A stretch of 64,000 nucleotides of DNA, taken from Lytechinus pictus. Lineage: Eukaryota. The DNA lies in contig NC_087245.1 of the NCBI RefSeq assembly GCF_037042905.1, positions 13,952,001 to 14,016,000 on the forward strand. The letters run 5' to 3'. The notes beneath the pieces are model-generated. The model did no database searches, was not told where the DNA came from, and was given only the letters and a program-made list of their open reading frames with translations. Both the position numbers and the translations under genes were made by a program. Below, one piece after another: positions 1 through 64,000 of this stretch; the first letter of the stretch is position 1, and every line of letters begins with the position of its first letter.

Positions 1-606
1 CGACATTCAAATGCTCATAACTCTTCTATTGCTAGTCCTATTTTACTCAAACTTTTGTTGATCTTATTCTTTGATTTGTCTGCTTTCACAAAAGCTAACT
101 TGCTCTAAGAGTTTCATTCTCCTTTAACTATAATGTACAATCAATTTTAAAAATCAAGTGTATGATTAAGCGTTAACTTTTGTTATAGGGGACCCTGATA
201 TTAGCGTCCGTGAGGTTTGCGAAAGGTGGCTATCGTTCCGATAGGACTTCCCTCCTTTTCCAAAGTCCAACTGGCATAACAGATAAACAAATCCACTGGA
301 GCTTGACAAAATTGTGTGTAAAAAGTATATTGATTGATCTACATAATCATATTTCAACAATGTCATCCATTTTATTTGGAGGGGAAGAGGGACATGTGCC
401 CTGGGATGGATATATATACCTTTAGGGGGCGCAAAAAGGGCCAAAATAACTCAGGGGAATAAGAACAAGGAATAAGGGGACGATGTTTTAAAAGGGGTGT
501 TATTTATGCTAACCGCAGCGTCAGGGGGGCATTCTTGGCACTTTTCATGGGCGCTGAGTGATGTGCCACTTTTCATTCTCTCATTTCCCACAGATATTGC
601 CGCAAA

Positions 607-805
607 ATGAAGTTCTTGTTGCTAGACGAGGATCGGCACAATGACGCCTATAAGACAATGTTAGAGAGGATGGAACGAAGAAGATGGTCCGAGGAATGGG
701 CCAACAATGTGTTTCCAGGGGCCATTGTACAGAAGTTAGCATCGAAGCCTAAACAAGGGGCTGACGATCGCGCTTATCGTTCACTCGGTGTAGGCACAGG
801 GAACG
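607..805 (+). CDS. HNMT-like SAM-dependent methyltransferase copy A, coding exon 1
   Basis: ATG at 607, preceded by a polypyrimidine acceptor (..tttcccacag) that implies an upstream UTR exon. Ends SLGVGTGNG|gtaag (first half of SAM motif I), phase 1. Confidence 0.88.
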
Positions 806-1444
806 GTAAGTAATCAGGAAATTCGCAGATTTTTATACTTTAATCCTTGTTGTACGTCGTGGCAATTCTCATTTCGCATGTGATCTGCCAGGAGCATTTC
901 ATAAAAAATAACCAGGGATTTTCAGTGACTATTATATTAGCTACTAGTAATATCATTGCATATGATTGGCCCTGAGCAGATTTGTCGATAGAAATCACCG
1001 ACAGTATGCCTCATGAAAATGAACCCCTGTGCAGTGCACTATTATCAAAGTACAAAGTGCAATATTCATATCCATATGTCAGTCAGGGTTTTCAGTCAAA
1101 CGGCGGGAATGGAGGGCACTGTTGTGTTTGATCTGTGGAATTACTATACAGACTTTACGAAGTATCAATAGAACGCAATTGGCATGCATGTGAGCAGATT
1201 TCGGCAGTCGAAAGTCATGTGTTATGCCTTTTAAAATCTAACCGCCCTCTAAACCCTTGCGAGGCTGTTAACCCTAATTTTCAAGAGATACTAATTGTTA
1301 ATAGGCTTTCATTAAATGACTTAGGCTGAACTAATTCAACATAGATGTGAACATTCATGATAACGTATAGAGTAGGCATACGATCATTTTATTCATCATG
1401 ACTTTACAATCTTCTGAATGTGTTTAATATCTTCACTGTATAAT

Positions 1445-2110
1445 TGAACATCAATCTGCTCCCCCCCCCCCATAGTTCAAACATCAATTTTGCGCCCTAG
1501 TCTGAACATTAATTTGTCGCACCTATTTTGAATAAAACAATTTGGCGCCCCTAAATCGAACATCAATTTGGCCCCGCTAGTTCGAACATAAATTTGGCGC
1601 CCACCTAGTTCAAACATTAAATTGGCGCCCCTAGTTTTAACATTAATTTTGCGCCCTATTCTGAACATTAATTTGTCGCCCCTAGTTTGAACAACAATTT
1701 GACGCCCCTAGTTCGAACATCAATTCGCCCCCACCCACGTTCAAACATCAATTTGGCGCCCCCCCCTAGTTTGAACATTAATTCGCCCCCCTAGTTTGAA
1801 CATCAATTTTGCGCCCCTTAGTTTGAACATCAATTTGCCCCCCCCCCCCCCCCGTAGTTCAACCATCAATTCGGCGCCCCTAGTTCGAACATCAATTCGG
1901 CGCCCCCCTATGTCGAACATAAATTTGGAGCCCCTGGGTAGAACATCACTTCGGCGCCCCTATGTCGAACTTCAATTCGGCGCCCCAGGTTCGAACATCA
2001 ATTCGCCTCCCCCTAGGTAGAACAACAATTCGGCGCCCCTTCAGGTTGAAGATCATTTTGGCCCCCGAGGTAGAACATCAAATCGACGTCGCGGTCAACA
2101 TCAAGTTGGC
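1445..2110 (+). repeat. ~30-bp degenerate tandem repeat
   Basis: Repeated cgcccc(c)tagtt(t/c)gaacat(c/t)aatt units. Confidence 0.9.
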
Positions 2111-2111
2111 G

Positions 2112-2697
2112 CTTTCCCTTTCCCTTTCTTTTCCCTTCCTCTCTCTTTTCCCATCTGCTTTTCCCTTTTTCTCTCTCTCTTTCCCCTTCTTTTTTCCCTT
2201 CCTTCCCTTCCCTCTTTTTTTCGTCTGTTTCTTTCCCCCTCTTCCCTTCTCTTCCCCCCTCTTCCTCTCTCTCTTTTTGTCTTCTTTTCTTTCCCCCTCT
2301 TCCTCTCTCTTTTTTCTTCTCTTCTTTTCCCCTCTTCCTCTCTCTTTCTACTTCTCTTCTTTCCCCCTCTTCCTCTCTCTTTTTCTTCTTGTCTTTCCCC
2401 CTTTTCCTCTCCTTTTTCCCTCTTCCTTTCCACCTTCCTCTACTTTTCTTCATTCCCCCTTTTTCTTCTCTCTTTTATCTTCTTTCTTTTCCACTTTTCC
2501 TCTTTTTTCTTCTCTTCTTTCCCCCCTCTCCCTCTCTTTTTTTTTCTTCTTTTCTTTCTCCCCTCTTCCTGTCTCTTTTTTTTCTTCTCTTCCTTTCCCT
2601 TTTTTCCTCTTCTTTCTTTTTCTTCTTTTCTTTCCCCTTTTCCTTTCTCTTTTTTTTCTGTACTTCCTTTCCCCCTCTTCCTCCCTCTTTTTTTTTG
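2112..2697 (+). repeat. Polypyrimidine low-complexity tract
   Basis: About 590 nt composed almost entirely of C and T. Confidence 0.95.
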
Positions 2698-3655
2698 AGC
2701 GGGGGGGGGGGGGGGCAAGGCCCCCTCGGCCCCCATGGATCCGCGCCTGACTGTTGTCTAACTATTATCTATTCGGTATTCCATAACTTACAAAGGCCAT
2801 GTTAAATGTTAACTTTCGTTTATTAATTTCGTTCAGTTTAGTATAAAAATAATAAACAATGGAAATCATCGGTGAAACCCGTTTCTTTAAATCCCCTTTA
2901 ATTGTTAAAAGATGTATTTAGAATGCCTAGATTCTAGGTCTTAATATGAAACACGCGCGCGCAAGTCTATTCAGATGCTCAACTTTTTCTCTATTTAAGT
3001 CATCCAGTTTCAGATCACAATATCAAAAATTTTCTGCTCGAATTATTAGTGTAGGAAGATCCCCTATTACTCATTCTTTTCATGATTTACAAAACATGAA
3101 TAGAGTGTCCCGTTCTTAGGTCTAAATCTCGATTTTTTTTCCGCTCGCGTTAATTGTTTAATTATATAGCTATTCTGTTCACGATTACAAAAATTGATTT
3201 AAATTGTCCACTCTTTATGTAGAAATGTCAATTTTTTTATTTGATTGTTTAAAATGTATCGTCTTCATGGCTTAGTGCAAGCAGATATTTATTGCTGCAA
3301 CTTATTTCATTATAAGGGAGACATATTATTCACACAAGTATGAAATAATGAAAAAAATATATGATTTTATGTAATAACATAAGAAAACGGAAAGTGGGGA
3401 TGTGACATCAGCAGCCCACCTAATGAATATTCATGACGACTGTTTTCACAAAATATCGCTAAACTTTAAACTTCAATAACTTTATTATGTGTTATCCGAT
3501 TTTGATGAACTTTTCGGCATTTTGCTCAGTGAATTCTACTCTATGTATCAAGATATAAATATTTTCAGCCCGGACCATCCCTTTAACATGTACCTTTCCG
3601 ATCAGTTCAAAACGTATATGAAAATTTACTGCTCGTGCTTTGCGCTCGCATTATT

Positions 3656-3920
3656 AATTCAATTCAATTCAAATAAACATTTATTTTCTTCCATTTCAAA
3701 ACATTTTTCATAAACATTAATTCATACAAAAATCAAATTGATATGAAGAATATAAATATGTACATGTTAGGTTTAAAGAAGAAGGCGTATACCCTAAAAC
3801 CCGAGGCTTGTGGCGGGATACGCCTATAGGCCAAAGTACAATACAATAAACAATACAAAGGAAAGGGCAGAGAAAAGAAGAGAAGGTAAGGGAGATCCCC
3901 AACTACTCATCTTTTTTTTA
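3656..3920 (-). mobile_element. Truncated LINE 3' end with a (TTGAA)n tail and stem-loop
   Basis: Minus-strand AATAAA followed by (TTGAA)n; stem aggcgtat/atacgcct at 3783-3825. Confidence 0.55.
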
Positions 3921-4579
3921 AATTTTGATTTTTAAGATTTGTAACGTCTTCATGGCTAACTGCATGCAGTCTTTAACAGGTACCTATTCAATCAGTTCAT
4001 TTCTACGCGCGCTTCGCGTTCGTAGTAATTATTTAGTTGCATACACATCTTTTTCAGGATAACAAACATTGCCCAGAATTTTCAAATTTTATGAAAAAAT
4101 ACATAAGATTTCCAAAAAAATTTAGCCTGCGCTTCGCTCTCGCATTATATAAATAAGGATTATGATATTATATATTTATGTTGATTTATAAGAATAAAGC
4201 CAAGAAGTAACTATTGGGACTACCCTTTCAAAGAAACGAAAAATCATCTTCGAGCGGCCGATCGGGGAAAATATAGATGAAAAAAATTCCGCTCCCCCCC
4301 CCCCCCCCTATTGGCGAAGGCTGGATCCGCCCCTGTGCTGCTGATTAAGAATCATATCCATACATAGTAGGTTCCACGAAAGACTAAACAATGCGTTAAG
4401 CTTTACAGATTTTTTCATCGCGACTTCGCGAGTTTCCCCTTTTCTGTCGTAGTGCACTGTTGTATATGAGAAAACATGGAATGTTTGAATATTATTACAT
4501 GACTGTGTTCAAAATCGTGAAATATTGGACAAAATGGCCTCCCGGTGGACAGGGTCGTATACCGGACGGGGGAGAAATT

Positions 4580-4870
4580 ATAGAATTTCCGCAATCACGA
4601 CGCGGTCACTCTCTACAAGCATGACAAGGCACCAATTCCTTTGAAAATGTAAATCAAATCACAATGGAGATCTGAGAGGCATTTGTCAAAAGTTGGTGGA
4701 CCGGGAAAGCAGATGATCCGAATATTTGGACAGGACGAACAATTGCAAATATGTTGGTCTACCAACTTTCGACAAAAGCCTCTCAGCTCTCCATTGTGAT
4801 TTGATTTGTATTTTGAAAGGAATGGGTGCGTTGTAGAGAGCGGGTGCGTCGTGAATGTGAAAACCCTATA
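4580..4870. repeat. Long inverted repeat (foldback MITE)
   Basis: aatcaaatcacaatggagatctgagagg / cctctcagctctccattgtgatttgatt. Confidence 0.7.
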
Positions 4871-5054
4871 GTGAAATCCTGGAACTCTGGTCTCTGAACC
4901 ATGCGTTGCTCGTTCTGCTTGACTGAATCGCTATTGCACTCGAACTTGATGATTTTCATGATATGGTGTTATTTCAACCATGGACCTACTAGCATAACGT
5001 GGAGGGCTTTGGTTTTTCCAGTGGTTCCGAGAAACAGTCTATAGATGTTAGTAA

Positions 5055-5343
5055 CCCACATGTTAATCCACACTTTGCCACTCTCCACCCAGGTGTTAAA
5101 TGGGTACCCGGTAGGATGTGAAAGCCTATATGTAGTATGCCTAGCAATTGAGTCTTGGAACTCTTGTTGGAATGCTCCCCAGGGAGTGGAGAAGGTGCAT
5201 TGTATGCGGGCATGCAAGGATCCGATGACCGGCATGACCGGGGTAATAATGATATGTCTGTAAAACGCTTAGAGACGTCGTTCCGATGTATTAAGCGCTA
5301 TATAAATGCGCTATATAAATGCGGAATATTATTACTATTATTA
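5055..5343 (+). mobile_element. SINE core and tail fragment
   Basis: ctccacccaggtgttaaatgggtacc core; tail aagcgctatataaatgc...attatta. Confidence 0.6.
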
Positions 5344-5742
5344 TGTGGTACACTGTAAAAATGCTGTATAAAATTTTAAGCAAGTTGTTTAAGCCCATCA
5401 CTCTAACAACTATTGTTTAAACTTTTTAAACAAGATTTTTGAACCTTTTTTGTAATTGTTTAAACTTTTTAAACAACTTGTTTAAAGAGTTTAGCTAATG
5501 GGTGTTATAATTCTACTCCATTAAGTTAAGCCTTTCGATTTAAAGGGGGGGGGGGTCACTTTTACAACGCACGTACGATATAAAGCTCCATCATGCGTCG
5601 CTGTATGCCTAAACATTTCAAACTCATTTTTATTAACTTAAGGCAAGCTAACGTATTCAGAATATTGGTGACGTGGCAAATCTCATTGTGTAAAATCCTG
5701 ACGTCATAAAGCAGTTGTCAAGTTGTATTCCACACGTTTCCT

Positions 5743-5772
<30 letters not shown>

Positions 5773-5776
<4 letters not shown>

Positions 5777-6008
5777 TCTAAATTACAATGATTTAAATAA
5801 ATCCATTACGGCTATGAATAGTGACCAGTTGATATTCGGATTAAAGATTGATCCGTAAAGATTTAAATGTTAATAAATTGGGATTTGAAAATCAATCTTT
5901 AAGATTTGCTTTTAAATCTTTAAGGATTGATTTTAAATCATAATATCGACTGGTCACTATTCACAGCCGTAATGGATTTATTTTAAATCCCTGTCTTTTT
6001 AGAGTGTA
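5773..6008. mobile_element. Palindromic MITE next to (TA)n
   Basis: aaatccattacggctatgaatagtgaccagt / actggtcactattcacagccgtaatggattt. Confidence 0.7.
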
Positions 6009-6225
6009 TGGTCGCGCTCTACTCAATATCAACAAAATGATGGCGCTATTATACCCTAAGTGTTCTGACAACTATACGCAAGATTATTCATGATGTAGAA
6101 TTTAAGAACAGAGTGTTATTATGGGGGGGGGGGGTGAGATTCCGCATCATGGGTTATTGTGAAATCTAAAGTTATCTGCTTTTGGTTCTCTCTCAACCAT
6201 ACCCCAATCTGATCCACTCGTGCAG

Positions 6226-6418
6226 GAGAGTATGAACTGCACCTCCTGAAGCAGCTTTCATCCAGGTTTCCTCGAATCAAGCATGTAGTCATCGAACCAT
6301 CTCATGAATTCATCCAGGAATACCAGACCGAAGCAGCAACGACTTCTTTCAATGGTTCCATTGAGTTTGAATGGTATGAGGGGACCTTTCAGGGGTACAA
6401 AGAAAAGACACTTGATAG
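6226..6418 (+). CDS. HNMT-like copy A, coding exon 2
   Basis: tgcag|GA GAG TAT... reads (G)EYELHLLKQLSSRFPRIKHVVIEPSHEFIQEY...FEWYEGTFQGY; VVIEPS resembles HNMT VVEPS. Phase 1 to 2, donor ag|gtgag. Confidence 0.88.
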
Positions 6419-6475
6419 GTGAGGATTGGTGGGTATATTTGGTATAATATTATGCTTTAGAATCCTATAAATCAG

Positions 6476-6733
6476 ATTTAGATTTAGATTTAGATTTTAT
6501 TTCCGTTCAACAATTTTTTCAAAATATAATCAAAGTAACAATACATATTCAATATAATCGATAATACAGACAAATCAATGAAATTCGTAACAAATGTTGA
6601 ATATAAATTAAACAAAACTACAATTTGTTGCAGTAATATTATCAATGAAAAGAAACAAGAAATGAACGGAGGGACTTGCCAAGAAAAGCAAAAGCTTGTA
6701 GAGAAGGCAAGCCCCTAAACTTAGTTTCAATAC
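6476..6733 (-). mobile_element. Short 5'-truncated LINE 3' end with an 8-bp TSD, present only in copy A intron 2
   Basis: TAAATCAG duplicated at 6468-6475 and 6734-6741; (TCTAAA)n tail on the minus strand. The empty site is present in copy B (~45345). Confidence 0.75.
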
Positions 6734-7429
6734 TAAATCAGTTGATTTGTACCGCACTCAACCCAGGTCAGGTGAATGGGTACACCAGAAGGATCCTTTA
6801 AATGGCTTGAGCTAAAGCTCTGAGAATTATTATGATAACTTCGCGGCTATAAACATACATAAATAAAACATGCCCGTCCGAGCGACTTTGATAGAGATAT
6901 GGTCTCAATATGGATGTGACATTCCATTTTTTTTTTTTTTTTTTTTGGGGGGGGGGGAAGAAATGACTAATTCTATATGTACATACGAATCATGGTAGAA
7001 AATGTATTTGAAGGGGGATTAAGCACACACCCTGAAAGTTTTGAATCAACCAAAGGTAGTACCAAGATTTTGAAAGTATATTTTAGGAGGTATTAATGGA
7101 GTCCATAGCTTACAAGCATGTTTGCCATATTTTTTTCAATAAAAACAAAAGCTTCCCGATAACATTGCTCCTCCTTACGTGACTCAAGTGCTGAAGAACA
7201 TGCTTTACAAATGAACATTCAGTGTGCATGCAGCGACAATCAATTATTTATACGGTTTTTAGAGATATTTAGAGATTGATGTCTTAATATTTTGAGTTTC
7301 CTTGGACAGAAGCCTGTTGCACGATAGTTTCATTTTAACGAAATTATGAGAAAAAAATATACGATGAAAATCCATATTTTATTGTTCGAAATAGACATGA
7401 AATGAAATACTCCGAAAATTTGCTTTGCC

Positions 7430-7617
7430 CAATTATTGCTCGTGGGCCCGGCAGCCGCTGTGCAGCGCCAGATGGACGAGGCTCTATCCATTTAATCGTT
7501 GAACGCCAAACAGGGTAGCAGCAACTCCCATCTTTTAACGTCTTTTGGTCTGACGTGGCCGGGGTTTGAACCCCCGACCTACCGGTTGTGAGACGGACGC
7601 TCTACCAACTGAGCCAA
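7430..7617 (-). mobile_element. tRNA-derived SINE
   Basis: Minus strand has TGGCTCAGTTGGTAGAGCG (A box) and GGTTCAAACC (B box), followed by a non-tRNA body. Absent from the copy B intron. Confidence 0.75.
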
Positions 7618-7794
7618 CACATCATATGCAACATACGCAAGTCCATAATGCTCAATAATAGTTCAAATCAAGTTTTATTGATTTTAAGAGTTTAATTTAA
7701 TTTCAATCCTTTTTCAACATGCCACGTATAACGAATTCCAAGAAATGAATGATTTTAATATCCCTGTTCTGTTATATCCCATTAAAAATGACAG

Positions 7795-7925
7795 TGCCGA
7801 TGGTAGATTCGATTTTATCAGCGCCATACACAGTTTGTATTACGTGGAGAACGCAAGAGAGACAGTAAAATTACTCTACGACTGTCTTGCCCCTGGAGGT
7901 ATGATGATGATCGAAATGAGTGATG
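7795..7925 (+). CDS. HNMT-like copy A, coding exon 3
   Basis: acag|T GCC GAT... reads ADGRFDFISAIHSLYYVENARETVKLLYDCLAPGGMMMI, similar to HNMT WDFIHMIQMLYYV plus the methyltransferase L-x-PGG motif. Donor g|gtaag, phases compatible. Confidence 0.9.
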
Positions 7926-8454
7926 GTAAGATTCTATTAACAACTTTCTTATTACATTTATTTTGATCAATGATATTTTGATCAATGATGTCTTAATTCG
8001 GTGAACTGAACCGATCAATGTAGGTCAAATTTACATGCATGCATGTAAAATAACAATCTTGGATGTCCGAAGAGTTTTTTTTTCACACTCCTCCTTTTTC
8101 TTCTTCAATTTAATACTGCATGGCGGTTCTTGAGTCTTTTTTTCCTTTTAATTTTCAAGTAATTTAATATGCTTCTTATGATGTTAACTCAAGTAATGCA
8201 TATGTCATGACTTCAATAAAAATCGAAGGCGGCGCCATGTGTGACGTCATATGTTGTCTCAGAGTCGGACACCCCAAATTTCTCTTTTGATGTTTACTTC
8301 TTCTTCTTCTTTCTTTGTTCTTCTGTTTTCCAAAGTTTAAAATTAACGGGGACGGTCACCACTCTCCCCTGCTTTGCCGCCCATATACTTTCTTATATTG
8401 TTTAAGTACTCAAGCCCCACCTTTTGTCATTCGGTACTTTTTGTCATTCCACAG

Positions 8455-8849
8455 ACAAATCCAGTGGACAGAGGATGTTTGCAGATTTTCCAGAACTGCA
8501 GCAAATGTTCACCCTCAAAAATTGGGTCACCTATTCCGATGTGACTGGCGCCCTCCACGACATGAACATACCATTCTCCCGTCTTGTGAACCCAATTTTC
8601 TTTGACATTACTGACGTCTTCGATGAAACTTCGAGGGAGGGAAACCTTTTGTTAGATTTTTTCACTCATGTTTCCAACTTTCGCCAGACTGCTGATAGTG
8701 ACCTGGTCAAGAGAGTTCTACAATTTTTAAAGAGGAAGTCTAAGGAGCACATGACCAATAGTGAGGGAGCGGACAGCGTAGAAAGCGATCGACTCAAACT
8801 AAGACGAATATGGGAAACTTTGATCATTGAAAAGCCACCTAAAGACTAG
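8455..8849 (+). CDS. HNMT-like copy A, final coding exon (spliced CDS 918 nt, 305 aa)
   Basis: acag|AC AAA... contains FDITDVFDETSREGNLLLDFFTH, like the HNMT C-terminal ENGDLLWDFLT region. TAG at 8847-8849. All four exons join in frame. Confidence 0.9.
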
Positions 8850-11800
8850 AACACCTCATCAGTAATTTTGTTACGATACTTCTAGTCTTGCAAAAATGTC
8901 AAATGAATCTTTAAAAGGGTCCAAGATGGGAAAAATTGAAACCCTGTGACTGTGGAACACAGACAAGGGACCATTAGCGGCTTCTGTCTGCCCGCCATTC
9001 GCAAGTTTATAACTAAGCCTGGGTCGTGTTTCACAAAGCTGTTCGTAAAGTTACACACGACTTTACGCACGACTGAAACATGTTCGACTGGTACTTATTT
9101 TCTTTATATCAAGAATGAACTTGGCCTTTGAACATCATGTAATTTTATATTGTAAAAGAAAGCCAAAGAAAGAAAGAATGCTCTTTTTTAACTATAAATA
9201 CAACATAATTATAATGGCGTCTTGCAAATGCTGCAATCGTCTTCGTCGCCATCCTCCTCATCAATTCTTGCTTTTGTAATATGATTGTATCCATATTTTG
9301 TATAGTGAAGTTAAAAGTTGAATTAATGTAGGGTTACTATGGTAACGAACAGAACGTGATATATTTCATCATGTATGTTAGAAGTGTATTTAAAAATCTA
9401 CTGAAACATATCTTTTCAAACAACAAAACAATTAAGCTGTTGCAATGACCAGTTATCTGTTATTATCTTGCTACTTCATTTATTGATTTGTTGTTATATA
9501 ATTACCTCTGAATGTTATACACTTATAATAATTCATACTTTGTTACTATTTACATTTGCTATGTTTTACTTGTTTCGTTTACCTTCAGTTTAAGTTGTAA
9601 AGCGAAACCGCATTGTATTAAGCGCTATATAAAAGCTCAATATTATATTGTTTTTTTAGCTTCGGGTGACATTAGGGAGCCCGGACATGTGTATAAAGTG
9701 ACAAATTCAGTATTCGACGTGAAGATTCGGCGTTAAGATATGAAACTCAAGTATATGAAATACAGATAAAAATTACAAAAAGTGAATTAGTTTTTATTTC
9801 TGAAATGTTTTTACGATGAGCATATGTCGGTCTTCGGATCGTTTGTCCTCGTTTTAACTGAAAAAAATCTAGGCATTCATACCAATTGGTCCAGCAGTGT
9901 ATACATCCAGAACCATCTATTGTCATGACATCTTCCATGTAGGCTTAACTGAGAAGAGGAGGGGTGGGGGGTGGGGGGCTCTGAGAGTGTCCTAAGAAAA
10001 AAAATACATTGAGCCCTGTTGCGGGTTGCGATTTTTTCCCGCCAGTACTTGTGTACCCGACGCGAGAGGGCAGTACCGTAGCCGTAATTTTTCATGAATA
10101 AGTCTATGCGAATAAGGTTTATTTAGTCAGACAATGCCTCATGAGTATTCGAAACGATAAGATCAGCTCGTTTAGTATTCAGTAAGCCTATCCTGCGATC
10201 AAGTTCACTGACGCAGGTTCGAGTCTCGCCCAGAACGATTATTCAAAGAATTTTATAAAATTAAACATTGATGCAAGACTCTAAAGAAAATACAAGTCCA
10301 AGATTTGTAGTCTGATTCAAAGCCTTAAAAGCCCTCTCGTGTCGGTTGCATAAGTACTGACGGGAAAAAAATCACTTCCGGGTTTGGTCTAGAAGGTAAA
10401 AAAAAACACCTTAAAAAGCCCGGCCGCAAAAGTAGGGAGGGGATCAGAAGTTTCAAAGCTGAGTTTATTCAACCAAATCATAAACATCAAACAAATACAA
10501 ACAAAATGTTTATACTTAGACAATAAATGAAACGTTTGAACCCCTGAGAAGCTCTGATTGTGATTTGGGGCCCAACATAATTGTACACATTAAAAGTATT
10601 TTACATTACAAGGTATATACCAAATGCGGGGTGAAAAGTAAACTTAGCTGGCAATCATTCCATCTACACGCACACCCTCACACACAAACGAGCACCCTAT
10701 CCCCACACAATATCGTAATTCAGATAAAAAAACAAATCATGCAGAAAAAGGAATGAAGAATTATGTTACATCAAACATGTCAAATATACAAGAGCAGATA
10801 AGCTCTACAAGACGTGCTGGGGTCCAGGCAACCTCCTTAATTGCACTAGCTAATTGCCGGGAGGGGGAGGGGTATGGTGTTATAAAATTTATTCTGTGTA
10901 TTCTTAATCACATGCGTAACGATCGTCACACCAGACACCACTATCAATAATTCCTGAAAAAAAATGAAGCACTGTAAGAAGTCATACTGCATGTGCTTCT
11001 TTTTTTTTAGGGGGGGGGGTATTCTTATACCTTCACGACTTCCATTTACATTCGTCTAATTTTCATTTCCTTCTTTCTTTTCTCTCACCTACCACTGCAT
11101 ATTCTTCTTTTTCTCCACTGACACTCATTTTTTCTAAGATCACGTGGTTTAGATAATATGTTTGTGTGTCATTTAAGAAAATTTACCCATGCACCCTATT
11201 CATTACAAAAGTGCTAAAAATGTCCAGTTTTCAGGCCTGGATAGCAACAATTTTCGCGCTATCATTCGATTATTAAATAAGATAAATACTATTTTACGAA
11301 TTCCTATAAAGTACCCCTTTTTCAGAATGGAATATCGACAAGCTTCATCTCGCGCTCAAGAAAAAGAATATCATTTTCATACGATGACGAATGTTTGGTC
11401 CTATGTAAAAATAGTAATAAAAAAATCAGCCCGCGCTCGCATGACTTATCAAACTTCACAAGTGCACAAATTCCACTCAGTCAAAATGAACAAAATTTTG
11501 ACACAGGATAGCTTCAATAATCTTTACTATATAAGCATATGTCAATAATTAGGAGATTAGATTAATAATAAAAAAAGGCTGTAGCCCCTCAAATCGATTG
11601 GTTCCAGAATCCAAAAATCTTAGTTTCAGCCCGGAGTTTCAGTCTCAACCAACTCCAATATACAGGTTGCATTGAGTGAAATCCATATCCATTTCACAAT
11701 TTTCCTACACAGACAGAGCTTGAAATAGTGCTTCAATTGACCCTTTTTCAGATCGGAATATCAAATATTTTCAGCTCGCTCTTCATGCTCGTATTATTGA

Positions 11801-13474
11801 TTTTCATGATGAAAAATGTATTTATAATGCCCAGATTCTAGGTCTTAATCTGGAACACGTGAACGCATGTTTATTACGCAGCTTGTTCTTTATTTGAAAC
11901 ATGATTAAATTATCCAGTTTCAGAACAGAATATCAAAAATGTTTTCTACCCGCTTCGCGCTCGCATTATGTAGGAAGATACGCAATTTCCAATTTTTCAT
12001 GATTTACGAAGCATGAATAGAGTGTCCCGTCTAAATCCCTTTTTTTTTACTACTCGCATCAATCGTTTAGTTATATACCTATCTTGTTCATGATTACAAA
12101 AAAGAGCTTAGAATTCAATTTTTTAGGTCAGAACGTGATAATATATCAGCTCGCGCTTCGCGCTCGCATTATTTGATTGTTGAAATATGTATTGTCTTAA
12201 TGGCTAACTACAAACAGTCCTTAACACGTCCCTTTTCAATCAGGCTAGAATACAAAACTTTCTGCTCGCGCTTCGCGTTCGCAATAATTATTTAGTTAGA
12301 TACGCATCTTGTTCAGGATCACAAAAATTGGCCAGAATATTTCAATTTTCAGGACAAAATACATCAAAATACCTAAAAATTAAAGGAGAATGAAACCTTT
12401 GCAACAATATATCTTGTGTGGAAACAGAAAAATCAAAGAAACAGATCAACAAAAGTTGTAGAAAAATCTGAAAAATAATGAGAAAGTTATGAGCATTTGA
12501 ATATTGCGGTCACTAATGGTATGGATATTCTCACATTGGCAATGCGACAAAGATGTGTGATGTCACTTGTGAACAACTCTCCCCATTACTTTAGTATACA
12601 TTTCACTTAAACTGCCCCTTTTATCACATCTATCGGTAGATCATGTGTTCTTTCTACAGTGCGTATCAAAAAAAGTTTACACTTTGAAAAAATCGTGTAA
12701 AATTACACATTTGTAATATCCTGAAGATTTTTCCACATTTTAACATTGGTACAGATCCATTTAAGCAATTGACGATATAACTGTCGAAAAAATATTTCCG
12801 CTTGAGTGAGCACCACTTACTTTTTAAAATTTAGTGAAAAATGATTTGCGCAGAACTTTGAAATGGTTATGCAAATAAAAGTAGACCTTAATTACGAAGA
12901 ACACGTGGAATTTAGCTAGTAAAATTGATTTGGAGATATCTTTTACCTTTTAAATTTTTTTTCCTTGGTCAAAACACTTCGAAGAGTGCATTGCGCCCCA
13001 CCCCAAACAACGAGGCCATCGAGACGTTATTTGCTTTACACTGAGCTGTGATTTACATGAAATGGCTTAGGCTTGATTTTCATTTTGTCAATCATTGTCA
13101 AGCTTGAGAAAAGTGTGGAGAAACAAGTATTAAATGAAAAATGAATTGTTAACCCACTTTAAATGATAAAAACTTAGTGAAAAATGCTGGAGATGTCTAA
13201 TATAAACTTTTGTTTATTCAGTTATGTCCTCAGATCCAGCTGGCACAAAAAGGGTAAAGATTGTGCTTACTAAATGTTAAAATTTCGATTTGGTTGGCAA
13301 AATTATTTAAAAATGCTTGAATGTATCCGTTTTATTTCAATTGGCTAAAAGTGCAAGGGAAATGTAAGTTAAATGTTTCGCAGGGTAAGTCTGATTTCGC
13401 CCTTTCCCCTTGACACAGCGTGAACACAAGCATTTCTGCGGAAACAGATTTTTGCGAGCTTTACATCAATGGAC

Positions 13475-16400
13475 TAGTCGATTTGACATTTTCCGAACCT
13501 AGAAATGTTCTTACCGATGAAGTTTTTTTCTTGATTCATGTTCCTATGAGGTCCTAGAACAAATTCAATTTTGCTAATTTGCATAAATCCAAAATGGCCG
13601 CCACATGCCGTCTTAAAAACCTAAGTTTTGAACCACTTGCCCCAAAATGACGAGTAATAACTCATTTCAGGGGTTTAGGGTTGTGTAGAATCCATTTCTG
13701 TTATTATTTTTGCAATATAAGGTCATCTTCATGTCAAATCCACCATCCATCCATCCGCCATTAGATGCCATCTTGAAAAAATAAATTTGAACCCTTTGCC
13801 CCAGAATTATGAGTAATACCTTTGTTTCGGGGTTTTGGGGTGTGCAGAATATATTTCTGCTATCTATTTTGCAATATAATGTCATCTTCAGGTAAATCCG
13901 AGATGGCCGCCAGATGACGCCATCTTGAAATATTAACTTTTGAACCCTTTGCCCCAGAATCATGAATAATGACTCTATTCGTGAGTCATTTGGTATGTTG
14001 ATTCAATTTATGCTGTGATTTTGCATAAAGGAAAATCTTCAGATCAGATCCAAGATGGCCGCCAAACGCCATCATGAAAAAATACACCTACATTCCGAGG
14101 CTTATACGTGTAAGAGCTAATGTAAAGGGATTTCAGTAAGAATACTCATTTGCTTTGTTAATTCTCATGTTTTTGGTCAAGGTGAAGTCACATCTGAGAT
14201 GTCAGATTTCGGCATTAACTGCTCACCTTAGAATGAACCCTCTTTAGGTTTGGGCTATGATCCATTTCGCGTGTATTTTAGTTGTTTTAATGTCCATCTA
14301 TACTTTTGTACTGAACAGGCTTTTAGAGTCTTATTTGAATTTGAAAGTGTTTTCTCCATATTTTTCCGAAATCAATGTGTCCAATGATTCGGGTAGGCAT
14401 CTGTTCGTCTTAAAAGACGATGGTGTAGCGCTAGGTCCTACATTTTCGAGAGTGGCTGCATGGACCTGGCCGCGGAGAATTATCTATTGTTACTGGGGGT
14501 GCTGTGACAATGCTCAGCACCCCCAGTAACAAAAGATTAATCCTCTGTTAATAGGTCTCTAGAGAAAATTTGTGCAGATGAAGGAGAATGACGCTGAGAC
14601 AGGTTTAGATACAGATGCGGTCCTAGCCTTCCTCCTAGGTCTTTGGTCTGTCAATTTAGCATTCCGATTATTTTCTGACGTCTTGACCCCTGTACTTAGT
14701 AGCTCTTCATAGAATGGCGACTATCATCTACATCTTCATAAGTGTCAGTGTCTATGCCGGCAAGTTTTATGTCACGTTTGCAGGTGTCTGGGATGAGACC
14801 AATCACGCAGCTCACCTTACCTTGGCGAATCGCTTCTGGGATTCGCCAAGGTTTCATGCGGCGAACATGCCCCAACCACTTGAGGCGCCTTTGACTAGAG
14901 AGCGAGAATAAACTGGGGATGCCAGCACGTACGCTGAAGGGCCTCTGTATTTTTCACTTTGTCCTGCCATTCAATGTGCATGATACGTCCGAGGCAGCTG
15001 ACATTAAAGGTGTTTAGCCGCATTTCTTGGTAGGCGTACGTTTTCCAGGGCTTACTTCCGTACAGGAGCTTTGCCATGAGTGGCAGATTTTCCTATTCTG
15101 GTGCTTATCTCATTGTCCAGGGAAAAGAAGCTAGAGACAGATAGTCGATCCAAGGTAGGTGAAGAGTCCTCCACAACCAGACGAGTGCGTGCTGTTGGTA
15201 GAGATATCTGGAGGACAGTCAGTGTCTTGAGTCTGTCAGGATTTCTGTCTCACAGGCTGATGGGTGATCCAATCTCCTTATATGCACAGGACAGGCGGCT
15301 GTATGACTATTTCTTGTACTCCCAAGAAATTCTTGAGAGGCAAGGGCGACATCGTTTCCGTACAACATCTTACGAATTAGAACCATCCTGACCATTGTTT
15401 TGGCACGTAGTCGGTCTCTGGTACGGATATAGAAGCCTTCTGTGTATTCGCCAAATGCATACTGGTGAAGCATGGTGAAGAAGATCCCAAAGAGTGTCAG
15501 GGCCAGGCGCAGCCTTGCTTCACGCCACTGCTCACAGGAACTGAGGGATGCTACCAGATGTTCCAGCGTTGTAGCAAACCGATGTCATGGAATGATACGA
15601 CCATGGAACAGTCTTGGGGGAGCCTATCTTCTGCAGGAGGCTAAATATTGCACTCCTACTGACCAAGTCAATGGCTCTTGTCAGGACGAAAAGTCCGATA
15701 ATTATAAAGGAAGGTAATAAGTTAACTAATTTTCTGAAAAATCACTTTTTAATTCAAATAACACTTCGAAGTCCTTTCACTAGAAAAGTATAGTTGGACG
15801 TAAAAAAATTATATGGACTCCCGAAATAGACCATAGCCCGAACCTTGAATTGTTTCAATCTAAAGTGAGCGGTTAATGACGAAACCTATCAACCTTCTGA
15901 CCATCTTAGACATGACTTAACCTCGAACTAAAAATGGAGTGATTAAAAGAAATGAATAATTCTTACTGAAATCCTCTTACATGAGCTCTTCAGGAAAGCG
16001 TGTACGCTTTTAGGGAGAGTACTTCTTTACGGTTCAATAGTCTCGGGAAGTTTTTTTTTTAATTTGGCGTTTAGCGGCCATCTAGAACATGTTGGATTTG
16101 ATATGACGATGATCCAATATTGCAAAATTATCAACAGGAATGGATTCAACAAACCAAATAACTCACGAAAAGAGGTATTATTCATGATTCTGGGACAAAG
16201 GAATCATAAGTTAATTTTTCAAAATGGCATCATCTGGCGGCCATCTTGGATTTGACCTGAAGATGACATTATATTGCAAAACAGATAGCAGAAAGATATT
16301 CTACACATCTCAAAATCCCTAAAAAGAGTCATTACTCATAATTTTGGGGCAAGGGGTTCAAAAGTTAGGTTTTCAAGATGGCATCTGGCGGCCATTTTGG

Positions 16401-16559
16401 ATTTATTCAAATTAGCAAAATTGCCAAAACGGCAACTTTGGGCAACCAAGCTGAATTTGTTCTAGGACCCCATAGGAACACGAATCAAGAAAAAAAACTT
16501 CATCGGAAAGAACATTTCTAGGTTGGTGTGTTGAGCCTATGGGACTGTCAAATCGACTA
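13475..16559. mobile_element. Long-TIR element with TAG...CTA termini and a 3-bp GAC TSD (Academ-like)
   Basis: gac|tagtcgatttgaca ... tgtcaaatcgacta|gac. 13500-14220 is mirrored by ~15860-16520. Confidence 0.75.
14700..15570 (-). mobile_element. Degenerate RTE-clade LINE RT fragment
   Basis: Remnants RLRAKTMVRMVLIRKMLYGNDVAL and LLYGSKPWKTYAYQEMRLNTF...WQDKVKNTEAL match the RTE RT pattern, with frameshifts. Confidence 0.8.
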
Positions 16560-18059
16560 GACAGTGGTCACTCAAGTGTAACATTCTGTCAAAACTTTAT
16601 CTTTCATTGGATAGATGAAACCCAAACTCAAGATCATAAGTGAAAAAAATACCCACATGTTGTATGTTTTTTAATTCCAAGGACTTTTTGAAAGTGTAAA
16701 CTTTTTTTTGATACGCACTGTATAGGAGGGCATGTAATACATATTTTTAAATAATACATCATGGATAAAGAGTTTGTATCACCATAAGAAAAAAGCAAAA
16801 AGATACATTTTGGGGGTATTTTACAGTCCATAAGAGGGAAAGTTGTTCACATGTGACATCACACATCCTTGTCGCATTGCCAATGGGAGGATCTCCATAG
16901 CATTAGTGATTGCAATATTCAAATGCTCATAACTTTCTCATTATTTGTCCGATTTTTCTCAAACTTTCTTTGTTCTTATTCTTTGATTTTTCTGTTTCTA
17001 CACAAGCCTCGCACTATTTAAATATGGCTTATGAGATTATATATTTATGCTATTTCAAAAGAATAAAGGTGACTGTTAGGACTAGGTACCCCTTCAAAGA
17101 AACAAATTAAAATCAACCAATGTCAACTCTGACAGGCTGATCGGGAAAATATGCCTGTGAAAACATTTTCGCCCACCCCCCCCCCCCCCCCTCCATTCGC
17201 GGAAGCTGGATCTGCCCCTGGAGGGAATTATGACTTCAGCATGAATGTCGCATACTTTCTGTAGAACAGTTATTATTCTTGTCTATGATGCATCTGCAAA
17301 CTGTGATTCGACCTGCATGGATTTCAGTATTCATGTAGTTGTCATGGTTAGTGGGAATCCGGGGGGGGGGGCACTCAGTATGTAATGCATAGTGGGTATG
17401 TGCCGCGGAGGGGACCCCCATTTTTACACTCAAATTTCCGTTCCGAGGCATAGCATTTTTGTCTTATTGAGAAAAAGAACAAAAAAAGCCGCTCCAGAGC
17501 ATAGCATTTTCTTCTTCTCGAGAAAAAAGAAGAAAAAATCCGCTCCAGGGCTTCGCATATTTTCCGTTACGCCGTTCCGGTCGCAATTTTGGTGAAAAGC
17601 GGCCGCAGCTCGCTGTCCGACCATCGCCTCTGCGCTAGCGCGCCCGTCAGTCGTGCCGCCGGGCTAGCTGCAAGTACGTTCCATAGGGATGCATACGCAC
17701 TCGCACGCAGGCGACCCGTTCCAAGGACCCCCGTTTTCACAAACATTTGTAGTTCCGAAGCCCGTTCCAAGGACCCTCCTTTTTACAGAGAGCCCGCTCC
17801 AAGGCCCCCGTTTTTTGTCTCGCCCGCGGCACACCCCTACCACTTTTTTGGTCGAGTGCAGGCGCTTATCCAGCATCAGATCCTTCAAAGCAATTCATGG
17901 GCCCAATTGACTGGGGACAATAGGACTCTGGCCCATACATTCGGCGGCGTATCAGGGGGTCGGTGGCCAGGGGGGGGGGGGGGGCAAGAGCCAAAAATTT
18001 CCCGGTCATATCATTGTATGAACAGGCTTAATGGTGTAATGAGGCGACTGTTTTGAGGC

Positions 18060-18236
18060 CAGGTGGGTGTTTCATAAAGCTGTTCGTTAGTTAAGAGCGA
18101 CTTTAAGAACGACTGGTGATCCTTTCTTGTGGTAAATGGTATATACATTGGCGATGGTTTAGCGCGTAAGAAAGGTTCACCAGTCGTTCTTAAAGTCGCT
18201 CTTAACTTACGAACAGCTTTATGAAAGGGCTCCCAG
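18060..18236. mobile_element. Harbinger-like palindromic MITE
   Basis: tttcataaagctgttcgttagttaagagcgac / gtcgctcttaacttacgaacagctttatgaaa, flanked by CAG. Confidence 0.75.
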
Positions 18237-21200
18237 ATATTGCGTATCGGGCAGAATTTATCTTTAAAAAAAAGTTGCGAGCGAGCAAAAATTTTGACCT
18301 TTTTAATACAAAAATCAAATTTTGGGATAGATTTTGACTTGATATCCAGAGAATAATATATTTCACTCTTCTCTCTTTAGATTCCTTTTTTGTTGTCCCT
18401 CTTTGCGGCAGTAGCGTGAAGAGTAACAAAAAACCAGGGGCGCAGTATATCACATGCTAAAAAGCTGCTTTTTATAGGTCCCGAGCGAGCGAGAAAAAGA
18501 AATCACCTTTTCATGAGAATCTAACTTTGAGCTATTTTTTACATTATATTCAGTCAATAAAATCATATCCTACACTTTTTCTTTCCCTTTCTTTCCTCCT
18601 TTTTTTGTTCTTGTTTGTAGAACTTTTTGGGGCCATGGCCCAAGCCTTCCATACGCAGTGCTGTGCGGTTGGGGTCCGGGGCGGAGCCCCTGGAACTTCT
18701 TGATATCAAAACCATTTAAACCTCGCAGATTGCCTCTATTTTAATCAAATCGTGGGCATAATATACAGAATATAGACTTTTTGCACAACACATTTACCAG
18801 TTGCGTAATGAATCAAATATTTTTGAGGGGGCAATATGGGAAAAATTTGTAAAAAGTCGCCAGCGTGCAAAGCGAGCTGGAAAAAATTGCCTTTTGAAAT
18901 TAAATTCTAATTATGTGATAGATTTTTCCATTATATTCAGCAAATAACACATTTCATTGTTTCAATTCATTTCATTGTACGTTGTCTCCTATAATTTCTT
19001 TTATTTCCTCTTGGGTGTGGAACCAAGACCCCCCCCCCCCCGCGCCTGTATGCCAGTGATTGAACGGGGGCGTTATACAGCCATTTGAAGGTCATAAAAG
19101 AAGAGCCCCTATACTGGCAAAGAACCGGTAGCTTTTTTGCATAACATTTAGCAAGCTTATAGCACAATGTATGCAGTCCATCTTTCTTCCCGCTCTTTAA
19201 TTTCAATCATCGGCAGCCCGGTCGTGTTATTTTTTTTTTCTTGTCCCTTTTCTTTGTTTTCCAATTTAGCTTTTGACTAATTACATTCTACCTTCGATTC
19301 CCGCTATTGTTTGTCATTTTGTCATCTTTCAATTTATTTCCCACCGTGCTATTGCATTACATAGGTCTTTTTCGGAATGATTTGTTCTTTCTCAAAATAA
19401 TGTTCTTCTTTCGTACATTTTCCCGCTTTCCTTCCATTTCCAATTTTAAAGAATGTTTTTTCTTCGTTTTATTTTCCTTTCCTTTTCCCCTTTCCTTCCC
19501 CTTTCCCTTTCTTTCTCCCTTCTTTTTTTCTCCTTTTCCCGTTTTCTCTTATTTTTCCGGTGAAATCCGCCAGGCAACCGCGTAGCCAGGATTTCATTTT
19601 GGAGGGGGCGGTAAATGCACGCGAAGCGTGCCAACACTTACAGAGCGCGCGAAGCGTGCTCCCTAGGGGGTGGGTGCAGGGAGGGGAAGTTTCCCCCTCC
19701 CGCGCGAAGCGCAAAGCTTTTGGTGTTTCATAAATTAAAATGAAAAGGAGCCGTCTCTCTTGTCTCTAGTACCTATATATCAGCTCCAATTCAGTTGACT
19801 ATATTGAGATTTTGAACCTTGTTTTCAAAAAAGATTGTGAAGGCACAAAAAAGGAATACAATGGAGGAAATTAAAATGATAATAACCCCGCGCGAAACGC
19901 GGAAGCTAAAGCGTTTTATCAATTTTTTGCCATGAAAAGGGTCCCGAGAAAAGGGTATTCACAAACATATATTGAATACTTCCCTTGGAAAGATCAGATT
20001 TGATTACAAACAATTTAGCGACAGTGCATATCTTTAACTCGCAAAACAATCTCCAATACTCCATCGGCTCTAATTCAATTAATTTTTAAGATTATTGAAC
20101 TTCATTACAAGGAAAATAGTGCGCAAAAAGTTGAAACTTCTGTGATTTATTGAAATTATATAAAAAGGATACCTAATTTCTTTGACTTATCCTGAAGCGC
20201 TTCATTTTGAATTATAAAGAAAATTTAGTGTCATTCAAAATTTCAAACTGAGGGCGCAAAACAGGACAGGAAATGAATGTGCAGGGAAATGACATGAAGT
20301 TTAATAGAATTTGATAAAAAATATTGTACTTTTTTATTTAATACGATACGAATTTTTTGCCTTCCTCTTTTTAAATTAGGAACCTGTTTGCCCCAAAAAT
20401 TATGGTTGTTTAGTAATGAACTGAAAAGCGGGAGAATTTGACTTTATGGAGGTGACGGCAGAAATTGATATAAAGATTTCACCCGCCCAGAGCCGACCCG
20501 ACCAGAAGTTGCGCGATCAATTAAAAAAAAGATAACTTCATATACTTCGGCCTAACCTTACTCTAATTCCATGCCCTAATGTATACATTTGAACTTTAAC
20601 TGGCAAGAAACACATATAGCTGAGGTGGAAAAACAGGGTTAGAGAAAGGGTGGGGGAAACAATGGAGATCTTCAATATTGTCATTTAACCGCGCGCAGCG
20701 CGGAAGCAAAATTCATATATAAATTTAGAGCAAGAGTGAAGGAGTTTCTCTTTTGAGAAATAAAAAAAAGAATAAAAAGAAAAAAAAACACAAAGTTACC
20801 CTTCTTCCCTTTCCTCCTTTCCCTTTTCCTTTTCTCCTCTCTTTTTTCCCTTCTTTTTTTTTCTTTTTGGGGACGTTTTTTTTATGGGGGGGCGACCGCC
20901 CCCACCGCCCCCCCCCCCTGGCTACGCGCCTGGGGCAGCTTGCCCCCCTGCCCCCGCCTGTTACGCCACTGCATACATTTGTTTGTCATACATTTCTTTG
21001 GTCAAGGTTTTCTTTTATATTCCCGGCTACTTAGGTCCCGTTATAGGCGAGTACAAACAATACGCCGTACTGCCCCCCCCCCCCCCCTCCAAGATAGTGC
21101 CTGCGTCCATCTTCATAGACCTATGAGGGGACGGTCTATTATCGCGTGGCGTCTGCTGACCTCGAACCGGCGCGCCGCAGTAATAAGTCTAATATCCTAC

Positions 21201-21477
21201 GGAGCAGTCACGGGCCCCTTCTTTTCGAGGGAATTAGGAGTCAGAACGTGATTGAACCTGTTACTGAGAACATCTATCAATCTTTCGTGCTGTTTATTGT
21301 GATTTACTGCTATATTCTTCGTTGTTAGAGATATTCATCAAATGTGAGTATATTTTTTTAATGATGTCCCCTTATCCTGGTTTAAGTCACCAGTCCATGC
21401 ACTGCCGTTAATTTCGTCAGGGCTAGTGACTTCTTTCAACTCCCATTTACTTTGTACACAACGAGTGCACACGCATA

Positions 21478-21612
21478 GCCTTGAGGACTCCGTGATGATA
21501 TTTTAAAAATATTTTTACATATACTTTTACATCACATCCGTGATGCCTGGAAAAGTGATGTAAAAGTATTATGTAAAAATATTGTTAAAATATCACACGG
21601 AGTCCTCAAGGT
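21478..21612. repeat. ~135-bp palindrome (mini-MITE)
   Basis: ccttgaggactccgtg...atttttacat / atgtaaaaat...cacggagtcctcaagg. Confidence 0.75.
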
Positions 21613-22259
21613 TAGCACACACCGACACACACGAGAAGAAAGGTGATTAATTTCCCACAAGGCCACTGTATTCATTATTCAAAATCAAACAAAATAACAT
21701 ATAATAGGTGTATATGATATTAAACTGGGTTCCAAAAGAAACTTCTCAAACTTCACAAGCGCACAAATTCCACTCCGGCCGTCAAAATGAACAAAATTTT
21801 GACACAGGATATACTATATAAGCACATGTCAATAATTAAAAGATTGGTTTAATAATAAAAAGTCTGTAGCCCCTCAAATCAATTGGTTCCGCATTCCAAA
21901 AGTCTTAATTTCAGCCCGGAGTTTCAGTCTGAACCATTGGCGGCGGAAGCCACCGGTCCACCTGAAAAATTGGGATGGACACAGGTAAATAATTTGACAA
22001 GCTAAAAACAAGTTATCAACAAACAATTTAAGGGGGGACCGTCCCCCCCCCCACCTCAAATTTAGGAGGGACAGCACCCCTGCCCCCCCCCCTCCGCTTC
22101 CGCCGCCTATGGTCTCAACCAACTCCAATATAGTCATAACAACGTTCGTAGTCATGTAGTGTACGTGTGAGTGAGTCTCAACCAAATGCTTGACTGCTAT
22201 TGGCATGAGTGAGTCCATTCATACATAATGCGTTTTTTACATCAATAGGTGTGTTTTAA

Positions 22260-22878
22260 GGACAATTTAACCCCAGAAAAATATTGATTTGAACTGAACA
22301 TGCTGAATAGACAGAGAAAAATCAAACAAGCATTATGCCGAAAACTTCATCAAAATCGGATGTAAAATAAGAAAGTTATGACATTTTAAAGTTTCGCTTA
22401 TTTTTCACAAAACAGTGATGTGCACAACTCAGTGACATGCAAATGGACAGTCGATGATGTCCCTCACTCACTATTTTTTGGTGTTTTTTTATTGTTTGAA
22501 TTATACAATATTTCATTTTTTAACAGATTTTACAATAAGGACCAACTTGATTGAACCACATAGAATTAAACAATGGTAATATCACATGTTCAGGGCGAAA
22601 TAAAACTTTGTTTCACAGGACAATGAGGAGAAAATTAGAATATTTCATATTTATTATAATAAAATACAAAAGAAATAGTGAGTGAGTGATGTCATCAGTT
22701 CCCTCATTTGCATACCTACCAGGATGTGAATATAACTATTTTGTGAAATTAAGTGAAGCTTACAAATGTCATAACTTTTTTATTTTACATCCGATTTTGA
22801 TGAAATTTTCTATGTTGTGCTTGTTGGATTTTTTTCTTATTATTCAAATTTATTTTTTGTTGGGGCGGACTTGTTCCT
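22260..22878. mobile_element. Foldback MITE with long inverted arms
   Basis: catcaaaatcggatgtaaaataagaaagttatgaca is mirrored by tgtcataactttttattttacatccgattttgatg. Relatives occur near 3300-3585 and 52600-53228. Confidence 0.7.
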
Positions 22879-24925
22879 AAAGTACTCTGTAAATGTCCGT
22901 TTTATGATGTGAATATTAACATTTTCATGCTTGCTCTGTACGCTCGCATTATTTGATTTGCCAAGTAGGCCTACCTATAGTCTTTGTGTATTTCATAAGA
23001 TTCTCAAAATATCCCTTTTCAGGTGGGATTGTCAAAAGCAAAGGCCTATCAGCTAGCGCTGCGCGCTCGCATTTTGATTGGTGACGTATGCATACCTCTA
23101 TATTAATTCTATAACAAACTACTTAAAATCCTCCAGTTTATGACAGTGTATCAAAAAAATCGGCTCGCGATTTGCGCTCGCATTAATTGTTAAAATTTTA
23201 TCAACTCATGAATCCTATTCATGAATACAAAAGTGCGTAAAAACATTCAGTTTTCATGCCTCAACGTTAACAAATTTCACACACCCATTAGGCTTATTAG
23301 ATTAATAAATATGATAAGGGGGATATATAAAAGGGGAATATCGACAAGTTTCATATCGCGCTTAGGAAGAGGAATAGGAAGATAGTCATCATTTTCATAT
23401 GATGACAAAATGTCCTTAGGCCTAGAATGTCCCGGTCCGAGATCAAAATGATAATAAAAATATCAGCTCGCGCTTCGCGTTCGTATCATTTACTAAGTGC
23501 TATCCACAACCACTTCATAATTTCCCTACACAGTGCCTTTAATAGTGCTTAAATTGACCCTTTTCATACCGGAATATCAAATATTTTCAGCTCGCGCTCG
23601 CACTACCGATTTTTATATAAAGCTAAGAAATTACTGTTATAGGACATGGGCGTTTTGCCCCCCCCCCCCATTTTCAACGACCAAGAAAAAAAGAGAAACG
23701 GAAGGGATAAGGGTGAAATATTTTATTTTCTAAACATGCTAAATGTTATGTCAAAATCTATCACAGGTTGTATTTTTATAATAAATTTGTCAATTTTTTT
23801 TCTCGCTCGCTCGCAAAATCTTGTAAATTTTACGCGATACGCCAATCGAGCCCCCTCAAAATTTTGGGCTCATTACGCCAGTGAGTGGGACAACCCCTTC
23901 AAAGAAACCAAAAAAAAAAATCAACTTTGAGTGGCCGGTCGGGGAAAACATGGGTGAAAAAAAAATGCCACCCCCCTATTGGCGGAAGCTGGATACGCCC
24001 CTGGATAACATGGACCTTTTAATATCTTATATTAAATATTTTACAGTCAATATGCACAAATCATTTTTCTCGCGAATGGAGTTTTCATTAGCAGAGTTGT
24101 CATTCGAGACAAAGCCATGCGAACCAATTTCAACTGGAAGAAAAACAATTTTGACATTTTTCCTGTCGATGTCTGCGATCATGGTGCATATTCGTTACTT
24201 TTGTAGTCGTGTGCTTTGTCAATATTCGTTTCAAACGGGACAGACAATTTGAAGAATAACATTTGGTTTCGTTGCTTAGAGACAATACTCAGATCGGAGT
24301 TAGCACAAACCTACCTAATTCCCAAATAGGTCAGTTTGTGTGATCTCAACATGAATAGTTGATCTGCCATGTGAACCACCAGGAATGTCAGAGTAAATAT
24401 GACAATAAATGTCAACGTCCTCATTACCATGATTACCATTATCTTTATCAGTTCTGCTTTGACACAACTTACTGAGCGAATATAATTCAGCAAATTACGC
24501 CAGATGTCAGTCAAGTGAAATCTGACAATGATTTAAAACATGATGAATAAAGAGTTTCATGATTGCTATACATTTAGATCAAAATGGTGGAGCACTTGTT
24601 GAACGGTTGCCCCTCTGAAAGCTCTCTGTGAATAGCTGATTTTTATGTGAATTTTTGAACACTTCAAGCTTTTTTGACTGCACTAAGTGTTTGAACAATA
24701 TGTATGGATTGTGTGGGACAAGTTTTGAGTGTTTTGTAGCTTAAATCAGACAGGATTTGTGCTTGTGAAAATGTTGGATCTACTGCTGCAAAAACTGTAC
24801 AAGAACCATTTTGATCTCACTGCATTCAACTGGTACCTGGGAAGTGCTTTAGTCATGAATAGGAAAAGACCTATACATCTATTGTTAGTGATCTTTTCAG
24901 TGACTTGAAAGCCTTGATCTTAACA

Positions 24926-25090
24926 ATGGCTCTACAGAGGACCTACCTATTTTTGCTCCTAACCATTCTAGTATGTCTGTCCTATCATGAATGGAATGAA
25001 TGGGATCATTCTACTTGCACTGGAACTGTGTATTCTGGCTGCAGTAAACGTACACAAGTTTCATTATTGAAGGGAAAATCAAACATTTGA
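24926..25090 (+). CDS. LINE leader ORF with a signal-peptide-like N-terminus; continues in the -1 frame into 2A/APE
   Basis: acaATGG Kozak context; MALQRTYLFLLLTILVCLS hydrophobic core; overlaps the open -1 frame over 25048-25090. Confidence 0.55.
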   Translation: MALQRTYLFLLLTILVCLSYHEWNEWDHSTCTGTVYSGCSKRTQVSLLKGKSNI

Positions 25091-26667
25091 AATATCTTGG
25101 TGCACACATTCCATATTATAGCAACTCATCAGCAACTTTCCAGATATCTCTTACAATCTATGGAGATGTTGAGCCCAACCCGGGCCCTCAACTAATTACT
25201 AAAGATGGAAAGAAAACCCCTGCCTATGATTTAAAGTATCAGCAAAAGGTTGATCAAGAGCATTATGCCTATATTAAAAAGAGCTTTAATCACTTTGCAT
25301 TTTCAACCATTCCCACATCGCGCCTAAATCCTGATGTTTGGAGAAGGATCCATGAGCTTGGTATCTCACGAAAGCGGAAAACTCATCGTGGATCTAAAGG
25401 TCGTAAGAGAAGGGCTAGGAACTTAAACTTGAGACACAGTGTATTGTCAACGTCACAACATGATGTTTTTGATCACCCTATACCAGTTTTGGTTCAACAA
25501 AGAAAGTATACCCGACATTTTAAGATGAGAAATGGAGACATAAACAATCTTAAACAGATAACAGTACTGATTGACAAAAATCATCATTTTGACTTACCAC
25601 GCTTTTTTCTGTCAAATATACGATCGATCAATAATAAACTTGATGAAATTGACATTGCTGCTGATATAAACAAAGTTGATATTCTTGCTTTGACGGAAAC
25701 ATGGATTGATGAATCAACTTCTATGGATTGTTTGAGTTTACATGGTTATACTTTATTTTCAAAGCCAAGGAGTGGAAGAAAAGGAGGAGGAGTGGCTTTA
25801 TACGTTAAAGATATTTTTAATCCTAGTATTATTCCTGTTTTGGTACCTGATAATGTAGAGGCTTTGTGGGTCTATGTACGACCACGATTATTACCTCGTG
25901 AAATATCACGTATTGTCGTATGTGTATTGTACTTTCCACCACGTAGTCCATATGGGCAGGAATATATTGATCATATCATTTCTACGATTGATGATGTTCT
26001 TACAAAACATCCTGATGTTGGCATTTTTGTGATGGGTGACATGAATGACCTTGATATTGAACCAATTTTGAATAATGATAACTTTCATCAGGTTGTAAAT
26101 ATTCCAACAAGAGATAATAATATACTTGACAAAATTGTAATGAATTGTGATAAGTTTTATTTACCTGTTAGTGTCACATCACCTCTTGGAAAAAGTGACC
26201 ATAACTGTGTACTGCTTAGACCAATTGATAGTTTGGCACGCTCAAGAAAGAAAATAAAAATAAAACTTGCCCGCCCTCTACCAGACAGTGGTTTGCGTTT
26301 ATATGGTCAATGGATCACTCAATATTCTTGGGATGATATGTTACAGCTACAAGATCCTTCTGAAAAATATTCTCGTCTTATTCTAACTACTCTATCAAAG
26401 CTGGATGAATTATTACCAACTAAGAAAATTAAGATAAAGGATAATGACAAACCTTGGATGACACCACAGATAAAAGCAATCATAATTGAAAGAGAAAAAG
26501 CTTTCGAGAAGAATAACAAACCTCTGTGGCGTAGTCTCAGAAATAAAGTAAATAGAATGATAAAAAGTGCAAAGAAACATTATTACAACACACGTGTATC
26601 TCATCTTAAATCAACAAATCCAGCAGACTGGTATAAACAAATCAAGATTATTACAAAAAAAGAATAA
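25087..26667 (+). CDS. LINE polyprotein part 1: 2A-like peptide, basic linker, AP endonuclease
   Basis: GDVEPNPGP; APE motifs SNIRSI, ALTETW, RKGGGVALYV, MGDMN, PTRDNNILD, GKSDH. The true start is probably upstream at 24926. Confidence 0.88.
   Translation: MKYLGAHIPYYSNSSATFQISLTIYGDVEPNPGPQLITKDGKKTPAYDLKYQQKVDQEHYAYIKKSFNHFAFSTIPTSRLNPDVWRRIHELGISRKRKTHRGSKGRKRRARNLNLRHSVLSTSQHDVFDHPIPVLVQQRKYTRHFKMRNGDINNLKQITVLIDKNHHFDLPRFFLSNIRSINNKLDEIDIAADINKVDILALTETWIDESTSMDCLSLHGYTLFSKPRSGRKGGGVALYVKDIFNPSIIPVLVPDNVEALWVYVRPRLLPREISRIVVCVLYFPPRSPYGQEYIDHIISTIDDVLTKHPDVGIFVMGDMNDLDIEPILNNDNFHQVVNIPTRDNNILDKIVMNCDKFYLPVSVTSPLGKSDHNCVLLRPIDSLARSRKKIKIKLARPLPDSGLRLYGQWITQYSWDDMLQLQDPSEKYSRLILTTLSKLDELLPTKKIKIKDNDKPWMTPQIKAIIIEREKAFEKNNKPLWRSLRNKVNRMIKSAKKHYYNTRVSHLKSTNPADWYKQIKIITKKE
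25165..25188 (+). other. 2A/StopGo ribosomal skipping motif D-V-E-P-N-P-G|P
   Basis: Exact match to the D(V/I)ExNPG-P consensus, preceded by ATFQISLTIYG. Confidence 0.85.
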
Positions 26668-28264
26668 CACATCTAACGTTATTGCTGTACCTGGTGTTGA
26701 ACCTAATGATAAAGATCGTCAAGAGAAGACTGCTGATACCATTAATAAGCATTTCATTAATATAGCATCAGATTTGGCGCCGTTGGATAGAAGTTGCTTA
26801 CCAGCTTTCTTACCTTCTCCTTGTGTTTGCCCAGAAGTACAACCTTATCAGGTGTATTCTATGCTAAAGAAAATAAAATGCAGTAAAGCAGGTGTAACAG
26901 ATGACTTACCCCCTCGTGTAATTCGTGAATTTGCATGTGAACTAAGCCATCCTCTTGCCAATATCCTTAATACATCATTTCAACAAGGGTTAGTACCTTG
27001 GCAGTGGAAGAGAAGTCAGGTTGTTCCCATTCCCAAGTCACAACCACCTAATATTAAAAAACTCCGACCTATATCTCTTACATGTCAATTCGCTAAAATT
27101 GCAGAATCATTCATTACAAAATGGTTATTGGAAGATATTTCTAAATATATTGACATTCATCAATACGGAAACAGACAAGGTCTGTCAACTACCCATTATT
27201 TGATAAAATTATTGCATTGTGTATTGGACAACTGTGAAAAATCTAAATCATTATCAACCATAGTTTGCACAGACTATTCCAAAGCCTTCGATAGACTTGA
27301 CCATAGTATTCTGATTCGAAAATTAATTGAATTTAACGTAAGACCTTGCATAATTCAGTGGATTGTTAGTTTTTTAGAAAATCGTTCACAATCTGTTAAA
27401 TATCAGGGCGTGTTGTCTCCGTATATTACAAATCATGCTGGAGTGCCGCAAGGAACGAAATTAGGCCCGATATTGTTTTTGATCATGTTTAATGATTCGT
27501 GTCAGAATGATTCTTTACCGCACTTTAAATATGTTGATGATCTTACTATAGTTGAGAATCGTTCAGTAGAAACTCCTTCTGTATTACAATGTCATCTAAA
27601 TGCACTCGTTACCTGGTCATCTAATAATCACATGAAACTAAATCCGAATAAATGCAATGTAATCAGAGTTACTTTCTCTAAAAATCCACCATTACCTAAT
27701 CTATTGCATATTGGTGACACTTCTCTGCAATATTCAGAAACTGTTAAAATACTTGGTGTTTATATTCAGTCAAACTTAAAATGGGATAAACAAATTTCAG
27801 ATATTATAAAAAGGTGTAACAGAAAATTGTATATGTTCAGACTTGTCAAACAATATAAACTCCCTATGTCAGACCTTGTTCAAATTTACATTGGATATAT
27901 TCGTCCAATTTTGGAGTATTGTGTACCGGTTTTCAATGGAGCACTAACTGCTAAACAGGTTAAGGACTTAGAAAAAATACAAAAAAGAGTTTGCAAAATA
28001 ATTCTTGGCTCAGATTTTATAGATTATGAAAATGCATTAACAAAATGTGGATTAGAATGTCTTGAAAGAAGACGAAAAAGACTGTGTTTGGAGTTTGCTA
28101 AATCTCTTATAAAAAACCCTTACTGTAATAACTGGCTACCAAAAAGGAAAAATGTCTCAATCTCATTAAGGAGTGTTCCAAACTTTGCTCAGTTAAAATG
28201 CAAAACAGCTCGCTTAAGAAAAAGTGCAATACCATATTTCATTGATTTACTAAATTCGAAATAA
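26655..28264 (+). CDS. LINE polyprotein part 2: reverse transcriptase (joined to part 1 across an A7 frameshift)
   Basis: RT motifs LRPISLT, DYSKAFD, GVPQGTKLGP, YVDD, KILGV, YIRPILEY. Removing one A at 26655-26661 fuses it with part 1. Confidence 0.92.
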
Positions 28265-29258
28265 ATTTTTACTTTCATACCCTTGAAATCAACTCAAATT
28301 TTGGCCATTGTTTTAGTCTCCATTTCAATCCAATTGATATTTGAATTTATAATTGTCTAATATTCATCACTTTTTAATATTGTATTTCTTTTTTTTTCGT
28401 TCTATTTTATTATTTTTAATGATTTTTTATGTACACTTGCTCTTTAAAATTTATTTATTATCTATGTACATTGTAAATTGTAATTGTTTGCTTTTATCCA
28501 TGCTTTGTGAACGTTTTATTGTAAACATGTTAATTTCAGCCTTCTGGCTTTGTAACATGTATTGTTTTTATACGAAATAAACCATGATTGAATTGAATTG
28601 AATTGAATTGAAATTTGTCATCTGATCTTTCCCCCATCTTTTCAGGTTGACATTTGTATGAGTGTCAAAGAAGCATTGAATAAGAATTTTGCAACCCGTT
28701 CTGGTAGATTATAAGCAAAACACTTTAGTTTCCCTCCAAAACAGTAAGTTTGAGTAAGTTTCCCTGAAATGCTATAGGTTTTTGACGTAAAGATGCTAAA
28801 ACTCAGAGACACGGTTTTCGCATTCGTTGTTGGCCTGCTTCTTCTGCGTGGCAGGAGTAGCATTTGCATCGCAAACATCAATCCAAACTGTTTCGTTTGT
28901 GCATGTAATTGATACGCATTTACTTTCACCGAGGATCTCCTTGCTTTCACATCTCCGAGTGATCGCATGCTCACATGGGCAAGGGTATGGCATTTTACAT
29001 GTAAGTCAGAAATGCAAGGAATATCAAGCCCTTCTGGCGTGTGTATAATAGCGAAGATTGTGGGATGGGCAAGGTTTATTTACACTTGGTCCAAACACCA
29101 AATATATTTCCTCGCATGCACTTCGAGATATTTTTTTTTTTTATGTAGTGACATATATGCTTCTTTTTCATGACTATATACTTAAAGTGATTGCCCCCTT
29201 TAAAGGTCTGAATATAAATCATTTCCAGTCCGTGCCTACGTTGGCATTAGTGGATTGT

Positions 29259-32200
29259 CCCTTACAGAAAATTTCCAATGGTATACCATTGAGCTACCAT
29301 TGATGTTAGATGGATTACCATTCAACCATCACAAACCACGACACCGTTGAAGCACCAAAAAAACACCATTGAAATACCATTGAAACACCATTGGAACTAA
29401 TTTAATTTTTTTAGACGCTCATTTGCATATCCAATGGTAGCCCAATGGTAGTCCAATGGTAGTCCAATGGTGATCCAATGGTAGGGCACCATTGAGTAAC
29501 CTAATTTGCATACCAGTGGTGGCTGAATGGTGTTTCATTGGTCTACCATACATCCACCACTGATTTACCATTCACAATCCACCATTGACATACCATACAT
29601 GTACCATTTATCTACCATTCATCCACCATTGAACTACCACAAATCCACCATTGATCTACCATTCACTTTTCACCATTGACCTACCATACATCCACCATTG
29701 ACCTACCATTCACAATCCACCATTGACCTACCACACATCCACCATTGATCTACCATTCACTATTCACCATTGACCTACCATACATCCACAATTGACCTAC
29801 CATTCACTATCCACCATTGACCTACCATCCATACATCCACCACTGATCTACCATTCATTATCCACCATTGACCTACCATACATCCACCATTGACCTACCA
29901 TTTACTATCCACCATTGACCTACCATACATTCACCACTGATCTACCATTCATTATCCACCATTGACCTACCATACATCCACCATTGACCTACCATTCAAT
30001 ATCCACCATTGACCTACCATACATCCACCACTGATCTACCATTCATTATCCACCATTGACCTACCATACATCCACCATTGACCTACCATTCAATATCCAC
30101 CATTGACCTACCATACATCCACCACTGATCTACCATTCATTATCCACCATTGATCTACCACACATCCACCATTGATCTACCATTCAATATCCACCATTGA
30201 CCTACCATACATCCACCACTGATCTACCATTCATTATCCACCATTGATCTACCACACATCCACCATTGATCTACCATTCAATATCCACCATTGACCTACC
30301 ATACATTCACCACTGATCTACCATTCATTATCCACCATTGACCTACCATACATCCACCATTGACCTACCATTCAATATCCACCATTGACCTACCATACAT
30401 CCACCACTGATCTACCATTCATTATCCACCATTGACCTACCATACATCCACCATTGACCTACCATTCAATATCCACCATTGACCTACCATACATCCACCA
30501 CTGATCTACCATTCATTATCCACCATTGATCTACCACACATCCACCATTGATCTACCATTCAATATCCACCATTGACCTACCATACATCCACCACTGATC
30601 TACCATTCATTATCCACCATTGATCTACCACACATCCACCATTGATCTACCATTCAATATCCACCATTGACCTACCATACATCCACCATTGATCTACCAT
30701 TCACTATCCACCATTGACCTACCATACATCCACCATAGACCTACCATTCACTATCCACCATTTACCTACCACACATCCACCATTGACATACCATTCACTA
30801 TCCACCATTGACCTACCATACATCCACCAATGACCTACCATTCACTATACACTAGTGACCTACCATACATCCACCACTGATCTACCATTCACTATACACT
30901 ATTGACCTACCATACATCCACCACTGATCCACCATACATCCACCAATGGTGGATAGCGAATGGTACTTATCGTTTAGTGTCTGTCTTCAGCTTACTGTAT
31001 CCAATATCATAACAATCACTGTCCATCATTGACTCACCAAACATCCACCATTGACCTACCATTCACTATACCCCATTGTCCACATGTTGCTACAATAAAC
31101 AGGTTAATTGGAAAATATTAATAAATTTGATATCAAAAGATGTGTAAGACTCTAATCTATTGAGTCAAGAAATCTTGTGGCGCAAAAAAAAATCATCCTC
31201 GAAGATATTGCAGCGAACGTACAGGGAGGAATTCCACACTCCAGCCTTTTTAGGGTGAACCTGTTACAAATTGAAAACCTATTATTACTGCTTTTAAGCA
31301 AGGAGCTTAGGAACCTAATACTATTACTACAACTATACTTCTACTAGCACATCATTTATGAACATGAAAAAACATAATATACATGTACCTGAAAAAAAGT
31401 AGTTCAACAGCTATAAATCTATCTGACCTCATGAGGACCAAGAATTGTACTTACTTGTTAAGATAAGTAGGAGTCTTACTAATGACAAAAGATTACTTTC
31501 TCACATAATCCAAACAAAACTTACAGAGATTGTTCGAAAATGATAAATGGAAAACAACTTAGGAATGATTAATATTGAGCTGGTCATCCCAACACATCTG
31601 TATTTCTGCATAATTACACAAGGTCTATGATTAAAAAAAGATTTATGGTTTTTTTTTCAGTTAATGCGGCATTTTCAGCTATTTTTTTTCTTCTTCTAAT
31701 GGTTTGTTTTTAGTTTGGTGGGCTACACAACTTAATGCATGATAAAATAACAGGAATCACTATTAAGGCTGATTCCCACATTTACCTCCTCCAAAAATGT
31801 CTTCTCGGTTAAAAAGTTTGTAAATTAATCCCATATTACACATTTCATAATTAGTATCTAAAGTATAATATGACTATGATTTAGACATGTATGTATTGCG
31901 CATCTCAATGGCATTGAAAAAAGTATATGGTAGCACAGAGCAATCTAGCTCTTTTAAGCTCTATAAGAGCTCTTGTAAGGTCTGAAAGAGCTCTGGTACA
32001 TAAACGATGAAACACAAAAGAGTCACTGCATAAGTGAATAGAATTGTCATTTTTACGATGGCAATCAACAACAAAAAAGGAGTATTTTTTTACACTGCTC
32101 GATGGTGCAGTTTACCGCACCATATGGGATGACGACGCAAACTTCTTAACTGAAGAGGCAGTTTTTTAGGTTAACATGGGGATCGGCCTTTAGCTGGAAA

Positions 32201-35200
32201 TGGAATACCACTACCAGATTAGCATTAAAGAAATTGAATGGGGCAGATGTACATTCCTTTTGAATGGTAATAACTTTTGAAAATGGCTGAACAAAAGATT
32301 TAAAAGATATTTTCACAGCCCGACTGTAACTGAAGGGTCAGAAGTATACTATGTGTAGATTAACATTTTTTTTTTTGGGGGGGGGACACAAGTACTACAT
32401 AATTAAGAAAGATGTGGAAATGTGCAGGGAAAGCTTCATTCATGTAATACTACACTATATAAAGTTTACATGTATACTATTAAGTTGGGTCTATATACAC
32501 TTGGAAATAAAAACATGAATAAAATGAATTTATCAGCAAAGATTGAGGTTGGCAAGATATATTTTCTACAACTAGCAGACCTCTCTAGGCATACACAAAA
32601 CACAATACTGTGTCTGCATACATGTACAAAACTATGTAAAAGTAAATACATGTACTGGTACTGTAATGGCAAGTATTTCACTTAGAAATAACAAAAATCA
32701 TGCATGCAACTTATGAATTCTTTCATCTTTTTCTTTGGTTCTGCAACATCTTGGAAAAATTACACATATTTCATATTTCTTTCTCCTGCATTTGTACTGA
32801 ATGTACATACATGAATTCCAGATCCATTAAAAGTCTTTTTACACTAAATTTTGTACATGATACTGATTATGTTGTTTCGCTAATAAGTTGATTAACATTT
32901 ACCTAGATATATGAATAACTCATCAGCTGCAACAACTTTTTTCCAAATAAGTCTATTAAAAAAAAAAAATATCGAACAGCACAGTTTATGCATACTGTAC
33001 ATAACATGTAGTAAATATAATCTGAAAAAAAGTCTATGGGCAAATAATTTACAACAAAAATGCTAAAACTTGTAAAGTTGTACTTGTACTATTCTAAATG
33101 CCTAAATGAATATATTTTTAAATTCATAAGATTGCATGTGAATAGAAATCATAGTCCCATTTCATTAACTGTTATTGCTGTATGTATTATTGAGCAATAT
33201 TTCTGACTGTTGTATTCATAATTACAAACAGTGACTATTATGGAGAGCTTCATAATCCAATATATACTTTCAGATATAATGTTAGCTTTCCTGGCAACCA
33301 TGCTGTATCTTAGCCAATTCAGTACAGCACTCACATGTAATAAGAAGATGAACATGACATATACCTCAGAAGTGATTTACTCGGTAAGGCTTCAAAATGC
33401 AAGCAGAAACATGCAAGGAATGATCCAATACATTCATATTTTTTACGAGTTGCTAATGACTTCTGTGATGCTGATTATACCAAACGAGCCGATTGCTAGC
33501 GGTTGGCTAGATCTCGCCTATGAGCGGCCAGGGATCGCCCATGTGTGGTCGGTTGCATATTTCTACTTATATTTTAAATTCTCACCCAGTAAATCACATT
33601 TGAATTTACAGTTTCTTTGAAAATATTTATGGAAAATGCACCATAGAAGTACATTTCTATTATTATATGTAAGTCGAAGAGATTTATTTTTCATCATGGC
33701 ACTCAACCCAAGGATTGGAAATCGAAATGGGTTGAAAAGGGCAATTATCCCCTCTATTTCACTGTTCACAAGAAGTTTGAAAACTATGATGGTTAAACAA
33801 TTTTTCACATTTCATAAAGTCAGAAAATATATTTCCATATCTCTACTAGGTGAATAGTTGAATTTTGATGGAAAAACATATTAATATGTTTTTTTACTAG
33901 CACTTTACCCTGTTACATCTGTGGGCGCTACGTGAAGACATTGTAAACCAACCATGTACTGTATGTCTATTTCACTTTTGACCCATGACATCATACACGC
34001 CACGGGGGCGATGCTAAGCGAAAACTGGCTTAAAGCTTTGGAAACAAGTGCAGCTGGTGTAGGTGCCCAAACCGTTCTTTCCATCAGGATCATTTGTGAC
34101 ATGCACAAGCAAACTAAATGAGCTATTTGTGAGCTATAATGCACTTTGAACTGCATTAGCTGAATTTGATTTTTCCCCTTACACAGGAATGTTAATACAT
34201 TTCATCAATACCTTAAACATGCCATGTATAGGAACTTTTAAAAATATATACCCACTTTTCTAAAACAATTAACCAGGACAGATTTTTATCCAAGTTGCAA
34301 TGTTACCAAATCCCTTTGCCATGAAGGATTCTATGTTCATGATAAACTCATCACCTGCATTATGTTAAAAGGAGAACTCCAGCTCCAATATTAATAAAAG
34401 CGGAAAATCAGAGAAACATAACAAAAAAAATTGAGGAAAATTGGACAGCCAATGAGAAAGACTAAATTAATGAAATAAGAAATAATAAAAACCTCTACCT
34501 TTGTAGAAAAATTGGCAATGCGGTCATGGGTTTGTGACGTCATATGCCCACTATTCACATTTTGTTGTGTATATCATTTTTCATTTTTTCCCCCAAGAAA
34601 CTGACTTCCTAATGTCTTTGCTATAAGGTTATGGCAGACGTTCAAGTTAAAAAATAAGTTTCTTTCTGTAATACATACAAAAACATGTTAACATCACCTG
34701 GGCATTAGGAAATTAGTTTACTTGTAGGAAAATTGAAAATTGAGGATATCATAATATACAAAACAAAATGTGAATAGTGGTCATATGACATACCAAACTC
34801 ATAACCACACTGCCAATTTGTCTCTATTTTCATTGTTTCTCAGTTCATTAAGAAATTAAGTAACTTTATTTGTCGTCCAATTTTTCCTCCTTAAAGTTGT
34901 CATCAATCAGATGCAAATTGGAATCTCTGTGATGTCACTTGAGACAAGCTCTCCTATTTCTTTTGTAATAAGATTCAATAAATTTCTGTTTTTATGGTTC
35001 TTGATAATGTAAAAGACATATTTCATAGAGGGGATGTTTAAAAACATTTAATAATGTATAAGATGCCTCGGTATAATTTCATATTTTCTTCTGAGAAAAT
35101 ATAATTTTTTAATACACAACATGGGAGAGATTTTCAAGTGATGTAAGAGAATTGCTTATTTGAATTTTGCTACCACTGGACTACCATCAACCATTAGAAC

Positions 35201-35782
35201 ACCATTACATTACCATTGACAAGTGAGTTGCTATCTATCTCAGGGCAAACACCATTAGAGTACCGTAACATTACCACTGACCACTGAGTTACAATGTACC
35301 ATCTGGACAAACACCATTAGAACACCATTACATTACCACTGACAATTGAGTTACTATCTATCACTGGACAATCACCATTAGAACACCATTGCATTACCAT
35401 TGACAATCGAGTTACAATCTACCATCTGGACAAATACCATTGGAACACCATTACACTACCGTTGACCACAGGTCAACACCATTGAGTTACAATCTACCAT
35501 TAGGACAAACACCATTGACCATTAGAGATACCATTAAAACACCGTTGGAATACAGTCTACATCTGAACAAACACCATTACACTACCATTGACCAATGGGA
35601 TACCATTGAAACACCACACAACGGTCAGTGAACACCATTGAATTACCACTGACCACTGAGCAAACACCATTTGATCACCATAACACTACCATTGACCAAT
35701 GCAGAAACCATTGAAACACCATTGGGAACCAATGAATTACCATTGAATACCAATGAATTACCATTGAAGATTTTTGTAAGGG
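29259..35782. mobile_element. 6.5 kb non-autonomous TIR DNA transposon (CCC termini, 2-bp GT TSD; EnSpm/CACTA-like)
   Basis: Left end gt|cccttacagaaaatttccaatgg, right end ccattgaagatttttgtaaggg|gt. ACCATT-rich subterminal repeats at both ends. No transposase ORF seen. Confidence 0.72.
29545..30950 (+). repeat. Minisatellite with alternating 22- and 25-bp units
   Basis: accattgacctaccatacatcc alternates with accattgacctaccattcaatatcc / accactgatctaccattcattatcc. Confidence 0.95.
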
Positions 35783-36613
35783 GTACTTCATGAATTAGTT
35801 TAAAACAGTCCTTAAAATGTCCCCTTTTCTGGTCTGAATATCAAAAATTTCACCTCGCGCTTCGCGTTCGCATCATTTGGTTAGTGAGATAGGCTACGTA
35901 TGGTCTTATAGTGAATTGCTACAAACAAGCCTTAGAATGCCCCCTCTTCAGGTCTGAATTAAAAAAAATCAGCTCGCGCTTCGCGCTCATATTAGATCAG
36001 TGAGATACGTATCATGTTCATGATTATAATGACTTCAAAAGTGCTTCATGTGTTTAGAAGTAATTAAAAAAATTCAGCGATTGCATTAGATGACTATTTA
36101 TGCTTTGAATTCCTACAAAATAGTTCTTAAAATATCCCTTTTGGGGGTCTTATACACAAAAATTCAGCTCGCGCTTCGTGCTCGCATCATGTAATTAGTG
36201 AAATACGTATGGTCTTAGTGAATTGCCACAAACAAGCCTTACAATTCTCCTCTTCGGGTCTGAATATCAAACGATTTCAGCTCCCGCTTTGTGCTCGCAT
36301 TATTTGATCAGTAATACACGTCCGTTTAATGGCACAGTCCTTAAAATGTCTCCGGTAAGTCAGTATACCTGGCAATTGAACGCGCTTCGCGGGCCCACTA
36401 AGCCACTAAGTGACCCAAAGTGAGATAATGTGGAATAGGAACAAGGGGGAAAAAACGACAAAGAAAAGGAGACGATGTTTTGAAGGGGGCGTCATCCTCA
36501 TGTTAACCGCGACATCAGCCCACATCAGGGGGGGGGGGCATTCTGTGCAGGCGCTGATGAGCCACTGGCCCTTTTGTTTTCATTCTCTCATTTCCCACAG
36601 ATATTGCCGCAAA

Positions 36614-36812
36614 ATGAAGTTCTTGATGCTAGACGAGGATCGGTACAATGAAGGCTATAATATATTGTTAGAGAGGTTGGAACGAAGAAGATGGTCCGAG
36701 GAATGGGCCAACAATGTGTTTCCAGGGGCCATTGTACAGAAGTTAGCATCGAAGCTTGACCAAGGGGCTGACGATGGAGCTTTTCGTTCACTAGGTATAG
36801 GCACAGGGAATG
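36614..36812 (+). CDS. HNMT-like copy B, coding exon 1
   Basis: Paralog of 607-805 with the same length and splice sites; ends SLGIGTGNG|gtaag. Confidence 0.85.
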
Positions 36813-38198
36813 GTAAGTAATCAGGAAATTCGTTAATTTTGATATCAATCTCATTTCATATGTGACTCGCTTAATGATTTTCATGATCTAATTCAGACAA
36901 CATGGCGTTGATTCGACAAACTTTGCAAGGCAGTCTTGTTGCTACGGGAACGCTCTCAATGGGGTGACATGTTTCGCGCGAAATTTGTAACAGAGCAGCG
37001 TAGACAGGTAGACATAAGCCTCGTTTACTTCACGAGTTGGCTGACGTGCTTTCAGTTCCTCTGGCTATTATATTACAGACAAGCTTAGAGAGAGGTGAAT
37101 TACCATTAGATTGGATGATCTGCAAATGTTACCCCCATTTTTAAAAAGGGGAATACAAGTCATATTAAGAATTATCGGCTCGTCAGCCGTGGTTTGTAAT
37201 TTATTTGAAACTTTGAAAAGAAAGTTTTCATGGAACATTTCTATAGAAATGCATTTCTTTCTCCTCGTCAACATGGAATTGTTGTGGGTAAATCATTTAT
37301 CATATATTTGTTAGAAGTCATTGACGAATGGATTCGGGTATTAGATGATGGTGGCACATTGATGCCATCTGCATGGATTTTATGAAGACTTTTGATACTG
37401 TGCCACATCTTATATTACTGACCAGGCTAGAGGTATATGGTATTCGAGGACATGTCCATGTGTGGATGAAGGACTTCCTTCTTGGGCGAAGGCAGCGTGC
37501 TTATGTCAAAGGTCAGGAGTCAAACTGGTGTGAAGTCTCAAGTGGTATCCCCCAGGTTAGTGTGCTCGGTCCCTGTCTGTTCTTTGCACCATTAACGATC
37601 TTCCCAATTCAATCAATCTTTTTGAGGATGATATGAAAGCTTATGTCGGCTCAGATTCACCTGGGTCTTGTCAGCAACTTCAAAATACCCCATCACTGCT
37701 AGAAAGCTTGGCTGAGAAAAGACATCTCCGCTCCCTCCCAGACAACTGTACTGTTCTGAAAGTTGGTCATATGCAGTCTGCATTTGAATATCATATGGGT
37801 AAAGAAGATGACTGTGTAATTCTCAGTGAAAGTCAGGTAGAAAGGGACTTGGGAGTACAAGTTGATGCACGACTCGCCTTCAAAAACCATATCTCACAAG
37901 CTGTCTCTAAAGGAAATAAGTTGCTGGGTTTAATGAGGATGTCTTTTGTATGGATGATGACACAGCGAAGCTTATGTTTAATGGTCTAAATATAAGACCG
38001 TTATTAGAATATGGCCATTCGGATTGGTGTGCACTTTTCAGAGTAGGTTATCAGAAACGGCTAGAGAATGTGCAACGAAGAGCAACCCCGAGAGCAACCA
38101 AGCTAATCCTGCGACTTAGAACTTGTCCTATTCAGAGTGACTGCATCATTTGAAACTACCATCTCCTTTTCACAGACGAAGAAGAGGAGATAAACTTA

Positions 38199-38579
38199 TA
38201 CCCCTTTCATAAACCCAATTATGCGGCTAATAGCAGCATAATTTGGTCGTAAAATCGGAGGAGGACCAGAGTTATCCGCATTATTTTGATGCTGCAATTA
38301 TCCGCATAATAGCGGCATCGGGACCAGATTTTGACTTTATGAACGCATTCTCAAATAATGCGGATAATTGCCATGGTGCGGTCACAAGGTCACCCTTTTC
38401 CAACACAACCGCATCGGAGGGGGCGTGTGCAGTTGTCATGACGATTATCCGCCTTTTTCCAGGACGGGCGCTCGTAAAAATAGTGCGGATTATTTTCGGA
38501 GTTTGTGAACGCAATTTTTATTGAATTATCCTCATTACTCTTAGGCGGCTAATTGGAGGAAGGGTTTATGAAAGGGGTA
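38199..38579. mobile_element. PIF/Harbinger-like MITE with TTA TSD
   Basis: tta|tacccctttcataaaccc ... gggtttatgaaaggggta|tta. Confidence 0.85.
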
Positions 38580-38653
38580 TTAGATTGATGTTTGTATAAG
38601 TTTATGCATGTTATAGATCTGCTTGTACGCAGTACGAAAGGGAGGACTATCTT

Positions 38654-38992
38654 TACCCCTTTCATAAACCCAATTATGCGTCTAATAGCAGCATAATTTG
38701 GTCGTAAAATCGGAGGAGGGCCAGAGTTATCCGCATAATAGCGGCATCGGGACCAGATTTTGACTTTATGAACGCATTCCTCCGCATAATTGCCATGGTG
38801 CGGTCACAAGATCACCCTTTTCCAACACAACCGCATCGGAGGGGGTGTGTGCGGTTGCCATGACGATTATCCGCCTTTTTCCAGGACGGGCGCTCGTAAA
38901 AACAGTGCGGATTATTTTCGGAGTTTGTGAACGCAATTTTTATTGAATTATCCGCATTACTCTTAGGCGGCTAATTGGAGGATGGGTTTATG
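38654..38992. mobile_element. Second copy of the same MITE, with internal deletions and a damaged right end
   Basis: Same orientation and near-identical sequence to 38199-38579. Confidence 0.8.
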
Positions 38993-41900
38993 ATAGAGGC
39001 CCCCCAGAGGCCATTCACAGAAAGTAGAGAAGCAGTAATCAAGGCTTGATGTAAGGAAGTCCCTTTTGGAATAGAGTAATACGTTCTTCGCACCGTCTAC
39101 CAGAAAATATGGTTTCACCACCTTCTGTAAATTCTTTTAATAATCGGCTTGATAATCACTGGAAGGATATTGCGCTGTACGACTTTGAGTAATGGATTTT
39201 CGGTTTTGCCACATGAAACTAATTGAAACTGATAACGTGGAGCATACAGTTTATTCCTTTGGACCGATGAACAGGCATAGTCCTTCAAGGATCGTTGGAT
39301 TGAAGTAAATTAAGTAAAGTAAAGTAGACATTCTACACACAGTGTGTGGAGAAGCGTGCTCAAAATGTGCAAACATCGCTTCCTGAAGAACGATTGTATG
39401 TGTCCTCACTTTCGCTTTTACCAGAGTTTAGCGTGGCAAAGCGATCTTGAAACATACATCGCGGGGTGTTTTTCCGAACCGGTTTGCAAGATCGCTTCCA
39501 AGACCACTTCGAGCGTTCTCATTACACATTTCCACTGAACTAGTTTCCAGTAGTTTTATGAAACCGTAATGAGAACAGTTTTTTACATATCCTGCAATGA
39601 CGTGCAACTGTCATACAATTTTCGTACTGATTCATGATGGTATATATAATTATCTATATGCAATTTCGAAATTGTAAGATCGTAACCCGTGCATAGTAGA
39701 GGCATTGTACGATCAGCGCAGGGACATCGTACGATTAACGAAAGGGCACGATACGGTTAATCCTACATGTATGCTCAGTGCAGGATGATCGTATGATCAG
39801 TGCAGGGACATTATACGATGGCTTGTGATGACAGTCTGCGTTTGTGGAGCGGGGTGGAGTGGGAATTGTCACATCCTTTTGAAACAACCCGGAGGGGGGG
39901 GTAGCTTTTCTCGAAAATGTGGTTTGAGGGAGAGGAGTCAACGCACTCTTTCGAGACAACGGAGCGGGGGTAGACCTTTAACTGAAGGCTTTGTCAATTC
40001 TATGCGCCATTATTAAGAGACTACTAAAAAGATGGACAACCAATCACAATGGAATAATGTTTAAGCATTTATTCAACATACTCACGCAACGCAAGCTGCC
40101 GGCCGGAAGGGGCGAATACCCCGATTAACTATTACAGCAAACTGTAAAACCTAGGCCGCAAGTGGGCGGCATACAACATAACGCCATGGCGCAACCACTT
40201 TTTCTTCCTTCATTCTTTTTCCATATAAGGATAAAACCCTAAGCAACATAATCTAATTCAATACACATTTATATATATATAAAAAAAAGGGGTGCAAAAC
40301 AATCCAACCTGCTAAGTCATTATCCTAAACTATATAAGCAAACTGGTTTATGGAAGTTGCAACTGACAGTAAGTAATATGTTAGTCAACAACAACTATGC
40401 TCGATAAAAGTTTTCAAAAGGGGAAGGCACCTTAGTATACTTTGTGACAAATGTAACTCCTAATACATAGTATATGATCTAGGCTAATAGAAGTAAGTCA
40501 CCACTAAAATCAATTACACAGAAAACACTCTATAACAAGGAAATAGTCATAAAATCTTAAAACTACAAAATCTATCTGAAATCCTGTGTATCCATATCAA
40601 ACTCACAGCCTGTCTTATTTGTTCCCCTAAACCCAAAACAACTTTATACAAGCAACCTTGAGGGTATAAGGACATACATGTACTGCATAAGCATCACATA
40701 CATAAATACAGCGTCCGACAGTGCCACACTACACAAATATACTTGTGTGACTAGTGGGCATTTTAAAATGTTTTGCATAAGCACTATGACTAATAGTCAT
40801 CCTAAACAAAATAATGTAGAAAGCAATATAGCAAAACCATCAAAATAAATCAATACGCACAAAATATGCTACATTCCAAAATCTGGCTGAGCAAAAATCA
40901 GTGTAAGGCATTAGCCTTCGTGTGCAATAATGCAACCAACACTACGTGATGGGAAGTAACATACAACAACCAAATATTTATATCAATAAAAGGGAAATCA
41001 ACAATCAAAATACAATATCTTAATATAAAATACTGCATAAAGAACTAAAATCATTGGCTCTAATTTTTTCCGAAAAAAAATACATCCCAGTTATATGTAA
41101 AGGTAAAATTAGACACATAAACATGTCATATAACGAAATCTGAACAAATAAGTAACTTTTACATTATCCATCTCCTATCCCGTAAAAGCCTGTATAATAA
41201 AAAAATTAATACATGTATATAAAGCAACAAAAGCAAATATTTTTATAACACCCATCTGCTGTTCTGTACAAGCCTGCAACATGAATATAAAAACAAAAAA
41301 CTTTTAGCAACTTGATAATATAACACTAACAGGACATGGATAAAGAAACAAATGAGTTTGATTCATTTATGCATATAAAAGAAAGTAAATAAAAAGTATG
41401 ACAAAAGGGGGACTCAACAAATCCAGTAATGTAGGGCACAGATGTATCAGAAAACAATGACTAACACTCCAATACCCGTGTTCATAGAAATATATTACAA
41501 AATACATTAAATACCATCACATCCTGCAAAAAGTAATATAAATAACAACAAAGTGTAATAATAAAGTGTTCAATAAGGCTGATCTGTTGCATGTAGGATT
41601 GTATACGCACTCATCTAAACCAACATGCACAACCACAAATGCATATAAACCCAAACAGCAAAAATTACAAGCATGATTCCCAATATCACTCTCCTTGCTT
41701 TGTTATGTAAATGACGAATTTAGGGACGCAATCTCCACATACATCAAAGTCAAACCATACACAACACTCACCAATCTAGTAGTGAATCAACACAAAACCT
41801 GTAAAGAAAAAAATAAATGGCAAAAGTACAATTGTCCTTCACTAGCATCGGAAGCATACACAAACTTTAATGATGAAAAAGTATAAAATTATTACATAAT

Positions 41901-42054
41901 AAAACATCAACTAACAAAAGGCAAAATAAGGTAAAGCAATCGATGTCCATCCAACATCAACATCTGCAAATAAAAATGTCAAGCCAGCAATGCAGTTTTT
42001 CATACTATCAACGTCGTCAAGGAAAGCAGTTAGGGCCAAAGGTGAAGGTAGGAC

Positions 42055-44465
42055 TCACAAGCTCAGAGGCATAAAGTTAATGTCCGGCGGGCGGCCCGAA
42101 TGGAGTCCCAAGAATAAGCTAGTGAAGTGGCCCAGACGAAGCATTGCGATAGGCCGCCTGTCGGAGATGGGTGACGCCAAGAAATGTAAATGACGACAAG
42201 ATGTACCAGGAGACTTGACAGAAAAGAAGTAAAAAACGTCCATAGTGGAGACAGCATCAAATCCACCGGGAGCACCTGGCGGGGGGCCAGGAGGCTCACT
42301 TGGGGAGATAGTACGCACTCTGTTTCGTCTACCGAGAGCACCTGGCGGGGGGCCAGGAGGATCCTCAACCTGCACTGTATGCGGGACGTCATCAGGGCCA
42401 CTGAGTAGGGAGTAAACTGTGGCCTCAACATCAGCTCTGAAATTCTCTTCGTCAACAATTAATCTGGTAGCTGGAGAATTCTCATCAAGACATCGGCTAA
42501 CATCAGACGAAGGAAGACGGACAAGTGGGTCAGACAGCTGGAGAGGGATGGACAACGCTCTACTGGCAGAATCTGGAGGGCGACCAGGAGGGTCCTCCGA
42601 TTTGGAGGGGAGTGGCAACGCTAACGACGTGGAGTTCAAGCGAGCTGTCTGCGAGCTGGTAAGTAGTGTCTATGGTAGGCTGGCAACTGTCTGGTGAATG
42701 CTCGTTAGCAAGATGAGCAGCACTATTGCAGTCGGCATTGACGTCAATAAGCATGGTGCTGGATACATGTGGGCTAGAAGTAGAGGCTAGTCCAAGCTGC
42801 CTGGGCTGACATGTAGCATCAGGGTCAAGATGTCGGGTGGGCTGGTCCACGGACAAGTTGTCTGCACCAAGTGATTGAGTTGGTGCAGATCTTTCGCTGT
42901 CAAACGAGCAAGATGAGACATTTGCGCGGACGCTGAGCGGCACCGGAGGCGATCTGTCTAACTTAGCGGAGACGAGTGCAACACAGTTTTTACTGTCTGC
43001 GCATGCGGTACGCTCGGGACCATAGGTATACGAGGGTCCATCACCGAGTATGATACAGTGTCTGGCAGGACGGATAGTGATATCGTGACGTGCAATGAAC
43101 GGAATGCCAGCGTGTATTGTTACATATGAGGAGTCTATAACAAAGCCTTCAAAGAGAAAGACCTGGTCTTCTCTTGTGAAAGTGAGAGATGTGGTCCCAA
43201 CAATATTACCAGGAAAGGACGGTTTTTGTGTAACAGAACAAGATGTGTCCAGTATAAGACCTCCAAGATTTCTAACAAGTGAGGAACAGATAAGATTCAC
43301 TGAGGAACCACTAACCAGGAATACTCGGACACACTTTGAGCCATGGAAAACATCAACGTGTGGAGACGTAGCCTTACTAGGTAACTCAGAGAATCTGGCC
43401 ACAGGAGACTGTGGCGGAAGATCACAAACCCTGTTGTGGACATCATCTAACTCTGATGAGCCACTCGCATCACTGCAGAAATCTTCTCCCTGAATCTGTG
43501 GTGACCTGCCTAACTCATGTAGGTCCTCGAAGCAACCAAAAGTACCAAGCAGGGGTTCTAAAGAAACCCTAGCAGTCAAGTTTGGACTTGAACCTAAAGC
43601 ACTACCAAGATCGTAACAATCTTCAACAATGTCATCATCCGATAAGTCACTGTCAGTGTCAAACTCAGAATACTTGAGATCATGATCAAGACTATCATAA
43701 GTACTCGAGCTACGTGATTGGTCTGAACAATAGCGTATCGACATTGCCCGGCGAGCGCATGCAATCATTCTTTGTTCATGTTCCGGCAGAAACGGACAAT
43801 CGCTAATATGATGTTGGAAATCAGAACGACTAGCTGCATGCAAGGCATAAAGGGCAACACCTATGGCTAATTCTATCATCACATTTACAATCAGGTTTAC
43901 TAGAGCCAAAAGTAATTGCGCTACTAGAAGATCTGTGTGAACTAACATGGCTAGTTATGGTAGTGTGCATGGCCCTTATTGTCTGGGGATGAGGTTCGTG
44001 TGGATCCCCGATTGGATTGTCATCAAAATCATCATACAAATCATCATCATTATAACCGATACTTGAATCACTCTCGGTCACATATCCATTCATCTCATTT
44101 CCATTAATTTGAATTGACTCGAACTCTATATCAGATTTATCAGGGCTGCAAGCTCTAGGTCTACTTGAACTGACATGACTAGATATGGTAGCATGCATTA
44201 CCCTTATCTTCTGGGGATGAGGTTGGTATGGAGCCCCCATTAAACTACCATCATCAAAATCATCATCATCAAGACTGACACTCAAATTACTCTCGGTCAC
44301 ATATTCATTTCCATTGATTTGAATTGACTCTAACTCTTGATTATAATAAGGACCATCAATATAAGAATGATCAAAATGTAACTGTTGATTAAAACGCCCT
44401 CTATCTTGGGCCTGCTGGAGACGAGGTTGTGACCTCCGCCTCGGAAAGGGACAGGGAAAAGCCAT
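42055..44465 (-). pseudogene. Frameshifted gag C-terminus/zinc-knuckle plus retropepsin-like ORF
   Basis: CPLC...SRSDFQHHISDCPFLP knuckle split across frames. VRVFLVSGSSVNLI is a degenerate LDSG aspartic-protease motif, followed by IHAGIPFIARHDITI. Confidence 0.7.
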
Positions 44466-44607
44466 CGATATGGGCTATAAGTGGGACTACGGCAGTGCGA
44501 GCAAACAAACGGTTTAAACCACCTATCACGACAACGGATTTGTCGACCGACTGGCTGCAAGAAAACGCATAAAGTCCATCGCAAAATAAATCAATGGTGA
44601 GTACGAA

Positions 44608-44625
44608 ATTCCGTAGCTGCCACCA
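44608..44625 (-). promoter_or_regulatory. Primer-binding-site-like sequence (TGGTGGCAGC..., tRNA-Leu type)
   Basis: Abuts the LTR on the minus strand and begins with TGG, complementary to tRNA CCA. Confidence 0.6.
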
Positions 44626-44744
44626 CGCCATTATTAAGAGACTACTAAAAAGATGGACAACCAATCACAATGGAATAATGTTTAAGCATTTATTCAACAT
44701 ACTCACGCAACGCAAGCTGCCGGCCGGAAGGGGCGAATACCCCG

Positions 44745-44901
44745 GGGAGTGTTTCATCAACATTTTTGTCCGACAAGTTGTCAGATCTGATATCTTTCTC
44801 TGATGTTGATTGGCTGAGAGGTACTGTTACTATGGTAACTGTCGGATAAAATGGGACTTGTCGGATAAAACGTCCGACAAGTCCTTTCATGAAACGCCCC
44901 C
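44745..44901. mobile_element. Harbinger-like MITE inserted in the 5' LTR
   Basis: Absent from the other LTR. TIRs gggagtgtttcat / atgaaacgcccc; imperfect 3-bp TSD ccg/ctg. Confidence 0.8.
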
Positions 44902-45084
44902 CTGATTAACTATTACAGCAAACTGTAAAACCTAGGCCGCAAGTGGGCGGCATACAACATAACGCCATGGCGATGAGTGTTTATCGGGGGCACAGATTCC
45001 GTGTCATGGGTTTGGTTGTGAAATATAAAGCTCTCTGTTTTTGGTTCTGTTTCAACAATACCCCAATCTAATCCACTCATGCAG

Positions 45085-45277
45085 GAGAGTATGAACTGCA
45101 CCTCCTGAAGCAGCTTTCATCCAGGTTTCCTCGAATCAAGCATGTAGTCATCGAACCATCTCATGAATTCATCCAGGAATACCAGACCGAAGCAGCAACG
45201 GCTTCTTTTAATGGTTCCATTGATTTTGAATGGTATGAGGGTACCTTTCAGGGGTACAAAGAAAAGACACTTGATAG
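45085..45277 (+). CDS. HNMT-like copy B, coding exon 2
   Basis: Nearly identical to 6226-6418 (4 substitutions seen by eye), with AG/GT boundaries. Confidence 0.85.
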
Positions 45278-45962
45278 GTGAGGATTGATGGGTATATTCA
45301 ATCATTAGTATAATAATGTACATTCATTATGCTTTAGAGTCCTATAAATCAGTAGATTTGTACCGCACTTGACCCAGGTCAGGTATGGATACACCGGAAA
45401 GATCCTTTGAATGGCTTGAGCTCAAGCCCTGAGAAAGTCTTAGTACTACAATTGGTAGTACCAAGATTTTGAAAGTATTTCTAGAAGATATTAATGGAGA
45501 AAAGATTACTAACCTACAAGAGTGTTTGATATATATTTCTGTTTTTCAACAAGAACCAGAAATTTCCGTCATTAGTAAGCTCCTACTTTCTTACCTGATT
45601 AATCTGACACGCAAGGGCTGAAGAACATGCTTTATACATGTTATAAATTAACATTTTTTATGCGAGAATCAGATATTTCTACGCCAGGTTTTTAGAGAAT
45701 TTCAGCTCAGAAAAAAAGGACCGTAAATGTATCATTTCTATGGATTTTCTTGAACAGGAGCCTGTTGCATGATAGATTCATTTTAACGAAATTAAGAGAC
45801 AAAAAATCATACGCAAGTCCATAATGCTCACAAATGATAGTTCAGATCAAGTTACATTTGAATTTAAGTGTTGCATTTAATTTCAATACTTTTTTAACAT
45901 GCCACCTATAACGAATTCCAAGAAATTATTTTAATGCCCCTGTATATATCCCCTCATGACAG

Positions 45963-46093
45963 TGCCGATGGTAGATTCGACTTTATCAGCGCCATACACA
46001 GTTTGTATTACGCTGACAACGCAAGAGAGACAGTGAAATTACTCTACGACTGTCTTGCTCCTGGAGGTATGATGATGATTGACATGACTGATG
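45963..46093 (+). CDS. HNMT-like copy B, coding exon 3
   Basis: ADGRFDFISAIHSLYYADNARE...; paralog of 7795-7925. Confidence 0.85.
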
Positions 46094-46615
46094 GTAAGAT
46101 TCTATTAACAACTTTCTTATTATTACATTCGTTTTGATCAGTGATGGCTTCGGTGAACTGAACTGATCAATATAGGCCAAATTAGCTATTTGTCCTCTCC
46201 ATCCATCTGTTACACTGCATGCATGTAAAACAATAGTCTTGGATATCTTAAGAGTTTTCTTCTTACTTCTTGTTTTCCTTCTACTTCAATTTTATGCTGG
46301 CTGATCTCGAGTCATTTTTATGATTCTTAAAAACATTACGATGTAACGCATAGTTATGCATAATGTCTTCAATAAAGATCGAGGTGGCGCCAAGGGTGGC
46401 ATGATATTTTGTCTCAGAGTCTGACACCCCAAACTTCTCTTTGAATATTTTTTGTTTGTTTTTTGTTCTTCTGATTTCCATAGATGTAGTTAAAAAATAA
46501 TGGGGACTTTCACGCTTTCACCCTGTTGCTATCCTTATACGTTCTCTTATTTTAAGGTACTCGAACCCCCCCCCCCCCCACTCGTAGTCATTCGGCACTT
46601 TTTGTCATTCTGCAG

Positions 46616-47008
46616 ACAAGTCCAGTGGACAGGGGATGTTTGCAGATTTCCCAGAATTACAACAAATGTTCACCTCCAAAAATTGGATCTCCAACTCCGA
46701 TGTGACTGCCGCCCTTCAGGACATGAACATACCATTCTCTCGTCTTGTGAACCCAATTTTCTTTGACATTACTGACGTCTTCGATGAAACTTCGAGGGAG
46801 GGAAGCCTTTTGCTTGATTTTTTTCACACAAGTTTCCAACTTTCGCCAGACTGATAGTGTCCTGGTCAAGAGAGTTCTACAATTTTTAAAGATGAAGTCC
46901 AAGGAGCACATGACCACGGTCGAGGGAGCGGACAGCGGAGATAGCGATCGACTCAAACTAAAAAGAGTATGGGAAACTTTGATCATTGAAAAGCCACCTA
47001 AAAACTAG
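46616..47008 (+). pseudogene. HNMT-like copy B, final exon with a +1 frameshift (pseudogene or assembly error)
   Basis: T7 run at 46818-46824 versus T6 in copy A shifts the frame at LLDFF. The downstream frame still encodes VSNFRQT...WETLIIEKPPKN-stop. Confidence 0.7.
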
Positions 47009-48564
47009 AACACCTCATCAGTAATTTTGTTACGATACTTCTAGTCTTGCAAAAATGTGAAATGAATGTTTAAAAGGGCCAAAGATGGAGAAAAAAAATT
47101 GATACCCTGTGACAGCGGAACACAGACACGGTATCATTAGCGGCATCTTTCTGCCCGCCATTCGCAAGTTTGTAACTAAGCATTGGCCATGTTTCAAAAA
47201 GCTGTTCGTAAATTGAGCAATTCCATTTTTCTTTTTACAATTTGTGAAGTACAAATATAGTCAGGATAATTGTAAATGTGTCATTTTCTTGGATTCTTTG
47301 TTCACATGATTTTATACAGATATCGTCGATTATCTCAATTATCAAGCTTATGCAAGTGAATTACGTATATAAAGCACTATTTTAACAACTTATCATATTA
47401 CATTACATTGATTTAAACTTTCACACAAGCTCAAGTATATTTCTAAAGGGAATCGATGTGATTAAACATGTGTAATTATATACATTAATTTGTGGTACGC
47501 GAATGAGGAAGTAATTAGGCCTACTATATCACAAAGTCACAATTTCTTTTTGTGTTCTATCATATCCCCAAAAGATTATTTCGATTCTGGTTCCAAAACT
47601 GTCAAACATTTCGACTTCTCTTTGAACGCATAAAACTTTTTGTAGTTTCATTGTAGTTTTTGTATTACACTCTTTTTTGTTAAATTTGCATGCATTGGTA
47701 TATATGGTGTGTGACTTATCCGGCTCCCTATTTAGCATTCTAGTTTGACAATGTTATGATGGTCTTCTGAAAATGTGCATGCTTATCTCAAAATGTTGTA
47801 AACACTTCCATTTTATATCCGTATTGCAAAACTTTTTTTCTTTATCTCTTCAAATCAACTTGATAACCATGTTTCGGGGTACCTGGCATTGACAGAGTGG
47901 ATTCCATATTAATCTTCAGCTTTAAGTATGTTATTTTTACACTCTTTTTCTTATATCAAGATTGAACTTGGCCTTTAAACCTTATGTAGTTCTGTATGGT
48001 AAAAGAAAGCCAAAGGATGAAACAATGCCGTCTTTGTAAAGAATTGCAAAGAAAATGTATTTTTACTGTGTCTATTTTTTAATCAAATACAGTTTATGTT
48101 GTTAACATATTTTTAAAAGTAAAGTAAAAAATTAATGTAGGGGTTACTATATGGTAAAGAGCAGGACGAGATATATTTCATCATTTATTTTACAAGTGTT
48201 CGTTAATCAAGTAATATTTTTTTCAAGGTAGAACGCTTAAACCATATGAGATAAAAATTATATATCTCATCTACCATGAGTTTGTCAAGTTCGACATTAA
48301 ATGGTTTATAAAGAATAGTAGTATTACTGTTGTTGTTGTTGTTTTATATATAGCTTATACGGTACGTATCATTCAGTAGTGAATATTTGCGCCAGATAGT
48401 AGTACTGTTATTAGTCTCCTTTTCCATGTTATTTTGTGGTGGTAGGGGTACGGAAAAGACTCGATGAAAGAATATATTATTCTTCTTAATACAAAGAGCA
48501 TACTTGCAGAGATACTATTGCTCTCAAAGAACATCTTACAAATATTAATATACACTTAAAACTA

Positions 48565-48763
48565 CACTCTTAAAATGATGGGTAACATACTGTCCACACA
48601 ACAATTGGTTAACACTTTATCCAATTTTGGGCATAGTCTTAAAACAATATTGTGTGCTTTGGGTGAAAACTACACAGTATTGGTTGAAAACTACCCAAAG
48701 TTGGGTAATTTTTTTTAACCAATTGTTGTGTGGACAGTATGTTGCCCAACAATTTAAGAGTGT
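48565..48763. mobile_element. Palindromic MITE
   Basis: cactcttaaa...catactgtccacacaacaattggtt / aaccaattgttgtgtggacagtatg...tttaagagtg. Confidence 0.75.
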
Positions 48764-49211
48764 ATTCTTATAAAGATATATACGATGCATTAATTACCCT
48801 TTTAACTTATATGGCTGAGATAAGATGAAGTTATTATTCTCACAAAGAATGTACTTTTAAAGATATGGCATATTGATAGCTTCAACAAAGAGTATGCTTG
48901 CAAAGATTATGACACTAGGATTACTGAAAGGGAATTTTGAACTTGGATTTTTCTAATCCTTTCTTCAATAACTGAAGTACAATATACATAACTATCGAAA
49001 ACAAGAAAACAAACAATCAATGAGGACTCGCATTATCTGTTTAGTGAGATATGTATCCTCCTTATGAGTCACTACAAACAGTCCTAAACAGGTACCTGTG
49101 TCCCCTTTTCAGGTCAGTATACTAAAAAAATGTCAGCTCGCGCTACGCGCTCGGATTAATTTTGTTGGTGAGATATGTGTCTCTTTCTCATGGGTCATAT
49201 ATGTATGTATG

Positions 49212-49259
<48 letters not shown>

Positions 49260-49385
49260 CATTTTTTCGGCATCACCAATTTTTCCAAAAGGGTAGATAG
49301 CTCTGGGGAACCTTGATTTAAGCTACGCCTACCATTGTTCTCTTCATCCATTTCTTTCACACTATATATATATATATATTATATT

Positions 49386-50132
49386 CAGTGCGTCCCAGAA
49401 AAAAACGAAACCGAGATTAAGCGATGATTTATCATTACTTAATCACAAATACAATAGACAAATGACCTACCAATGTATAGCTTAGAATCTCCTCTTTCAT
49501 CTGATATTACTAAGATTATTCCATGTTCACGCACGAGTGAGCAAAAACAATTTGAAGAAAGGATACAAAAAACTCCTTTGGCGGGGGGTATCTGAATTTC
49601 AAAAAGAAAATCACATGCCTAAAAAGTTCAATATCTGCTCTTTTATTTGATACCTTAATCACAAAAAATGGTCAAGAAGTAAAAAAGTTATGTTCCCTCG
49701 AAACAATGCTTGTATTTCCATAATTTCATTAAATAAACGTGTTTTCACCGGTTTCCCACATGCTATCGCATGGTTGATCGTCAACAAACAGTGTCAAGTG
49801 AGTTTGAACGCTAGCCCGTAGAACCTCTTAATTTTATGAAATTCAAGCCTTATTTCAAATAACCAGAACTTTGTTAATTCTTGACCATTTTCTGTAATTG
49901 AGGTATCAAATTAAAGAGCAGATATTGAACTTTTTAAAAATGTGGTCTTCTTTTTGAAACCCAGATACAGCCCGCCAAATGACTTTTTGGTATCCCCTCT
50001 TCAAATTGTTTTTGCTCACTCATGAGTGAATGAGAAATAATCTAAGCAATTTCAGATGAAAGAGGAGATTCTAAGCTTTACAATGGTAGGTCATTTGTCT
50101 ATTGTATTTGTGATTAAGTTATGATAAGTCAT
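49386..50132. mobile_element. Tc1-like foldback MITE in (TA)n
   Basis: Begins cagtgcgtccc; 49430-49700 is mirrored by 49870-50130. Confidence 0.7.
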
Positions 50133-50214
50133 GCTATATAAATATATATAATGTGTGTGTGTGTGTGTGAGGGTGTGTGTGCTTTTTTTTAACAAGTGCA
50201 CACCAAGTTACCAA

Positions 50215-50352
50215 TAATGCATATATATAGCAGAATAAAATAGCATTGTTCATTAAATGCCTTGCGCACGGGCATAGGTGCCGCGGCCGGGGATCGAACC
50301 CCGGACTTTCTATGTATAGCCAGGCGCCTTAGACCACTCGGCCACGACACCT
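50215..50352 (-). mobile_element. tRNA-derived SINE 5' part
   Basis: Minus strand reads GTGGCCGAGTGGTCTAAGGCG...GGTTCGATCCCCGG, followed by a SINE body. Confidence 0.7.
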
Positions 50353-50646
50353 CCGTTTTGTGTGATCGATCGATCGCCTTTGGAACGTTGATTCATGATT
50401 TTGCCCCCCCCCCAATCTGAAAAAAGGATCGACGCCCCTGCCTCATTGTCATGTGAAAGTACATTCATCCCTGAATACGTGGAGTTACCATCGTTATAAC
50501 ATCTTGTGGTTCACTCAAGTTGTCCATTATTGTGGAATCTGTAAAATTTGAAATAATGTATAATAAAAAAAAAAGAAAAAAAAGAAATACACTGTAGTTA
50601 GTGAGGGTCATCACATTGCATATCAACGAGATGTGCGAATTTCTGT

Positions 50647-51874
<1,228 letters not shown>

Positions 51875-52143
51875 CTCTTCGATGAATTTAATATGTTTGG
51901 TTGTATTGCAATCAGTTATCACAGAAAAAGTGAGTAAGATACTAAGATTGTGAGTAGGCTAGGCTTTTGTGACTAATCAGAAAGATCTCTTGAACAGCGC
52001 CATCTATAGGTTCAGTAAATATAACCCTGCATTGATGGCTGAACAGTGTTATTGATGGTAATCGTTGTTTCAGTTTCTCCAGCGAAGATGATCGTCTGGA
52101 AATCTTGATTTGGGATGTATTTATGGACTAAAATCATTACATT

Positions 52144-52210
52144 ATGAGTTCGGATGATGCAGCTAGCTCTATCACTAGTGGAGGCGACTCGACATCTTCT
52201 GGAGCTATAG
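52144..52210 (+). CDS. Putative first coding exon of an unidentified downstream gene (MSSDDAASSITSGGDSTSSGAI)
   Basis: ATG followed by an open Ser/Gly-rich frame ending at a consensus donor AG|GTAAGT; possible acceptor tttctccag at ~52074-52082. No homology recognised. Confidence 0.4.
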
Positions 52211-53232
52211 GTAAGTGTATGATATTGATTGTGATTTACGAGTAATTTTGGTCTTTGTCTCGCTCTGTCAGAATTTGTACGGTACCGGAAGACCCCTCAT
52301 CACTCCCCCGTGTGTACTCGCCTACCAATAGCTGAGATGGGTAGTGTGGCGCCATTCGCCTGCTTTTAGCAGCCGGCAGTCGAGGCCCATTTAGCTTTGC
52401 TTTTGAATCTAAAACTAAGCTTTAATAACATAGTTAGCTTTGTATTTGTGTATGATGGTGTGTGTGTGTGTGGGGGGGGGGGGGTTAAATGATGCTCATG
52501 ACTTGAATGAATGTACAGTATGAATCAATTAAAAATATTTTTAAAAATAAAGCCAGGGGTAGACAGTCTGTGCAGTCTAATTAAACTAAAATTAGAGTCC
52601 AGGCAGGGCCCAGTCCCAGGCTCAAAATGAAATTGATTTGAACAGATACTGAGATAGTATGAAATAAATCAAAACAAAATTTGATCAAAATTGGACAAAG
52701 AATATAACAAAATTAAGGCATTTTAAAGACTTGCATTACATCATGTAAGATGTATTATTGTGAAACAGTTGCAGTTCTACTTCTTGTAGGCATGTCTTCA
52801 CAAATATTCAATGTAGATTCTAACTGATGATGTCATGCCCCCACTTTTTATTTTTTTACTGTATACTCTAGTCTCTAGATCTATTATGTTTAGACTCTTA
52901 ACTTAATTTTTTGTCGTCCAAGAACTTAAAACATTGGATTGTCAACTTATTTAGTTTAGGGCCTAGACCCTTTTATTAGATATTTATCACTGCAACTTAT
53001 TCAGGGAGACATACAAAATACATTTATGAAAATAAAAAGCTACAATGTACATGTAGTTGGGGATGTGACATCATCAGCCTTCATAATGAATATTCATGAT
53101 GACATGCATAATAACTATTATAACAAAATATTGCTGAAGTGTAAATTTTTTATCAAATTTTGATGAAATTTTCAGCATTTTGCTCTATAAATTTTGCTCT
53201 TATTTATTCTCAGCCCAGGAGTACCCCTTTAA

Positions 53233-53775
53233 AGGAAACCAAAACACAAGGAGAGAAGCAATCTTATTGGAAAGAGTAAAATGAGAGGTCAGAGGAACAA
53301 TTTAAAACAAGTTTCGTCAAAATCGGTTATAGAATAAGCGAGGTTAATATGGAAGTTTGAGAAGTCTTGTACTTTCTATGGGGATCCTCAAATTGGCAAA
53401 TATGCTTAAAAATTGATAATTTTGTGGACAACCCTCCATTTGTTTTTTACACATATTTTCAGATTTTCCCCTTAATATTACATATTTCACATCTCCTGAC
53501 CTTGACATATGTGATGTGAATTATATTTTCCCATGACATACATGTATGCCATGCTCAGAATGAGGCAATAAGCAATTTTAAAGATTTTAGAGAAAATCTG
53601 AAAAATTGTGTACAAAACAAATGGAGAGTTGTCCACAAAATCAGATATTTTAAAGCATGTTTGCCAATTTTGCTTACCGTATTCCACAACCGATTTTGAT
53701 TAAACTTGTTTTAAATTGTTCCTCTTATTTACGCTTTCCAATAAGATTGCTTCTCATCTTGGGTTTTGGTTTCCT
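53233..53775. mobile_element. TTAA-flanked foldback MITE (Kolobok/piggyBac-type TSD)
   Basis: ttaa|aggaaaccaaaac ... gttttggtttcct|ttaa; arms are inverted over about 230 bp. Confidence 0.8.
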
Positions 53776-54324
53776 TTAAGCCAAGCATCAGTGTGTCATT
53801 AAGTCTACCTGAATCCTGTTATTCATGTAGTGTGTTACCTCAGGCAATCGCTCCACTAGACCACTCTACCGCTTCACTATGCTACACTACACGAACCAAA
53901 AGGGCCATTCCATATTTATTGGACCGTCAATTCACAAATGAGTAATTTTTCATCATGAATACTATACTTGATCAATGAAAAAAAAAAGAATTTACCAGGA
54001 ATCTATAATATGTACTCCACCAGTGATTGGCAACTATTTCACTCCTTTTTTGTGTTTCTATCAGTCTCAAAATCAATGATATAAAAACGTACCTATTTCT
54101 TCACACGTTATAAATTCCAGATTGAGTTTGGGCGAATGTTTGGATGATAATATAATATTGGCACTTTGTTAGGCAGCATCCAAAGTCATAGCCTAGTTCC
54201 GGGAACCATATTTTTTCAACTTATTAGTTCCAGGGCATCATTTACATGTAATTTACAGAAAAGGGTTTAGTTCCAAGGATCCTCGTTTTGCATCATTTAA
54301 AGAATTTTCATTGACTAATTTTAG

Positions 54325-54750
54325 CTTTGGCTTACCAGATTCCCAGATAAATAAACTACAGCATGTACAAAATGCATGTACCAGATTGTCTGTAATCCCC
54401 CAAACTCACCAATTGATGTATTAACACCCCTACTTTATGATCTGCACTGTCGTCCAATGGGTCAGCGAACTGAATTCAAAATAATGCTGTTCACATTTAA
54501 GAAACTGGATGGCATAGCTCCCACTTATCTCGGTGAACTAACATTGAAATCACCCACCCTGTCCTGCAGATTTCAAAGTTCTCATGACACCATGTTCTCA
54601 GTCACCCACCTTACAAAGATTACACTAGGTGATCGTGCCTTGTTAGTGCTGCATCCAAACTCTGGAATAGTCTCCCTTCCTCAATAAGAAACACATTACC
54701 TGGTACCTTGTTGAAAACTAAATAAAACCTACCCTTTTAAAGAGAGTTTA
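54325..54750 (+). mobile_element. Degenerate L2-like LINE 3' fragment
   Basis: GLPDSQINKLQHVQNAC and TPLLYDLHCRPMGQRTEFKIMLFTFK, similar to the L2 ITPxLxxLHWLPV..RI.FKI motif. Confidence 0.75.
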
Positions 54751-57700
54751 AATAGATAAGTCTCTATTTGTTATATAGTTTGTAGAGACAGTACGCTTCC
54801 CTTTTCCCTTAATTATAACTTTAATCATACTCTTGTTTACTCGTCTATTAAACTACAGTATTTCACTTTTAACTAGTTGAGTAAAATGCGCAATATAAAT
54901 GTACAATAAATTACTAACCCCTACTTTTATGACGAGCTGTTCTGGGGTCCCCTAATTTTACTTGCCAGTGGCACAAGGGTCTGCGTGAGATGTGGGCATG
55001 CTAGAAAATCAATGCCTGGTATTGTGTGCTCACCAATGCCTACCATGCATTCCCTTGCAGGGAGATAGGCATATTAATTTTTTTTAAACAAGTTCATTTT
55101 TCATGTGGTATTGGGTGCAAAGAATATATACTAATGATTGGCTGAACGCTATGGCATCAGTCCTTCAGCTCAGCAGAGTAATTGATGCTACAGAGTCTGA
55201 CCATTTTCCCCCATTATAATCCTGATAGTGATAATTCATGTATACCATGTACTTAATTGAATTTATTTTATTTTTCCAGATTTGTACACTATTGATTACT
55301 GATTACAATTCACTTTTCCATTATTCATAATTACAATTCACTTTCAGTTGTATGGAAAAGTGATTGTGAAATACCTGGTACATCCTGAAAAATGAAATGT
55401 GTATCTACGTATTTTTTAGTCTAGCAGAGGACCTGCTTTAATACTAGTAAGACACTTTCCATTCTCAAAGTTTAATTTCCACAAACCCCCAAACACTGAT
55501 GCACAGAGATATGCAATTATGAGTTTACAGTAGGCCTACATGAGAGGACACTAAACAAATCTTCAATTCACCAAATGGTATTGAATTATTGAAAAATTAG
55601 GAAATTCTGCTAAAAATGTATATAAGCCCTTGGATTGAACTATGTTGTTGGTTGTCTTCTACACTCATACAAAACAACAATACTGCTCAAACCAAGATGT
55701 TTTTTTAGCATTGTGATGAAAATGTCATAATTCAATACCATCATGAGGCACTACATGTATATGGTAGCCAAATAAAATGTACATGGATCACTGACAGGAG
55801 TTAAAATAAAAAATATGAATGGTTGTTGCTTTTTGAGAGAAGTTAGGCTTGTGAGTAGGGGCTATCCAAAATAAGATAGGCCTATAATTCAAAATAAGGG
55901 CTTTCTGAACAACATATATCACCCTGATTGAGAGTGTTAAGGTGTATCAATTCATGAAACCTCAGAATATATCATCTAACTTTTATTTGTGATAAAACAA
56001 GTAACATAGAACTTGTTCAATTGGCCCAGAGTAAAATTGCCAAATATCAGACACTTCTAATATTTGGCAGTTTTACTTTGGGCTAATCGAACGAGTAATA
56101 TATAATAATAATATAATTCATTGAAAAAAAATATTTTTATCAAAATACAATTAAAAACATCTTAAAAATATTTAGGTTGACAAAGGTATTAAAGTTTAGA
56201 TCTGGGTTTAAAGTGATACATGTACATGTACATGTTTGATCACAACAATATGACTTCTTTCTACATTTTTTGCATTGGATCTACATTATAAAATGAAAAG
56301 CTTGTGCCATTTTCCAGTATAAGGCCTGCAACTTTTCAGGTCGAAATCATATATCGTTACGCAACATTTCTTGAGTTCATGTATAATCTCAAAATTGCTC
56401 AAAATTATGATTTCATACGAATTCGATGAAAATTCTTTTTCTAGTTGTAATCCATAAAGTACTGCTTCAAAATCATTTCATATTATGGTATATCAAATTG
56501 ATGGAAAAAATTGGAACAGTAGAAGAATTTAAAAAAAATTGAATAACTTTAAAAGAATTTTACAATTTTGTGGATGAATTGTTCATTGTGCTTGATGCGC
56601 TTGCTGATATTTGTCACAATACAGATTAATGACTGAGATCTGCCCTGGTTATACAATGTCAGTATAGCTCAGGCTAAACAGGGTGAAACACATAATATCT
56701 TGCCATGGAAATTTGATGTCCAAGGAATAGTATACAGGACCAAGTAGCTTTAGCAACCCCTGACAAAACATGCTGTTTAATTGCTACTAGTGCTAGCTGG
56801 AATGGTGGTACTCCTGTCTTTGTACATGTAGGTCTTGTTGCAAACTATCAACTATTTACATCTACATGTATGTTTAACTTTAACCTTAAAATCTTGTGTA
56901 AGAATGAAATTGTTTGATCCCAATGGACCTTGCCATGCTTTACTTGAACTTTGTGGCAGCATTCATTCACACAATGTGAAATCAATTTCAGAAATGTAGT
57001 AAAATTATTACAAAGTGCTCATCTGTACATTACAGATCAAAACTTATTCATTTTCATGTATGTACAGTATACATGTAGAATTAGTCTGGTGAAAAGGGTA
57101 ATTACTCAGTAATTATTAACAGAAAGGCATTCTGCCATGACCCATCACTGTGTAGTCATTTTCCCCATGTGATGGGATGGTCAGAATGCCATTAGACCAT
57201 GTCAGATCAAATAAAACAAGCAATAGTTTTGGTATTGCCCAAAATGGCCATTCACCCATAATGTATCATTCTTCCTCTTCAGTATGCTCTTTAACCCATT
57301 ACCCTTTGGGAGCGGATGGTCCTTGTACTAGGTCTATGGAATCACTGATTTCAGTAGTCACTGGGTTAGTGAAGGTACATACATTTAGGGATGAGTCATT
57401 GCAAACAAAAAGAGGTTGGACATGGTCATTTATTGATGGCCTCCAAACCATTCACCATGTCCACTGTAGCCAGAAAGGGTAAACATAATTAACCATGTGA
57501 TCAGAGTGACCCTACTGTCAGGACGATGACGCCAGTGCTCTTAGAGAGCAAGGAGTTTAATACGAACCATACATTCACTTAAACTCTGATAAATGGATAC
57601 TGTGTATGTACATGTACGTGTACAGTGTACATCCATATTAAATTTCTTATAGGTTTTGTGTGTAAATCACACGTACATGTATGGCAGCTTTAATAAAGAT

Positions 57701-60700
57701 AAATAGATCTAGATCTGTGATTATTGTTTACATTGTTAGTAGTACAGTTTGGCAGGAGTATCAAAACATCAACATGAATTGTTTTAAATTTCGAAATACT
57801 GTATCTTATTTTTTGTAAAATCTGTTTTCCCTCATAATGTACTACAATGTACATGTACATGCATGTTTGTTCATTTTAAATGTCATTTAATTGTGATTTC
57901 AAATTAATGCTAATTTATTGCAGAATAGTAGAAAATATCAATAAGAGAATGTACAGGTATTCTAGAGCTGCTTACCGGTACCTTTTATATGCAAACCATT
58001 TTTTTTTCAGATTGAGCATTATACTATTCCTCACCTCATACATTTATATAGCAGGTGAATACAAATTGTTGAAGAATGTGGAATATTTTTTGTACTTCTT
58101 TCTCTCGGCTATTGTTGTGATTTTTTAAGGTGCGACCCACAAAGGATTAGAACATGAACCATTCACACAGGTCCCTATGAAAGCCAGAAATAAATTTCCT
58201 TTCTCTATTCGTTTTTACGTTTATTCTCATACCATGTCTTGGATGTCTTGGTTACTTTTTTCCATTAATTCTGGCACACAACTAGCAACTGGGAGAAGAA
58301 AAACAAATCAAATGATGTCCATTAAACATGAAACATGGGTTTATTGTCCATTACATTGTACATACTACAGGGTAGGTATTGTAAAATATTTGTCAAAAAG
58401 TTGAGAAGGCTCAGATAGAGTCTACCATGTTTGGAGATTATCAGTATGATATTTTATGTACAATGTATGAAATGTTATATTAGTTTTCTTTTTAAATCTT
58501 TTACTGGAAATGGTGAAAAATGCAAAGACCTCTGGATGAATCAAAGATCAGCCTGATGTAGCCATGAAGCCTTCAGGGAATGGGGTTGACTTTTCCCTTG
58601 ATGAATGTGATCTCAGCTAATCACAAATTCTTAGCTTTTAAAGAATCATCAGTATTAAATGACAAGTCCACCCCCCAAAAAAGGTGATTTTAACAAAAAG
58701 AGAAAATCCAACAATCATAACACTTTTTTTTGCCCATTTTATCCGTTTTGCTATTTTTTTCTGTGAAAATGTGCAGAATAGAATTTGGCTTTTCATTATA
58801 CATGTAACAGGCCTACAAAGCCTTGACAAGAGGATATGGAATTGCTGACTAGTGAAATATGGAGAGTCTGAGACTGAGACTAGTTTTTGCTTGGACGAAA
58901 TTTTCAATCATCTATGACAAGGCGCATCCTCAAAGGAAGTAATTGACTGTTTTCATGCTTTGAATATTTCCTCTTTTTGAAATAAGGGTTAAAAAATGCA
59001 CATTGGCCTGTAGTATAATGTATTTATAATCAAATACTTTAACTTTAAAGAATTTTTATATAGGCCTACGTATGTAAAACTGTCTTAAAGTTCATTGGAA
59101 ATAAGAGTATGCTTGTACTGTAGGAAAAAGTATGCTGATTTAAATGTAAATTCATATTATTCTAGCTGTTCTAATTAAATTCCATATCAAGTTTTAAGAA
59201 ATAATATAGGCTACAGTATAGGCCTACATGTACTATGATAATAATTCATTTTCACTATTAAATTGACAAATTACTACAAAAAATGTCATTTATTATTTTC
59301 AAACAATTTTGAAGTTAAATAGAATATGATTTTAATGGAAGCCGTAGGGTGAAAAGGGCTGAATGGTCAGATGATGAACTTCAGTAGATTATCGAATAGG
59401 ATCAATTACACCACGCACTTTATACAGATCATTGAGTAATAGACCAGCTTGACTCCTGGAACAAAAGATAACCAGCTGGTCATCCCCTGTAGCATCATTA
59501 TTGTAACATGTGTGACAGCGCAGCTGTTTAATCTGTCATTGTCTGTCTACACTCTTCTCTATATTCATACACACACACTCACACACACACACCCACAGTC
59601 CCCACACACCCTCACCCACAACCCCCTCTTACTCTGTCTTTTGCTGGTGATCTGTGCTCACTCTATTCTCGCTTTGGCTGTGTTCAATCGACATACATAC
59701 ATACACCAAAGGAGCATGGTTTTCAAAGACATTTTAGTTCAAACCTAGGAGTTAACTCCTTGGTTCAAACTATGGTTGGGCTCAAACAATTTTTAAAGTA
59801 TTGATATAAATTCTAGAACTTGAATACATACATGTACATGAAATGCCCTAGTATAGCATTTTGAAAGGTGGAGCCACTGTTGATCACTTTAAACTAAGGT
59901 GGACGTGCATGGTCCCCGGATTCAGAGGGGGCTGTTTGACATATGTACGCACTGTGGATGGTGCCAGCTGCCCTATCATGGTCAACGTCATGTACGCAGA
60001 TGCCATGTTCAGAATGCCCAAGCCCTGACGATCCTCAGTTCGCGCATGCTTCGGCTACTGTTCAAAGATCTTTGCAGGTTGGCTCCGCCTCCTCCTGCTG
60101 TGTGAAGTGACATCAGCAGATCTTTGGACCAATGCTGATGTAGCCAAAAGCAGCGAAGCATACCTGTACATGTATGTGTACCATGAATGTGTACATGTGC
60201 CGCATGACTGGCTGATTATCGACATCTGCATGGAAATCACGTTGATAATTTTTCGTAATGAAGATGGCGTCGAGTACAAAACCGTCCAACAGCCCCAAAG
60301 ATGGTGCTCCTTTAATAGTTAACTACAAAACATAAATCCCAAATCTCAATCATATCTCTCTGATGGATTTTTGTGCTAGCAATTCGAAAATGCATATTAT
60401 TCTAACCTGGGTTGAGTTGCCGTTGGAGAATCTATGTTGATGAAACATGGCCATTGACTATCCTTTGTGTGTATGTACTTTCTACATTTTAATTTTTTTT
60501 TAAAATTTATGTTTCATACTTTAGCTTTTAATACATCTAGGCCCATATGAGGAAATCATTTTAACTCACCCTTCATCAATAGCTCTCAACTTGGCAACCA
60601 TGAAAGAGGTTGTCATGCTAATTAGTAAAGCTTGTCTATTCTCCATTGGTCTGTCACAATCAAGGCTCATTGAAAGATTTCTCCATATGTGACAGATGCC

Positions 60701-63700
60701 CAACCTTTTTATCATAATTGTGGTAAGGTTTTAATAGCTACATGTAATATCTAATACTCTAATCCTCGATGATGCATTTGCAATGATACCACTACCTACA
60801 TGTACAGATGGTAGAGATGCTCAAGCTCCACATACACACACAAAAGAGAAGAAATAATAATTAATAACAAAGACTTTTCCATTATCTAACTAGATTTGAA
60901 TGCAAATGAATAGATTTCTCTGTTCCTTGTTGCATGTAATCTGTAGTAGGCCAAATCTGTGGGCTTCGTGTACATACATAGTACAAGTAGGCTGCAGAAA
61001 CACAATTGTTAGTATACATGTTTGCACATCGATCATGTTCTTGTACCAGTAATTGAATATTGACAATATACATGTATTTTTTCCAGTCATCAAGTGCATT
61101 TATTTATATACAGATACATTTAATAGCCTTTAGTGGATTCTACTGTAGTAGTATGATTGCTTTCTAAATCACGTTTCTGATTGGAAGTCCTCTCTTGTAG
61201 ATGCTTGTTAAATTCCTAAACGAACACCATTCTATCGTCACCTTCCCTCGTTTCAACTGTAATCCTTCTACCAATACGACTGCATGTGTCCCCTTTCTAA
61301 TGTACTGTGAATATATATGCTGTAGACCCAGATAAGAGCCAGATATTCAATTGAAATCAATTCAGAAGTGCGATGACAGGCCAATTACAAAGGCTCTGGA
61401 TCTCCAGGACTAGACACTATTTTCATTGAAAACTTTTCACGGCCTGCCTCATTGGTATCCATTAGTCTCTTCACAAGACGAATCCAGGAATGCTATTAAA
61501 GGGAAAGTTCACCCTGACGAAACGTTTGTTAAGAAAAAAAAAACATAAAAAATAAGTAAAAAACTTGGTGAAGGTTTGAGGACAATCCATCAAAGATTAA
61601 GAAAGTTATTAAAATTTTGAATCTTGATTTGTGACGTCATAAACAAGCAGCTGCCCCTGATTATATGTACATGTAATAACTGCAGAAATTTTGAATGGTA
61701 CTTGATGACTTTATTTTTGTTTTCGTTCAGGAGCGAGTGTGAAATTATATGTCTATTGATATACTGAAAAATACAATAACATCCAATTTAAATCATCTGA
61801 GAAAATGACATTTAGTTAATCTTTTTGCCATAAAAATATAATATGTTGGAAAATTGCTCACATATGATATCAACAAATTGAAATTCTTAAACAAAGATGG
61901 ATTTCTTTACACCTTCACATATATTTTTGTTTTTTGTGCTATTTTTACAATATACAATGTACAGTACTTATTGTATTTTAAGGGTAAAATGTATTCCAGC
62001 AAATACATGTAGTTTGGTATCTATCCCCTTTCATGCATATGCTCATACACATGAAGATAAATTCATTTTAATAAATGAAAAAAACCACCTTGTTTGTCAG
62101 TGAGTACGTGGAGGCCTACATGTACATGTATACAGTATTTTGATTTTACACAGACAAGGCTCTCTGAGTTTGGTATACAGTTATACACATTATTTAAAAA
62201 TCATTGCATTCTGATTACATTTGCAGAGTGGAGATAAAGATACATGATGTACATAGAGAGGGAGAAATAGCTACGTGTATAAGTAATAATTTTTTTTCAA
62301 CTTGATGTCATGCCATACTACATGTATGTGTTTAATTTTTATTTTCTGAAGTCTGAACCATTTTAAGGTACCATTACATTTAAAGATAAATGCCAGTTGT
62401 GGTAACGATTTCAAAATGAGTTCATACAGAATCCAATTAAATGACCACCAAAGTGTCTGTTTGTATAAATAAAAAATATTTATGCCATTTAAGGATTCTG
62501 GAAGAAATTGTGTAATTGCTGAGAAATTAGCAAATAAGCACGGGATTCGGGTCAAGCGTCGGGCCGACATTCAAAGCAATAACAATACACTGTCCGACGT
62601 GCGCTTATCTATGTTGGTGATCTTCAGTGTGAACATTTTTCAGCGTAGATTTAAAGATTTCACAAAGTTCAGTTTATGTAACTGTACCAGATCTAGATCC
62701 TCGATGATATGACAATTAAGCCTGGTTTTACAGACATTCTCGTGAAATCAGTGTTTACTGCAACTACTTTCATTTATCTTTAAAAGTTTTTAAAAGATTT
62801 TTCTTGACCTTTTTTAAGATTAGCTGTTCTCTTTTTAAAACTTTAATAGATTAAAAAAAAGAGGTACTTTAATTTGAAATTATTGTGGTAGAACATGAGA
62901 AAGTGCTCATACATGTAGGAAAGTAAGCATGACTTTCTCCCATTATACAGATCTTTGTCTCATCTGTATACATGTGTACCGGGGGTACATGTATTTTTGT
63001 TTTTGCAATTTTCAGCTCATTTAATTTTCAGAGCCTTTAGTTTTCATTATTACTGAACATTTTGGGTGCTTCATAAACGTACAGTGTGTACCTGTACGTC
63101 AGACCATAGAAGATCTTCATGTATATCTCCATTCACCTTGATTTTATTTAGGATTTCCGTAAGAATTATTGCTTGCATTGTCTGTAATTAACTTTAGTTT
63201 AACTAACCTCCTTTTCACACGGAAAAAAATCGTAATTTGAATGATGATTGTGCACAGTGAAAAATAAGGCTAATGATGAATTTTTAGCACGTGTGAAACC
63301 AAACTAGAATCATGAACGCTAATCACAATACACAATCATGATTTCAAATTCTGCACTGGACGTGAATTCCAGTTAATGTAAGTTTCACTCAAATTACGCT
63401 ACAAATTTTCTGTGTGAAAGGTCCGATGATTCTAAAGACAACTGCAATCATCATTACAATGATGATTCAAGATTTACGTGTGAAAGGGCGGTAAGAACTT
63501 TTGTTATGATGGTCCTTTAAAAATAATTGCTAGAGTTTCAGTATGACCTTTGTGTAGGTGAATCTGACAAAGAGGTAAGCTGCTGCAGGTCTAGAGTACT
63601 TTCCTACTTTCAATGAGAGTTACTCCAAGGAATTCAAGGCATTCACTCCAAATTTCTAAGTCAAATACCACCATCTCAAGTTCGAATACTTTTCTGCCCA

Positions 63701-64000
63701 AAATTGTTGCTAGTGTTTCCCTCTGCCATTTCCTCTACCCCTTCATATTATTGATTGGTAAATGTATCTTCCATCAGAAGAAAGAAAATAAAGTACAGTC
63801 GATAAAATATGTATTTTAAAAAAAACATGGAAAAGAAAAAAAAATAAAACAAGTTTTATGAGCAAGACCTTTGAATCTTCATAGGCCATGTGGCAATGAT
63901 CTTCTGAAAAACCCTATAAAATACAGTACATACTTAGAAAAGAAAATATTGGGTAGGAGACTTCTCACTGGTATTGATGACAGAACTGAAAGGTTTGATA

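Follow-up and report, generated by a model that had tools for sequence, protein, structure and literature searches.

A signal-peptide-like N-terminus ahead of a predicted 2A/StopGo site in diverged echinoderm APE-RT retrotransposons

The element in the window and its leader

The window, a 64-kb stretch of Lytechinus pictus DNA, harbors on its forward strand (24585-28607) a decayed 4.0-kb copy of a non-LTR retrotransposon that encodes an apurinic-type endonuclease (APE) and a reverse transcriptase (RT) in a single ORF. By blastn, a copy on chromosome 14 (C14; L006 4461-8474) is 98.9% identical to the window copy over 4027 columns. The C3 and C17 copies are 5′-truncated and start inside the element, with homology beginning at 25059 and 25008, respectively, and C17 carries an internal deletion. 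The ORF stops at 28262-28264 and is followed by the 3′UTR. The 5′-truncated copies and the simple-repeat TTGAA tail are marks of target-primed reverse transcription. No ORF1 was found upstream of the leader ATG, as the 341 nt between the element start and this codon hold only ORFs of at most 59 aa from stop to stop. Judged by its sequence, the element resembles the Strongylocentrotus purpuratus STR/Rex1 elements and is probably a Rex1/STR-like APE-RT non-LTR retrotransposon; in a by-eye comparison, its RT has long motifs visibly in common with the RT domains of STR-89_SP and STR-61_SP.

In related elements, the ORF is unbroken and spans 1019-1204 aa. The copy in the window is itself dead and unremarkable as an insertion. 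It cannot perform the leader function proposed below, having lost one base in the leader and suffered a second frame disruption between APE and RT, where it is one base longer than the C14 copy at position 26655. A few RNA reads skip a GT..AG-bounded stretch that begins within the leader. The donor GT is present in the window copy only, with a G/T difference from C14 at 24971, and the joined frame would meet a stop two codons past the junction.

Table 1. Features of the retrotransposon copy in the window
Feature	Coordinates	Strand	Evidence
Whole non-LTR retrotransposon copy, APE and RT in a single ORF	24585..28607	+	blastn against C14, C3 and C17; Pfam
5′ untranslated leader, 341 nt, several upstream ATGs, only short ORFs	24585..24925	+	C14 homology starts at 24585
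Initiation codon, context acaATGg	24926..24928	+	Window sequence
Signal-peptide-like N-terminus: n-region MALQR, then uncharged hydrophobic core TYLFLLLTILVCLSY	24926..24985	+	Hydropathy values, AlphaFold2
Stretch skipped (GT..AG) in few RNA reads	24971..25346	+	4 reads, 2 starts, run X19 only
Cys/Trp-bearing spacer, leader frame, premature stop at 25088-25090 in window copy	24986..25090	+	ORF lists
A-run: four A in window copy, five in three other copies	25075..25078	+	Alignment, pairwise differences, contig X1
Extended 2A/StopGo block KYLGAHIPYYSNSSATFQISLTIYGDVEPNPGP, predicted skipped bond between 25185 and 25186	25090..25188	+	Pattern match, 23-row alignment
Apurinic-type endonuclease domain, Exo_endo_phos PF03372	25615..26058	+	E 1.3e-10, residues 190-337 of the piece opening at 25048
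Overlap of two open ORF pieces (second frame break)	26564..26667	+	ORF lists, window against C14
Reverse transcriptase domain, RVT_1 PF00078	27029..27763	+	E 7.9e-30, residues 156-400 of the piece opening at 26564
3′ tail of TTGAA pentanucleotide repeats	28588..28612	+	Follows the 3′UTR; homology with other copies stops at 28607-28609

The frame from the ATG at 24926 opens MALQRTYLFLLLTILVCLS and reads in full MALQRTYLFLLLTILVCLSYHEWNEWDHSTCTGTVYSGCSKRTQVSLLKGKSNI up to its stop. The 2A coding pattern (25165-25187) lies one base off this frame, in a frame that opens at 25048 and runs into Exo_endo_phos. The two frames are separated by the loss of one A in the A-run, where the window copy reads GGG-AAAATC and the C14, C3, and C17 copies read GGGAAAAATC; contig X1 agrees. 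No frame change separates the leader ATG, the 2A, and the endonuclease start in the C14 copy (L006 4802-5062), where the product up to NPG is exactly 87 aa long. The sequence-only reading had described a strong-context ATG with a hydrophobic start, a 2A one frame away, and a −1 shift giving a product of about 87 aa. All three hold, the shift corresponding to a real lesion, and C14 is a natural in-frame example of the proposed single ORF of leader, 2A, and APE-RT.

The N-terminus values were computed on the C14 copy, which differs from the window copy by V16L. The Kyte-Doolittle 11-residue (KD11) maximum of the window family leader is 3.25, and candidate small-residue (−3,−1) sites follow residues 13, 17, and 19. 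AlphaFold2 models a confident helix over residues 2-27 (pLDDT of 93 over the first 20) and nothing folded beyond it. A Pfam search with the 54-aa window leader returned no family.

Leader architecture across families

A search of the same genome with the leader gave 150 scored matches from 261 candidates, about 51 of them in open frames of at least 1050 aa. Among 31 sampled stretches (26 new places and 5 repeats), 27 begin with methionine and a hydrophobic leader, while the remaining four are 5′-truncated within the leader. Because these truncated copies end inside it, the leader must be part of the retrotransposed RNA. Clustering of 50 M-initiated leaders (45 distinct places) at 80% identity gave 26 clusters, of which three, rearranged or truncated, were dropped to leave 23 types. 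Each of these distinct full-length types has a strong-context ATG, an n-region, a hydrophobic core, a Cys-rich spacer, and a 30-aa 2A block. The types are at most 55.7% identical to one another over the ORF, and the layout common to all of them is therefore a property kept without sequence conservation.

The ATG context is ACAATGG in 15 of the 23 types, with a purine at −3 in 22 (A in every case) and G at +4 in 18. In other families, the 5′UTRs span 287-374 nt and contain 2-11 upstream ATGs (uATGs) in 9 of the 13 pairs compared. Typically, the N-terminus has one basic residue and an uncharged hydrophobic core, after which come polar residues with small ones at positions −3 and −1. In 22 types, the n-region measures 0-8 aa; in the remaining one (L062) it is 18 aa from the first methionine, and a second methionine aligns with the other types. 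Eleven types have an n-region net charge of +1, ten are neutral, and two carry −1 or −2, a weak basicity that counts against a signal function. Signal-likeness was judged by an n/h/c heuristic. By a simple rule, 21 of the 23 types have a (−3,−1) small-residue candidate site and two lack it; the test is a weak one, because chance alone often produces such sites.

All 23 types have an uncharged core of 8-17 hydrophobic residues, and their KD11 maximum within the first 35 aa is at least 2.0 (median 2.85). The same KD11 threshold is reached by 12 of 90 M-started ORFs in the window, 479 of 11500 shuffles, 18 of 489 35-aa windows of the post-2A proteins, and none of the 23 post-2A N-termini, which places the background frequency of such a segment at 3.7-13%. 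The hydrophobic start of the leader exceeds chance. From the core to NPG, the distance is 52 aa at minimum, 60 at the median, and 81 at maximum, and leader length up to NPG is 70-95 aa across families.

The spacer between the core and the 2A block is 22-53 aa long, variable in sequence and length, and contains 5.2% Cys, compared with 2.1% downstream. The sequence-only reading had suggested a cargo peptide in place of ORF1. This idea of a folded, secreted cargo was rejected as the main reading on the grounds of the variable spacer, the random Cys parity, and the lack of a confident fold.

The 2A block is a conserved segment of about 30 aa ending in G-D-[VI]-x-x-N-P-G/P and constitutes a predicted StopGo site. 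GDVEPNPGP ends at 25188 in the window and at residue 88 in the in-frame C14 copy; the coding pattern is unique in the window and has no match in 100 shuffles. Residues Y65, N67, G80, D81, N85, P86, G87, and P88 are invariant in the alignment of the 23 types, and Y64, F72, and Q73 are conserved in at least 90%. N-glycosylation as the reason for the invariant Asn is not supported, since no more than 15 of the 23 types from this genome and 56 of 95 leaders from public proteins have N-x-S/T at that residue. Just 2 of the 23 types and 18 of the 113 public sequences carry the canonical Glu of D[VI]ExNPGP, a position where N, S, H, and Q are common.

Selection was assessed with within-family pairs; between-family dN/dS was dropped because representatives at most 55.7% identical would be saturated at synonymous sites. 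The leader has a pN/pS of 0.34, based on small counts (20 N and 17 S differences in 12 pairs, Fisher p 0.001), compared with 0.67 downstream of it. By part, pN/pS is 0.12 for the 2A block and 0.41 for signal plus spacer (p 0.02), while the signal alone shows 8 N and 6 S differences (p 0.10). One pair (L033/L034) is partly misaligned by a frameshift, and pN/pS was calculated both with and without it.

A leader profile search retrieved 992 public representatives at E ≤0.001. Among the best 150 of these, 113 are M-initiated with the NPGP end falling at 60-100, and a hydrophobic start is present in 102 of the 113; this proportion and the public length range are not fully independent, as the profile has N-terminal columns and the set was filtered to leaders of 60-100 aa. 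In the 102, the core-to-NPG distance is 51 aa at minimum, 60 at the median, and 82 at maximum. Named members come from the sea urchins Lytechinus pictus, L. variegatus, and S. purpuratus, the brittle star Amphiura filiformis, and the sea star Patiria miniata. A protein homology search for longer proteins with a single leader gave none at E ≤1; with the 23-type alignment as query, 12 proteins were recovered, none of which added a named taxon. The best ESM Atlas score for the leader was 0.82, which is below a meaningful level.

Diverged copies thus retain the ATG in its strong context together with the hydrophobic core (23 of 23 own types, with the core in 102 of 113 public leaders), and the leader pN/pS of 0.34, small counts notwithstanding, does not lie near 1. 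Loss of the ATG and core across copies and a ratio near 1 are two of the outcomes that the sequence-only reading had named as speaking against it.

Proposed function of the leader

The role of the N-terminal 2A and of the peptide preceding it in single-ORF LINE-like elements is left as an open question in the papers that describe them. In the intact element, the leader is, on its sequence features, three-part, with a cleavable-signal-like N-terminus, a Cys-enriched and probably unstructured spacer of about 30 aa, and a putative 2A block of about 30 aa. The best reading, to which a somewhat better than even chance is given, is that the leader presents an ER signal ahead of the StopGo step and is then set free, leaving the enzyme in the cytosol. 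With the ribosome at NPG, the hydrophobic core would be 51-82 residues from the peptidyl-transferase centre, hence already outside the exit tunnel and available to SRP. Binding of SRP to the core would take the ribosome-mRNA complex to the ER; alternatively, the released leader may be imported post-translationally as a small presecretory peptide. StopGo would free the 70-95 aa leader, and the endonuclease-RT would then be made from the proline onward as a signal-less cytosolic protein. Unskipped chains would keep the signal and be diverted into the ER, such that the leader may fix both the place of synthesis and the usable enzyme dose.

Two further observations weigh against this reading. In the portion of Odon 2013 (PMC3708506) used here, several substitutions at the Glu position gave low or very low activity in rabbit lysate. 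If skipping were poor, a true signal would put most of the enzyme into the ER, which is hard to square with retrotransposition. In addition, the uATG-rich 5′UTRs leave the route of the ribosome to the leader ATG unexplained.

The helix that AlphaFold2 predicts with confidence over residues 2-27 would also suit a membrane-binding or self-associating segment on the cytosolic side. The released peptide would then do an ORF1-like job, either tethering the RNP to a membrane or lipid surface or chaperoning. The elements are devoid of ORF1, and functions N-terminal of the 2A may be a separate product, according to the available text of Odon 2013 (PMC3708506). The 70-95 aa leader would moreover come off as a peptide of its own and outnumber the enzyme in molar terms. 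However, the short core (8-17 aa), its strict N-terminal place, and the basic residues before and polar or acidic residues after it fit signal peptides better than anchors. Outside the 2A block, the peptide is unconserved and without a predicted fold, leaving little to bear an RNA-binding function, and this explanation is considered improbable.

The spacing between core and NPG, with its tight minimum of 51-52 aa, would let the core just clear the ribosome by the time of the pause and therefore also suits a role in translation itself. The hydrophobic segment could tune StopGo success or the amount of downstream enzyme via SRP elongation arrest or pulling on the nascent chain, with product location not being the selected trait. 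The varied residue at the Glu position fits a tunable efficiency. In the passages drawn on, the 2A is argued to downregulate ORF2 in elements without ORF1 (Luke 2013), and translocation can alter 2A efficiency (de Felipe 2010, PMC2978324). This possibility still needs recognition by SRP or the translocon, which makes it a variant of the exposed-signal reading and not an alternative to it; it is considered quite unlikely.

The hydrophobic start could finally result from a signal acting at the nucleotide level (for instance an RNA structure or a T-rich internal promoter) or be a neutral relic encoding a functionless peptide, as LINE 5′ regions often carry internal promoters and the uATG-rich 5′UTRs hint at unusual initiation, but this is very improbable and already disfavoured, since the pattern, ATG, and context recur in all 23 types without alignable sequence between families in this region, signal plus spacer are constrained (pN/pS 0.41, p 0.02), and the background frequency of such a segment is only 3.7-13%.

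The reading of an ER signal exposed before StopGo can be extended to a broader hypothesis, which is held tentatively and as a whole is doubtful. In echinoderms, a whole lineage of LINE-like elements that is old and still active may have, in the place of ORF1, a “dock-and-release” leader. Its SRP-type signal, exposed before the StopGo pause, would bring the element's mRNA, together with the translating ribosome, to the nuclear envelope or rough ER, where the leader would be shed and the endonuclease-RT made on the cytosolic face beside its RNA, with unskipped chains being disposed of in the lumen. The 2A-like signals of sea-urchin NLRs could be domesticated, shortened derivatives, in which case the leaders are a possible source of these published peptides.

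A signal-like start that keeps a set minimum spacing to the skipping site, in diverged families of three echinoderm classes, makes ER targeting, dose control, and mRNA localisation testable. If true, such use of the secretory targeting machinery by a retrotransposon would be unusual. The leaders may also serve as natural compact “signal-spacer-2A” modules for co-expression work.

Relation to known systems

XBP1u brings its own mRNA to the ER membrane by means of a hydrophobic region and a C-terminal translational pause. The leader is similar in having a hydrophobic segment followed about 50 aa later by a ribosome-pausing peptide. The resemblance is in working only, as XBP1u is the product of a cellular gene, lacks peptide-bond skipping, and has no homology to the leader.

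The remaining comparisons draw on parts of the cited papers. N-terminal 2As in single-ORF APE non-LTR elements of sea urchin are published (Odon 2013, PMC3708506). In that work, STR-61_SP, STR-89_SP, and STR-197_SP of S. purpuratus are placed in the Rex1 clade, the 2As of STR-61_SP and STR-197_SP show activity in vitro, and a distance of 40-80 aa separates the 2A from the ORF2 N-terminus. The window element shares with the STR elements the combination of APE and RT in one ORF without ORF1, an N-terminal 2A, and an echinoderm host. It differs from that account in its signal-like N-terminus; the upstream part is referred to there only as “functions N-terminal of 2A”, and a signal-like, hydrophobic, or secretory N-terminus is not mentioned in the portion of the text examined (Odon 2013, PMC3708506). 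L1Tc and Ingi of trypanosomes likewise lack ORF1 and carry a 2A close to the start of their APE-RT ORF (Heras 2006, as cited in Odon 2013 and Luke 2013). They belong to another clade and host, and the citing passages (Odon 2013, Luke 2013) report no signal-like start for them.

Artificial constructs with the order signal, protein, 2A, protein have the identical order of parts. In these polyproteins, a signal-less protein after a working 2A stays out of the ER, while fusions enter it (de Felipe 2010, PMC2978324). They are engineered and carry full-size upstream proteins, whereas the leader belongs to a natural element and is a minimal upstream peptide.

The sequence-only reading had called the leader the best candidate for an undescribed system. 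This was overstated, as both the N-terminal 2A (Odon 2013) and dual targeting by signal plus 2A (Roulston 2016) are published, at least as far as the parts of these papers used here show. The portion that stands is the separate signal-like N-terminus of the leader, which is absent from the literature searched, such that the leader layout upstream of the 2A seems undescribed. In S. purpuratus NLRs (SpNLRs), a 2A-like N-terminus acts as a signal sequence and provides dual targeting (Roulston 2016, PMC4981915). The leader resembles these proteins in combining an N-terminal signal-like segment with StopGo in a sea urchin. In the SpNLRs, the skipped product is cytosolic and the unskipped product enters the exocytic pathway, and the outcome proposed here for the leader would be the same. 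The SpNLR 2A precedes a DEATH-NACHT-LRR protein, while the leader precedes APE plus RT. In the SpNLRs, one 26-aa peptide is signal and 2A together and would thus still be inside the ribosome at skipping; in contrast, the core and NPG of the leader are 51-82 aa apart within 70-95 aa.

A dead copy and its frame lesion

The window element is a dead copy of a single-ORF APE-RT non-LTR retrotransposon whose family is low in copy number, and the copy itself is ordinary debris. Re-reading of the window frames bore out the sequence-only reading on each point: the coordinates, the leader peptide, the context of the ATG, and the offset of one base between the frames. The back-translated 2A pattern has a single match in the window and none in 100 shuffles. 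The 3′ end of the element is a TTGAA repeat tail, and no long ORF was found in the 341 nt 5′ of the leader ATG. Directly downstream, window ~29400-31120 holds many overlapping open frames on both strands with reiterated peptides (e.g., ...STIHPPLIYHS...STIDLPYIHH...), indicating a tandem repeat array.

Features of the window copy (window coordinates; C14 denotes the copy on that contig)
Feature	Position	Strand	Detail
Element	24585-28607	+	borders from blastn against other copies
Start-codon surroundings	24920-24931		ttaacaATGGCT
Leader frame	from ATG 24926		MALQRTYLFLLLTILVCLSYHEWNEWDHSTCTGTVYSGCSKRTQVSLLKGKSNI; stop codon at 25088-25090
Second frame	open from 25048		includes ...KYLGAHIPYYSNSSATFQISLTIYGDVEPNPGP; runs 539 aa into Exo_endo_phos
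Exo_endo_phos (PF03372)	in frame open from 25048	+	E 1.3e-10
RVT_1 (PF00078)	in third open piece 26564-28264	+	E 7.9e-30
Indel	25074		window one base short vs C14
A-run with lesion	25075-25078		
Canonical Glu of 2A	25171-25173		in D[VI]ExNPGP
Indel	25748		C14 two bases long vs window
Indel	26655		window one base long vs C14

With 24800-25400 as the query, a DNA search across the 368 contigs (811.7 Mb) of the genome matched five places, the window itself included: copies on C14 (99% identity, full query length), C3 (97%, starting at query base 260), and C17 (94%, query bases 209-340), and a 76% relative belonging to another family. At the lesion the window reads GGG-AAAATC and the C14, C3, and C17 copies read GGGAAAAATC; the offset between the leader and 2A frames is a lesion of the window copy. 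The −1 shift read from the window, with its product of about 87 aa, corresponds to the one missing base: the C14 copy is naturally in frame, with one open frame (4739-5734 of the fetched stretch L006) uniting the leader ATG, the 2A, and the endonuclease start, and its leader measures exactly 87 aa up to NPG.

Over the whole element, blastn identity to the window is 98.9% for C14, 95.1% for C3 (5′-truncated, starting at 25059), and 94-95% for C17 (from 25008, with an internal deletion). All four copies are broken somewhere, and window and C14 differ in 44 columns. The DNA flanking the C3 copy (1240-1838 and 5385-5619 of stretch L007) is 93-95% identical, inverted, to window 20049-20879; thus, the C3 copy landed in a repeat of a different family, and window 20049-20879 is a member of that family.

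In raw RNA data (about 6% of each of three 2026 runs labelled as the same species), 24300-28800 received 6, 8, and 2 reads; the first mate was on the minus strand in nearly all of them, which means sense RNA given the usual stranded libraries. There is faint transcription, from the window copy or its C14 twin. In run X19, the stretch 24971-25346 (GT..AG) is missing from four reads that have two different starts. Only the window copy has the donor GT (position 24971 is G in the window and T in C14), and translation across the junction would end two codons on. The skip looks like cryptic splicing that a substitution made possible in a dead copy.

The leader across element families

When the genome was queried with the natural 88-aa leader, 150 of 261 candidates were scored as matches, other families reaching E 1e-16; about 51 of the 150 lie in open frames of at least 1050 aa, as counted from the match table. 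NPGP plus an upstream open frame is present at 24 of the 25 loci L014-L038. Among 31 further stretches (26 new places and five longer re-fetches), 27 start with Met and have a 73-96-aa hydrophobic leader ahead of 1019-1204 aa of ORF; the other four are truncated inside the leader, and full members of their families carry it. The leader is a trait of the element family, beyond the window copy.

Fifty Met-initiated leaders from 45 distinct places form 26 clusters at 80% identity. Removal of L017, L031, and L036, which are truncated or rearranged with an internal first Met, leaves 23 leader types. Their ORFs are diverged, with just three pairs exceeding 50% identity over at least 300 aa (maximum 55.7%). 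Separately, copies on different contigs are identical or nearly so in L057/L058 (C3, C8) and L043/L044 (C1, C6), with 0.1-0.5% coding-sequence divergence and 100% identity over the compared 5′ region. Their ORFs, 1137-1176 aa long, are intact, and elements of this group have thus moved very recently in the L. pictus genome.

The leader ATG and hydrophobic core, whose conservation across copies the sequence-only reading had left to be checked, are kept in all 23 types. The Kyte-Doolittle 11-residue maximum within the first 35 aa is at least 2.0 throughout (median 2.85, minimum 2.06). That value of 2.0 is reached by 12/90 Met-started ORFs that measure 60 aa or more across the six frames of the window, by 18/489 segments of 35 aa taken from the post-2A proteins of these 23 elements (none at 2.85), and by 0/23 post-2A N-termini; composition-preserving shuffles reached the observed value in 479 of 11500 cases. 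The uncharged core spans 8-17 aa, a small-residue (−3,−1) site occurs in 21/23 types, and the n-region is 0-8 aa in 22/23; the exception, L062, has 18 aa counted from its first Met, and its second Met aligns with the other types. Met is the sole conserved residue of the N-terminal parts in the alignment of the 23 types. For the C14 leader with this alignment, AlphaFold2 predicts a helix at residues 2-27 (pLDDT 93 over the first 20) and no confident structure beyond it (block means 49-64, pTM 0.29).

The start context is ACAATGG in 15/23 types, with a purine at −3 in 22 (all A, as read from the contexts) and G at +4 in 18. The 5′UTRs measure 287-374 nt in 9/13 family pairs (window 24585-24925; L014-L063) and contain 2-11 upstream ATGs; the leader ATG context is nonetheless strong and nearly identical. 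Transcription that starts farther downstream, leaky scanning, and internal ribosome entry are possible routes to this ATG.

When 1.84 billion representative proteins were searched with a profile built from the 23 leaders, 992 matched at E ≤0.001, 121 of them at E ≤1e-10. Among the best 150 of the 992, NPGP is present in 144, and 113 have a Met start with NPGP ending at residue 60-100. A hydrophobic start is found in 102 of these 113, a sample not fully independent since the profile includes N-terminal columns. The named matches among 20 looked up belong to Lytechinus pictus, L. variegatus, Strongylocentrotus purpuratus, Amphiura filiformis (brittle star), and Patiria miniata (sea star). One public L. 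pictus protein differs from family L062 at one of 81 leader residues.

Spacer, 2A block, and selection

Between the core end and the Gly of NPG lie 52-81 aa in the 23 types and 51-82 aa in the 102 public leaders, which were pre-filtered to 60-100 aa (median spacing 60 in both). The spacer between core and 2A block varies from 23 to 52 aa (public, 22-53 aa), with a Cys content of 5.2% (public, 5.1%; downstream proteins, 2.1%). An even number of Cys follows the core in 15/23 types and 54/102 public leaders, and an N-x-S/T sequon stands at the invariant Asn in 15/23 and 56/95. These figures speak for a length requirement and against the suggested cargo role as a conserved folded or glycosylated peptide.

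The conserved block reads [KR]-[YF]-x-G-x-x-[IV]-x-Y-Y-x-N-x-x-x-[TS]-F-Q...G-D-[VI]-x-x-N-P-G-P, with Y65, N67, G80, D81, N85, P86, G87, and P88 invariant. The canonical Glu occurs in only 2/23 families and 18/113 public leaders; its position is otherwise S (6), N (5), H (4), D (2), Q (2), K (1), or C (1). The 2As of this echinoderm lineage may form a natural series graded by efficiency.

Divergence between families is too great for dS; one pair per family, the most divergent, was therefore taken from 12 families, and the Nei-Gojobori counts were pooled. This comparison of copies, proposed in the sequence-only reading, gave a pN/pS of 0.34 for the whole leader (20 N, 17 S; Fisher p 0.001), 0.41 for signal plus spacer (18 N, 12 S; p 0.02), 0.12 for the 2A block (2 N, 5 S), and 0.67 downstream of the leader. 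Omission of the partly misaligned pair L033/L034 gives 0.31, 0.41, 0, and 0.64, respectively. On these small counts, the leader is under at least as much constraint as the enzyme.

Proposed mechanism and known systems

The leader is proposed to be a signal-spacer-2A module. The ribosome exit tunnel holds approximately 30-40 aa; at skipping, no fewer than 51 aa separate the core from the peptidyl-transferase center in any leader, and the core would thus be exposed before StopGo. SRP binding of the exposed core would dock ribosome and mRNA at the ER, with help from the pause at StopGo. Post-translational import of the released peptide, which is shorter than 100 aa, would be the alternative. The leader would be shed at StopGo and the enzyme then synthesized without a signal, remaining cytosolic, while unskipped chains would enter the ER. 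A real ER-signal function is favored by a modest degree; any particular benefit (place of synthesis, dose control, or quality control) is less probable than the function itself. The chief difficulty is the rarity of the canonical Glu: should skipping work poorly in vivo, most of the enzyme would be lost through a true signal. Two rivals are judged unlikely: that the hydrophobic segment is a membrane helix on the cytosolic side with an ORF1-like role, and that it tunes recoding or dosage. That the hydrophobic start is a nucleotide-level by-product is highly improbable.

The retrotransposon 2A itself is already known. Odon 2013 (PMC3708506) describes 2A-like sequences 40-80 aa from the ORF2 N-terminus in about 50 mostly ORF1-less APE-type non-LTRs, including S. 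purpuratus STR elements of the Rex1, L2, and CR1 clades; the 2As of STR-61_SP and STR-197_SP are active in vitro, and several Glu substitutions give low or very low activity. Compared by eye, the window RT has long motifs in common with the RTs of STR-89_SP and STR-61_SP (labelled REX1 in Odon 2013, supplementary file 2). In the searched text of Odon 2013 and Luke 2013, the upstream peptide is nowhere called signal, hydrophobic, or secreted. The covered text of Rao 2025, two 2026 preprints, a PNAS 2026 paper, and a 2024 review mentions retrotransposon 2As without a signal-like leader. No description of such a leader on a retrotransposon 2A was found in the full-text literature searched; theses, subscription journals, and figures may hold one. 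Of the suggestion of an undescribed system, the 2A part is already published; the signal-like start, conserved and set apart from the 2A, is an undescribed variant within the literature searched, and it offers a clear experimental handle.

According to the sections covered of de Felipe 2010 (PMC2978324), downstream proteins reach the ER only as unskipped fusions. In those of Roulston 2016 (PMC4981915), the 26-aa 2A-like N-termini of sea-urchin NLRs combine signal sequence and recoding site, resulting in dual targeting, and non-LTRs appear only as the other class of 2A carriers. The window-type leader differs from these NLR peptides in that its core would be exposed before StopGo.

Follow-up and report, generated by a model that had tools for sequence, protein, structure and literature searches.

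The window, by which we mean the whole stretch of 64,000 nucleotides of Lytechinus pictus DNA analysed here, contains on its forward (+) strand a LINE of the Rex1-like type, in which an APE-type endonuclease and a reverse transcriptase (APE-RT) are encoded by a single ORF. The element begins with a probable 5' untranslated region (24148..24925), in which 19 ATGs lie ahead of the start codon ATG 24926. Its 5' end is uncertain and falls between about 24148 and 24588: of two contigs compared with the window, X1 starts at 24148 and X9 matches from 24588, and positions 24091-24297 appear to be a separate high-depth repeat. A previous inspection of the same letters (hereafter the sequence-only reading) had found no recognisable ORF1, and rightly so: the longest + strand ATG ORF in 24253-24925 has 45 aa. 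Likewise, only three of 26 related loci with at least 1.5 kb of upstream sequence contain a Met-ORF of at least 200 aa within 2.5 kb.

The start codon opens a leader ORF, followed by a 2A-like (StopGo) sequence, a segment with two short motifs and a basic stretch, the endonuclease domain with its usual motifs (25615..26205; Pfam PF03372, E 1.3e-10) and the reverse transcriptase domain with its YVDD box (27029..27763; PF00078, E 7.9e-30). The ORF ends at TAA 28262-28264. Downstream, a 3' stem-loop is found at 28525..28560 (-13.6 kcal/mol, with z -3.5 for positions 28520-28565, a region chosen by eye), and the 3' end of the element (28576..28612) is marked by AATAAA at 28576-28581 and an (ATTGA)5 tail at 28587-28612. 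The depth of X1 drops to 0 in the bin 28659-28800, beyond this tail. A target-site duplication was looked for beside the tail and not found, and a search of the 64-kb window brought up no further copy of the element.

Frame breaks and state of the window copy

The sequence-only reading described an endonuclease-RT polyprotein. Both domains are present, but in the window copy their frames are separated: a stop-free frame (25048-26667) holds the 2A-like sequence, the basic stretch and the APE domain, and the RT lies in a second frame (26564-28264), the two being set apart by a break at an A7 run (26655..26661). The X1 contig (3085 nt, spanning 24148-27233) differs from the window by four substitutions and one gap, which is one letter fewer at 26655; this shorter run accounts for 10.4 of 10.4 depth in X1 and 94.7 of 128.8 in X9. 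The APE/RT break is absent from both contigs and is therefore private to the window copy or to its assembly. APE and RT also share one ORF in the closest intact protein, P0003, which is 55% identical to the window element over 99% of the APE frame and 66% identical over the RT frame.

Another break separates the leader from the 2A-like sequence. There is no Met upstream of the motif in the 2A frame; the true start codon, ATG 24926, belongs to a different frame, which stops at 25088-25090. The intact relative P0244 follows the leader frame as far as position 25078, where its alignment passes into the 2A frame. Judged from this alignment, the offset is a one-base break in the A-run at 25075-25078. 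Since the leader is frameshifted, ordinary translation from ATG 24926 would end before the 2A-like sequence, and for this reason the window copy is most likely inactive. X1 shows no gap at this place and keeps the offset, so that the leader break is common to the window and X1.

We considered whether this offset could be a programmed -1 frameshift in an element that is still alive, frameshifting and StopGo then acting in series. A slippery heptamer, G_GGA_AAA, does stand in the -1 phase at 25072..25078, exactly where the alignments of the relatives change frame, and the offset is retained in X1, which is free of the second break. However, X1 may be the same locus from another individual, a heptamer of this kind turns up about every 500 codons in the rest of the ORF (3 in 1057 codons), and the loss of one base in an A-run would by itself both make the offset and select for such a heptamer. 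Decay is the likelier explanation, because no stable structure is found downstream of the heptamer (z -0.35 to -1.33) and all intact close relatives have one continuous frame with no switch; we regard programmed frameshifting here as very improbable. As a side observation, about 6% of two RNA runs was searched for reads from this locus; only 82 and 63 reads were placed, many of them on the upstream repeat, and the depth of 0.2-1.5 over the 5' half of the ORF, mostly in one orientation, is too thin to give start sites, splicing or an expression level.

The 2A-like sequence and its signal-like leader

The 2A-like sequence, which the sequence-only reading had placed at 25120-25188 (+), reads SNSSATFQISLTIYGDVEPNPGP. 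Its core, DVEPNPGP (25165-25188; GDVEPNPG|P at 25162-25188), conforms to the class A pattern D(V/I)ExNPG|P, and the predicted skip falls between Gly (25183-25185) and Pro (25186-25188). It is the sole match to NPGP or D[VI]ExNPG in six frames of the whole window, for a chance expectation of D[VI]ExNPGP of 4.1e-5 given the six-frame composition of the window. The motif is thus confirmed, as is its position in frame with and upstream of the basic stretch RKRKTHRGSKGRKRRAR (25369-25419) and the APE domain. Its extent is larger than first described: the core coordinates stand, and the conserved context is longer, covering about 33 codons from 25090 (25090..25188). Against P0003, 27 of 33 residues of this context are identical, compared with 4 of the next 38 and 139 of 220 in APE, so that the 2A context is better conserved than its flank and even than the endonuclease. 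The pattern recurs in four relatives at a greater distance, with the 2A context above the flank.

Such sites are not new in APE-type LINEs. The 30-mer of the window is identical at 21 of 30 positions (counted by eye) to that of STR-61_SP from Strongylocentrotus purpuratus, and the window 2A is a further member of the subfamily already described with STR-61, STR-89 and STR-197, as the sequence-only reading had anticipated for the class. The S. purpuratus elements STR-61_SP, STR-197_SP and STR-89_SP, as presented in Odon 2013 (PMC3708506), share with the window element the same extended 2A context, a 2A about 80 aa from the start of a single ORF, a long tract from 2A to APE and an RT in the same branch. 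They differ at one core position: the window copy, which is frameshifted, has the canonical Glu, whereas STR-61 has Asp and STR-197 has Asn. Only 13% of 142 family rows (defined below) have Glu. The six residues before GD also differ, being ISLTIY in the window copy and TILMTC in STR-61, and the string TFQISL was not found in the supplements of Rao 2025 that were consulted.

Published activities bear on whether such a sequence works. Pro is among the residues reported as favoured at the x position of the class A motif, and close relatives of the window 2A have been reported to skip in reticulocyte lysate. Table S1 of Rao 2025 gives STR-61_SP, STR-197, STR-51 and STR-69 as active, and the results reported for STR-61 in Odon 2013 (PMC3708506) describe it as active, the skipped products being the major ones. 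As a general figure, the part of a 2026 preprint that treats 580 2A-bearing reverse-transcribing contigs gives 7.4% as highly active and 56% as mid-range. Moreover, an upstream sequence in transit through the translocon has been described as able to inhibit 2A skipping (PMC2978324). From its sequence, the window 2A would very probably direct ribosome skipping.

Counted across the frame break, the 2A lies about 88 codons from ATG 24926, as against 85 in P0003 and a family median of 78; the LINE class defined in Odon 2013, with APE and RT in one ORF, is described there as having its 2A ahead of APE, some 40-80 aa into the ORF. The sequence-only reading proposed that the 2A releases a Pro-starting APE-RT from a short upstream product. 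An active-type 2A indeed fronts a single-ORF APE-RT; the upstream product, however, is a signal-peptide-like leader, frameshifted in this copy. The leader ORF (24926..25090, 54 aa) begins MALQRTYLFLLLTILVCLS, has its hydrophobic segment at about residues 8-18 with a best 9-residue hydropathy of 3.31, and is matched in tblastn by residues 1-51 of the intact relatives P0003, P0137 and P0244.

To follow this leader through the family, we used a profile (A1) built from the 2A context and linker only, no N-terminal residues being included. It retrieved 490 clusters at 50% identity, the best 150 of which were scored; eight without the family context were dropped, leaving the 142 rows. From Met to NPGP, 105 of them measure 70-100 residues, 29 are shorter and eight are longer. 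Leaders were scored by their best 9-residue hydropathy in the first 30 residues, with cut-offs of at least 2.0 and at least 2.5, hydropathy serving here as a proxy for signal-peptide prediction. Among the leaders of 70-100 aa, 99 of 105 reach 2.0 and 84 reach 2.5; 200 shuffles gave a mean of 6.65 and a maximum of 14 at the higher cut-off. A hydrophobic start is seen in 4 of the 29 shorter leaders, which are probably late start calls, and in none of the eight longer ones within the first 30 aa. When instead an upstream stretch at a fixed place relative to the skip site was scored, it was hydrophobic in 96 of 117 rows; the corresponding figures were 0 of 116 for downstream controls and 9 of 86 for ORF2-like proteins that lack NPGP. 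The elements identified as STR-61 (P0011), STR-69 (P0190) and near-STR-197 (P0239) all carry hydrophobic leaders. An independent set gave the same picture: 61 of 64 metagenome loci chosen by the 2A context alone have the motif, 39 have an upstream open frame of at least 80 aa, and a segment reaching at least 2.5 is present in 25 of these 39 open leaders (15 of 27 clusters) and in 0 of 40 controls.

Several features of the segment resemble those of a signal peptide. As in signal peptides, whose h-region has 7-15 hydrophobic residues, the segment comes after a short n-region, and its uncharged stretch has a median length of 12 residues. The segment is preceded by a net charge of +0.39 and followed by one of -0.38 (n=80), a bias that fits an N-terminus in the cytosol. 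Cleavage sites of the (-3,-1) type are not enriched, being found in 53 of 80 leaders for a shuffle mean of 53, under a crude rule with a high background. One relative's N-terminal module, modelled with AlphaFold, gave a pTM of 0.24, with a long helix at residues 9-31 predicted at high local confidence. The segment begins 66-83 residues ahead of the skip site, and about 30-35 nascent residues are hidden in the ribosome exit tunnel; at the 2A pause the segment would therefore be fully exposed, at the stage at which SRP binds. Taken together, these sequence properties make ER targeting by the leader slightly the better supposition.

The segment after the skip and its likeness to eIF4E-binding regions

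The tract that follows the 2A is characterized, in the portions of Odon 2013 (PMC3708506) that deal with it, as without motifs. We found that it has a recurrent organization. In 93 of 156 rows we could place a W-x2-I-x2-LGI box (the W box) with a basic patch rich in RG behind it; the other 63, in which the W-box pattern was not found, were not scored, and one row is mis-anchored. Ahead of the W box, 56 of the 93 relatives have YxxxxL[LMFIVYW] (shuffle mean 3.8, maximum 9) and 40 have Yx[RK]xxL-hydrophobic (shuffle 0.4); the full extended eIF4E consensus is present in only 12 (shuffle 0.1). The Tyr of this Y-motif mostly lies 19-25 residues ahead of the Trp of the W box, and known non-canonical eIF4E motifs are reported at about 15-29 residues from the canonical one.

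In the window copy the Y-motif is degenerate: YIKKSFNHF (25270..25296) stands at the W-box spacing of the relatives, with L replaced by F at +5 and an N at +6. The canonical Y-motif is also missing from P0003, P0137, P0111 and P0005, and the W box is kept in all of them. The window's W box, in the form L-x4-VW-x2-I-x2-LGI (25321..25365), is a predicted amphipathic helix and a candidate non-canonical eIF4E-binding motif, on the grounds of its conservation and of models of relatives, in one of which it is helical. Together with the basic patch it is identical to P0003 at 24 of 32 positions. The basic K/R-rich stretch (25369..25419), with its THRG-x-K/R-G pattern, is conserved across the family and is an RNA-binding or nuclear-import candidate; as first proposed, it stays on the enzyme side of the skip.

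We then compared this segment with known structures. A 38-row profile of the post-2A segment, searched against 177,635 PDB sequences, gave four matches at E<=10, individually non-significant. Two of them, with E 0.16 and 0.4, are 4E-binding peptides of Drosophila eIF4G whose alignment falls on the motif; the others are the Tat basic domain (E 0.084), a weak likeness of the basic stretch, and a pseudouridine synthase (E 1.3). Pfam PF21140 matches 1 of 38 members at a non-significant E of 0.013, and an ESM Atlas search with the post-2A segment returned nothing above 0.80 by features or above TM 0.5. A model of residues 90-134 of the relative P0142 in complex with an insect eIF4E scored 0.83, the best of three controls scoring 0.00. 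Of 78 solved complexes 51 attain the pass mark, as do 2 of 108 mismatched pairs. Between runs at least 86% of the contacts are the same, and the partner pLDDT is at least 72. In this model, Tyr100 and Leu105 contact eIF4E residues 65, 69, 131 and 135, and the W box contacts residues 44-46, 59-60 and 75-76, which we read as predicted placements of Tyr/Leu on the dorsal face and of the W box on the lateral face. The model speaks for likeness rather than binding, because like complexes have been solved, peptides are an untested class for this tool and neither chain is the window's; the pass may stem from resemblance to the solved complexes. The chances that relatives with a canonical motif bind eIF4E appear evenly balanced, and in the window copy's own sub-branch binding is rather doubtful.

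This organization recalls that of eIF4G and the 4E-BPs (CUP, Thor, 4E-T, Mextli), for which the accounts in PMC4164784 and PMC8558276 give a YxxxxL-hydrophobic motif with Arg at +2 and a second hydrophobic helix about 20 residues further on, both as in the LINE relatives. The model of the LINE relative likewise contacts the dorsal and lateral faces, as the bipartite regions of eIF4G and the 4E-BPs do. The difference is that the latter are host proteins whose binding has been measured, whereas the LINE motif is known from sequence and model, occurs in about 60% of scored relatives and is degenerate here.

A candidate N-terminal module and competing explanations

We examined how these parts are distributed with respect to the RT. 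STR-61 and STR-197 are assigned to the Rex1 clade in Odon 2013 (PMC3708506). In a quick IQ-TREE analysis of the RT, comprising 110 of 115 rows and no Repbase reference rows, the window RT is sister to P0003, within a 15-row set (SH-aLRT 99) that includes the STR-89 family and P0011, which carries the 30-mer and the RT of STR-61 and whose cluster is named S. purpuratus. This set is nested in a 43-row set (SH-aLRT 99) with PF09004-bearing elements. The same leader type is also found on distant L2-type RTs (P0112 and P0190, the latter being STR-69), so that either the module is of old origin or it has passed from one clade to another. Among 18 Rex1-type relatives without NPGP, the Y-motif is present in 16, and a hydrophobic start of at least 2.5 directly precedes it in nine. 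The 2A may thus have been inserted later, between two parts that are older.

Beyond the anatomy, the conservation and the frame breaks documented above, we infer the further steps of ER docking, StopGo release and eIF4E capture. The ORF of the LINE would open with a three-part control module made of leader, 2A and post-2A segment. When the ribosome pauses at the 2A, the signal-like segment of the leader of about 80 residues would just have left it, and SRP could bring the paused ribosome together with the LINE RNA to the ER membrane. StopGo would then free the leader into the membrane or the lumen, the Pro-starting APE-RT being made on the cytosolic side, and any unskipped product would be lost to the ER, which would limit the output of enzyme. 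The 4E-BP/eIF4G-like segment and the basic patch would be the first to emerge after the skip and could grip eIF4E on the element's own cap; this capture would end translation and form an RNP in cis, which would be part of the job of the missing ORF1. The best explanation that we can offer combines targeting to the ER by a signal, release of ORF2p in the cytosol by StopGo and capture of eIF4E in cis, and we hold its chances to be about even. The broader proposal, that a swappable N-terminal module of ORF1-less LINEs from several RT clades runs a translation-to-transposition switch through ER or nuclear-envelope docking, StopGo release with the skip tuned by translocon pull and 4E-BP-like eIF4E capture, is a tentative one and rather unlikely to hold in full.

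The explanation by ER targeting and capture has precedents for some of its steps. In the sea-urchin NLR proteins, SpNLR2A combines a signal function with StopGo and partitions products between the secretory pathway and the cytosol, as described in Roulston 2016 (PMC4981915); there, the 26-aa 2A is itself the signal and belongs to host immune genes, whereas here, in a retrotransposon, the hydrophobic segment stands 66-83 residues ahead of the skip site. According to the account in Doh 2014 (PMC3945221), the RNA of Ty1 is translated with SRP at the ER and nucleates an RNP there, the ER step of the LINE being a predicted one only; Ty1 differs in being an LTR element whose Gag enters the lumen, and no 2A figures in that account.

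The reading by signal-directed targeting is strained by the 2A-less Rex1-type relatives, which often have a hydrophobic start too. In them a plain translocation signal would direct the enzyme into the ER, which is difficult to reconcile with SRP translocation; the segment may instead anchor, pause or destabilise. The main rival builds on such effects. Here the module would be only a brake on ORF2p output, through pausing, drop-off or degradation, with neither ER targeting nor eIF4E capture; degradation would be quality control of an orphan hydrophobic segment and would replace the down-regulation otherwise given by an upstream ORF1, and the Y-motif and W box would be two packing helices of a small RNA-binding domain. 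The Ryan group is reported to have proposed this role for LINE 2As, and 59% of the tested ORF2p-associated 2A-like peptides lowered protein abundance in the published data consulted. The lack of enriched cleavage sites in the leaders, and the loss of the Y-motif with retention of the W box in the window copy's branch, also agree with a brake. Yet it leaves unexplained the fixed 66-83 residue spacing, the N-in charge bias, the Arg preference at +2 of the Y-motif and the two-site eIF4E model, and we consider it possible but on the unlikely side. The 2A-less relatives with a hydrophobic start would be accounted for if the segment were a membrane anchor that holds nascent ORF2p at the ER or nuclear envelope, on the cytosolic face, the 2A, where present, being a release switch and the 2A-less proteins staying tethered or being cut by a protease. 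The long helix at residues 9-31 in the AlphaFold model of one relative would suit an anchor, but the charge bias indicates N-in, C-out, and the uncharged stretches, with their median of 12 residues, are nearer to signal h-regions than to anchors. Short uncharged stretches are typical of signal h-regions rather than of membrane anchors. Tethering of this kind is improbable.

The type of 2A site found here is already known: 2A sites in LINEs date from 2006-2013, and the Ryan group, in the text consulted, called the flanking tract motif-free. Its place between a signal-like leader and an eIF4E-site-like segment was not found described, and a literature search of incomplete coverage yielded no account of LINE ORF2 that mentions an eIF4E-binding motif or a leader resembling a signal. 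The interest is carried by the family-wide module and not by the broken window copy. This module offers a candidate answer to two questions: which products the 2As of LINEs set apart, and in what way LINEs that lack ORF1 assemble an RNP on their own RNA. If the targeting is true, published activity values, which come from 30-mers without the native leader, may misrepresent the real context. If the capture is true, these LINEs would encode a transposon-borne eIF4E-binding protein, giving a molecular basis for cis preference without ORF1p; and if both are true, LINEs would control their own translation via the secretory targeting machinery and a 4E-BP mimic.

Repeats and stop-free frames around the LINE

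Interspersed repeats of high depth lie immediately 5' of the Rex1-like LINE (window 23700-24003 and 24091-24297), and a piece related to them is found at 4215-4335. Right behind the LINE tail, we observed a pyrimidine tract followed by CAG (28629-28646). Judged by its sequence, this stretch looks like a host 3' splice site, and the LINE may be located within an intron. The window also contains a 47-bp minisatellite of 30 copies (29536-30935), a (CTA)410 array (50648-51873) and further decayed LINE RT fragments (36989-37944 and 54424-54531). On the minus strand, GC-rich overlapping stop-free frames of 464, 214 and 204 aa occupy 42055-44474; none gave a Pfam match above the cut-off, and part of this region reads, by eye, like a decayed retrotransposon protease region.

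Related elements with and without 2A

Metagenome loci L003-L064, picked by their 2A context alone, include 2A-PHD-APE elements headed by the same YY/YP-N-S...TFQ 2A context. Their leaders, the part upstream of 2A, are longer (about 100 aa) with a hydrophobic start, and a PHD-like Cys/His pattern follows 15 of the 39 open leaders. Proteins P0022-P0040 are Rex1-type ORFs devoid of 2A, in which a hydrophobic start segment is often fused straight to the eIF4E-binding-like Y-motif (YxxxxL-hydrophobic).

Possible re-initiation, a conserved Asn and a candidate 5' UTR intron

A family-conserved Asn (25123-25131) is present 22 residues upstream of the skip site. Among 139 family rows, 81 have it within an N-x-S/T sequon; the residue could either contact the tunnel or be glycosylated on the released leader. 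The first in-frame ATG 3' of 2A (25525-25527) is found immediately before the APE domain and has a favourable context, with A at position -3; re-initiation there could yield an enzyme lacking the leader, 2A and the W box, the conserved helix motif after 2A.

Upstream of the ORF, a pyrimidine-rich TTTTCAG (24890-24900) lies 25 nt 5' of the start ATG, and AG|GTCAGT is found further 5' (24329-24335). From their sequence, the two could be the bounds of a candidate intron in the LINE 5' UTR. No spliced reads for it were seen among the RNA reads, whose depth is low. Such an intron, if true, would mean that most of the 19 upstream ATGs are spliced out.
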